Shown here piece by piece: positions 1-64,000 of a stretch of DNA of 64,000 bases. This stretch comes from Podarcis gaigeae (taxonomy: Eukaryota). The DNA lies in NCBI GenBank assembly GCA_964106915.2, contig OZ066918.1; one strand, given 5' to 3'. Numbering within the stretch: position 1 is the stretch's first letter; every line of letters starts with the position of its first letter. Below the pieces are notes generated by a model. The model had not been told where the DNA came from, did not search any database, and saw nothing but the letters and a program-made list of their open reading frames with translations. The position numbers and the translations under genes are program-made.

Positions 1-995
1 GCCCCACTGAATTCAGTAGGGCTTACTTCTGAGTAGACATACATTTGCTTGCACAAACACCACTCAATCTCCCATTTCAGCATAAAGGAAGAAACAAATA
101 TTTCCCCCTTCATTTCCCCCTACTGTGACACAGAAGGGCCCCCCAAAAGCCCCCATCCCACCAATCTCTCTCTCTTTTTATCCAAGGGAAGGAGGAAGGG
201 CAAGCAAACAACAAGATAGCACCCTTAATTATTATTATTTTTTAAAAAAACTTCCGTTTTTAAATGAAGGAAGCTATTTAGGGTGAACCAGCAATGTTAC
301 CCAGCAACTTGCACCCTAAAGGCATCAGAGGGGAGAGAGACACTTAGCACATGTACTCATACAGGTGGAAGGGGGGACGGGAGTAAAGAAAAAGAGTTAA
401 ATGACAGGGCAACATTTTTGGTTCTTGCTCTGAAGAAAGCCATAGTTTCTTCTTTCATGGGGGCAAGGAAGGGGCAAAGGGGGCTCCCAACAAGAAGCCC
501 CGAGCCAGCTCAGAGCAGCATCTCTGTAAAACCACACCTACTGGCCTGTCACGCTGGCTTCTAGCCTGCTGAGCCAGGGCTTGCTGCAAAATCGAAAGAA
601 GTCTATTATGATAAGTTTCTGCTGCTGGCTGGCTGCTGCTTTTCCAGCTACTTTCATAATTGTCACCTGTTTTTGCAGAGGCAGTGGAGCTGAGCTGGGG
701 CTCCTTGCACAATCCAAAGAAACATAGCCTGCTCTTGTGAGTCGCTCACTGCTCCTGCAGGAGGCAGCGGAGGCACTAAGAAACATTGGCTGGCTACAGT
801 TTTCTCAAAATCGCAATGTTTGCCAGATAACATTTTATGAAACCGTTATTGTGATGTGGACTTCATAACCAATTTTGAAAGATATATTGAAAAATTGCCC
901 AGGTCTAGTTCAGATACGGCCATAGGCACTTAGTAAGCAGCCTACAGTTGCCTTTCATATCCCAACAGCTACAAGAGTCAGGAATAAGAGCTTAC

Positions 996-1155
996 CATTT
1001 GCCTTCAGAGAAGAGAGCAAGCATGCCATCATGCTTTTAGCCACACTTGGATCAGTCACCTTCTTATGGATATCAATCTTTATCAGTGATGGGAAGTTGG
1101 CAAGGAATGTTTCTGGCAGAACTTCTTGCTCCTCATGGAAGCTCAGCATAATTTT
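996..1155 (-). CDS. OGA: OGA exon 15
   Basis: [53 protein letters not shown](G), 160 nt, donor G|gtaag; needs a further exon beyond position 1. Confidence 0.97.
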
Positions 1156-2244
1156 CTACAACAGGCACAACAGAAATAAGTCTTTCAACATCAAAAAAAA
1201 TGTTTGGTGATCTATGCTGGAAACATTGTGTGCACTTGCCGAACAGGCTCTTTCTACAGACTTGGATTAGCCTATTCACTTGACAACCACATTAATCTCT
1301 AAACAAAAAGCTAAAGTAGCTAAGTACAGTAGATTTGGTCAGTACCATTCTTTAAGTAATTAGAGATAAGTATACAGATTAAACTGGGTGGCTGGTGCTG
1401 GAAAAACAGAATAACTTCCCTTTTGAAGACTATATTCTCTTTTACTGTTCTAAGCTTCTGATAAAAAACATCATTTTTAAACAATGCAGACCTTAATTGC
1501 TAGTAACAAATCTTAGTTTATTTCAAGGTACAATAAAGATAGCCATTATTTTGGCATACACTCAGCAAAACAAAAATAATGCAATGAGTTTATTCAAATC
1601 CAAATAAATTAAATTTAGAGAAACTAAATTCAGCAGCAGCAGAAATTGTATATCTAAAACATATCAGGCTAAGTTAGCTATTCTATCCTAAATGCATATA
1701 TCACAGTGGTTAAAAGAGGGGAAAGGATTGAGTGTCATGACAGATTGGCAGATGATTTATGCTTGGGTTCCGGACAGTGAAAAGAAGTGAGGCTTTTCAT
1801 CAAGCCTCTCCCAGGCACTGTTCCCAGAGCTTTTATAATATTGTGATCAGGAAGGGAGTCTCTGAAATCTAATGAACACACTACATTGCCTATTCTATGA
1901 TTCATGTCAAACCATAACTACACTGTAAAATAGAATCTACGATTACATATTGCAGTGTACTAAATATAAAGCTATCAGTTGGAATTGTTCTGTTTTAGTA
2001 GTAAGAATGAAATATAACTCAATGTTAGAGATAATTGTAAGTGTGGATTTATAAAGGCACTGAGAGAAACTAATTCTAGAGACTACTTGGCCATCACACT
2101 ATCACAGTGTCATGTGTCTGAGGCCTCTATATTGGAATAAATTGGATAAATTGCCCCTACTCTTCCTAGGATTATAAAGACAACAGGGGATGAAAGCCTA
2201 AAAACAGCAATTTGACAATTCAAGCATACGTCAGCATAACTAAC

Positions 2245-2437
2245 CTCTGCCTCTGATAGCTCCTTATCACTGCTTGGCTTGCTGTATTTCTCCTGCATGA
2301 AAGGAAACCAGGCAATTTTGCATTTCTTAATGAAAGGAGTTACATCAACGGTGCCCAGTGCATAGCCACAGATGCCATCTTCATCCTCCAGGACAAAGCA
2401 GTAATCTGGGCTGAGGGACAGCAAACCACCTACTAGC
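2245..2437 (-). CDS. OGA: OGA exon 14
   Basis: [64 protein letters not shown], 193 nt. Confidence 0.97.
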
Positions 2438-3826
2438 CTGAGAAGAAAGGAATAGTCAGTAGAGCCCAAAGATAACTGATGCAAACAAAACTACATAACA
2501 GTTAAAGAGTACAGGAGAATAAATGAACCACGGTTGCAAGTTGTACAAGTCTAAGAATTATGACTTAGTACTTTTAAATGCCAGTTAGTCAGGCATCATG
2601 TAGAACATACAAGTGGCTAAGTACCTATACAAGGGGGTTTCAAAATTAAGTGTATTATGGAAAGGTAATCAGAATTGGGAATTGTTATAATGAATTAGTA
2701 GGGATTATAAAAAGTGCAGAAGTGGGCTTTACCAACAGCCAAGACGGCTGCTCCAGGCAGCAGAAGAGAACTATGTGAGTAAATGCCTAAAGCCTGGACA
2801 GTAGTTTCAGCTGTAAATTTACAAAGTAAAGCCAACTTCCCTACTCCTCTTCAAACGGTTTAATGCTTTTTAAAAAAATAGTTAAAAAACAACAACAGTA
2901 TTGCAGTATTGGGGATCATGAGAATTGGCAAGCCTCAAATGGGAGTGAAAAGGGAGGCTTACACGACAATCCACAGTTAGTATATTCAATGGCCAATCCA
3001 TACAAACATAATCACAGTATTTGCAGCTGCACTATCTTCATTGAACAATAAAATGTCTGAAGCTTACAGGATCACCTTATAGGATGGGTCCCCTCCCCAC
3101 ATACACAGTTTGATCAATGAAACAGCAAGAATGTAGGTGGTTTTCAGTAAATCTTTGCCATGACTCAGCATGATTTCTTGGCAGCACTGCATTGTACTAA
3201 CTGCAAAGAAATTAAAGGCTGGATACCAGTAGCAGAACAGTTTACAGATTCCTTTTTTCATACCCTGACCTGCATCTGCAGGGTGTGAAGATCTTAGCTG
3301 TTAATCTCAAGGGGTTCATACTTGATTCAGAAGAATGTCTGGAGTTTTCCACAAAGGAAACTTCTTTTATTTTTTCTGCTACTTTAGATTGGTGCCAATT
3401 CTGTTCTGTTCCTTAAATTTTGTTTCCCCTATCAAGTGTTTGCTGAGTTGCACTCAAATTTGCAAGAAGTCTATAGAACTTGGAAGTCTGTCTTCAAGCC
3501 AGAACGGAGAGCATCTTTCAGATTAGAATTCAGATTCAAATTGAACATGTGAAGCACAGCCTTACAAAACCTGTGTGTTCTATTCAGCTGGCAAGGCATG
3601 GATGTTTCCTGCTCTTCCCAGTTGTTTCGAATATTGTATTTACATTTCTTGATAGCAAGAGGCATACCAGGAGACAGACAATCTGTGACACTTCAGATGC
3701 TGCTGGACTCTAATTCCAATTATCCCTGACCACTGGCCATTGCTGCTGATGGTGGCTGGGCTCCAAGATCTGGAGCGCCAAAGATTAGCCACCCACAAGG
3801 AGTACTATTACTAAATGAATACAGTA

Positions 3827-4046
3827 CAGTGGTACCTCGGGTTAAGAACTTAATTCGTTCCGGAGGTCCATTCTTAACCTGAAACTGTTCTTAAAGTGAG
3901 CTACCACTTTAGCTAATGGGGCCTCCCGCTGTTGCCATGCCGCTGCTGCGCAATTTCTGTTCTCATCCTGAAGCAAAGTTCTTAACCTGAGGTTTCTGGG
4001 TTAGCGGAGTCTGTAACCTGAAGCGTCTGTACCCGAGGTACCACTG
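3827..4046. mobile_element. Non-autonomous Tc1/mariner-pogo MITE
   Basis: TIRs cagtggtacctcgggt / acccgaggtaccactg, TA on both flanks. Confidence 0.9.
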
Positions 4047-4090
4047 TAAGTAATTCAACAAATTCCAGTTTATTTCAAGAGTATACCTAC

Positions 4091-4176
4091 TTGTCTCCAA
4101 TTAAGTCCGGCTGGCTATGGAAAGGCTGATCAGTTTCATCATCATACATTTCTCTGCAGATCTTGTACACGGATGC
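4091..4176 (-). CDS. OGA: OGA exon 13
   Basis: ASVYKICREMYDDETDQPFHSQPDLIGD(K), 86 nt. Confidence 0.96.
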
Positions 4177-4474
4177 CTAAAGACATATAGAAATATTCAT
4201 TGTGTGAGTTTTCCCTCCCACAGCACATACACCTGAACTGTTGCTTAGGAAGCCTTGCTGTTCTACTGACAGGCATCCTCACTACTTCATTGTATTCCAT
4301 GCCTCCACAACAGCTCATATTGGACAGGTAGTGGATGGCATATTGAACGGCCTAGGGAAATGCAGGCTTAAATCCACGTGGAATTCATTGTGCCTTGAAA
4401 CTAAAATAACTCCATGTAAGTCACATTGGAGGAAGTACACAGTACAAATGCGTCAGATAAATAACCTAACAGGA

Positions 4475-4654
4475 AAGGCCAGAGCTCAGGACTTGCAACA
4501 CCTGCTGTGCATGCACCAGGTCTCAGGTTCACTCCCTAACATCGCCATGTAGGGCAGGGAATCTCCTGGAAAGCTGCTGCTTGTCAGGGTAGACAATAAT
4601 GAGCTAGATGAACTAATAGTTTGACTCAATGCAAGGCAGCTTACTATGTTTCCT
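4475..4654 (+). mobile_element. tRNA-derived SINE (Squam2-like)
   Basis: agctcag...tgcatgca...ggttca...gtagacaata..gagctagatg...aaggcagctt; same family as the copies at 40828, 50058 and 51962. Confidence 0.65.
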
Positions 4655-5091
4655 GAGCTATTCTACAATGCTTCTGAGATTATGTATTATTTCCAAATAG
4701 TTCAGGCTAACATGCATTTGGATTATGTCACTCCTTATTCATTGTACTTGGTGATCAGTAGTTTACATTAAACTCATTCAGTGTTATCAAGGCAGTCAAC
4801 TGGGCTGGGATCCCAAGGCTTTTCCTATTTATGTTCCCTTTGATAAATGGGATTACATAAAAAGCATCTAGGAAAATGATTTTTTAAATAATACTGCTAG
4901 GGCTGCCAGAGACTTCCATGAACCCAGAGTAAGCGACTCAATTTTGCTACATTTTCCCCATTTGAACCACACCTCTCCTAGGCATTCAGAAGACTCAAAG
5001 AATAACAAAATATAGAGAAAGAGTTGCTTTTATCAACATGCTCCTCCAAACAGCATTACTGTGTACAATAATTACCAAAGAAATGGGTTAC

Positions 5092-5196
5092 CTCATCTTT
5101 AGGGAAATAGGGTCTGATGGTGTAAACTTTAGAAGTTGGAGTAAGAGGAGGTGGCTGAAAAAAGAGGTCATTTGCTCCTTCAATAGGCAGCAAACG
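5092..5196 (-). CDS. OGA: OGA exon 12
   Basis: [35 protein letters not shown], 105 nt. Confidence 0.97.
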
Positions 5197-6062
5197 CTGT
5201 GAAAACAAAAAATTAGTGTAAATGTTTGAGAAGATGCAATACATTCCTGGGCGTGCATTGCAGACTCCCAAGTTAACTTTTGCTACTGCAGGCACCCCAG
5301 AGGGAAGTAGGGTTTTGTAGACTTTACAAATGTAAGGACCATTTTTCCATTTTATCTGAACAGAAGTTTTTTAAAGATACACAACTGTTACAACACTTAA
5401 TGGAGTTTACATTAAACTCATTTCTGCTTTAGTATAATTTCACCAAATCTCATCTATGCTCTCAGCTTAACATAGCCATGTCAGGAGGAAAGGTTTGGTC
5501 TGAAGAGGGTTAACTGGCCAGAGGAGACACTAACCCCAAAACAACATGCTGACTCAATTGGCTGTGCGCAGAGAGCACCTGTGAGGGGGAAGAAAGTAAG
5601 CCCCTGAAAAATCCATGAGCAAATTCAGGCACAGAAGAAACATTTCTTTTGGACTGGTTTGCCAACTGGATTATGAGGAACGCAAACTACAAGTTTTGCT
5701 TAGAGAGGATCTTGGAATACACAGTATCGTATTTTCTTTGCTCATGGAGTTCTCGTCGGCAGACAAGCAGGCGCGCATTGTGCAATTGCGGGCGCAGATA
5801 AAAACGCTGTGCGACCTGCAAAGAAACAATGTGAAATGTACAACTAAAAGCCGCAGCGCTTCGCAGGCGCGTGGGAATGGCAGCATCTCCTTGTGATATT
5901 ACTGTAGAAATGGGAGGAAAATTATTTAAAAACAAAGCTGTCAGGCTATTTGGGTTTGGACCAGAAAGCCTTCGGCAGACCAAGCCTTCCAGTCCTCCGA
6001 CGCGCAATAAAAGATTTCTCAAACAAAGACAATGTCATTCAGTTGTGAATTCATATTGATAC

Positions 6063-6148
6063 CTGGAACTCTCCTGCTAGACCACCTCTAAAGGCCCAGG
6101 GTTCTTGGTCTCCACTTAAGAACTGTGCTGAAGATTGACTACGACACC
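6063..6148 (-). CDS. OGA: OGA exon 11
   Basis: (G)[28 protein letters not shown], 86 nt. Confidence 0.97.
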
Positions 6149-7495
6149 CTGTGGAGATCAGATCCAAGCGGAGAACGTTACGAGAAGGGGGATTGTCCTG
6201 AGATGCTAAAATGTCCAACAAGCTAATACACACTTTGTAGGAAAAGCTCTCTAACTGAGCTATAATCCAAGAACTTGAGGGGCTGCGATAATGCTGCTGT
6301 GTGTAGATTCCTGATTAGATGCTTTGTGCTCTTTGTTAATAAAATGAAGTTAGACGATAGCCTTAGACAGCAGAAGATTCAATACTGTAAAAAGCCAGTA
6401 TGCCCCGTTCTGTACAGGTATAATATTTATTCCAAGAGTTGAGCTTGCCTTGTCCTTCTCTTTCATCACTAAGAACATGGAACAGCTCTTACATTTTCAT
6501 TGATGAAGGTATAGATAATAAGCCATTATCACAGCCCCATGGAAATACTTGGACCTGTCTGAAGTCACATTTTCATATTGTTTGAATCTTGCCAGAAAAC
6601 CAGGTTTGGTGTGGGATGGAATAGCCCAAACAGCTATGTGGAACAGATACTTCTTTTTCAAGAGATTAGAAACCAATACTGTCCACTTCCGTAGCTCTGC
6701 TTACACAACAGTAACCACAGCACACATATTGTTCCCAATCTAGGCAACAGCCTCAGTTACAGTATTTTATTTTACCCACCCTCAACCATGTGAGAAATGC
6801 CATTAATTCCTGACAGCCAGCTGTGGCAAGGGCTTTAAAGCCCTCTGCACAATTTAGTAAGAAGGTTATATATTTTTTAATAATGGCTAAGCTTTGATAA
6901 CAGCTTTGATAGCCAAGTTATACAACCAATTAGCATAACTAACATTTTTGAGAGCGGATAGGCAGGTGATTGTTGATGCGGGGATTAAAGTAACCTGCCT
7001 AGTCTTCTGATAAGATAAGCTGCGCAAGTTTGTTTCCTCTTGTGGACAGCGATCTACTTCCTGTTCAAGTAACAATCTCAGATCAGTACAGTCGAATGTG
7101 TCATACTAGCTAGGTAGTCTCAAAGTGAACCAAGCTGGATATCAATGCTTAGCCAATTATGAAAGAAAGCCTTTAAAATAGCAAGTTTGAGATGACTGAA
7201 AACATGTCAATTAGAGTTTCTTGTGTTTCCATATCAAAGTGATTCATTAAAGAGGCTTTATATTATACTCTTTCGCTAGTAACTTGGAGTACTTCTCCTT
7301 TGAGACTACACCGTAACTAGCATTCCAGCTATTATACACTTTACAGAGCTGCATGAATGAAGAGCTGTATGAATGAAAATCAAGAGTTAATGCCTGAGTC
7401 GCTGCGCAAATGTGACTTCAGGCCGTGCCTACTGCCCTAATCTGAGCTGCCTCATGGACAGAACCTTCCCTTCTTAAATTAATTAATCACGACAC

Positions 7496-7558
7496 GCTGA
7501 AAGCATCTGGCGTGGTCCATCCAATAGCAGTAGATACTTGTGCTGAAGATTCTCCCAT
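7496..7558 (-). CDS. OGA: Candidate alternative in-frame cassette exon in OGA intron 10
   Basis: Acceptor cttcttccccaatgtgtgcag|; open in phase 1: (D)GRIFSTSIYCYWMDHAR(CFQ). Frame is preserved with either a GT donor (63 nt, end 7496) or a GC donor (54 nt, end 7505). Confidence 0.55.
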
Positions 7559-9466
7559 CTGCACACATTGGGGAAGAAGACAGTAGAAGGCATTAGTAAT
7601 CCATAGTAGTATTATCTACACTAGTTTCATAAACTGAATGCTAGCTGGATTGAAAGAAAGGGTATAGAGATCAGCCTTCAGCGGACCACCAAGTGTATCA
7701 ACATTCAATGGCTAAACCATTCCAGTTTAGTGATTCTTCTGTATTCACATCAAAATGAGAAGCAACTTTTATGACTATATAAGTAATTAAATAAACTAAA
7801 GAATGGTCTCAATAAACAGCAAGACCAAGATCTCAGCTACAAGAATTCACTTGGTCTGCGGCGAGACAGTTTCTTTTGGTGTAGATGCATCCAGTGGAAT
7901 ATACAAACGTACTGTATTACCAGATAGTATCAGAAATGGGTAGCAAGCACTAAGTACTTCTGCTGGGAGAAGCCATCCTTATGAAAGAAAATGGCAGCTA
8001 CGATCAGCAGCCTGCTCCAAAAATTGGGAAATGTTTCAAAAGCAAATCAACCTCACAGCTGAAATCTATGGTCAATCAAGTTCATGTTTATCATTGCAGT
8101 TGCTTAATGCTCCTTCCAGGAGAAATGCACAATTTAGTTTCCCATCTGTTTCTTTGACAAAATGGGTAATTTGGTAACCAAATATATCACTTAGAAGTAT
8201 GGTGTGCCTCCCTTCCTGCCTTTAAAATAGGGCTGACAATCTTGTTGTAGGGGTTGGCTGATTCTACCTTCCTGTTCCTCTTCCCTAAACAATCTATAAT
8301 GCCTGAACCAATACTGGGGGGAGAAGAGAAAGACAAAGAAATAGGTCTCATGAAGGTACAAACTCTATTCTAAGGCTCAAGTTTTGAATTATTTCCTATT
8401 TATTTAGTGGGAAATGCACAGACTTAAAAAACCTCTCTGCACCAAGCCCTAATTTTTTTTTGCTAGAACCATATGGTCTTCTGCTGAGTAACAGCAAAAT
8501 GCAATATTGGATATCTTGGCAACTAGCTCAATACGACCTATGAATACTTATGAATGCATACAAGTGATTACAGCTTCAAGTGATCCAAGAACTGTAGGCT
8601 GATCCAGTATGGTGCAAGAGGTTTATTATGAGATTTGTGACAACTACAGAAATTGTGACAGGAAACCATCAGCGTTGCTGCCTGCTGTGTGCATCAAGCA
8701 AGTCCACAGCATATTCCTTACAGTTGGATTGAAACCTGAAAGTGAAATGAGGTCACTAGAGGAACCCAGGCCATGCTGGTGCTATTCCAAAAAAACCCCG
8801 TGTAATTTAAAAAAGGCTGCAGGCAAAAAAGGCTCTTTGATTTCTCTTTAGAGAACAGTCTGGTATGAAATCAGACTCCAGAGCTCTGGAATTTCTTCCC
8901 TTGCCCAAAATCAGTCATCTTGCGAATGTTAAAGCAAATCACTTTTGCACCAGAATAGCCTTATGCTAAAGCTCGCATGCGCAGAGAAAGGGCTGGGAGG
9001 CTCGGCTCCCTCTTGGCCAGGCCCATTGAAAGGTCACATCTGCAATTGTTCTGTTGAAGACAGCAATAACGTTATTGAGACAGAGCAAGCAGCAGATAGC
9101 TGAGGCATGGTCACATTTCATAGTGTCATTTCCAATTTTGCAACAAGGCCGGGAAATACTGCATTATAGTCCAGTGTGCATTCAGTCTGAGTCAAAACTT
9201 ATGTTTCAGAGGTCAACTTTTATGTTCCTTAGCCCAAGAAAAAAAATGCAAGACCAAGAGAGATATTCAACGTATGTCCACTGTCACTTTTACTGCCAGT
9301 CTATAGTGAAACATGAATGGCGACCAATAATAGAAAAAGTAAGAAGGATTTAGGGTCAAAGCGACCATAATATAAAAACGTTCAATTGACATCATTTTTT
9401 CCATGGGCTAATTAAAGACAAGCATTTATGCTAGTTGCCACTCTAACTGGTTCCTAAAGAACATAC

Positions 9467-9641
9467 CTAGCCACTGCACAAAAGATTTCACCATAGACAT
9501 GATGCTCTTGATGTCCCAGACATATGAGTACATGTCATAGAGGATTGTCCGGTTGGCACAGTTTGAAAGACGAGTGAACATGCCCATCACCAAGCTACAC
9601 ATCTCTTCAAACTTGGCGGCTCGAGCACGCCATTCTTCAAT
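9467..9641 (-). CDS. OGA: OGA exon 10
   Basis: [58 protein letters not shown], 175 nt. Confidence 0.97.
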
Positions 9642-9976
9642 CTAAGTAAAGATAAAAAGGAACAAATTTCATACAAACTGTATTTTCATGTTGAGGATGA
9701 AACTAGATGGATATTATGACAATACCTATTGACTTTTACATCTCTAGCCAGGATGACACACGAGTAGTGCACACATTCAAAGCATGAAGATACATTCTAC
9801 AGCACAAGACATTCAACGACCAACCAGCCTACATGCATGATATTCTTAATTATCCACAGGCTAGGTTCAGCTCAGAGACTTCCAATGCAGTTGCTCATTA
9901 TTTCTTTTGCTATTGTGCTTTTTTCAAATAGGAAATATGCACACTTACACCAAATGAAAACAATGCAGTCACTCAC

Positions 9977-10581
9977 CTTTTCAGAGTCCTTTCCTTTACA
10001 ATTCACACTAACAACACTGCTGTTTGCTCTGAGCCACTGGAACTCTCGTAACATTTGGGCCCCTTTGACTCCATGTTCATATGGAAGATAAAACAAGTCT
10101 GCAAGCAACTGTAGATCTTCTAGAGTTACTGGTTCTACTGCATATAACGGCTTTTCATGGGGACCAGGCACAAACTGCTCCTTGTTAGTTTGCTCATCTG
10201 TCTGCATAGGTGCAATATCACCACAATCATCCTGCATTGACATCTCCGGAGATTTTGATTCAGCTATGCTCTCTTTATCCGTATCCATTGGTTTTAACTC
10301 TTCTGACATTTTTGCTTCAGCAATGTCAGTCAATATTTGATTGATATTCTTGTCAGAATCCTCTTGTTTTTCCACTACCATGTCCATTGGCTCCTCATCC
10401 AGTTGTTTCTTTTCTTCCTCTTTGACCAGAACCTGCGATTCGTTGCTTAGTGCAGTTCCCTGGCTCATTATGGGCTCTTGGTAAACGGTAGTAATCACAG
10501 TGGTAGAATTTAAAGCGGACGGTGTAACCAGAGGCACATCCACAACACTTGTTTTAGCGCCACTATGGGCCACTTGTCTGC
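9977..10581 (-). CDS. OGA: OGA exon 9
   Basis: (S)[14 protein letters not shown]...KGKDSEK, 605 nt; retains the VAHSGAK O-GlcNAc site and the SVVD caspase-3 site known from mammalian OGA. Confidence 0.97.
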
Positions 10582-11166
10582 CTGCGGACAGAGCAGACAA
10601 AATTCAGTCATATCTACTCAGCTTTTTCATACAACCAAATTTCACATATATAAATAACTTGTGAACACACACACTCTTTGTCTTTGAATGACATACACAT
10701 ACATGCAAGTGTCTATTTTGCTGCAATTCGACATATTTTGAAAGGGCACAACACATGTGCTTTTTTCTGAAATACATTTGCATGTACCAAAAATATGATG
10801 TGTAATTCAGAACAATCCCTTCATATGCACAAATTATATTGGGTGCAATGCAATTCCACATATTTTCAATACAGTATTTTTGATAGTGTCGTCTCCCAAC
10901 AAAGACAAATTGAGAACATCCCCACACCCGACACAGAATCTCTTACAAAGTACATTGCTTCAGGAAAATATACTTGTCACTCAGAAACAGTCAGTTCCTT
11001 TAAAAAATTTTAAAAACTGTTCCTGATACATAATGAAATCATAACAGCAGCAATCTTTTGAAGTATTTTATTCAGCAGATTCTTTTTAACTGAACTCTAG
11101 AAAAACATTCTTGGTTTCATTCACTCCAATATTGTAGGCAAGACAAAACCAAAATTGCTTACTCAC

Positions 11167-11325
11167 TGCTGTACTGATGAGGTACTGCAAATTCCTGTAG
11201 CCACTCTGTTAATGACAACTTCAAGGCCAATTGTGGGCTATAGAGAACATCTGTTTCAATATCTTCATCACTGCCTTCATTCTCCAGTTTAATCTGAATT
11301 GAAACAGTACTGTCTTCAGTGTCAG
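11167..11325 (-). CDS. OGA: OGA exon 8
   Basis: (T)[52 protein letters not shown], 159 nt. Confidence 0.97.
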
Positions 11326-11545
11326 CTGCACAGATTATTAAGAAACAGAATATTAATTCAAGAGCAAGGTTCAAGGCTGCCATGTATTTGCATTTAAAGA
11401 CAAAAATACCAATTTATTAAGATGACATTTCCTGAAACTCCTTTCATCAAAGTGAAATTTTAAGATTATTAAATTATTAAGTTATTACACTATTTCTAAA
11501 AGCATTGTTCCTAAGATAGTGACTGAGCACTTCTGATCAACTTAC

Positions 11546-11830
11546 TCATCACAACATCTTTCCTCACTCCATTCATGTTGGATTTATACCAGGTTGCAAG
11601 GGTGTGAATAGCAACAAAGTTGGCTTCAAATTCACAATTTGGATTGGTCAGGACTCCCTTTAAGCGTGGGATGAGTTCCGTTGATCGACCTTTATATGGA
11701 CCAAGAAACAGCCTTTTCTGATCATAGTCGTTGGCATGAATGTTGTCCCAGATGACCGGAGCTCTGCGAATTATCTTTGAAACCTCTTCAATGGACTCCA
11801 CTGGAATGTCTTTAGATACCACTTTGGGAC
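11546..11830 (-). CDS. OGA: OGA exon 7
   Basis: (G)[16 protein letters not shown]...[11 protein letters not shown]...KDVVM, 285 nt. Confidence 0.97.
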
Positions 11831-11977
11831 CTAAAATGTAGTTTCACAACTGACTCAGAATGAGTTTATTGATTAGCCATAGGCTAGGATGATAAAATTT
11901 AAGCAGCATACTAAAACATTTAATAAGAATGCTGAACTGAGTTGGCAATATCGACCTCAACAAAGCAAAATACTCAC

Positions 11978-12076
11978 CTGTCCATAACACATCAATTCCA
12001 GGTAACAGCTTTTCCCCTACAGTTCGTAAATAAGGAGACTGAGCAACATTTGGATAGCAGAAAGTGCCACAGTATT
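11978..12076 (-). CDS. OGA: OGA exon 6
   Basis: (E)[32 protein letters not shown], 99 nt. Confidence 0.97.
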
Positions 12077-12414
12077 CTGGAACAGAGAAAAATACAAGTT
12101 AAAACCCACTAGCACATTTTGCTCTCTTGTGTGTGGCACTGCTAGATGATTATGGCAGTTCCCAATATCCTACCATGTCATTTCTGACAGATTTGCTTTT
12201 ATGCAAAAAAAAATTATTGTTAACTCTTGCAATGGCTGAGGTAGTGTTTAAATGTAAAGAAAAAAAAATGTCACAACAACACAACTTTAGGGACACCCTT
12301 ATGAATCCATAAACATTCTCAACAATGCAGGTGCCTTCCTAAATTCCAAAAGGCTCATTCCCGCTGTCCTCCAAGGCTTAAGGTATTAGGGACACTCTGA
12401 CAGTTAAGAGATTA

Positions 12415-12748
12415 AAAAGGTAAAGGTAAAGGGACCCCTGACTGTTAGGCCCAATTGTGGCCGACTCTGGGGTTGTGGCGCTCATCTCGCTTTATTGGCC
12501 GGGGGAGCCGGCGTACAGCTTCTGGGTCATGTGGCCAGCATGACTAAGCCGCTTCTGGAGAACCAGAGCAGCGCACAGAAACGGCGTTTACCTTCCCGCC
12601 GGAGCACTTTGACATGCTTTCGAACTGCTAGGTTGGCAGGAGCAGGGACCGAGCAACGGAAGCTCACCCCATCGCGGGGATTCGAACCACCGACCTGATC
12701 AGCAAGTCCTAGGCTCTGTGGTTTAACCCACAGCGCCACCCGCGTCCC
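12415..12748 (-). mobile_element. Sauria SINE (Squam1), near full-length
   Basis: 5' GGGACGCGGGTGGCGCTGTGG with B-box GGTTCGAATCC; 3' (ACCTTT)n tail; imperfect TSD ttaagagRtta at 12404-12414 and 12753-12763. Confidence 0.92.
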
Positions 12749-13832
12749 TTAATTAAGAGGTTACTGGGACTCAATTATCTGATTACTGCTACTTCTTTTA
12801 AAGGTGCTAGAGCTGATCCTGGCTACTGCTTATCAACTGGGATATCTCTTCTTGTTTCCTTTGATCACCTGTGTTTTGGGACCAACTGACTGGTAACTGG
12901 GCAGAGGCTTGACAGTTCTGAGACTGCCATCTTCTCCAGGCCTTTGTTCAGGTGTTTTTTCCACAGTAGCTGGCCCATTTTACTTCCATTCCCTCCCTGT
13001 CAAGTAGGGATTCTACCTCTTCCTTCCTTTTGGAATTGAGTAGGTTTGTCTCAGCTATGCATGCTCAAAAAGCTGAATCCAGAATTGCAGAAATTTATTC
13101 TTATGAAGGCATGCCTGCCAAAACAAGTCTGGAACTCTGTTATTTTGCTACATGTGCATGATTATATTTAAGCTCTGAAGTATGTCTGAGAATCTCCAGT
13201 AAGGTTATCTTAATACCATACCTATGTACAACCCGGCAAGACTGAAAGCAGGGTCTATCTATGCAATGAGCCTTTGGTTAGCTCAACATCATTGTTGGGG
13301 AATAGCCAAAAGTGTTACAAGTACTTTGGCAAATAAAGTAATTCATGCACCAGACCCTGGGCAACAGAGAATATGTATGAACATATGCCAAGGACACTTC
13401 ACATAATGTAAGTACATAAAGGAAGGAAATGGCAAGGAAGGAAAGCCCCTCACAGAATTTTCTACGCTCTAGTTCCAAAACTAGCAATTTTAGGAGCTAG
13501 CCATTCCCCATGCGAATGTTATTCATTAGATTTCTCCGCCCCCCCCCCCCACCGTTTGTATTTTCTTTTTAATCATTTATTCTTCTCTTGGTACTCAGTG
13601 TATGTAATCCTTCATTGCACATAGTTCTAATCTGTTGATGAGGAAAGTCAGATTGGAAGTGACTCAGGAGTCTAGTGAATATGTTGTGATTTCATAAAAC
13701 ACGTTGGATAACACGTTGGATACAATCAACAATAGCAAAACACAAATTACAACCAGCAATTGTTCGTTTCATGACAGCGCAAGTTAACCATTCAACAGTT
13801 ATCCTCTGCTTCCTCTTTCCAAGGTATTGGTG

Positions 13833-13833
<1 letters not shown>

Positions 13834-13872
<39 letters not shown>

Positions 13873-13920
13873 ATTTATACACTGCCCTTCACCCAAAAAT
13901 TTCAGAGTGATCACAACAGA
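13834..13920 (-). repeat. (TTA)n microsatellite attached to an L2-type 3' tail
   Basis: About 12 TTA units followed by aaatttatacactgccctt; similar tails at about 17330-17410 ((TTAC)n) and 37350-37400. Confidence 0.7.
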
Positions 13921-14431
13921 AAAAAATACTAAGACAAAAACCTGTTCATTGGCTCTGTATGCTGTGACTTTATAGGAGTGGACCTTCCTGTATCTGATGA
14001 AGTGAGACCTGCTCTACAGAAGCTTATGCCACAATGTAAGTCATTTCTTTTAAACTGCTTTTTACTACAATGGACTAAGATGGCAAACCTGCTAGAATCC
14101 CACCCCCACCAAACTCCCGAAGAAAAAATATTCAGACAGTGTGAAAAAGTATGCCACATACCTGCAACTAGAAGTCATTAACATGCACCCAGTTTACCAT
14201 AGACTATTAAATTTGTAACAAGTTCAAGTAAAGTGTGGCTAAGACAGAAAGGAGGGTTGTACCCAACTGTTTGAAGATGTTCAGGGTGCCTTTAAGGAAT
14301 GGTGTCTAATTGGCAATTCTCTTCACCAACCCCTCCATCAAGAAAGGTTTGCCGTGAGAGGAAGGGGACAAGAACAGAAGGCTTTTTGACCTCATTCTTG
14401 TTAAAATGCAGTATCCGCATGGTTACTTTAC

Positions 14432-14603
14432 CTGTGGGACAGAACAGGAATGTTTCTGGCTCTCCTAGATACTGGAAGATTTCATTAGTGATTGAGATCT
14501 GGGCATGTGCAAAGGAACTGAACACTTCTTTGTCGGCTGCACACATATTGTGATCAATATCATCAAATAACAGTGCAAAAGATCGGCAGCCAAACTGAGA
14601 AAC
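14432..14603 (-). CDS. OGA: OGA exon 5 (catalytic DD motif)
   Basis: [57 protein letters not shown], 172 nt; GH84 Asp-Asp pair intact at 14559-14564. Confidence 0.97.
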
Positions 14604-14777
14604 CTAGCAGGATAAAGAAGAAAAAATATTAACACATGTTAATATTGTACAACATAAAAGCTAGGGAATGTAACCCTACCTAGAGTGCAACACAGGTAGG
14701 GGCATATTTCCTTTATCCAGTGTTTTTGCAATTTCTCATTTATGTTTAAAATTATAATATACATAAATATAAGATAC

Positions 14778-14908
14778 CTGGTCCAGCTTGCGTTTCAATG
14801 TAGAAACTTCTTTTGGGTTTGAGAAGGTAATATCGAGTCCAGGAGAGATAGCATAGATAAATTCTATCCCATATTCTTGAGCAGCCGCGATGAGAGTCAT
14901 GAGCTGCT
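14778..14908 (-). CDS. OGA: OGA exon 4
   Basis: (E)[43 protein letters not shown], 131 nt. Confidence 0.97.
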
Positions 14909-16212
14909 CTAGAAATCAAAGCCAACTATTTTAGCAACAAGCAACTATGAAGTTAAGGCATTTCATTAATCAGAATACATTTCAATATATGCAGGCAAAA
15001 AATACTTTTAAGGGGCAAGGAAATATGAATAATTAACATTTTTTGTCAAAACATACTCAGTCCTCCATCTGATACTTTCATACACACACACACAGTAAAA
15101 TGTGGGGAAACTGGGATCTGCTTTTAAGTAAGCATGTATAGGATCAAGTTGCACATGTCAATTTGGAACAAAGGATTCCTTCTGTCTTTGACATTAAAAT
15201 ATTTTGGGCAGATCCAGTGTTACAATGGCATTTTTACTAATGTAGTCAGGCACAAATCACATCTATCCACTACAATTATTTATATTCCACCTTTCAGGAT
15301 ACAAATATTTTCAAAGTGGCATATAATGAAATATATTTATAATATTGTTGTTGTATCATTAATGTAACTTTCTCATCAAAAGCCTCTTCACAGGCTACTT
15401 AGGGGGCAGGAGCAATTCTGGCTGGAGCAGGCTCTGGTGTCTTTGCTAGCCAACCTCTCTCTTCTGGAATCTGTCCCACAGGACTCTAGGTGGTAGATGA
15501 CACTGTAGAAAGGGAGTGGGGAAGTGGCAGTCCAGCTGCAACAGAAATCGATTTGCAAAGTGTGGTTCACAAAAATGCTGGTGCAAATGTAATGCTGCAC
15601 CACAGCTTGCTCTGAAAATGAAAGAATTGGAGGAAATGATGATGATGATGATGATGATGGGGAAAATGCTGAGCACATGAACCAGGGTTAGAAGAGAAAA
15701 GACTGTGCTATATCTGTACCAGGCTGATATAATAAGAAACTAAGTCAGTTAGGAGCACAGGCATTGTTCTCTCCTCCATTAATGAAGCATTGAGGGTTGT
15801 CACTGTTGAATATGTCTTCTTTCTCCCTAGCATTGAGGCAAAGGGATCATCCCATGGCATCATTCAAGGTGATATAATGCAGCAACCTTGTTAAAGCTAA
15901 GCAGGTCCGGCTATGGCCAGTGACTGGATGGGAGGACCACCTAAGAATCCTATGTACACTGTCTTGAGTTCCATAACTGGACTGTTGGGTTGGGGAGGAT
16001 ATTAAAAAATTATCTGTGTGTACTTTAGCAGAATACTGATTTTCTCTCATCCAGCTAGGCAGGAAAGCCTCTAAGAGTTATTTAATGCATCTTCTAATTA
16101 AAACAACAAAAAGCTTACCCCTCTCAACTTCACTTTTAATTTACCATCCAAATGTGGAAACAACTGTAATTCAATGAATATATATATTTAAAAATGCAAT
16201 AAAGTTAATTAC

Positions 16213-16310
16213 CAGCTTCCTCCACAGAATACATTTCTCGCCAAAACATCCTGTGCTTGTAATCATCTTTTGGTGCATATAGATATGCATTCAGTCCCCA
16301 TTTCTGAAGT
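16213..16310 (-). CDS. OGA: OGA exon 3
   Basis: [32 protein letters not shown], 98 nt, canonical splice sites. Confidence 0.97.
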
Positions 16311-17507
16311 CTACAAAGCAAAATTAAAATGTTGTTTGAAATACATTGTACAAATCTGCATTGCTTAATTGTATAGCCAAGAGTACCATGCAAGTTCTGC
16401 AACACCCCAGAGAGAAAAAGCAAGAATAAGGAAGATAATAAGGAAGATAAATAAGAGGACCAAATATACAAATCTGAATCTGTGACCATGGTTAGATGCT
16501 TTATGTTCTACAAGCTTCTACTTTTTGTTATTTTTCTTTAAAAATGTTACTTCAAGGTTTTTTTCAGGTGGTAGTACATTCTGGGAAACTGCTTTGCTGG
16601 AGGGACTGTGGTATGAACAGTGCATCTTATGTGGTGGGAAAGTGTGCAGATGCAACCATTCTGGCAGATAATTTTCAAGGAAATTCAAGATATAACACAG
16701 AAAGTCACTATAAATCTATTATTGGTGCTATTCTATTTTCCAATGCCCATAAGTTTGTTGCAAAATAAATTGACATATTGATTGTGATATGCTTGGAAAC
16801 TGGAGGACACTATTCATTTTCTTAACTTAAAAACACTGCTCAGAGCTTTTGAAATATTAAGTGGTATATAAATGATTTTTGCTGGATTCTGCTTATTTAT
16901 TTTATTAATATTGTTGATATTGTTTACATGTTGTATTGATTTGTTAATCATATATTACTTTTGCTTTAATTGTGATGTTTAGCTTATTAGTTGTTGCTTT
17001 GTTAACAGTGTTTTATATATAGCAATTGTTTTGCTGATGATTTGTTAATTACTTTATATGATTTATACTGCATCTGTATTGTTTTATCGCACTATTATTA
17101 ACTGAAGCCACTTCGGGATTCATTTGAATGAAAAACGGCATAGAAATTGAATTTCAGAGGTTTGATTTGATTTATTATGAGTTAGCTTAGAACAGTCACT
17201 GAAAGCAAAAATAAAGTCAATTTTCTATGACATTTTGGCTCCTCCTCTCCTTCCATACTTTAGTTTTCCAAACCTATGCCTTAATTCTGCACTAAACAAA
17301 TTCTTTATTTTTACGACTAATTGTTATTGTTTACTTACTTACTTACTTACTTACTTACTGTATTTCGTATACCACCCTATACCCAAAGGACTCAGGGCAG
17401 TTCACCAAAATATCAAATACATAAAATCAAAACAAAAACAATGACCCAATAAGCCCCCCTCCCCAAAATTTATGTATTAGAATGCTACAGTATACAATGC
17501 CACATAC

Positions 17508-17559
17508 CTTCTAAAAAGCTCTTTTCTCTGTTCCATAACCCAAGGCCTTCCATAAAATC
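17508..17559 (-). CDS. OGA: OGA exon 2
   Basis: (G)[16 protein letters not shown](R), 52 nt, cacag|...|gtatgt. Confidence 0.96.
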
Positions 17560-19157
17560 CTGTGGGAAATATTGATGGTAGGCAGTTTCAAATATTGTGC
17601 TGCTTCTTAACAAAATATCAAGTGCAACATCTGAGCCATAATAAACTAATAATTATTAGTTTAATAATTCATTATATACATTTGTTAAGCAACTTTAATT
17701 AGGGCACAGTAAGAACTAAAGAGGTAAACTTGTACAAGTTAGCTGTCAAAAGCTGCATCTAGTGGGTTTGAAATAAATAGGCCTCAGTTGTTCCTTTAAG
17801 TAGTGCCTGAAGCGCTACATATAAACAAGTACGGCAGTGTAAAATGCTGCGAGATCAAACCTGTATGCATGATACATGTTGGAACTTATGTCCTGTTTAG
17901 CACTACTAGAATGCATTTCTTGGAGCAAAGTATGACCTTTTGAAAATCTGTTCTAATGTACACTCAGTTCATTTCCCTGATGTGAACGAGGCCTGCCATC
18001 ATAGTGACTATGACACAAGCCGCCTTTCCAAATCTGTTACCAATGGAATCCATGCACCTGGGTAACTCACAGAAAAATGCACACAGGTCCTGAACGTTAC
18101 ATCTCAGCAAGTGCCCATTCACAAACAGCCAATTCACAATCATGTTATTCCAGTAACTTGGGGAGAGGGACAAGGGGAGAGGCAGGGTCCTGGCAACCAC
18201 AAGTTTTTACAAGGCTACTAGCCCAGTCAAAAATAATAGCCTCCTGAGCTCACATTTTTTTAAAACCCAACTTAAGCCCTGAAGCAAAGCATTAAATCAG
18301 AAGTGGAGCTAGAGTGTTTTAAAACATGATTGTAAGGAGGGTAAGAATGAACCCTCCCCCGACAGTGCCTGCAAAAATACTCAGACAACTGCCAGCGTGG
18401 GAAGCTGTTATGCTCTTCTCCGGTTGCCAAAACCATCAATATGGCAGTTTTCATTACAAGCTTCTCACTCCAGGAACAAAGGGTTTGGGGGAGTTATGTC
18501 TGTGCCTGGCTGTACTTTCACAAAAGTGCAAACATGACTGGCATGAGACAATATATACACCTTGTAATAGAAGTTGCTATTTAGAAGAGGCATTTTGCAT
18601 ATACACAGATCATGACTGATTTAATAAACCTATTTAATTCCTGACAACATCTGGGAGCCATCTGACTCCCACAAAAACTCCGCACAAAGTAGGCACACAT
18701 ACAGATAGTGTGTATATCAAGGGATAGCCAATGTGATACCAATACCCATCAGTCCCAGCCAGCATAGCCAATATTCAAGGATGATGGGAATTTCAGTCTA
18801 AAATTTATGGAGGGCGACACATTAGCTACCCCTTTTCTATATTAATCAAGCTGTAAATAAACCTCCTTTTCCATATTGAGATCTCATCAAAACCACAAAC
18901 CTACAACATGCCACAGAAAAAAATCATGTAACACCACAGCTAACAACACCTACTATGTGGGTGGAAAAAACCCACCAACCTTTAGATTTAGGCTGATATT
19001 CACAGCTTAAATCTATGCTAGATCAAAATTCATGCATGCTCCTCTACCACCAACTGTGAACAAGATTATATCTTCAAGCTGAAGGAACACGCCTTTCATA
19101 AGCCTGCAGGTCCACCTCTCCAGATTCAGAGGTAGCCAACATGATACCTTACAGGTT

Positions 19158-20130
19158 ACATAAGAGCTTGCTAGATCAGACCATTTAGTCCATCCTACTG
19201 TTCTCACAGCAACAAACCAGATGCCTACAAGAAACCCAGAAGCAGGACCCAAGAGCAAGAGGACTTATCCCTCTTGCGGTTTCCAGCAAACAGTATGAAG
19301 TATATGCCTCCAATAATGGAGCCAAAACATAGCCATCATGGATCACAGCCACTGATAGCCTTGTCCTTCATTAATTTGTCTAATTCTCTTTTAAAGCCAT
19401 CAAAGTTGGTGGCCATTATTGCCTCCTATGGGAGCAAATTCCATAGTTCAACTATGCACTGTGTGTATTGTATTTTTCCGTCTATAAGACACCCCGTGTA
19501 TAAGACGCCCCCTATTTTGGGGACCTAGATTTAAGAAAAAAGGGGAAGATGTATCTGTGTATAAGATGCCCCCTAATTTTTGACATTATTTTAAAGGGAA
19601 AAAAGTAGTCTTATACATGGAAAAATACTGTACTTTCTTTTGACTGTCTTAAATCTCCCAATGTTCAGCTTCACTGGATGTTCACTAGTACTAGAAGTAT
19701 GAGAAGAAAAACTTGTCTATCCACTTTCTCCAAATCACAGATAGTTTATACAATTTTATGCTATCTCTTATTCACCTTTTCTCTGAACTAGAAGTCCCAA
19801 ATGTTGTATGCTTTCCTCAAAGGGGAGTTTCCCAACCCCTTTGATTATTTTGGATGACCTTTTATGAAACTTTCTCAACTCTGCAATATCCTTCCTGAGG
19901 TGAAGTGACCTGAACTGTATTCAGCATTCCTAAAGCTGTTGCACCACTGATTTGTATAACAGCATTATGATATCAGCCGTTTTATTTAAAATCCCTTCCA
20001 AATGATCCCTAGCATGGAATTTGCATTTTTCACAGTTGCTGCACAATGGGCTGAGATCTTCACTGAGCTACCCACTATGACCCCAAGGTCTTGGTCCTGG
20101 TCACTCACTGCCAGTCAAGACCCCATGAGC
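19158..20130 (-). mobile_element. CR1 LINE 3' fragment, decayed
   Basis: Reverse-complement similarity to the fragment at 48795-49458; typical CR1 ORF2 end and 3'UTR. Confidence 0.8.
19468..19630. mobile_element. Mariner/pogo-type MITE nested in a CR1 fragment
   Basis: Imperfect TIRs gtatttttccgtctataagac / gtcttatacatggaaaaatac, TA flanks; CR1 sequence resumes on both sides. Confidence 0.8.
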
Positions 20131-20559
20131 ATTATGTGGGACATATCTCCCATGACAGCCTGCCAACGACCATACTGTCTAGGGCTGGTGGGACTCTAAC
20201 AACTTGGGGGGGGGGAAGGCTACAGGTTCCCACTCCTACTCTAGGCAGCAGCATAACACTGGTACTTGAAGAACCAACCAGTAAGTATCAATAAACACCT
20301 CAGTGTTTTTCTTTCTTTCTGTGTGGCAATGAAAAAACACAGGAAGAAAACAAGCCTACTACCACTATCCATTCCAGAACACTAGCTGAACTGTAACCCT
20401 ATCAGCAACCTGGTTACTTCACACACGGAAAACCCTTGGGGCACAAGAAAGTGGTTAGTTTTGAACTGTGTCCGTGACATAGCTGTCAACTTTTCCCTTT
20501 TCTTGCAAGGAATCCTATTCTTAATAAGGGAATTTCCCTTTAAAAAAAAAGGGAAACCT

Positions 20560-21900
20560 TGACAGCTATGGTCCGTGAACTGTTTTTGTTTTGTTTGCAC
20601 GTTTCGTAACGTTTGTACAGTGTGTGCACTCACGTGAACGGAAGAACCAACATGTGGCTCGGAAGTTTGCAGCATTTAAATTCAGCGAATTGGAAGGCAG
20701 ATGCACTGAAAGGGGCAGCTTCGCCTTTACCGCAGGACAGCAAACGGTTTTAACCCTCCGCCGCCAGGTTTCATTCCCAGGGCGGAGCCAGAAGAAAATG
20801 GAGCGGGGAGGAGGAGGAGGAGACGGCGCTGGAGGGAGAGGCGGGGATGCTTTGTTTCGGCTACGGCCTCTGCTCCTCGCTCTCGACCGCGAATTCGCCC
20901 GGCCCCGCAGCCCCTCGCTCTCCCCTTACCTTCTACGACGCCGCAGAGGAACCGCCGAAGGCCCCCGTTGCCCACAGCTCCGGAGCCGCTGTCGGGATCC
21001 GCTTCGGGGCCCGCCGGGTCGGGTCTCGCCGGGGACGCCTCGTTGGGCGAGGCGACGGCAGCCACAGGGCTGGGGCCAGGTGTGCCTTGAGGCTCCCCCC
21101 GCGCCTCGTCGACCATCCCCGCCAGGCCTGCTCCGGGACTCCCATCCGCCGCCATCGCCCTTCCCTGCGCTCTAACCGGGGCGGGCTGCGCTTGCGCGGG
21201 GAAAACCAGCCCCAACCGGTCCGAGCCGGAACCAACCGCCCTGCTCGCTCGACTGCCAACCGGGGCCGCTGCTGCTGATCACGTGCGGCTCCACCTCCTT
21301 CCCACCGCGCGCCAGGCGAAGGGAGCAGGGGCGAGCAGTCCAACAAAGCAGCTGCTTGAGCGAACGAAAAGGACGTGGGGGAAGGGTGGCTGAGAAAACT
21401 ACCTAACCGCGCAGGCGCGAGGGACTGGCAGGGGGAGGGGCGTGTCAATGCGCACGCGCGAAAACGAGATCGCGGCCCACTGCGCAGGCGAGCAACGGCA
21501 GCTCTGAGCAGCGGCCTTGGAGCGCATGCGTAGCTACTGAACGGACCCCGTAGGAGGCTACTGCGCACGCGGGAGGGGAAATAAACAAAGTAGCGGAGGT
21601 TAAGGCGCAAGCGCAGAGCGTAGCCACGGGGGGGTTGTTTGATTAAACGCTGCGCAAGGGGCGGAGTCTTGCGTAAGCGCACGAAAGCGGTAGGCTTCTC
21701 CACCGCCGACTTTCCGCCTCGCTGCACATCTGTGGAGAAGGAGGAGCTTGAGGTCCGCTGCCTTGAGGTTTGACCTACTTTTCTAGGCTGGGGCCTCCGT
21801 AGACCTGAGGGGTAGCTAACTGGGCGCGCCTCAGAGCACGCTTCTCACCTCTAGGGAGAGGCCGGCTGCAGGAATAGCGAACCAAGGCGGTTCAGTGATT
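20560..21900. promoter_or_regulatory. CpG island / OGA promoter with NRF1-type motif cluster, GC boxes and E-boxes
   Basis: Sharp rise in GC and CpG content around exon 1; repeated GCGCANGCGC-like motifs at 21187-21681; CACGTG at 21280 and 20631; GGGGCGGAG near 21658. Confidence 0.9.
20930..21155 (-). CDS. OGA: OGA exon 1 (coding part)
   Basis: MAADGSPG...MVDEARG...GLRRFLCGVVE(G); donor G|gtaagg. Two in-frame ATGs in good context (21155 and 21116), so the start is uncertain. Confidence 0.88.
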
Positions 21901-22090
21901 GAACTGTCACCTGGCTTCAAATTCCCGCTCAGGCACGAAGCTCACTCGGTGACATTCCTAGTCACTTTCGCAACCTAGCCTACCACAGAGGGTTGTTCTG
22001 GCGGCTCTCCCCCCCCCCCCCCCGGTGTGTGTGAGGCTTTGAGTTGCCCAAACTCCTTGGCTAAAAAGTTGGATAAAAATGAAGTAAATA
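21870..22090 (+). mobile_element. Degenerate tRNA-derived SINE with L2-like tail (Squam3/MIR-like)
   Basis: ttcaaattccc B-box-like motif, aagctcact, cctaccacagagggttgtt core, ctccttgg...ggataaaaat tail. Confidence 0.55.
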
Positions 22091-22124
22091 TCGAACAGGG
22101 AAAGGGCTGCAAGCTCATTGGCAG

Positions 22125-22294
22125 AGTAAACGCTTTGTATGCTGGCTCGCCAGATGCAGCTTGTCACGCTGGCCACGTGACCCGGAAGTGTCTTCGGACA
22201 GCGCTGGCCCCCGGCCTCTTGAGTGAGATGGGCGCACAACCCTAGAGTCGGACACGACTGGCCCGTATGGGCAGGGGTACCTTTACCTTTACCT
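22125..22294 (+). mobile_element. Sauria SINE 3' fragment
   Basis: gctggccacgtgacccggaag...gagtcggacacgactgg...tacctttacctttacct tail. Confidence 0.85.
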
Positions 22295-23508
22295 TATGCA
22301 TATAGTTCCATTTCTGACACCGACAGACTGGGCTGGGAAAGGCGTCTGTCTGAAACCCTGTAGAACCCCAACCCCTCTTAAAAGAAAGTGGACTCCTAGA
22401 TTGCTCCTGGAAAAGTCTTGCCCGTTTCCAGTGGGTGAACAATCTCCAATGTCGGTAGATGTGCTTGACTGACGTATTCCCTTGGTTACTCTGTTTCGCT
22501 TTTGAAAAATGCCACCTCTCTGGCAGAGCAGGGTTGCATTCGATACAGGTGAAGCCAGGACAGAGTCTGGTGAGTGAGAGGACAAGATGGGTGAGGGGAG
22601 GAGCCAGGACAGAATCTTATCATGTTTTGGACTGAGCTGGTCTTTTACTAGCTTTTCAGGGTTGCTTACTTGGCAAGAGTACAGCTTTATGTTTGGACTA
22701 GTAACTTACTGAGGAAAGATTGCTGCTTTTCTGTACAATTGTCATTGCTTTATTTGCATATGTAACACTTTTATATTGCCCAACGCTAAGTGCTGATAGT
22801 GAAAGGATAATACAAAATCTAGTTCCTTTTTTGAGGAGCAGACACGTGAAAATTATCTTAGCGGGGGAAAGTTTAGGTCCCACATTTTTGCTGTGCCTAC
22901 TCTGGTGCCTTTCAGTGATAATACAGAAATTGTACAGGCAAAGCATTGTTTCTAGGAAAGCTTTACCTACCAAATATCCATGTGGCAGGCTTCTTTTAAT
23001 TTTTAGTCATTAAAAAAATTGAATTGACTACAAATACTTAGGATGGTTTAGAATTTCATAGGGGTGTGATTGAACATTATTTTGCTGTTGCTTTATTTTA
23101 TGTCTGCTTGGCTTTAACATTTTCATATTGTCAAATAATAAATACTTGCATCCTGTTTGCTTTTTTCTCTGTATCATTTTAGGCTTCAGATAGGGTTGAT
23201 CGTAATCTGATGTGTAGAAACAAGCAACTTTAAGATCAAAAGTTTGTGTGATGGTGAGGCTTTTTGTCTCAGAAATAAAAGAAACACCTGTGTGACAATT
23301 GAGATGAAATCTGATTGATGCTGTTCGCTTCGACTAGCCACTTTCTTTTCTCCACTTACACTAGAGTTGTTGGTACTTTGGGCAGCTTCTCTGTGTTAGT
23401 ACCAGACACACCACATCATCAATGACTTCTGTTCCTCACAAGTATGAGCCTCTTTAATTTTGAGCTGCTTTATTCTCTTCTTGGAAAATGACTCCTCACA
23501 CCATAGGG

Positions 23509-23643
23509 CAGGGATGGGAAACCTGTGGGTTTCCAGATATGGTTGGACTATAGCTCTCATCCCTGACCACTAGCCATGATGACTGGAGCTGATGGAAGTT
23601 GGAGTTCAGCAATATCTGCAGAGGCACAGCTTCCCCATCCATG
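23509..23643. mobile_element. hAT-type palindromic MITE (further decayed copies at about 3680-3797, 18719-18834, 30415-30505, 31305-31436, 35968-36092, 37903-37995, 47439-47575)
   Basis: cagggatgggaaacctgtgg...cacagcttccccatccatg; TSD ccataggg/gtataggg. Confidence 0.75.
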
Positions 23644-23940
23644 GTATAGGGAGTTATGTGACCACCCATTTCAACTTTCTGCTGAGTTCTTAGTATGCAA
23701 GAAGGAGGAGTAGTGAATGTTATAGGGTGATGCTGTTGCATCCATTGGTCACTAGATGGCACTCTGTTTATAGATTTGTTTGAGGACCCTTGCTCTTTCA
23801 GGATCATAAGGGTGCAAGAGGTGGGAAGAGGCAAATCTCTCCATTTTGCAACCTTCCCCACCCCAGAGGTGGCATGACCAGTCCTCCAAAAGCTGCAGCA
23901 TTGACCTTGGCAGACCACAGATGCATTTTTGGTGAAATAG

Positions 23941-24110
23941 TAGAACTCATGGACATCCAATGAAACTGAATGTTGGAAGATTCAGGGCAGATAAAATAAC
24001 ACTTCATGCAAGTGCATAGTTAAACTATAGAATTTGCTCCTATAGGAGGCTGTGTTGGCCACCAACTTGGATGCCTTTAAAGGAGGATTAGACAAATTTA
24101 TGGAGGATAA
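23941..24110 (+). mobile_element. CR1 LINE fragment
   Basis: gacatccaatgaaactgaatgttggaagattcag...tttaaaggaggattagacaaatttatggaggataa matches about 49070-49233. Confidence 0.75.
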
Positions 24111-24541
24111 TGTTGGAGGAAATGGACATGAAGGCATTAATTTATTTCATGGCCACAAATCACCCCATGTCTGACATAAGCCAACAGATGCAAGGTCAGC
24201 AAAGCCGGTTGCTATGGCCCAGTGTTTTGTGTGTGTGTGTGTGTGTGTGTGTTTGATTAAGGCATGTTAGCTCATCAGTCAGTCGATGAGTCTGTGTCTA
24301 TGTCTTGAATTGCTGGAGCAACATAGATATTTTCTATTTGTATGTATCTGTATCTGCAAAGCTTACAAGCTGCATGCATATGTCAACATCTGGAACTGTA
24401 TTACTGAGGCCTGATCTTTTGCAGCAGTAAACTGTTTTGGACCTTAATCTGCCTCTGTGTAGTGACTGGAACTGGGAGAAAGTTACACTGCACTACACTC
24501 AGATTCCCAACTGCGGGGGGCGGGGGCGCAATCTTGCAACA
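24111..24541 (+). mobile_element. Possible solo LTR
   Basis: Begins TGTTG exactly where the CR1 fragment breaks and ends CAACA; internal AGTAAA; no clean TSD. Confidence 0.3.
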
Positions 24542-27500
24542 CCTAACTTGGGAGAGCCTGATGCTACACTAGGTATAAAATCAGGGCCAGCTCTCTACCC
24601 AGACTTTGATACTGTTTTGATTGTTTCATTTGTCCTCATTTTATTCTTGGAAAATCAATGCCTCTAGCAACTTTTAAGGAGGGTTCTCTTTATGTGGCAT
24701 CTGTACAGCTGACCAGAAGCAAGCTTGCTGCACTTTTGAAGGAAGACTTCAGATCCCATTTGCAATGAAGAGTCTGAATACTTCATATTGACACAGAGAT
24801 GAACCACAGCAGATGTTTCAGTAGTAGTTGCACATAAGAAGGTACAGCCCCTGCTAGCCTTAACAGTAATATCAAGAATGAAAGGGAGGCACACAAAACC
24901 CATTTGAATGCAGTACCCAGCACTTCCCTGTGAAGATATGTGGGAAAGCAAACAGCAGCAGAGGCCGTGGTGTTTGTGCATAGCCATTGTGGTTGCATTT
25001 TATTGTCATACTTGATCTTAATTATTTTACAAAATATACAGAGTTGAAAATGCAAAGCTGATAGCAGAGCTCAATGTGCCCCACTAGTGCAGTGGGAATG
25101 GGCCATCTGGCCCTGATTTAGTGATTGTAGTGAGAGCACAGGTAGAAATATGCAGCTGGCGTATAGGTGAGGAGTGGAGCAGTAGCCCCACCCACATAGG
25201 GATTGCCATCAGGTTAGGAGTATCAACAGACAGGATGAAGATGTTTCAAACAAAAGAACAATCTGCAAAGAGATGAGTGATGGGTCAGGATATGGGCTTT
25301 GCAAAATCAGAGAATGATTCTAAATAGAACCAATGTAACGCTGAATGAAAAGGTCATGTCCTCCTACTTTATGTTCATTCTTTTAGAATAACCTGGTTTC
25401 TGTAATGCTCTCTTAATTAGATTGAAATCGCCACTTTACCCATAAACATGCATTAAAAGAGTGATGGTGGGTAAATTCACCATCTTCTCACTCTGACCAC
25501 CCTTACTACAAATGTGACAGTTTAGTTAAAGGGTGTCAGAAGGACAAATTCTCTGTATTAGAAGGGATGTTGAGTATGCAGCCTAAGACATACTTCTCAA
25601 CTGCAAAATCCCCTGGAATAGTGAAGTACTTTGTCAGAAAGGGAATAAAAGCCCATTTAAAAGGTGAGTATATCTGGGCTGGGCTGGTGGAAGATCACTG
25701 TGTATGGGGAGGTAATCTATGTGGTGTTTCTTTACTCTCAACTCCCCACCATAGTTTCTAATGGACCTATGGCTGTATCTGATAACAGACACAGTGAAAA
25801 GTGGGAAAGGCTATCAACATTTCATGGGAGTGGGCCACAGCTGCATTTTGAAGACTAATCTTGAATGCAGCTATCTCTGGAAGCAAGGAATTCTGCCTAA
25901 ACCTGGAAAAGACAGACCGTATCAGGCTGGATGGGCCATTGGCCTAACACGGTATAAAGCACCTCCTTTTATAATTTACTTGGGCTCACCAACACCCATC
26001 TTTATTTGGTAGCTGACAATGTGAGGAAATATGCTCTTGGCCCTTGAAAATGCAGCCCCAGAAGCCAGCCTGTATCTGAGAGCAGGATAGTCTTGAGTCT
26101 GGACTATTTGTGATTCCCTGTTCTGATTACAGCACTTTCCACCCTGACTTGCTTGTAACCAGGAAGGCCTTTGAATTGTCACCTCTGTTCTTGAAGAACA
26201 ACTCTGGGTTCTTAGTAAAGTGAGACAATCACTTCTGCTAGAGTGTTCCAGCATAAAGACCCATCAGGAAAAGCACAAGGCTACTTTAGACACACTTGAA
26301 AGTGGCGGTATTATAAGGGTAGTGTTAACTTTGCATACCAGCCAGGTACTTGTTCATCTTTGATGAGGGTAGTTCCCTCAGCAGTGGCCAGTTGTCAGCC
26401 ATGTGGCTTGCATCCCATCCACAGCTAACAGAGCCAGTTTAAATATTATGGCTGCTTCATGCAGTGACCATAAAGAGTGGATTTCCCCAGATGTGTGTGA
26501 AGTTTCTACATCACCACAAGATATTCCTAGCAATGGTAGCATGGGAATTTTCTGTACAAGGGAAAGTGATCTACCATACACATTATGGCCATATCAATGA
26601 TTTCAGGATGGCAATTAGAACATGCTCTGATGTCAGACATACACATACCACAGTAGGCAACTTTTATACTGGAAGCTGCCCTGTGAGCAATTGCAGGGTA
26701 GCAGAACACTACTATACTATTCTGACTGGTTATGAATAGCCACGGAGGGTAGTTTGGGTGTGACTCTTCTCTTCCCCTCCTCCCCTCTCCAGCTTCTATA
26801 GGCCTTAAGGGGTAATAAACACTAGTGTAAACCCTTAAGTTTGAGATAAGCCAGATAGGATGGTATTGGTGAGGAATGAGGATGGGAGAGATGCAGGAGA
26901 AAGGAAACTGTTGTGTTGTGCACAGAAACAGGCTTTCTTGGATGGAAGATGGGAGTGCAAGATGGTAGGAGGATGTTTGTGATTAGAAATTGTTTCATTG
27001 AAGAGAATGCATGTGTGGAAGGGACAGGCTTGGGGAGGGTTATACAGGGATGGGATTGTTAAAATCATTTTGAGGCATGGGGAGGAGAAACTAAGCCAAG
27101 GTAAAGAAATTTTAAAAACATAGTGTGGTTATGGGTCCAGGCATTGTACAAATTTAAATAAAAATAACCACCATGTAGATGCCAAACTGTTCCCAATCTC
27201 CAAGATTTGATCCCAGCTGTGACCCTTAGCAGAAAACACATCTGAACTACACAAAGAGGGACCCTTAAGCGCTGTAATGATGGGTTGGCAAGAACTGAAA
27301 TGGCAGCCTCAGGAAGGAGAAGAGCCAAAGCTGGGCTCCAGTGCACATGGAAGTCTGTTTGCATAGCTAAAAATCCTGAGCTGGCCAGTTCCAATTCCTA
27401 TCCTTCACACACTCTTGAATGATACATTCCACTTTCAGACCACAGAACAAAGAAACTCATTTCTGTGGGTCTTTGAATCTTGCTCTAGACTGCCAAGTGC

Positions 27501-29686
27501 CTAAGTGCTTACTCAAGATTGCAACTGTAGTCTGAGATGGGAGCTAAAGTATAGGGTTGGTTGTCAGGATGCAGGAACAATAACTGAGATGAGCCTGAGA
27601 GGAGTTAAGTGCTGGGATAAAACTAGGGCTGTGGGTAAGATATTAAGAACATTGGTAGAACTAGCTTGTGTACTGCAGGGGATGCTAGGCAGGGACAGGA
27701 TAGAGGGTGTTCATCTCTGCCATCTAGATACTGTCTGCTGTTGAGTACCTCAGCCTCTGGCTCACTAACTCTTCCCTCACTTTTCTGCCTTCGTTGGGAT
27801 ACAGTACCTACCTGTTTGTATGACCAAAAACCCCCCAAACCTATTCAGTATCATCCTTGTCTCTTTCCTATACTTTGCCTTAATCTGAGTGGTCTTGTCA
27901 TACTAGAATCAGCTTCAAGATTCTAGTTCTTTTTAAGCCCTTAATATCTCTGTTACAGGCAGTTTCTCTTTCTCTTTCTTTGTCTTTGTTTACTTTCCAT
28001 GTTGGCCTCTGCAGTTTGCACAACTCCTCTTTCATCAGTTTTTGTCTCCTACATTGCCATGCCACACTTTCCTCCATGCATCAAACAACTTATTCCAATT
28101 TAAGCCCTTCCACAAGACCTACATTTTCAGCTCCTCTGGCTAGTCCACTCCCGCTGCTCATAATGAATTGCTGACCCATTACAGTATCCTTGTCCTGGCC
28201 AGCTAGTGTGATCTGTAAGCCCTCTACACAAGTACAGTGTTGCTGCTATGCTCTGTTCAGAACCTGGCACTCTGTTGGAGATTCATAAACACTCTGAAGA
28301 TGCCAGTTGCTCATACTGTTTCTGCTTCTGAATGACCCAAGGGCTTATTTGTAATAAAACATAAAAAGCGGGTAAGCATCACAGAGAGATGAGCAGCAGC
28401 TAAAGAGATAGTTGGCACAGGGAAGAAACAGCAAAGCTCTTCCACCCTCTAATGTGATTCCTAGGATTTTCTTTTATCTGCTCTCACACATGCCCCCTTC
28501 CACCTCTTCCATTCACCATGATCAATGTAAGTCAAGGAGCTATGTCATGTTTTTATCTTTCAGTGAACTTAGTTCAAGGACAAAGCATACCCTAGCTGAT
28601 GCCAGACTATCACCCGTAAACTTTAGCTGAACCCTGAGTTTCTTCTCATTGAAGGATGTCTGAGCTCTTGACACTTACTTTCTGTATGGCCCTCAGTTGT
28701 TGGAGCTGCGTAACAGATAGTATTATCATTATCTCAGGCCGCATAGAGACCCTGCCCAGTGAGACCAGAGATTCCATCCTCATTTAAACATTTCTAGTGA
28801 CATGTCCTCACCACTTCTACCCCTGTTTTCATGACAGATTATAGAGGGCGGGATGCAAGGAAAAGCTCTGATCAAGCTTAGTGTACTTTCTTGCCATGGG
28901 AATCCAAGCATAATTCACCCCTCCCTCCTGATCTGTAAATGAAAGCTAAAGGTTGTGTTGTACCTGCCTCTTGTGAGTGGCGCACAGTTTTCATTTCGTG
29001 TTGAGGATGCAAAGGAAAGAAACCACAAAGCAAAATCCCACTCACTCTCTATTTCTTTGCCTCAGCTCTCCCCCAGAGTTTAGTGCCAGGATTGCAAGTT
29101 ACCTTGACACTGGGAAATTTATCTCCCAACTGGAAGCCTCAGGGTATTGCAGTGAGAGCCTTGGTGCAAATTAGATGGAGTCCACTCCTGATAGGCAGTG
29201 GGTAAGATTGCACACACACAAAATCCTTTGAAAGTCTTTGGCAACCAGCTGTTGCACTGCCATTTGGTGGTGTGAAACCTGCTTGGAACCCCAGTGAAGG
29301 GTCAGGGGTTGCTGTGATTTGGAAGGCCCTAAAGGGTGGGCATACTACTTGGTGACAGGGCAGTGCAGCTTCCAAGGGGAGGCAGCAGGTTGATCCGGGT
29401 TTTTCTTTTCAATGCCCAGAGGAAGTGCTTGTGGATATCAGGCTGTTCCCCCTGCTGGGCCTTGGTCCAACCCAGCCAAAGGCTCCCTCCCACCCCCGTG
29501 GTTCCCATTGCTGGGACGTTCCCCCAGTTGCATCTCGAATACATGGTCTCCAGAAATGTCTCCCAGTCCAGAATGGACAAGGGGCTGCTTTGTCCATACA
29601 GCCAAGAGAAGAATGCCTCAGAGGGATACACCAAGAAGAGAAGCCCCAGGAGTGTGTGTGAAGGTCTGGGCTCCAGGAGTGGCCCG

Positions 29687-29734
29687 CTAGATCACATTGT
29701 CAAAGAGCTTCATGGAACTCATGATGTTTTCATC
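29687..29734 (-). CDS. KCNIP2: KCNIP2 last coding exon
   Basis: DENIMSSMKLFDNVI-stop(TAG), 48 nt. Confidence 0.97.
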   Translation of the reverse strand, partial: DENIMSSMKLFDNVI

Positions 29735-29944
29735 CTGCCAAAGAAAAGAGGACAAGTTAGAATAATTAAGAAGTCCTAGAACTAATTATCAGCTTTGACT
29801 CCCTCTGCCCCCAAACTATACCTTGGGTGTGAAGGACCTTTTCAACCCCCACCCCCTTTTTATGCATGGCAGAAAAATAGCAGTGGTCTGTACCCTCTGA
29901 CAGTAATGCAATATCCCCACCCTTCTCTAACGGGGGTATGCTAC

Positions 29945-30007
29945 CTTCTGGCAGGACTCAATGAATTCCTCAATAGTCACCACTCCATCCTTGTTACGAT
30001 CCATTTT
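29945..30007 (-). CDS. KCNIP2: KCNIP2 exon (EF-hand 4)
   Basis: [21 protein letters not shown], 63 nt. Confidence 0.97.
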
Positions 30008-30737
30008 CTGAAATGCAAGAACCAGGGATATGAGAATTAAAGGCAAGGTAACATCTGTTTCCTAGGAGGAGCTTCAGGCACACTACAATACCCACAGCCA
30101 GGAAGGACATCCTTGAGGCAGACCTGGTCAGGGAACCTGTCAGCTTCTAGGTAGCTTCAAAGGCATTTCTGGCAGAGAATGGCCCCCTACCTCACTAATG
30201 ACATCTTGCAAGCATCCAAGGAAACAGCAGTGGGCTGGTGCTGCAAACAGGTCCACTACTATGATCATAACAGTAAGAGATGGGAGATGCTGCCGCTACT
30301 GGAAAGAGGAAGGAAGAGTGCCCATTGGGAAAGCTTAAAGTTCTGACAAAACCCTGTGTTGAGTTTTCTACTCTGTGTTGACTCTGTACTCAAATGCACA
30401 CATTTGCATTCCAAATGTGTTGAACTACAACTCCCATTATCCCTGGCCATTGGTTACGCTGGGCAGGTATGGTGGGAGTTGGAATCCAAAACATCTGGAG
30501 GGTGCTAAGATGGAAAGGCTTTTCTAGGAAGAGGGCAAACCCAAATATCTTGACTAAACTAACCCACTCGCTCAACTACCAGGGATGGGAAGGTTTTGTA
30601 AAACTGCAGGATACTGACATGGGGTAGTAATTATGTTTTACTCAGAGGAGACCCATTGAAACGAATGGTCCTTAGTTATGTTCATTAATTTCACTGGGTC
30701 GTCTTCACCCATGGAAATGTCCTGACTCAAGGCTCAC

Positions 30738-30842
30738 CTGGAAAAAGCTTTCCACATGCTCCTGAGGTGCTTCTTCTCGCATGGCTGGGTAAGTGTATTT
30801 GCCCATCATGTCATAAATGGATTTCATTATGTCCAGCATTTC
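30738..30842 (-). CDS. KCNIP2: KCNIP2 exon
   Basis: [35 protein letters not shown], 105 nt. Confidence 0.97.
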
Positions 30843-30985
30843 CTGCAAGACAAGAGCACAAAAAGAATGGCCAGCAGAAATCAGAACTCGATTGTGGGCT
30901 GAAGGAGATTCCTAAGAAAGTGGACAACAAGCAGGAGAGCCCAGTATCTTCTGTTACCATTTACTCCATCTCCCTTCATATGTAC

Positions 30986-31093
30986 CTCTTTGGTGATACA
31001 GCCATCTTTGTTCAGGTCATAGAGGTTGAAGGCCCAGTTGAGCCGATCATCTATAGTACCACGTAGAATAATGGATAAGCCAGCCACAAAATC
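30986..31093 (-). CDS. KCNIP2: KCNIP2 exon (EF-hand 3)
   Basis: [36 protein letters not shown], 108 nt. Confidence 0.97.
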
Positions 31094-32538
31094 CTGCAGG
31101 GGAATGAAAAAGAAAAAGGGTGGGGTGGGGTGAAGAAACAATAAAGTCTAGCTCAAGTGCCATGAAGGCTTGAGATTTAAGCAAAGCAAATTCTGGGATG
31201 TGGAGAGGACCCAATGGCAACAAACTGCAAAGAGCAATTCACAGAGTAAAAAACCCCACCCGGGGAAAGAATTCCTGAGTATCTGATTGTTTAATACCCT
31301 AGAGCAAGGGTGGGGAGCCTGTGACCCTCCAAATGCTGCTGGACTACAACTCCTATCATCCCATCCCATTGGCCAAGCTGGCTGGGGCTGATCAGATCTG
31401 GAATCCCAACAACATCGGAAGGGTTCCTCACCCCTGACTTAAGAGCTTTCCTGCTGACCTTTCTGCTTCAACCTTCATGATTATTTTTTGACAACAGAAT
31501 TTGAAATTAGAACATCAAGAGAAAATGGTGAAGTATTCTCAGGCAATCTGTCAGCGTAACATTCATTCATTCATTTAAATTTGTTTCCATTAGGGCAGCC
31601 TTTCCATTGGCTTTATTTAAGTGTGTAGACTGAGGAAGTTTCAGATATCTAGTACATAATTATTTTATATTTTTTAACTTATTGCTACCCACCCTAAGCT
31701 TCCGGGGTTAGAGTCTTGAAGTAAAAAGATCTACAGTATGAACTTGAGAGGAGAGAAATATAAATACACACAAATGAAAGTTCACAAAACTTTTGGGAAA
31801 ATCAATAGGCAAGAGAGAGAAAGCTGTTGTGGTTGTTCACTGGAGACAGTGGGAAAGATGCCTTCCTCAGGTAGGATGTCTGTATTTTTTTATGTCATTT
31901 GCCCTCACTTTACTTAGCAAAGAGCTCAGAAAGGCAGGTCCATGCACTTCTACCAGGTGGCCTCACTGACCTGAGTTGCAGGGTTCAGGTGCACAGACTG
32001 AAAGTGCAGGAATAATTGTGAGATTTTAGGATGAGTGGAGCTGTAGGGCATGGTGTTGCCTGAACATGCTGGAAATCGACCAGGGTTGTTTTGCATGCAA
32101 AGCAGATGCTCTACTGCTGAATTACCACCCTGTGTTTAAGAACTCAACTGGTACTCATAGGTGACAAGGAATGTCTTAAAAAATTAAATTTATATCCTGC
32201 CCTTCTTCCCAAAGGGCAGCATACACATCAGTGATAAAAGTACACAATTAAAACACCTGAAAAACTGCACACAGGTGAGCAGGGGTGGAGGGACTGTGTT
32301 TTCCATCTCTCCCCTGCACTCAGCATAGAAACCAAGTAGGCTGTAAGAAGAGGGAAATGCCCTTCTCTGCTTAGAAATGCTGTGGGCTGCTGGAGAAACA
32401 ATATTGTAAGCCTACTTTTTGTGGGCTTGTTTGCAATGCCAGAAGCATTGTTTTTATTCTGTGAAACACCCAGTCAAGGTTTGTTATAAAAGTTGCTCTA
32501 TAAATAACATAACTAAATAACTGCATGTAGAATCTTAC

Positions 32539-32609
32539 CTCAAAACTGACTGAGCCATCATGGTCGGTGTCAAATGCGTTGAAAAGGAAAGTTGCATATG
32601 TACTGGAAT
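32539..32609 (-). CDS. KCNIP2: KCNIP2 exon (EF-hand 2)
   Basis: (D)[23 protein letters not shown], 71 nt. Confidence 0.97.
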
Positions 32610-33164
32610 CTGAAAAGAAGTGCATCACAGTAAATGATTAGGAGGCCTTTTACCAGATGTCAACAAACCAACCGAATCGCAGGCAGAGAACAACCAGAGA
32701 GAGTGACTATAGCTGCAGCTTTTGGAAATAATTTATCAAGTGCCAGGAAATTATTGTTGCTTCCCCTTAGACATAGATATCTTATTTATTTATGGCAATA
32801 TTTACTGTCTGCCGTTCTCTAATAAAGTATACTCAAGGCAGCTTACAAATAAAAACATATTATCATGATAAAGAACAGTCCTGGCACTTAACAAGAAAAG
32901 CCTGCTCAAGTAAAATGGTCTTAAAAGCCTGTTTAAAATTGAGCAAAGAGGAAGCCATATTTAACTACAAAGATGTGTCATGGACCGTTCTCTTGGGCAA
33001 GGAGCTGTGCACAGCAGGCAGGGAAGCAATGGGCAGCTGAAGATGACTGTGCCAAGGCCCTCAAGAATATATCCCAAATTATTTCTAGCAGCCGCCAAGC
33101 CACTCACTGTCCTTATCTGGCCTCCCAGTTCTTCCAAAAGATCTCAGCTGGGAGTGGCACTCAC

Positions 33165-33234
33165 CTCCCTGTGGGAAGAATTGTGAGTAGATCTGCTTGA
33201 AGCTCTCTTCATTAACAATGCCACTAGGGCACTC
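33165..33234 (-). CDS. KCNIP2: KCNIP2 exon (EF-hand 1)
   Basis: [23 protein letters not shown], 70 nt. Confidence 0.97.
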
Positions 33235-33435
33235 CTGTCAAATGGAAAAGTGCAGACAAAGTTCACCTTGGAAGAGCTAGTCTAAACAATACCCCAGAGT
33301 AGGGCCAGTGTGGTGAGGTGTGTCATCAAAGAGGACTTTGAGGAGCTGACTCTCATAACCAATGACTGAAAGCAGATCACCTCCTAGGGGAAAACTTGAG
33401 CAGTGTCTCTCAGGCTGTGGGTGATCCCACTGTAC

Positions 33436-33476
<41 letters not shown>

Positions 33477-33864
33477 GTAAGCACTTAAGTACGGTAAAAC
33501 AAATGCTTCTGAAAGCAGAAAGCAGCATTATCTTATTATCTACTGGTGGTTACACTTGAGATAATATAGGAAGAAATTCCAATCAGAGTGCAGAATATAG
33601 CCAGTAAGATATAACAAGAGGGGGCTATTGTGTGGGGTGCCTCCCCAGGCTCAGAGGAAGTCATAGCATGTAGCTGGATTCTTCTGGCATCCAAACATCA
33701 CAAAGAAAATCCCTCTGTGCTTTGGAGGCATCCATTACTGGCCTAGGAGGGATGAGTGGTTCAAAAGCAGAAAGAAGCATGCCACCCCATGTCGAAGTGC
33801 TGGTGCAATTTCATTTATATGAGAATTAGGGGTGTGTGCTGCAGTATAGACACTCAAGGGGGAA

Positions 33865-33865
<1 letters not shown>

Positions 33866-33933
<68 letters not shown>
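33866..33933 (+). repeat. Compound (TG)n(AG)n microsatellite
   Basis: Seen directly; other dinucleotide tracts at about 24228, 33438, 47858, 56760, 57058, 58882 and (GAT)n at about 15636. Confidence 0.95.
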
Positions 33934-33936
<3 letters not shown>

Positions 33937-34282
33937 TTACTGGAGCCATACAAGAAGTCTGACGCTCCATCTTTGTTCCTGAGTAATGGGAAGCACTTTG
34001 GCTGGGCAGTGTGTTGGAAGTGCCTGCCTATAGTCACAAAGGAGGATTTCATTATAGTTATAGTTTTTGTGACTGTGAGTAAGTTACAAATTGCAAATTT
34101 GATGCGTAGTGAGCGGATATTTTAAAATATGCTCTCTTCAACAATATGGAAAAGGACAGTCTCTTTCTTTCTATCCAAAAGTTTTGTACTTGTTTTTTTA
34201 AAGCCTGGTATAGGGAAAAGAAATGGCCCCCAAGCAAGCTTGTAAGTGCACCAGCAGGAAGGGGAGTTTCTTTTCAACTCAC

Positions 34283-34407
34283 ATTCTTGAAGCCTCGGTA
34301 CAAGACCTGCAGCTCCTTGCGGGTGAACTTGGTTTGCTCCTGCAGCTGATCCAGGCCCTCGGGCCGATGACAAACAGTGGAGAGCTCAAACTCATCCTCT
34401 ACACTGT
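34283..34407 (-). CDS. KCNIP2: KCNIP2 first core exon
   Basis: [41 protein letters not shown], 125 nt. Confidence 0.97.
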
Positions 34408-35630
34408 CTGCAAGAAAAGAAAGAGCTTCAAAAGTATAGCATGGACAGAACCAAAGCATCCCACCTGCATTCCTTGAATTAATTTTTTTCAATGTGAGTT
34501 GTTGAATTTCCTTTCCCACCCTGCATTGGCACAAATAGACCCATCTCATGTGCATGTACTCTGTGGAACTACCTTTAGATGCAAGATCTCACACCTGGAT
34601 TACAGCCAGAATTCAAGTGCTGCAGTATCATCCTGGCCTAGAGGAGGTTTAGAGAGCTTTGGTCAATTCAGGATAGAGCCCTGTTTGTGAAATGAATTAA
34701 TACCCCCTCCCAATACTACATCAAGGGAAACAATAAGTATTAAATTCAGACCAATTTGGATAGAAACCAGAGATAAGAGTTGATTTACACCATCTTCCAT
34801 GGACACAGGCTGTGAACAGTGTTATGCACTCCTCACTTCAATGCACATTGAGAAGACCAGGGTCAGTACTACCAGGTTTACTTTCCTTTGGAAGAAAGAA
34901 ATGCTTGTGGCATTTTTGTATTTTCTGTTGACTTACTGATATACAAGCAGAGATAATGGAAGTAGAAAGATTCTTATGAAAAGCAGCAGAACTACTAACA
35001 CTGCTTTGGATTCAAAAATATGTTAGTTGCTAGGTAGGCAAATTCATAATGTCAGGCCCATTCACCATAATCAAGGAAACCAAACTCTTAACAGCATCAA
35101 ATAAGTGACAGAGGCATTGACTAAGGCAGAAGCAGGTTTTAATTGGAACCACACACAAACTCAACCCAAACACACTATTATAAGTAATCAATCAATGAGA
35201 TGCATCGGCTGTTGTCATGATGGCTGCATATATTGCCTCCACATACAACCTGCCCTCTCCAGTGTTCTAGGGCAAAATCCCCACGTTGCTGTCCTTTGTC
35301 TTCCTATTCATTTTGAGCTCTGTCAACTGGAGTAGAAAGCTGGAGAAGACAGCTATTCCAGACACAAGTTCATCCACAAAGCAGCCATATACAATTAGCG
35401 GCTTGAGGCAGAGAGCCTACATTTTGTCTCCTCTATTCCCTTTTGTCCCTGCCTACATCACTCTCACAGTCCTTTTATAATACACTGCTTTGGATTGGTG
35501 TTTGAGAAAAGTGGCCTACAAGTATTTTATATAAATTCTATACAGAAGGAATCCCACTTCCCCTGCTCCTGGGAGTTAATGATGTCACAGAACAGAGAAG
35601 ACACACAGAGAGGGATAAAGTGTCACTTGC

Positions 35631-35729
35631 TTTCGCTGATTGAGGGGATGGATTTGGGCTGACGGCAGCAGGGCAGCAGCTTGAGGAACCGCTGCTTCAG
35701 GGCTTTTTTAGCGTGGCCAGGTGGGTTGC
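35631..35729 (-). CDS. KCNIP2: KCNIP2 exon 2 (palmitoylation exon), GC donor
   Basis: (G)[32 protein letters not shown](N), 99 nt; the frame requires donor A|gcaagt. Confidence 0.9.
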
Positions 35730-36244
35730 CTGCAAAGAAATGACAGTTGCCAACCAGGAGAAGCATTAACATATGATGGCACCCTTCGTTCCACCCACAC
35801 CCGATCCCTAAGCACCAGCCACAACAGACATGGTATGGATCGGAAAGACAGTCATGCATGGCTTCAATGCAACAGGGAAATGGATCCAGCACTGTCACAG
35901 TACACCCAACAATGACACAACTCTTCTAAAGCACATGCATGCTCCCACTGAACATCAGTTGGGCATGAAGAAGGGATGGGGAACCTGTGGCCCTTTAGAT
36001 GTTGTTGGACTCTCATCAACCACTGGCCATGCTGACTACGACTTATAGAAGTTGGGAGTCCAACAACATCTGGAGGTCCACAGGTTTTCTGTGCCTGACC
36101 CAAAGGAAGTTGAAACACCGGGAGGGCCAAAGAAACTGCATCCAGGTGTTTAAGTGTGCACTCTTTGCCTCAAGAAATCAGCTGCTCCAATGGATGAGTG
36201 ACATGGCATTTTCCAGCATGATACCCTGGATGGCTGTATCATGA

Positions 36245-36390
36245 TGGGGAGCTCAGTCAGTATCACAGGAGACTCTTAATCTTAGGATCATGGTTTTGAG
36301 CCACATGTTGGGCAAAAGATTCCTGCATTACAGGGGAGTTGACTAGATGACTCTCCTGGTCCCTTTGAACTCTACAATTCTATTATTCTA
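36245..36390 (+). mobile_element. tRNA(Lys)-derived SINE with CR1-type tail, degenerate
   Basis: agctcagtc...gagactcttaatct...gttgggc head followed by a gactagatga...ttctattattcta tail. Confidence 0.7.
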
Positions 36391-39300
36391 AATGAGAGTT
36401 CGATCTAGTAGCTCAGAGCAGGTGAATGAGGGCTTTAGGCTCCACCCTTAGCTCTCAGGAGAAAATGGCTGGGAGTAAAGATGTGCACCTTCCTCTTCCT
36501 ACCTCTAGAAAAGCATGAAAGGCTGTGTGGGGAAGGAAGTTCCTGTAAGAATGTCAGCATTTTAAGACAAATGTATAAAGCTGAGCTGTACAAATTAAAA
36601 CATAACATGCAGTTGCAGCCCACAAAGGATGAGGAATAAATGAAGGGTGCAGACATGGAATGTGTGCAGAAACAGACAGGAGGGTTGGATGAAAGGCAGC
36701 TGTAAAGGTTGGCATGGTTGCCACCCTATTGCCAAAACACCTTTTTACAACTTGGTAAAAATGGCTTAGAAGAAAATGTCATTCTACAGCACACCAAATT
36801 TCATCTCTTTTTACAAAAAGGATAAACACTTTCCCCTTGATAAAAGAGTTTTTCAACTACTGCAGTCTGGCTGTAACTGATCCTCACCTTTGTGTGTTGG
36901 GTATCAGTTGCCTTGTTCTCTGAGCTTTGCAGGTCTCCCCATCATCACTGCAAATGTGGGGCCAGAAAGGTCTTGTTTCCTCTCCATTCATCAACAAAAT
37001 CTCTTAAATAAGCCTAAGGCCACAACTCTTAAGACTGCAGACTCTTACCTGGGAGTAAGCCCCACTGAACTCAGTGGGACTTAATTCTGATTAGACATGT
37101 GTAGCATTACACTTTAAGCGCAGGGCCGTACCCATCAAAGTCATTCTAAGAGTAGACTCATTAAAAGCAATGGACTTGACTAACTTAAATCCACTGATTT
37201 AAATGGCTCTTCCTTGAGTATGACTTAGTTAGATACATCCCAAAGTTATCAGGATCCAAGTTGTGCTGAACTCAGAGAGAGTAAATATACTGTAGCTCAG
37301 GCCACTGAGCACTTAGTTCTGGTTTTTTTTCCAGCTCTCTTTATCAATAAATTTATATATCACCCTTTAACTTTATTTATTTATTTATTTATTTATTTAG
37401 TAATTAATTAACTAGCTAGCACTTAAGCACACTTACCTATTTGAGGGCTGGGGAGGGAAGATCTACATGGCAAGGGAACTGAGTATCTAAAATGAACCTG
37501 CCCCATCGTTAAGAGGCTCTGCTCTGAGTGCTGCCACCTGAAGAAGTGTGGTGAGTGGTGATAGGGAAGACAGGGCTTTCCCAGTGAATTCACCCGTGTA
37601 ATGTGGAATACTCTTCCCAGGGACACTTTGCTGGCACCAGCTCTCATTGTCTTTTTGATGCCCGGTGAAGATATTCCTGTACTTGACTACTAATAGATAC
37701 TTAATTTCTGCCATTTCTCACTTTATTGCTAGATTTATTGGTGATTTTATTTGCTATGTTATTGTTTTGTCTGATTTCAATTGTTTTACTATTCTTTCAC
37801 CTGGATGTTTTGGCCAAGCAGCAGCCTAATTTTTGATAGGAGAATGTATGAAAGGATCTCAAGAATGCATGAGAATAGTTTTTTACCAGGGTGTTGCACT
37901 GATTGCCCTCCAGATGCTGTTGGAATCTATTTCTTATTAACTCCAGCCAGCATGTTCAATTGTTGGGAATGATGGGAGTTGTAGTCCAGCAGCACACACC
38001 AAGATGCTTGCTTGTGGGGGTAATGGGACAAAAATTTAAAGGCATTATTTCCACTAGCCTCAGTTATACTAGATTGCTACTGAGGCCAGTAGATATCAGA
38101 TAAACTCACCTTTTCTTGCTCAGAAATGAATTTTTAAAGCACCATTGTAATATTACTTCCTATTTACTTCCTCAGTTTAAATGTTGCTGCTTTTAAGCTT
38201 GTGTACAAGTGTGTGTGCATGCATGACTCATGACTGCAAGGATGTTCTGAGCATTATAGAAAAGAAGTGGCAATGACTGACAAATGGAGACAAACAGGAA
38301 TAGCTAGAAAAATGAGCAATACATGAGAAATGAGAGACACCATGACCCAGACAGCCAAGCAGTTAGGGACATTTGCATCAGACCAGACCAGGTCAGGTGC
38401 AAAGACACTTCCAGGAAGGAAGGGAACCCAAACCACCAAACCCACAACAGCACCTTTCAATAAGAACACTGCGAACACAGCAGTCAAACATGCACTTAAA
38501 AGGAAAGATGGTTTGGGGAAGCAATAAAGTTGTTTATTTGCTCTCCTGGCTTTGGGCATTTTGTTTCAGCACCTGCTCTTTGGGCAGCTTTGAACAGTGC
38601 CATAGATAATAATTTCACAAGAAAGAGTAACTTTAAAAGGTAGTCACTCACTTTCTCTCACACACTTTCCCCCCTCTGCTGTATGATCCACTGAACATAG
38701 CACACCTATCAAGACTGCAAAAGGACAAGGGGGTTTTGCACAACATGAAAGCTACATACTCCATATTTTTCACAAAACACCCACTAGGGAGGCTGGGAAA
38801 CATTTGCTCCAGTTGATGACCACATAGATTTATGATCGTGCTCTACAGAAAATAGCCTCTAGATGCACAATAAATATTAAATCAGCCCAGGAAGCAAGTG
38901 TATTTTTATGCTGAGCAACTTGCTCCAGATCATACACACTGCCTTTCTTGCCAGTAGAGCATATTTTTATTTCTCACTATTGTGAATAGAGGTCTGATCC
39001 ACTCCTATTTGTGCCTCCCCCCCCTTCTCATTGGTTGTTGTGGATCCTGAACTGTATAAAAAAACTTTCACATGTTGCCTCAGTTCTAACCTGAAGCACA
39101 GGTTTAGTCTCCACAGAAGTAAATCATCCTTTCAGGATGAACACAAACAAGTCATATGAATAACACTGCCCAGTGTTGTATCATCCAATTTCACCACAGC
39201 TCTCTGAACAAGCTTAAAGGAAGTTGGGATGAAAACCCCAGAATTCACTACAAGAGACCAAAAGGAACAAAGTCTGTGTAAGTACCTGCACACAGGGCTA

Positions 39301-39691
39301 TATATGAATTAGCACTGGCTCCAATAACTGATTCCAATGAAAAGGATCTCCCACAACTACCAGAAGAGCCCTATACACAGGGGAGATGCAATCCACAGAA
39401 AAGGGCAGAATACATTGTTGTGGTCACATTATGGCCAGTCCCCCAAATGCAACTCACCCCAGAAAAGGTGGTCAGATAGGTGAGCAAATTTAAAGCTATA
39501 CTGTATTGGCAGCATTTCATACACAGCTGAAATAAGCCACAGAAGAAGGACAATTAGCTCAGAGTCCTCTGTTGAAAGTCAAAAATGAGGGTGCTACAGA
39601 ACACTTTAAATGATTGTGTGCACCTATCTGCTGGAAGGAGAAGGAAGGATGCAGACTTCTAGACCTTGGGAAAAAGTACACAGCAAATCTT

Positions 39692-39712
39692 GGAGCTGTC
39701 CTTGGTGCCTAC
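39692..39712 (-). promoter_or_regulatory. RE1/NRSE (REST)-like site in a KCNIP2 intron
   Basis: GTAGGCACCAAGGACAGCTCC versus consensus TTCAGCACCNNGGACAGCKCC; right half and spacing perfect, left half degenerate. Confidence 0.4.
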
Positions 39713-40827
39713 TCCCACTGCAATTTCATTTTCCCATTTAAAACATCCAGGGTAGCCAAATCAAACAACTTCTCCCTCCTCACTCAGAAACAACTAACAC
39801 CAAAAGATATATAAAGCTGTAATAAAGCAAAACTAAAAATGTCACTAGAGTAGAACCTTTGGTTAATAGAACCTTGCTTGTGGAATTCTTTCCTCAGGGA
39901 TACTTACCAGGCACTGATTTCTTTTGCCAGACTCGTGCTGTGCAGGTGTTTTGGACTGCAACTCCCTCCATCCCCAGACAGCACAGGTTGCAAGAAAGAT
40001 TCTTTGCAGTATCTTTGCAGTATTCCATTATTAACCTTCCTCCGTGAAAGTCACTGGCCATTTGGAAAAGGCCATATTTGTGCCTCTGCTGCTTTGGTTT
40101 ACTATACTTTTTTCGGGAACGAACCTTAGAGAGACTGGAATGCCTTAAATAACTAAGGCATAGAGCCCTCAATATGGATAATGACTTGTAGTTGGTATTT
40201 CCCTGTTGCTCTGCAGTGAAGTAACAGGTGGTGGGCAGCTCAGAGGCCTTTCAAGAGCTGCAGGAGATGTCCTATATATTCTTTTACAATGCTAGATGTA
40301 GCCTAAGGGAAAGTGCAGAAGGAGATAATTTCATGTTCCAAAGGAGTGTGGCACCACTGACAATATGGACAATGTACTTATTGGAAGAGCTGCCATGACA
40401 GGGAGGTACATGGCAGCCAGTGGATTGCCAAGATTAGCAACTAGAACCAGGCTTGCTACTATTTCCCCTAAGGTGGGTGCAGAGGACGAGGAAGACAAAC
40501 CTGCTGCTGAGAGGCTGATAAGACCAGAACAGATTTCAATCTCAGAGTAAGCAAAAGGGAACAGACCGAGGATGTGCAGACACCATCCTATATTAATATT
40601 CTCAGCATTACTTTGGCTCTTCAGCACCAAGCTCAGTGTTTTTGATAAGGGCCGATACCATCATTACTGTGAAAACTCCCCTTCTGAGTGAGCAGGATGG
40701 AAAGATCTCAAAGACGATTTGCTGTTCTTGCAACATTTGCTGGTTCATGTATTCTATAGTACATAATTTGAAGGGGGTATGTTTGGCAAGCTTAGACTCT
40801 CAACTGTCCCCTAGAAGATGAGAGCCT

Positions 40828-41028
40828 AGGGAATATAGGAAGCTGCCTTATACTGAGTTATACTGCCTTATACCTTGGTCAATCTAGCTCAGTACTGTCT
40901 ACACTGATAGGCAGAGGCTCTCCCAGGTTTCAGGCACTGGACGTTCTCAGCCCCACCTGGAGATATGGGGGATTGAACTTGGGACCTTCTGCATGCAAAG
41001 CAGATGCTCTGCCATTGTGCCACAGCTC
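40828..41028 (-). mobile_element. tRNA-derived SINE (Squam2-like)
   Basis: ggaagctgccttatactgag...ctagctcagt...ggattgaacttgggaccttctgcatgcaaagcagatgctct. Confidence 0.75.
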
Positions 41029-44000
41029 AGAGTCCCTCTTGTCCAGGATTTCACAGCAGATGCCACGAGAGGAAGCTGCTGCTCATGATGCAGCATGACA
41101 TACCCAGAAGCTCCACAGATATTCTGGTAGGAACATGTTTAAGGAAACTGTGAGCATGCAAGCTGAATTTTATGCCACATGGGCAATATGGAGTCTTCAG
41201 GTCTACTTACTCCAGAAAATGGATGGGTTATATTGGGGGGCCTCTGGTTTGAGGTTACCTATCACTACCCTTGTTCACATTTTAATCCCACAGACAGTTC
41301 TCAGGATCCACAACTGAGCCCATTCATCCCAGTGTGGGTAATCAACTCATCAATTTCAATCTGCACTTTTGCCCAACATCCATCTCAGACTAGATTATGT
41401 GTGAATATTCCCTGGCCAGGCTTTTATCTCCTCCTCCGCTCCCTTTCCAAGCTGTCACATTCCCTTGCCCCACTCTGAGGCCTCCGTTTCCTGCCAACTG
41501 CTCTTCTGAATTATTGATGCCGGTACTTCAGGAGCCATAATCAATAAAGCCAGCTTTTTCATCCTCCCCATCACCCCCACCCCGTTAAAAATGCTCAGAA
41601 GAGCAGCAACCTTTGGGCCACCAATGAGTCAGCACCTTTGTGGGTTTGTGGAGAGTAGTAAAGATGGTGCTCTAAAGAACCGTGGGTTTCAAAAATGACT
41701 CTCCCAACACCATTAGTCCCTGGCATGGCATGCCTGTGATGATGCAGCAAGGCTTCAAAGCAGATGGCACCACCTCTCCAAACTACTAGGGGACACCACA
41801 TTCCACCTTGAAGGGCCATGAATATGCCAAGGTTGTTAAGGGAGGGAGTTACTGGCATGGTGGGATATAAATAGCACTCAGAGAAAGCGTATACACCAAA
41901 GACGGGGACAACATCCTATCTGATGGCTCTAGAGCATGTGCAGACCATCTAGTTGCATGGGGTATTGGCAGGAACAAAGGGAAAAGCAAGCTGAAAATAT
42001 AAGGGGCAGCCTGCCACCATTTCTATGTGTCTCCTTTTCTGGACACATCCTTAAACTTATATGTAAATAAAGCACTCTTTTCACTGCTGCCCACCCCCAA
42101 TGCTAAGAAGTAGACTCATGTTGCTTGTAGACTCAGTGATGTCTTTCTAAGCAAACGATATCAAACCGCACATTGTGAAACACCAGTCATAAAGTCTGCA
42201 CACATGACACTGTTTGACAGCATGAATGAAATGCAGAAGATGTGCACCAGCACATCTACACATTCAAAGGCGGTAGAAAAGTCCTCCCCCCCAAAAAAGA
42301 AATATTTTGAAATAATAATGATCATCCTTGGCATTAGGTAGCACTTTAGAAGTCTTCAGAACACTCTGCATACACACCGTATTGTAATACAACAGTCATG
42401 CAAGGTAGGTCAGTGATATATTCTCCATATTTTATACAAGGAGGTAGATGAAGCTGAGAGAGGGAGGGTTGCCTAAGGCCACCCCTAAGACTTCACAGCA
42501 GAGACAAGATATGAAACGGGATCTTTCAGTTTTACAGTTCTCTCTACCAGATGCACATTATCCATTATCTATACATTTTAGTACATCATAAATAAAAGGA
42601 ATTTTTCAGGCATAAGAGAAGAGGCTATCACCTTCCGAGTTTTCTTGCCTTCAACACTTATGCCATCAACATCAGCTGCAATCCCTGGTATCATCCGATG
42701 AATGTGTGTTGCACAAAATACATGTCAGGGTATCCATGAAGCCAAAATACACAAAGTTCATGACAGAGGCAACCAGAATGAAGTTCAAGACACATACCTC
42801 TGCTTTAGCATAGGACAGTATGTATGCTATGCAAACTCTTAAAATAAAAATCATGGGTTAGGAAAACTCACATTCTGAGTTATTGCAAGAAAATGTTTTC
42901 CCCCCCATGAAACCAGCAGCTGTGGCAGTAATGATGATCACCAGCTTTTTAAAAGGATTGCAGTCAGGACAGAACATAACTCTTATCCAGTACTACAAGA
43001 CACAGGATCAAACAAAGGAAACCCCTACCCCCAATATTCAAGATTGGTTACCAACAGATGGGGACAAAGAAAAGTGGATGACTTTCTCCATCACCTCCAG
43101 GAGCATCTGGCTGGACACTGCTGGAGGGAGCATGAGGGACTAGTTGGACCGTAAGCTTAATCCATTGAATAATTATTCTGACTTTATCTTTGCAGCCATA
43201 AGAAACAAGCACTTGGGCTTGTAATGAAAGCATGGATTCTTAAGAGGCTGAATTGTGGGCCCCACAACAATCTCAACTTGTGCATGGCTCAGTCAAAGAC
43301 CTGCTGAGTCTATTCATTAAGACAACGCTAGTTGTTCTTGGGTTACAGTAGCACCCCCATGCTCAGCCCCTGCAAAAAGTAAGGGAAAATGTTCCTGCCT
43401 ATGGCCCCCCAAAGGCATAGGTAGCGAAGCTGGACAATGAAAGAGAAGAAGACAGAAAACTTGCCTTCGGTGCAGTTTTGGATGGGAAGAGAGAAAGGTG
43501 GTGCAGCTCTTTCTTCATTGTTCCACCAATGTTACAGTAAGCCTACTTTTCAGCCAGAGCTCACAGGAGAAATAGAAAGTAGGGCTGTTCATACGGATTA
43601 TAGCCAAAGCCTCAATCCCAGCATTAACAATCTGGTATTATCAGGCCCCATCCAAAAGAAGCCATTTTTAACTTGGGGTTGGGATGGGGGAAATTCCTAC
43701 AGATCTTTTATTTGCACTCTTCCACAATTAAAGATCAAAGAGATCCAACATATTTCAGTCTATAAAGCACAAAGCCTTGTATCCATTAACACAGCTTTCA
43801 TTAGGATAAGCTCACTGTTTCTGTGCAATCAGCTTCCACTCACAGCCACCTTGCTGAGTGCTCAGCAGTTCTCGTGAGCCAAGACTGAGCCCTAGCACTG
43901 AGCCAGACCTTCCTTTGACAAATTCACCCTGTTCCATCTTTATGCCCGCACAATGCCAAACTTTATTTTAGCCTTTACCCAGTAATACGGCAATGCCAGC

Positions 44001-44734
44001 AGAGCTTTTTCCTCTGTGTGCGTTACATTGCCAGGGGGGCAGGCCAGGCAGAATAAATTTCAAGGCCCCTCCTTAGAGTTGTTTATCTTTAAATGGACTT
44101 GCACCAGACGGCTCTTCAAATAGAACTTTCGGATAGAGGACTGTGCTTTCTATACTTCAGATAGAGGACCATGCATATGACCACCTTATGTATGTAAGAG
44201 TTTATTAATAGTAAACAGACATCATTTGAGGGGCTTTTTCAGTTTTGCTCTCTCCATACTTTTAAAGTTTTAGGATTCTTTTTCAGTTTTTCTTTTTTAA
44301 AAGTATTTGAATCTTACATTTTGTGGCATTTCATAGTATATAAAGTCTAATAGCAGAAAACAAGGTTTTTAAATATCTGGGGGAGGGGAAATATTCCTTG
44401 GGTAGAACATCATCATGAAATACATAAACACCAACTCCTTTCAGCTGAGCATCATCCTGAAATTCAGTAGGCCTGGACAGATTTTACTTCTGCTTAAACA
44501 ATCACAACTTGGTTATGGGAGACTAAAGGAGGGTTAACTCCTGCTCTCCAAGGGGACTAGTTTGACAGGAGGAACTGCTGTACCCATGCAGGAGAGGCAG
44601 AATAAAAGAATAAAATAGCAATCACCAAAAGATTCACAAAATGGGAGGAAATAAAAAACCCACAGTAGGACAATACTTTAATTAGAACCAATCATGATGC
44701 CACAAAATAATTAGCAAGTTTTTGATCTCTCCAG

Positions 44735-47279
44735 AATAATAATAATAATAATAAATTTTATTTATATCCCGCCCTCCCCAGCCGAAGCCGGGCTCAGGGT
44801 GGCTAACAACACTAAAACAATACAACATTATAAAACATTATAAAAATGAATTAAAATCAAAATTAATGGCAACCATAAACTAAAGTCTTGTAAAGATTGC
44901 CAAAGGAGGGAGTCAGGCTGCGCCCTGACCAAAGGCCAGGTGGAACAGCTCTGTCTTGCAGGCCCTGCGGAAAGATGTCAAGTCCTGCAGGGCCCTTGTC
45001 TCTTGTGACAGAGCGTTCCACCAGGTTGGAGCCGCAGCCGAAAAAGCCCTGGCTCTAGTTGAGGCCAGCCTAACCTCTCTGTGGCTTGGGACCTTCAAGG
45101 TGTTTTTATTTGAAGACCGTAAGTTCCTCTGTGGGGCATACCAGGAGAGGCGGTCCCGTAGGTACGAGGGCCCTAGGCCGTATAGGGCTTTGAAGGTTAA
45201 AACCAGCACCTTAAACCTGATCCTGTACTCCACCGGGAGCCAGTGCAGCTTATATAGCACCGGATGAATGTGATCTCTAAGCGAAGACCCCGTAAGGAGT
45301 CTCGCTGCGGCATTCTGCACCCGCTGGAGTTTCTGGGTCAGTCTCAAGGGCAGCCCCACGTAGAGCGAGTTACAATAATCCAGTCTGGAGGTGACCGTCG
45401 CGTGGATCACAGTGGCTAGGTCAGGGCGAGAGAGGTAAGGAGCCAACTGCTTAGCTTGGCGGAGATGAAAAAATGCCGCCTTTGTTATAGCTGCAATCTG
45501 CGCCTCCATGGAGAGGGAGGTATCGAAGATTACACCCAAACTCTTAACGGACGGTGCTGGCACTAATTGCACCCCCGCAAGAGATGGGAGTTGCCCCCTC
45601 AGTCCCATGTCGTCCCGTCCCAGCCAGAGGACCTCTGTCTTCGAAGGATTTAACTTCAACCGGCTCCCACGAAACCATCCAGCCACAGCCTCCAAGCATC
45701 TGATCAGTGTGTCTGGGGCCGAGTCTGGGTGGCCGTCCATCAACAGATAGAGTTGGGTGTCATCAGCATACTGATGGCAGCCCAGCCCAAAACTCCGGAC
45801 AAGCTGGGCGAGGGGGCGCATAAAGATGTTAAAAAGCATCGGGGAGAGTATTGCACCCTGGGGCACACCACACACCAAGGAGTGGCGGGATGACAATTCC
45901 CCCCCAAGCGCCACCCTCTGTCCCCGACCAGAGAGAAACGAGCGCAGCCATTGAAGGACTGTGCCCTGGATCCCCACGTCGGCAAGGCGGTGGTCCAGGA
46001 GTTCGTGATCGACCATGTCAAAGGCTGCTGACAGGTCTAGAAGAATCAGCAGCCCCGACCCGCCTCGATCCAGCTGCCTGCGGAGATCATCTGTTAGGGC
46101 GACCAGAGCCGTCTCGGTCCCATGACCAGCGCGGAAGCCGGACTGGAATGGATCCAGAGCTGATGTTTCATCCAGAAACCTACCAAGCTGTTCAGCAACC
46201 GCTCTCTCAATCACCTTACCCAGGAATGGAAGATTCGAAACTGGGCGGTAATTGGATAGATCTAAAGGATCTAATGATGTTTTCTTTAAGAGCGGGCGCA
46301 CCACTGCCTCCTTCAGTTCCCCTGGGAATGTCCCGGTGCCAAGGGACAGATTGATGATATCCCCCAGGGGGGCCCGCACCTCGTCTGGACACGCTCTAAT
46401 CAGCCAGGACGGGCACGGGTCGAGAGGACAGGTGGTGGGCTTTCCAGCTCGGAGGAGTCTGTCCACATCGGCTGGGGATATCCAGTCAAAGTGGTCTAAT
46501 ACTGAACCCGAAGACAGTCGAGGGGCCTCCAGTTCCTTTATTGTATCCAAATTGGCAGGGAGGTCATGGCGGAGCAACAAGACCTTCTCCGCAAAAAAGC
46601 TCGCGAATGCCTTACAGCTGTGTGTCAAATTGTTATTTAAATTTGGCTGTCCTTCAAGGGACGTTAAAGACCGAATTATACTAAATAATTGCGCCGGGCG
46701 AGAGCTAGCGGATGCAATGGAGGCCGAGAAGTAGGACTTCTTAGCGGCCTTCACTGCCATCTCGTAGGTTTTCATAAAAACCCTATAAGATGTTCTTGAA
46801 GCTCCGTCACGGGCACCCCGCCATACTCGCTCTAGCCGTCTGAGGTCCCGCTTCATTTTCCGGAGCTCCTCAGTAAACCAGGGAGCCCGGTTTCTGCGGG
46901 GTCGCAGAGGGCGCTTAGGTGCGATCTCATTGATGGCTGCTAGGAGCTGGGTATTCCAGGCCTCAACAAGCTCAGTCAATGAGTCGCCAGGGGGAGAAAG
47001 GTCCCGCAAGACTTGACGGAATCTATCAGGGTCCATCAGCCTCTGCGGGCGAGCCCAAATTGGCTCGCCACCCAAGCAGGGTGGGGGTGGAACGTCAATC
47101 CTGGCTTTCAGAGCATAGTGATCAGACCATGGCACCTTCATCGAAGGAAACATGATCACATCTATACCGATGCCAAAGATCAAATCCAGCGTGTGGCCTG
47201 CTTGATGTGTGGGGCCCGAAACAAACTGGGAGAGCCCTAGTGTCGCCATGGAAGACACCAGGTCCAGAGCCTGTGAGGA
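44735..47279 (-). mobile_element. L2-clade LINE, 5'-truncated, young
   Basis: Long RT ORF; 3' end gggcgggatataaataaa followed by a (TTA)n tail; GC/CpG-rich relative to the flanks. Confidence 0.93.
44913..47258 (-). CDS. L2 LINE ORF2 remnant (end of AP endonuclease plus reverse transcriptase)
   Basis: 781 uninterrupted codons: PTHQAGHTLDLIF/SDH (APE C-terminus), NYRPVSNLPFLGK, QSGFR, LDLSAAFD, GVPQG, YADD, SRLDYCNSL. Confidence 0.9.
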   Translation of the reverse strand: MSSMATLGLSQFVSGPTHQAGHTLDLIFGIGIDVIMFPSMKVPWSDHYALKARIDVPPPPCLGGEPIWARPQRLMDPDRFRQVLRDLSPPGDSLTELVEAWNTQLLAAINEIAPKRPLRPRRNRAPWFTEELRKMKRDLRRLERVWRGARDGASRTSYRVFMKTYEMAVKAAKKSYFSASIASASSRPAQLFSIIRSLTSLEGQPNLNNNLTHSCKAFASFFAEKVLLLRHDLPANLDTIKELEAPRLSSGSVLDHFDWISPADVDRLLRAGKPTTCPLDPCPSWLIRACPDEVRAPLGDIINLSLGTGTFPGELKEAVVRPLLKKTSLDPLDLSNYRPVSNLPFLGKVIERAVAEQLGRFLDETSALDPFQSGFRAGHGTETALVALTDDLRRQLDRGGSGLLILLDLSAAFDMVDHELLDHRLADVGIQGTVLQWLRSFLSGRGQRVALGGELSSRHSLVCGVPQGAILSPMLFNIFMRPLAQLVRSFGLGCHQYADDTQLYLLMDGHPDSAPDTLIRCLEAVAGWFRGSRLKLNPSKTEVLWLGRDDMGLRGQLPSLAGVQLVPAPSVKSLGVIFDTSLSMEAQIAAITKAAFFHLRQAKQLAPYLSRPDLATVIHATVTSRLDYCNSLYVGLPLRLTQKLQRVQNAAARLLTGSSLRDHIHPVLYKLHWLPVEYRIRFKVLVLTFKALYGLGPSYLRDRLSWYAPQRNLRSSNKNTLKVPSHREVRLASTRARAFSAAAPTWWNALSQETRALQDLTSFRRACKTELFHLAFGQGAA

Positions 47280-47665
47280 GAACAGTTTCTCAGAATGTTA
47301 AACAAAATAAAACAAGGTTGGAGCGAGGGGGGAGCTGCAGAATGAAACAGTCTTAAGATGGGCTCTGCTCTGTTGGGAACAAAAGGAGTAATAGTCTTAT
47401 TAGAGTTTGCTATTTTGAAAAAAGAGCTACGTGTTCTACAGGTGTGGGGAACATTTGGCCTTCCTGGTGTTGCTGAACCACAACTCCCACCACCCTGGCC
47501 ATTGGCCATGCTTGTTGGGGCAGATGGGAGTTGTAGTCCAGTAACAACTTGAGGGCCAAAAGTTGTCCACACCTGTTGTGCAGTGAGCACAGAATTACAA
47601 AATGTTAAATCTGTGTATGTGTGTATTTTCACGTTTTCCTCATTTTGTGAGTATGTGTGTATATA

Positions 47666-47854
47666 CAGTGGTACCTCGGTTTATGAACTTAATCCGTTCT
47701 GGAAGTCCATTCTTAAACTGAGGCGTGCTTTCCCGAATGAAGCTTCCACCATTCAGCTTCCATTCGTAGACGGAGGTAAAGTTCGCTAACAGGAACACTG
47801 TTTGTATACCGAATAGTTCATAAATAGGGCTGTTCTTAAACCGAGGTACCACTG
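47666..47854. mobile_element. Non-autonomous Tc1/mariner-pogo MITE, same family as 3827
   Basis: TIRs cagtggtacctcggttta / taaaccgaggtaccactg, TA on both flanks. Confidence 0.9.
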
Positions 47855-48794
47855 TATATACACACACACACACACACACACATGAACAAAATGAGGTAGA
47901 CATGAGGATAGAAGAGTTGCTAATCATTAATTACACTGTGAATAATAGTCCATAGGCTGCCCTGGCACTCACATTAGAGAGGCTTGTTTGGGATCAGGTG
48001 CCTCTGAATTGAATGACTTTCCAAGGGAGGACAGCAAATCAAAAAGAAGCTGCTTTCGCCATCCTGCACCATCTCGGGATTCATCATCTCCCACCTACCT
48101 TGTCCTGCCCTTTTCTTATGCTGGGCAACAGCCAGAAAAAAGCCAGTCTAGTGCTTGGCATAGACACAGGGATGATCAGCATGGACTGCAGTGGGGCTGA
48201 CTGCAGGGCCGCATCCATTAATATCTGCAAACCATTAGGGGATTTTGTTTCACCAGCTGGCATGATGCAGCAGTGCCTGGCCTGGGAGCACTTTTGTGGT
48301 CAGAAATAACACACGGAGGGAGGGGGAGGCAGGGGCCGGAGGATCAGCTCGGAAACAGGGATGGATCCTCACTCATGCCCTTGTACTTGCTGGGTAGGAA
48401 GGTGGAGACCAGGTGAGAGCCATATAGGCCAAAGAGAGCAGGTAGGTTCTCATTTCTGCTTCAAGGATGACAAAAAGATTTGTGGGAGGGAAATGGCACA
48501 TAAGAATTCCTCTCACAAGTTCCCAACACCATATCAGTCTTGAGCAAGGCACTCTAGGGAACTTGTCTTGAGTTACAGGATTTCCCACAGACCTAGTAGC
48601 GATGGCAGGCTATCAGATCAGCTGGCTGGCAGAACTTCAGGAGCCCCTTTTGGCCTGGTCCAGTCATCTTTTACCTTGGCAGGTGGGTGTGACATGGCCA
48701 AAATGGCCTGAAGGGCCCAATGATGTGATGCCTGTCAGGCCTAATTAATCCTATGGCAGTTCCCCTCTCCCACTGCTCTAAAATAAAACTGCAA

Positions 48795-49458
48795 ATATCA
48801 CAGTGCTGTTACACAAATCTACGGTGTGACTGCATTTGGAATATTGTGTATAGTCCTGGTCACCTCACCTCAAAAAGTATACTGTAGAGTTGGGAAAAGA
48901 TTCAGAAAAGGGCAACCAATCTGATCACGGGGATGAAATAACTCCACTATGAGGAAAGATTGCAGCATTTCAGACTTCTTAGCTTAAAGAAAAGGTGAAT
49001 GAGAGGTTTATAAAATTCTGTGTGACATGGAGAAAGTGAATAGAGAGCAGTTTTTCTCCTTACACTCATTGACATCCCATGAAGCTGAATATCGAAAGAT
49101 TCAGAACAGATAAAAAGAAAGTACTTCTTCAGAAGGTTGACAGTTGAACTATGGAACTTGCTCCCACAGGAGGCAGCGATGGGCACCAATGCGGACCGCT
49201 TTAAAAGAGGATTAGATGGATTCATGGAGAATAACACTATCTGTGACTACTAGCTATGATGGCTATGCTCTGCCTCTGTGATCAGAGGCATTAGGTTTCT
49301 GAAGGCCAGTTGCTGGAAACAGCAGGAGGGGAGAGTGCTCTTGAATTCAGGGCATGCTTACAAGTTTCCCATATATATCTGGCTGGCTATTGGGAGAACA
49401 AGATGCTGGACTAGATAGGTCACTGGCTTGGTCAAGCAGGCTCTTTGTACATTCTTAC
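48795..49458 (+). mobile_element. CR1 LINE 3' fragment, decayed
   Basis: ttggaatattgtgtatagtcctggtcacctcacctcaaaaa...gatgctggactagat...caggctctt. Confidence 0.8.
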
Positions 49459-50057
49459 ACCATTTACAAAGTGGTTGTGGAAGAAATGAGAAGCAGGGCT
49501 CACTCCCATCAGCTCTGCTGAAAGACCAGCTCCATCTGGCACATTCTGTCCCTGAACTATTTAACTTTAGGAATTGGCACCTGAGTTTGCTTTTCCCTCT
49601 TCGCTACCTGTCCATTTCCCCGTGTGTGCGCCATGCATTTTATATTGTAAGCTTGTGGGCAGGGACTGTATGTAAACCACTCTGGGAGCCTTTTGGGGGT
49701 ACAAGTGCACTAAATAGATAGATAAATACCGTAATTATGGAGGATTGGGGACCTCTAGCCACATGTCTGCTATTATGCTTCTGCAAAGGTGCTACAAATG
49801 ACTCTCTATGCAGTTCTCAAGTCATTATTGTGCCCTACAAGACCAAATTATGGAGAACCACAGAGCAACCAATGACAACATTTTGCTGGACAAAGCAAAA
49901 CAGGACTTGTCATGGTATTCTATTCTGTTGTGGGTGTACCTATATAGGCATAATATTCTGATTAGATACCATAAATGCAAATCAGAGGCATCAAATTTGA
50001 TTAGGCCCTACGCTTCATGCACAAGGAAAATAAAGAAGCATTATAGAGAGACACTGT

Positions 50058-50245
50058 ATAGGATCACAGGAAGGTGCCTTCTACTGAGTCATACCATTGG
50101 TCCATCTAGCTCAGGGCTGTTCAGACTAAATGGCAGAAGCTCTCTGAGGTTTCAGGAAGGGGACATTCCCAGCCCTACCAGGAGTTGTCGACTGACCCTG
50201 GGACCTTCTGGATCCAAGGCAGATGCTCTAACACTGAATGCCCTT
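50058..50245 (-). mobile_element. tRNA-derived SINE (Squam2-like)
   Basis: Collinear with the copy at 40828-41028. Confidence 0.7.
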
Positions 50246-51961
50246 CCTTTATACATGTAAGCAACTGGCTGCTAGAAGAGGCACAGAATGCACCCACCAC
50301 AGAAACCAAGTCGGCTGTCAGATGGTTAGGGAAGCCCCCTGCTCCACAGCCAGCAGAGAAATACAACAGGCTGCTGCAAGAAGGATGGAGTTCTGCATCA
50401 CACCTCTACCAGCCCCAGCAGGCCGTTAAATTCCCCCCCCCCAGGCTATTTATTGACAAGACTCCCTTTCTCTGTGATCTTGAACTCTGCCGTTCTCTGC
50501 TATGTGACCCATTTTCCCTTACCCATTTGCCAAGTATCAATGTTACCATGTAGGTCGTGAACAGATTATTGGCTATGTTAATAGCAATGTGTTTCTGGTT
50601 TGTCTCTTTGCTAAGTTTATAGCCATGGGTGACTGTCTATGCACAGGAAACAAGAGGTCAGGCTACAATAGTGTTGTGAAACAGATAGATGACGAAGTGA
50701 AAGGTGCTTCGTAGGGCCATCTGTAGAGATGGTGTTTTACTGGCTCTGCAGCCGTGCTATGAAGAAGTGCGACCATCAGACAACCGGGGTGACTTGTTAA
50801 CCTTGGATATGCCACATTTTGATCTGCCAGACTATGATCTCTCTCCTTGTGTAGACACATACTGAATATCTGCATCCTCTCAGGCAGAAAATCCATTCTA
50901 AAAACCAAACAGCCAAAGAATTAGACTCCACTCCCTGAGCACATCATTTGTAGCCCAAACTAAGTCATCTGCAAAGCAACTGGATGCTGTCCTCCAACAC
51001 ATAAATCTCTGGGAAGTCCCAGTCTCAAGCAGCAACAAGTAGAGCAGCTACAGATCTCTGTCCAGAATGTCTGCACAAAGAGATAACACAGCAGGCACAA
51101 TGGAGGGGGCAGAGTTAAGCCCAACTCTCAGTGGAGAAAGCAGGCAGGAATGGAAAACCCATGAAAGGCAAAGCACCATAGCTGCAGCAAAGCATGTAAT
51201 CCACTTCTGTGACACCTAACTTGCCCCTCTCCGCCAAAGGGGTGGGGAAAATGGGACTGGTTTTTTCCAAGGTGAAAGTAGGAACTGAAACAAACTTATT
51301 TACACTCGTGGCTACATGGCCTGTGTGAAAAGGACAGACACAATGGAATGTCCCATGAAGGGGGAAGGGTGGGAAAGATCCTTTATGAGCTCCCAGAACC
51401 AAGAAATCTCCTCCAAAATATCATACTAAGCAATGGAGTCCAGCTCTGGGAGCAGCCTGTCACAGGGCAGGAGTAGGCAAGTGACACAAGGGTCAAACTA
51501 TGCACAGAGCATTCTTGCCCAAGCAGAATCTACGGTGGCTTGCTTGCTTTTCTTATTTCGCTGTCTCTGCTTCTTGGAACTGTATTAGTTTTCAGGGCTA
51601 ATGCCCAGAGTCTTACAGGCAAGTAACCTCAGGCAACTTGTTCAACACTCAGGGCTTAGCCACACTTCCTCTCATCCTGCCACTTTCCCCTGGGGAAAAC
51701 TCTGCTTTTTTTAATTTGAGCAAACAGCAATTTGGGTTTCCCTGATTGCCATTTGTTCCAATCTGTCACTAAAGAATGGCTTTTCCCTTGCAGAGGAGCG
51801 GGGCAAGGGGGAAACCACTCAGACCTGTCCTTCCATGCATGGCACAAGCAGAAGTGCGGATGAGCCCACAGTGGAGAAAGAGCATGTGAGCCACCTAATC
51901 ACCTGGTCAAAGTATTTCCCTTATATGGCGTCATCACATATTATTTTCATTCTGCAATGTT

Positions 51962-52092
51962 ATAGAAATATTGGAAGCTGCCTTATACCATGTGAGATCA
52001 ATGGTCCATCTAGCTCAGTACTAGATGGTGGGGATTGAACCTGGAAACATTTGCATGCAAAGCACACGTGCTCCACTGCGTTACAGCCCTTC
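51962..52092 (-). mobile_element. tRNA-derived SINE (Squam2-like), internally deleted
   Basis: Tail and head of the same family joined, with the middle missing. Confidence 0.65.
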
Positions 52093-53604
52093 CTCTTCTA
52101 TTTTTTTAAAAAATAAATTTATTTAATTTTCAGATTTTGAAATTTACAAACAATCGTCAAGCAATCAAAACGAAAAGAGACTTCCATAACTTCCCTCCTC
52201 CCCTTTGTGGGTCCTTATGTTAACATTTTTCCTCCTGCATTCTTCTAAGTGCTGCAGTGAGGGACAATGGGTTCCTCCAAACAAGCACTATTTTCAGGGA
52301 GGGACTCAAGGGCATACTGGAAATATAGGTTTGTGCTGTTGAAGTGGATTAAAGTGATCTGTTGCCCCAGGGCAACAAATCTGCTTATTTATTTTTAAGC
52401 AGACTTTTTGGAGCTAAGAAAGTGACTGGGAAGTGCAGTTAAAAGGAGGGGATGAGCAAGCGATTAGTAAGAAGATCATTTCCTATTAATCAGGATGAGT
52501 GTTCATTGCCACATGACCCCCCTTGCAAACAAATCAGGATGAATGCTTAATAAAGCCTGATCATAATATAAGCTCCAGGTAAGATCTGTGCAAGCAAATT
52601 AGCACAAGTGCTCAATAAACAGGTCGCCTGGAGAAGCCCAGTCTCAAGGAAGTCTAGCATAGGGAGAGAGGGGCTGACACCTTGAAGCAGAAGGGCATTT
52701 GCATAGAGTCCACCACACTACACCAAAGCACTGTACAGATACAGAGATCGTTATACAGGGCTCATCAATACTTGCACACTTCCCACTAAAATAAGCACAC
52801 AGTGCCTGTCTCTAGTCATCCAATACTACTGCTTCACATGTGTTTATTGCCAACAGAATGCAAGCTACCACCTCTATCAACATAATAACCCATACACACA
52901 GTGCCCCCTCCACCTTCCAGTGCCATCCGTCACACATCTCCTGCTCAGGTACACCATGCATGTTTACCAGTCCACACTCCAAGCATGCACCCCTAAAATG
53001 TTTTTCTCATGCAAGGTGAACGCATGTATTAGCGGCACCAAGTTGGTGCCACACTCGTGCCCACTTGCTACAGATGTAGACGGGGTTCAGAAAGGTCCAT
53101 GGTTTCCTGCCTCTTTAAGAAGTCATCACCCTGGAAGGGGACACTGTGTCCGACATAGGCTTGTGGCTTAGATGACATGCCTGCTTCAAAGTTCTACTTC
53201 CCCCAAGGCTCACCCATTTGGTGTAGAGCTTCTCTCTTACTTTGCACAAAGTACAAGTTTCTTTTAGTTTCCAGTTCTCACTTTAAGGATAGGCATTGCT
53301 ACTTATCCTCTGTATTTAGCATAGTCTTCAACTGCACGCACTCCAAAAGGTGTATGACCCTTTCCACACTCTCATTGCCCCTTAGAGACCATCCAAGTAT
53401 TATTATTTTTTATTTTTGAAGGGATAATAAAGCCTTCTGGGTTGCAGCAGTGGCTCCATCTCCACTGTTGAACTAAACTAAACTACCCATTGCCCTGTCA
53501 AAAGTGATAGATTTGGCTAATCAAGGCTCACCCTACAACCAGCCAGAGGAGTACAGATTAAGCAGAGCCAGTTCCCCAGCACCACCCCTTTCCCTGTGCA
53601 TTAC

Positions 53605-53707
53605 CTTCCAAGGAGACCGGCTCAAAGAGTCCAAACTGCTCCAGCACCTTGACGAAGAGGACCAGAACCACCAACACGGCAATCATCTCCAGGCCTTCCA
53701 GGTTCAT
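53605..53707 (-). CDS. KCNIP2: KCNIP2 alternative first exon (transmembrane/KISD N-terminus)
   Basis: accATG then MNLEGLEMIAVLVVLVLFVKVLEQFGLFEPVSLE(G), 103 nt, phase-1 donor G|gtaatg; matches the known KChIP2x/KChIP4a-type N-terminus. Too short to appear in the ORF track. Confidence 0.93.
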
Positions 53708-56700
53708 GGTGAAGGGGACTCATGGCATCAAGGCCCTCAAGCCCACCCGTGCCTGCTCTCCCAGCTCCTCATTCACCCCAGTTCAGCCAGGGTCACCCAC
53801 ATGCCCGTGGGTCCTTGTATCCCTTTGAAACGGTGCTGCTGCTTTCAACCCTGCTGCTGAAGATCAGCCTCCATCAGGAACAGCACCGGGGGCACCTCTG
53901 ACCCTCTCCCAAGGGGCACAGAGATTGCTGTGCCTGCTAAGGGGAGAAAAGGATCACACAGCGCAGGGCAGGGAGTTTGCGAAGTCTGAGGCAGTGGAGT
54001 CTGAGCTGCGCTTGCCTGGCTCACAGAGATGAAAGTGAGAGGGAGAGAGGGAGCGTGGCAGCAGCGCCAAGAGAGAAATGCAAAGGGGGGGGGGAGAGGA
54101 ATGTGTGCAGAAGGAGCCCTGCCCTCCCATCCCATCCCAATGACACCAACACAATCGATTTGCTTAATGCAGCTGCTAAGGAGATGGGAGAGTTAAGAGG
54201 ATCTTGGCTTGTGCCCAGGAAAGTTCAGTGCAGATGGGAGGGGGCATTAAACAGGGAGAGACCCTCATGTGACGCCTCAACATGTCCAGTCCCAGCACTG
54301 CTGCGGGAGGACACCTGTATCTCTCTAGGCACTGCCCTTGCCCATCTCTTGCCACAGAGGAAACAACGGTGTTTAAAATGTGCAGAGGACAACATACTCT
54401 GGAAAACTTCAACCCAGCCTGAGAGTCCACCTCCAGAACACCCAGCTGAGCAAGGCTAGCCCAGGTGGTGACCACCAATTTCTTAATGTCCTTCCTACCA
54501 TCCTACATGGTTCTCCTTTTAATTTTTTTTTACAATGGTTCTGCTTGACAATTCTACCATCACGAAGAGCATCCTAGCTGCCTCTGCTTGGAGGGTGTGT
54601 GTTGGTGGTTAAGAAGTATCATGCTGGATAAAAGGGTAAGGATTGCATAGTATCACAAGACCACGGGGGGAGGGTAATGATAAACTAGCTCACTGGACAG
54701 AGAAGGAATCCCTATCTGAGGCACCTTCCAAGCCTTCAGAATTTCTTCCCCAATAATGCCCCACAGACGCCAAGGGGAGAGCTGGCCTGGGGGTGGAATT
54801 CTAGTGCCAGAGGAGAAAGCAGCCTGCTTTTCAGCTGGCAGCAGTCAGGTATATTTACTGATGTTGTTTCAGCCGCTACCTGTAAATTGATAGCCAGGGC
54901 TCAAAGCAGACACCAGAAATACACTACACACACCAATATTCAGAAAGCTATTGATTGCCTGGCAGGGGGAGGGGAAGGGTTTGTCAAAGGATATAAAAGT
55001 AGCAGCATGGTTATAAAAACAGTCTGCCAACACCTGACAGGTCCCCTACTTGTTCACCTTCTAGATACTTCTATTTATTTTTTCTACTGCCTGACTGTTG
55101 TTGTTTTTTAAATCCACAGTCAGCAAAAACGGCACTAACAAAGACGTTGCCAAAGGTATGCAAGCTTTTTTTCCCAGCCATCAACCTGATTGGCATCTAA
55201 AACACCTGACTAGCTTTTAAATCCATTCCTATCCCTGCCTAAGGAGGGAGAAGAGTGGAGAATGGGAGCATCCAATATCCCAGGTACAAGTTCTACCACT
55301 GCTGGGTGTTTCCCAGACTGTGCCCCAAACTCCTTCAGCCCCAGCTTTTTCATACCTCCCTTGTGCTGTTGGTGTTCTCTCTTAGCCCTTCTCACCCACC
55401 TGGTCTATATTTTTGTCACCACACATACCTAGAAGTGCCCGGAGCTTAACAGCTTACTGAGCAGCAGCATTGGCAGTTTCTGACTGGCTAAGCCTTTCAT
55501 TTGTAGAACTGGACGTGCCTGAACCGGAGTCAAGAAAAATGCCAGGGCCTGGTGCCAGGATTCAGGGGAGGGGGAGGGCCTGCCCAGGCTCTGCATATTA
55601 CTCATACCAGCAGAGCCCAGGGGAGGCTGCCAGCCTGGCATTGGCGCCTGCTCTTCAGATAGACGAAACCTGAAACAAGAGCCCCAACTGTGGCCTGCTG
55701 GAAGAGGGCAAGGGTTGCCCAGGCCAATGATTCTCCCATTGCGAGAGTTAATTCCTTAATCCCCACAAACCATTGGTTATTATCGCTCATCAGAGACAAC
55801 TCTGCACCCCAGTCCAGCCAGCCACTCCTATTACAGAGCAGAAGAGAAGAGAAGAGAAGAGTGCACTTATACCAATGGGATAGTGAGTAGAGATGTCAGT
55901 GTATGTGTCATCCTCATCCCTCTAGTCACTTTGCATCTCTTTCCAAATGTTGAGTCCAAAGGAGAAGAGGAACTGGGTACAGATCCCTGGTGGATCTGGA
56001 GGTTCCTCCTACTCTCCCTCACCCCGCCAAACACCATCAGGTCAGGAGATTTTGCTCTGCAACTCTGCAGGGCTGGATTACGCTAGCCTCGCTCTCTCAT
56101 TCTGATGCATTCATTCCGTCCAAGAAATCCCTCCTGCCAGGCATAAGCTTTCATGTACTAGTGTCCACTTCTTCAGATGCACAAAAGTGTTACCCTAAAT
56201 TGGCAGTACATACACACAGTTGTGGAGAGGGAAGAATATGAGCTGTGAAGTCAGAGGGAGGTGGGGAAATAAGAGAGTGCAGACTGTAACTTGTATGTTA
56301 AGGCTAAGTTAAATGTATGTAAAATCATTAGTAACCATTCACAAAGCAGTGTTCATGATGATGCACAGCATCTGTCCTTACAAAAGGGGTAAAATGTGCA
56401 AACTCATTTAGCAGAGATTCCCTGTTGAAAGACACAAAGCAATGTGTGTGGGAGATCCCGGAGCTTGAGCAGCTACACAGCTAAACTCTTGCAGAGAGTA
56501 GGCCTTTTTGCAGGGAAGCAGAGTGCTAACAGGTGCCAAAAGCCAGAGATACTGTTATCTCAATGCAGCCTCAGGACACAACAAATCCCATCTCCCCCTT
56601 AATGTTCATGTATATGGGAGGGGTTGGGGAATCTTTGTATGATTCTTGTGACAGTAGGGCTGGCACACAGGTCAAATACTGTATGTAGTGAATTACAACA

Positions 56701-56756
56701 CTAAAAACTATCTCTTGCTATTACGTCAGGATTTATAATTACGTATGTGTGTTGCC

Positions 56757-56789
<33 letters not shown>

Positions 56790-56790
<1 letters not shown>

Positions 56791-57056
56791 CTCCTGCCAA
56801 CCTAGTAGTTCAAAAGCACTCCAGTGCAAGTAGATAAATAGGTACCACTGTGGCGGGAAGGTAAGTGGTTTTTTCATGTGCTCTGGTTTCTGTCATGGTA
56901 TTCCATTGCTCCAGAAGTGGTTTAGTCATGCTGGCCACATAACCCGGAAAGCTGTCAGTGGACAAACACTGGCTCTCTTGGCCTGAAAGCAAGATGAGTG
57001 CCGCAACCCCATAGTCACATTTGACTGGACTTAATCGTCCAGGGGTTCTTTACCTT
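56790..57056 (+). mobile_element. Sauria SINE, 5'-truncated
   Basis: ctcctgccaacctag...gtcatgctggccacat...ctttacctt; collinear with the copy at 12415-12748. Confidence 0.85.
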
Positions 57057-57058
57057 AT

Positions 57059-57089
<31 letters not shown>

Positions 57090-57788
57090 AGGAAATAGGA
57101 GACAGAAGCTCTGGAACCAGTAGCCTTCAGACAGCTAATGTGAAGGCAGCATTTATCCCCTTAAATGAAAAGCTATTGCAAAGTCAGCCACAGTCCACTA
57201 CAGTCCATACACTCTAAAGTATGGGGTGCTGTCATCCTGCACACTGCTTAGTCCAGCAGCAGCTCCTTTACATAGAATAAAAACTCACAGAACTGGAAAG
57301 TGTCTATCAAAAGGCAATCTATTCCAGCAGTGAGACAGAATTACGCATCTACCAGCCAACTCCTTTCAAACTAAGCCAAGGTCAGTTTGGCACAAAGAGA
57401 GGCTGATCTGTTCTCAACCTTGCTGTGCATCTTAAATCCATGCAAATGGAGGCTTGTCGTGTTCCAACTCAGGACAGTGTTAAAAGGGCTTCAGGAAGCT
57501 ATGGGCACAAGGATGACCAGGGATGAAGTACCAGAACAGGGTCATCACCAACAAAAGGAGCAGGTCAAAGTAGCTGTAAAGCCAACACAGCAATTATCAT
57601 CCTGACTATAATAGCCATGAGTTCAGCAACACCAACAGAAGGTTACACCCACAGATTCTTTAAGTAGTTATAAGACACAGAAGTGGGGAGTGTGACAAGA
57701 GGCTCTCTTTGACCTTGCCCCTTCCTTTGAACTTAAATGGACTCTTCTAGAAACAAGGGCTTCTTGGCTTGTTTGCACTGTGTGCTGA

Positions 57789-58788
57789 GGTTCTGTGGGG
57801 TGGGTGCTCTTCACATAGCAGAACTCAGGGTGCTCTGCAAGTGCTTGTATGGTATCCAAGAAGCATCTGGGGAACTTCACCTGCTTGGAAACCCCCAAGA
57901 CAATAATAGTTTGGCACCAAATTAGTGGTAGCTAGTGGTTTCCAGTGGGGGCTGGCTTGGGACAATGTGCCTCACCCCACCTTGCTTTGCCAAGAGGATC
58001 ACATCACTCCCACAACAGCCACACTTTTGAAACCCGGATGATGAGATGAAGGACAGTCAGGTCACAACACAAATAAAGCTCAAAAAAGAATCAGTGCAAC
58101 ACTAATTTTTAATCGCTTTCACACTAGCACTCTGCTCAAAACTGCTGCCATCACCACACCATGTATTTAAACTAATTCCATGTAGATAAATAGAGATGGT
58201 TCACATACATCGTACACATACGCACATGAAACTCTAAGCTGATGTGAAGCCTAAGTACTCCTTTCTTATTTAACTCATAAGGATCTTTTGGCCCACTTTA
58301 CTAAAAAATATTAAGGCAAGCAGGTTGAAATGTATTGGGGTTACATTTCCTGCTCCTATTTCACAATCTCAGGAGCCAGGTGCTTCTGGAAAGCAATCAA
58401 AGCATTCTGATAAAACTGCAGATTGGAACAAACAGCAATATATATGTCATCGCAGTGACATGGAGAGTGTTGCTTGATCAGCACTTCCAAGCTGTGTCTT
58501 GTTAAGCAATGGACTTAGACTGCTGGAAAACTTAAAACATGAGGAGATAACAAAAGACGAACTAAACGCTTCATTTCTGTGGTTTTTCAATTTTGGTTAA
58601 TGAAGTTAATATACAGGACATGCATTATTCCCCTTTTCTCCAGAATTACTTTTTTGTTGCTGAACACGGTCTACAGGCCTTGCATGGACGATGCCCTTAT
58701 ATTGCAGGGACGCTACTCCCACCCATATTAGATATTTCAGACATGAGAAAATGTGACACTTTCCACAGAAGCAATCTCAATAGCTGTG
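57789..58788 (+). repeat. Direct duplication, copy A
   Basis: Collinear with 62111-63607 over about 1 kb. Confidence 0.9.
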
Positions 58789-58878
58789 GCTGTCTAATGG
58801 GGCTTTGGATAAACAAATATTGCATATGGTACAATATATCGTTAGTGAGGAGTAGCAACAAACCAGCTATGTGCAATC

Positions 58879-58923
<45 letters not shown>

Positions 58924-61026
58924 GCCTTCCCTGGTTGCGTGCCACAGTTGTTCACCAGTGCAACCTTGGTGTACAAGAGAACATTCAGCTCAATTTTTTA
59001 AAAAAGAGTCCAAAGAGCAAACAACATTATCCTCCTCCCTACCAATTAGCTTTCAATTTAAAACAGAATTCACCATGAGGGGAGGGAAGCAATGTACTCC
59101 CCTGGTCTATAATCCATCAGGACCTTAGGAGCCGGTCCTTCTCATATACTCCAGTGATGCTGTTTACATTGATGTGTGAATGGATGAAAATTGATTGGTG
59201 CATGCACGAGCCAAGACCTGAACACCAACAACCTTCTTTGTGTTCCATTCTGAAGCCACTAATTTTGCTGTCAATATCCAGTCTGGGCTCCCTGCTTGAG
59301 GGGAGGAGACAGCAAGATCCCACAGGCACACACCAGAGTGGCCTCTAGTGGTCAAATGTTATCACTGCATGAAAATGCGGGCTCCTCCAGAGAAGAAGGT
59401 CAGAATGTGTCCAGTCTTTGTTGAACATTTGTCCTGATCAGTTTATGGGGTGGTTATATGACAATGAGCATTTGTCCTGATTTGCTTGTGTGCTTTTTAT
59501 CCATCTTCCTGTGTCATTTGTTCATCTCACACTTTTCAGTGCATTTCCCTGTCACTTTCCTAGCAGCAAAAAGTTAAATAAATAAATAGTGATATTTATC
59601 CACTATGTGGGCAGAGTGCAAACCTAAACTTCCAGTAGGCACTTGAATCACTCACATAAAATACTGACAGCCTGGAGGCAATCTGAGAATTAACCACTTT
59701 GAAAAGTCCACTTAAAGAACAAGACCCATAAATTAAGAGTCACCTGTGGGCATACACATACAGGATCGCGTGACATGATAGTGTTACTCCTTAACAACTA
59801 TTAAATACCTTGTTGTTCTCACACAATATGAGTGATTAAATGCAAAAGATTTCCCACTCTTTCCAGGCATACTTAGAACGGAGTTGGACTGCAAGCACAG
59901 ATCCAGGAATAATTCCAGATTAATCAACAGTGCTGTGATCTCCATGCCAGGTACTGCAAAGGAGATGTGGGTTAGTGGGATCTCATGCTCCAATGATTTA
60001 TTGTTAACATGTTGTTTGCTTGTTTAGCATTAGTGCTTGGAAAGATTAGTACAAGGGGATAATATAGAACAAGATAGCAAATAGTCAAAGCAGAGGGGAA
60101 CAGAGATTTTGCACATAACAAAGCTACAAAACTACAAAGGCAGGAGAACAAAGGCTTAGTGCAATTTATTCAAGGGATTAACAAAATTCTAAATATGGCC
60201 AGAATGATATTTGGGAAGATACAGAGCAAAACAAAAGCACTGCTCTAAAATGCAGCTTCATTACACCCTCTGGTGGCTAAAGTCTACCTGGACAACCACA
60301 AACAAGAGCATATAGTTCAGCATCCCTTTGTAGCACATCTTGCTAATCCCTGGCTTCAGATCAGATCTTTCCCCTGCCATGTGCCAGGAATCTTCTCTCC
60401 TTCCTCCATCTGGAAACCTCCCTTGCTCAGGTTTCCTAGCAATAACCAAGGCCAAAACCTTCAGAATTACTAAACAGAACTGTTTTTGTGCTTCAGGCAG
60501 ATGAAACCTTTTGAACTTTTTTTCTTTTGAAAAAAAACTAATTAATGCACTTGGCTGGCATGAAATCTCCAAAAAAGTAGAAGACTATTAAAAGCATTTT
60601 TTTTTTTTTTTGGTAAAGCTGGTCATCTTGTTGTGGAACCACCAAACAAATTTTAAACATCAGAATGTAAATTACCTCACTGCCAGCCATCATACTGGCT
60701 GTCAAACTCAAAATAGTTTCTCATGAAACATGCACGTTCAGACACATATGAATAACAAGATTCTAAAACAGATTCATTTAGTTAGAACATTTACTACCTA
60801 ACATTTCTATTAACAATCAGCAGTGCATTTAAGTTCCGACTCACGCATTAATATGCATTGAAAATGTTACCCCTTTGCCACAAAAGGAAAATGACTATTG
60901 TTCAGGTTAAGGTGCCGCAAGTGCTTTTGTTGTTTGTGCTGCAATGGACTCACAGGGGTAACCTTCTGGAAGGATGTTAAAGGTTGAGTAATCCACACTG
61001 ATTCATACAAAACACACCTTCTACCT

Positions 61027-61164
61027 CAGAGGTGGGGAACCTGTGGCCCTCCGGATGTTGCTGGATTACAACTCCCATCAGCCCCAACTAGCATGGTTAA
61101 TGGTCAGGGATGATGGGAGTTGTAATCCAGCAACATCCGGAGGGCCACGGTTTCCCCATCCCTA
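61027..61164. mobile_element. hAT-type palindromic MITE
   Basis: Long inverted arms; degenerate 8-bp TSD ttctacct/ctttacct. Confidence 0.85.
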
Positions 61165-62110
61165 CTTTACCTCATGAATGTCATATGGGAAATGAGACTG
61201 GAATGTAAATGATGCAGCAACTTGTCTGGAAGCACCAGAGACAATAAGGGGGAAACTTCTTCAAGCGAAGTTAAGAGCAAGACTTACCTACAGTGATCAA
61301 GAACCTGGAGCAACTATTCAAACATGTGGGTTAAAGTCAAGGAAGAATCCACATTGCTGGATTCATTCAATGCCTACATATGCAATAAAGTACTTCTCTC
61401 TTTAATGAATGTGTAATTTTAAATACACACTCCTTGAAACAGTGAAGGTTTTTTGTTTGGTTTTTTAAAAGGGTTTGTTATTAATTTGCCATTACATATG
61501 GTTCCATCTTATCTGTGACCAAGGTGTCACTTGTTGTAGCTGCAAAATTAATACTGCAAATGCAGAAGCATGCAAAATGACGTATTAGCCTGCTAAGGCT
61601 TATCACTGCACCGATTCTCCAATCTAATTCGCAATTATTATAAATTCGTCTTTGATTTAGCAAGTCATCTTTCTATGCAGGTGAGCAAAAGAACTCTGGG
61701 AAGTCAGGGGAGATAACATTAAAAGGATTTACGACTGAGCCTATTCTTGTCTCTGAACGCAGCCGAGCCCTAAATTGAATCACCCTTTCCATTCCACAAA
61801 TCTGTAGCATATTAATTGCAAAACTATGTAGGGAAATGAAGCTTCAAAGGAAGGCCATGGTTTAGTTGGGATTGTGAAGAGTTAAGTATTTAATCTCACA
61901 GGGGTGAATTCTCTGTATTTGGCTGTAGATACCTTCTGTTCCTACCCTCCTTTTCACAGATTTTTCTTTTTAAAATGTTTCTTAAAATAATGAGGCCTTT
62001 TATGTGCCTGGTAATGAAGCACATGAACTGTCCAGGGTGCTGAAACTGCAAGCTGCTCAGATCCAAATGCAAGAGCAAAATTCCTTCTAACATCCTGCAT
62101 TAATTGTAGG

Positions 62111-63607
62111 GGTTCTGTGGGGTAGATGAAGCAGAACTCAGGGGGTGCTGTGCAAGGACTTGGGTGGTATGCAAGAAACATCTGGGGACCCACATCTACT
62201 CGGGGACCCTTAAGACAATAATAGTCTGGCACCAAATTAGTGGGAGCTAGTGACACTGACTTGGGACAATATTCCTCACACCACCGTGCTTTCTTAGCCA
62301 TAAAATGGCCAAGTGGATTTCATCACTCCCACAGCAGCCCACCATCCATACTCTGGAAACCTGGATGGTGAAATGAAGGACACGCATGTGACAACGCAGT
62401 CAAAGGGAAGTAGTCAGCCTAGAGGAAATTCAGGAAGAGAAGGGGAAGTCTGGTAAGAACTGAAGCAGAGAATGGCATTATGCAGCATTGGAATCTGGAA
62501 CGTAGCATTTAGCAATGCACTACAGACACAAGAGGTTCAGGCTTTAAATGTAGGATTGGGCACCTCCTGGTTGGAGAAACAACTCCTGCATTCCTTGGTA
62601 GATAGCTTAGCAGGGCCTGGAGGTGGTTCAGCCCAGGCTTGGGATGTTAACAGCCTAGTCTGATAGGCCTGGGTCTGCCTCACTTCTTCCTCCATATGGT
62701 TCCCCCCCCCCCCAGGGAGCAGCAATTTTTCATCTGAGGAGGACTCCTCTAGCAGAGGCATGACAGAAGGCATGAAGGGAAATGATGCAAAAGACCACTA
62801 ATAATCACATCCCCCTCTTCCTGAATAAGGGTAGCTTAATTTTCATGCCCAAATTTAAAGCTAAAAAAAAAATATCTGTGCAACCTTAATTTTTAATTGC
62901 TTTCACCCTAGCACCCTGCTCAACATGCTGACATCACCACACCATGTATTTAAGCTAATTCCATGTAGATAAATAGAGATGGTTCACATACACCATACAT
63001 CCCCACCCCCACCTTCCCACACACTCCCTCCCACCCTCACATCCCACAACTAGAAACTGATGTGAAGCCAAAGTACTCCTTTCTTATTTAACTCTCATGG
63101 ACCACTCTTCTAAAGAATAGATCAAGCAGGTTGAAGCGTATGTGGGTTACATTTCCTGCTCCTATTTCCAGGTATAGTTTATAATCTCAGGAGCCAGGTG
63201 CTTCTGGAAACCAATCAAAGCATTCTGATAAAACTGCAAATTAGAGCAAACGACAGTATATATGTCATCCCAGTGAGAGATGAAGAATGCTAGTTGATCA
63301 GCACTTCCAAGGAACTGTCTACACAAGTTGTGTCTGGTCAGGCAATAGCAAAAGATAGACTGAATACTTCACTTCTGTGGTTTTTCAATGGCTTACACTT
63401 TTCAGAATGGCTCCTTTTTGGTTAATACAGGACATACATATTCCACTTTTCTCCAGAATTACTTTTTTTTGCTGAACACAATTCACATGCCTTTCATGGA
63501 AGATGGCCTTATGTTTCAGGGACATCACTCCTACACTCCCCCGTATTAGAAATATAAGACCTGAGAAAATATGACACTTTGCACAGATGGCAATCTCAAT
63601 AGCTGTG
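62111..63607 (+). repeat. Direct duplication, copy B (carries about 450 bp of extra sequence at about 62400-62850)
   Basis: Collinear with 57789-58788. Confidence 0.9.
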
Positions 63608-63907
63608 TATGTTCAGTGTGGACAAACATATTGTAGACAGTATAGAATACAGAATAAGCTTCTCTCTCCAGTCTTCTTCACAGCCCCTGACCTATTGTGT
63701 CCTAGAACCTGGTGTCCAGTCTTAGTTTTCATTTGCCTGCAGCTCTCCTGCCTCAGTTCACAAGTCCATGCCTGGCTCCCATGTTGCTGGGAACTGGACA
63801 CAATTCCAGCACTGGCACATTCATCCAAAAAACAGCAACTAAAACTTAAATAAGCAGCAAATGCATCAAAATTACATCCACCCACCAACTCTCAGCTGCC
63901 TTGAGTT

Positions 63908-63980
63908 CACAGAATCATGAATTGGGAGAGACATTGGGGGCCATCAAATCTAACCCCATGGTCAATGCATGAATCTTCTG
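63908..63980 (-). mobile_element. 3' fragment of the same CR1-tailed SINE family
   Basis: agaatcat...gggccatcaaatctaacccc...caatgcatgaatctt resembles the reverse complement of the 36300-36390 tail. Confidence 0.45.
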
Positions 63981-64000
63981 GGTACATCAGGAATGGGGAA

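Follow-up and report, generated by a model that had tools for sequence, protein, structure and literature searches.

The OGA locus and its conservation

The window analyzed here is a 64,000-nucleotide stretch of DNA from the lizard Podarcis gaigeae (contig OZ066918.1). Its minus strand encodes OGA, identified by similarity to human OGA (E 1e-102), and since the exons on both sides of the intron at 6062..5197 have the sizes of human exons 10, 11 and 12, this intron can be recognized as OGA intron 11 (Table 1). Its length of 866 nt and all the coordinates given in the initial annotation, including two cryptic acceptors (5815 and 5578) and a GT after 5535, were confirmed on recheck.

Table 1. Features of the OGA locus in the window (positions in nucleotides of the window).
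Feature	Position	Strand	Remarks
OGA exon 10	9467..9641	-	175 nt, human length
Intron 10 (DI1)	6149..9466	-	conserved blocks, 10 common long-range helices, likely decoy exons
Helix examples of DI1	7421/6559, 7010/6592, 9094/8676, 8697/6223	-	14, 13, 11 and 11 bp, respectively; common to both species
OGA exon 11, regulated cassette	6063..6148	-	86 nt; 86/86 same in L002 ortholog
Intron 11 (putative DI2)	5197..6062	-	866 nt; 695/866 same in L002
Helix C, 5' arm (predicted)	5976..5983	-	pairs with 5502-5495 (8 bp); lengthened by 5989-5985/5493-5489; same in both species
Pyrimidine tract and acceptor of decoy exon	5902..5925	-	23/24 same; mostly unpaired in folds
Likely decoy/poison exon	5842..5901	-	60 nt (59 in L002); weak donor; human +169..+227
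Helix B, 5' arm (predicted)	5882..5891	-	within decoy exon; 10 bp with 5531-5522; one G-U/G-C change
CpG-rich patch	5750..5880	-	122/131 same as L002; 11/13 CpG kept
Acceptor 1	5815..5835	-	same throughout in L002; decoy donor 26 nt upstream; lacks a strong conserved donor on its downstream side
Helix A, 5' arm (predicted)	5737..5748	-	pairs with 5623-5612 (12 bp); further 5 bp at 5754/5606
Variable apical loop	5624..5736	-	67/113 same
Helix A, 3' arm (predicted)	5612..5623	-	one G-C/G-U change
Second conserved block	5478..5599	-	109/122 same; carries acceptor 2 (5578, kept) and the 3' arms of helices B and C; GT after 5535 absent from L002
Conserved block before true 3' splice site	5246..5301	-	51/56 same; predicted hairpin
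OGA exon 12	5092..5196	-	105 nt

In human OGA, introns 10 and 11 (DI1 and DI2) are rich in conserved regions and are detained, and they respond to O-GlcNAc in human and mouse cells; low O-GlcNAc favours exon 11 skipping and NMD, and DI1 responds more than DI2 (PMC7261177). The accessible text of that paper calls the mechanism of this control unclear, maps no cis-elements and mentions no secondary structure. The lizard locus shares with the human system the gene, the exon sizes, the conserved introns flanking exon 11 and the early stop that results from exon 11 skipping (frame check; also PMC7261177). The difference is that retention and the O-GlcNAc response were shown in the human system, whereas the lizard intron is known here from its sequence. 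Intron 11 of the window is thus likely the counterpart of DI2, and the two introns are called DI1 and DI2 below.

Conservation was evaluated against a single ortholog, L002, found as one locus in a metagenome scan; the genome contigs and viral contigs searched yielded no further OGA orthologs. L002 is not human, and because it shares with the window a one-residue gap and several residues that differ from human OGA, it likely belongs to another sauropsid. At the fourfold sites of seven other exons 90 of 189 positions differ between window and L002 (48%), exon 4 having been left out because it was read in the wrong frame (90/198 when included), while none of the 12 fourfold sites of exon 11 differs (P 4e-4). 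The ortholog matches DI2 along its whole length (81% identity across 1227 nt) and DI1 in separate blocks; introns 4, 5, 7, 8, 9 and the covered part of 12 gave no match to it, so that among the longer introns covered alignment occurs in 10 and 11 only, the short intron 6 being bridged between two exons. Against this one ortholog DI2 is conserved above the neutral level. The loop at 5736-5624 lies at background level, as its 59% identity is within the about 50-65% that gapped alignment alone yields in unconserved parts. In the conserved block that precedes the true 3' splice site, the outer helix of the predicted hairpin has a probability of 0.48-0.67 in three of the four folds and 0 in the other.

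Candidate decoy exon and predicted folding of introns 11 and 10

DI2 contains a third conserved acceptor at 5901 that was absent from the initial annotation; this site as well as those at 5815 and 5578 are conserved in L002 and pyrimidine-rich like real acceptors. The segment that follows (5901-5842) ends at a donor that is conserved and very weak (4/9 U1 matches). When it is joined to exon 11 it begins with an in-frame stop in both species. Premature stops of this kind, from the decoy or from the frame opened at 5815, would be NMD triggers. The join of exon 10, the decoy and exon 12 is frameshifted with a stop in the window and leaves an open frame in L002; the corresponding human join was reported with a stop (PMC12894984).

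In human DI2 an alternative donor 227 nt into the intron and a 59-nt cryptic exon were detected by RNA-seq and RT-PCR, both rare unless drug-induced, and no structure is proposed in the accessible text (PMC12894984). A list of decoy exons (supplement of PMC12017769, taken from Parra 2018), which holds cassettes only, includes as its sole DI2 entry the human cassette +169..+227 (59 nt), present as two duplicate rows of six. The segment of the window occupies +162..+221 of the intron and that of L002 +164..+222 (exactly 59 nt). It was picked from the lengths in PMC12894984 before the listed coordinates of the human cassette came to hand. The window exon differs from the human one in its length of 60 nt and its very weak donor, and on position and length alone it is likely the counterpart of the human cassette.

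Two conserved blocks of DI2 are complementary. The predicted helices A, B and C (12, 10 and 8 bp) form a nested set that encloses the variable spacer. Helix A has a probability of 0.93-0.97 in both species and over both spans; helices B and C reach 0.99 in L002 vs 0.01 in the window's own ensemble, where forcing them costs 3.4 kcal above the minimum. Across the three helices 28 of 30 pairs are identical in window and L002, and the remaining two are altered in one arm without losing the pair. When the L002 fold is applied to the window core, 46 pairs are unchanged, 4 kept, 7 broken and 1 falls in a gap, close to the keep rate of 27% expected by chance. Helix A can be regarded as a well supported prediction, and helices B and C as plausible ones.

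The significance of these helices was evaluated with shuffles that preserve local conservation and dinucleotides. The presence of two common helices at or below -18 kcal was matched in 14 of 745, 8 of 803 and 5 of 343 shuffles, and the alignment fold gave a z of -2.6 (4/214) for a region chosen after seeing the fold. Looser counts did not reach significance: 64/745 shuffles matched at -15 kcal, 95/745 when substitutions were counted and 175/1186 in the alignment test. No such helices occur on the antisense strand of DI2 or in the parallel-complement control, and a coding-exon control was not enriched (3 helices; 80/244 and 93/308 shuffles). No covariation was detected in DI2 between the two species compared. 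Complementarity between conserved blocks thus exceeds chance modestly in DI2 (p about 0.01-0.02) and strongly in DI1.

Three further pairings were considered and rejected. Helix D, between the CpG block at 5776 and the acceptor at 5578, is strong in L002 and loses 2 of its 7 pairs in the window; a local hairpin of the window (5995/5958) loses 2 of 13 pairs in L002 and is not conserved; and a helix of 14 bp (6255/5960), which would place exon 11 in a loop, has the same sequence in window and L002 but is rich in G-U pairs, and as shuffles of the joint region contain several helices equally strong, it cannot be told apart from a chance pairing. Pairing of the intron ends also differs between window and L002.

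The helix signal of DI1 is stronger than that of the intron 11 patch, and its helices are probably the more important ones. The common helices at or below -15 kcal number 10 vs 1.75+-1.44 expected, and the changes that keep pairs number 17 vs 1.9 expected; neither value was reached in any shuffle (0/138, 0/88 and 0/53). Fifteen of these changes are one-sided and two are two-sided, the two-sided count being reached in 2/138, 6/88 and 1/53 shuffles. The antisense strand and the parallel control gave one helix each. One of the DI1 helices (7010/6592, 13 bp) stops immediately ahead of the donor that closes a conserved candidate decoy exon at 7060-6995, which measures 66 nt (68 in L002, by hand count) and matches in position the human 67-nt cassette of the PMC12017769 list.

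Other observations were made in and near DI1. Helices that share arms compete with each other (7353/6530 vs 6534/6283; 7010/6592 vs 6601/6245). The acceptor at 7558 is conserved and may open another decoy exon, its position matching that of the human 106/116-nt cassettes in the list, with a donor that is not clearly conserved. A conserved 11-bp helix (6174/6109) pairs the pyrimidine tract of exon 11 with exon 11 itself, and this predicted pairing could explain part of the nucleotide invariance of the exon.

Taking these data together, the patch belongs to the conserved sequence of OGA intron 11, which probably acts as DI2, with a likely decoy exon (5901-5842) lying inside a predicted nested RNA stem. 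The strong and exposed acceptor at 5901, combined with its weak donor, would recruit early spliceosome parts and, by competing with the acceptor of exon 12 and the weak donor of exon 11, delay DI2 removal; in the rare cases of decoy inclusion, exon 11 would be followed at once by a stop, and the RNA would undergo NMD. With helices A-C formed, the 500-nt region would take the shape of a rod in which the decoy exon is partly covered and acceptors 5815 and 5578 stay unused. O-GlcNAc-sensitive splicing factors may then shift the balance among detention, exon 11 inclusion and skipping.

A wider model, possible though not one that we regard as probable, would see in both detained introns a conserved network of competing long-range helices formed over or next to the acceptor of exon 11 and the decoy exons. 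Such a network might be the missing cis-element of OGA feedback, O-GlcNAc-sensitive RNA-binding proteins opening or closing the fold to switch exon 11 inclusion.

A rather unlikely alternative is that the blocks are conserved as linear sites for splicing factors together with decoy splice sites, the complementarity within DI2 being incidental. It agrees with the lack of covariation in this intron and with a best fold of the window itself that lacks helices B and C, and pairs that do not vary are uninformative in this regard. However, helix A, whose arms are conserved and whose loop varies, is predicted in both species, and the excess of helices is strand-specific and strong in DI1.

Part of this picture is already in print, namely the conserved detained intron and the 59-nt exon. 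The predicted long-range fold across both introns appears to be new, although genome-wide tables may already hold the pairs. The helices resemble PCCRs in being intronic and long-range, in overlapping cryptic splice sites and in looping out sequence (PMC8052449); OGA is not named in five supplement files of that work, the full coordinate tables of which may contain these pairs. A full-text literature search, with subscription papers outside its coverage, revealed neither a study of how OGA introns fold as RNA nor a map of OGA cis-elements; a SpliceAI plot (figure 5g of PMC12894984) may show equivalents of 5815 and 5578. Decoy sites and helix arms offer direct targets of mutagenesis and antisense molecules for tuning OGA. 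This enzyme is a drug target in neurodegeneration.

Cryptic acceptors 5815 and 5578

The initial annotation had proposed that acceptor 5815 and a 44-nt exon (5578-5535) form a poison-exon switch, reciprocal to that of OGT. That both acceptors are strong was borne out: 15 and 17 of 20 positions are pyrimidines vs 11-18 in 17 real OGA acceptors, and among 234 background intronic YAG sites five reach 15 and none reaches 17. The 44-nt exon has the length and the frameshift attributed to it and keeps its acceptor; its donor GT after 5535 and its branch-like motif are absent in L002, so that it does not constitute a conserved unit. The region of this donor adjoins an arm of helix B.

The frame opened at 5815 does run 42 codons to the predicted stop in the window, but in L002 it stops after 28 and 4 of the first 23 residues differ. 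For these reasons a conserved coding alternative exon at 5815 was rejected, and the truncated protein proposed from it is unsupported, as the frame is not kept and its stop would trigger NMD. Each of the four folds pairs the AG of 5815 for the most part, leaving it unpaired with a probability of 0.14-0.32, but the partners differ; the acceptor is predicted to pair partly with the CpG-rich bases 5797-5776. The 26 nt between the decoy donor and this acceptor are too few for an intron. Given this spacing, the paired AG and the downstream sequence devoid of a strong conserved donor, the most fitting interpretation of acceptor 5815 is that of a silent decoy site or a component of the fold.

The proposed switch is quite improbable as a whole. 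Its two acceptors are strong and conserved and use of either unit would give an early stop, but the donor and branch motif of the 44-nt exon and the frame from 5815 are not kept in L002, and the switch described in the accessible text of PMC7261177 is exon 11 skipping. In addition, the human DI2 cassette maps to 5901-5842 and neither of these units is in the human cassette list (PMC12017769), which cannot show alternative acceptors. What persists of the proposal is a conserved non-repeat regulatory element in a detained intron, the O-GlcNAc responsiveness of which is known from the human system (PMC7261177). Within the preferred reading, a decoy exon in a nested stem, 5815 and 5578 may act as unspliced decoys.

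CpG content of the patch

The CpG-dense patch described in the initial annotation stands out from the CpG-depleted introns around it. It contains 13 CpG, a number reached by 1.2% of the 130-nt windows in the 64 kb, all the others within a CpG island at 20.6-21.8 kb, and the observed/expected CpG ratio of intron 11 is 0.54 vs 0-0.34 in 10 other OGA introns. Seven aligned CpGs differ in L002, six as CA and one as TG, which are marks of methylated decay. We propose that the CpGs owe their persistence to selection against decay and not to island status.

Two GC-rich near-repeats in the patch (5870-5863 and 5775-5767) differ in L002 by a C-to-A change at the equivalent place in each; that they change in parallel points to a binding motif present twice. 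Both resemble an NRF1 site.

It is very improbable that the patch acts as a DNA element, such as an unmethylated intragenic enhancer or promoter. CpG retention and the parallel change of the two NRF1-like near-repeats would fit such a function; yet the patch is far under island size, the CpGs that differ in L002 bear the marks of methylated decay, conservation tracks splice signals and runs through exon 11, and the predicted helices are specific to the sense strand.

A transposon remnant or a chance patch can be practically dismissed: young repeats do form CpG-rich patches elsewhere in OGA (12.5-12.8 kb), but this one has a single match in its own genome (by a whole-genome search that skips very common words) and 93% identity at the orthologous place. 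Nor does the patch match any Rfam family. The insertion in intron 5 (12420-12780) is CpG-rich and looks like a young SINE.

OGT intron 4, with its decoy/poison exon and ISS, is similar to the OGA introns as a conserved retained intron that carries a cryptic exon with a weak donor (PMC7261177, PMC12017769), and differs in that the central exon is coding in OGA. When OGA introns 10 and 11 were compared with both OGT copies of the same genome, no significant similarity (best E 0.22) and no shared intron 4 motif was found. These copies, at C32:10.51-10.59 Mb and C33:50.83-50.90 Mb, agree in sequence where intron 4 begins. They are possibly Z/W gametologs, as chromosome homology would suggest, or a duplicated haplotype. 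OGT intron 4 is CpG-rich in both copies.
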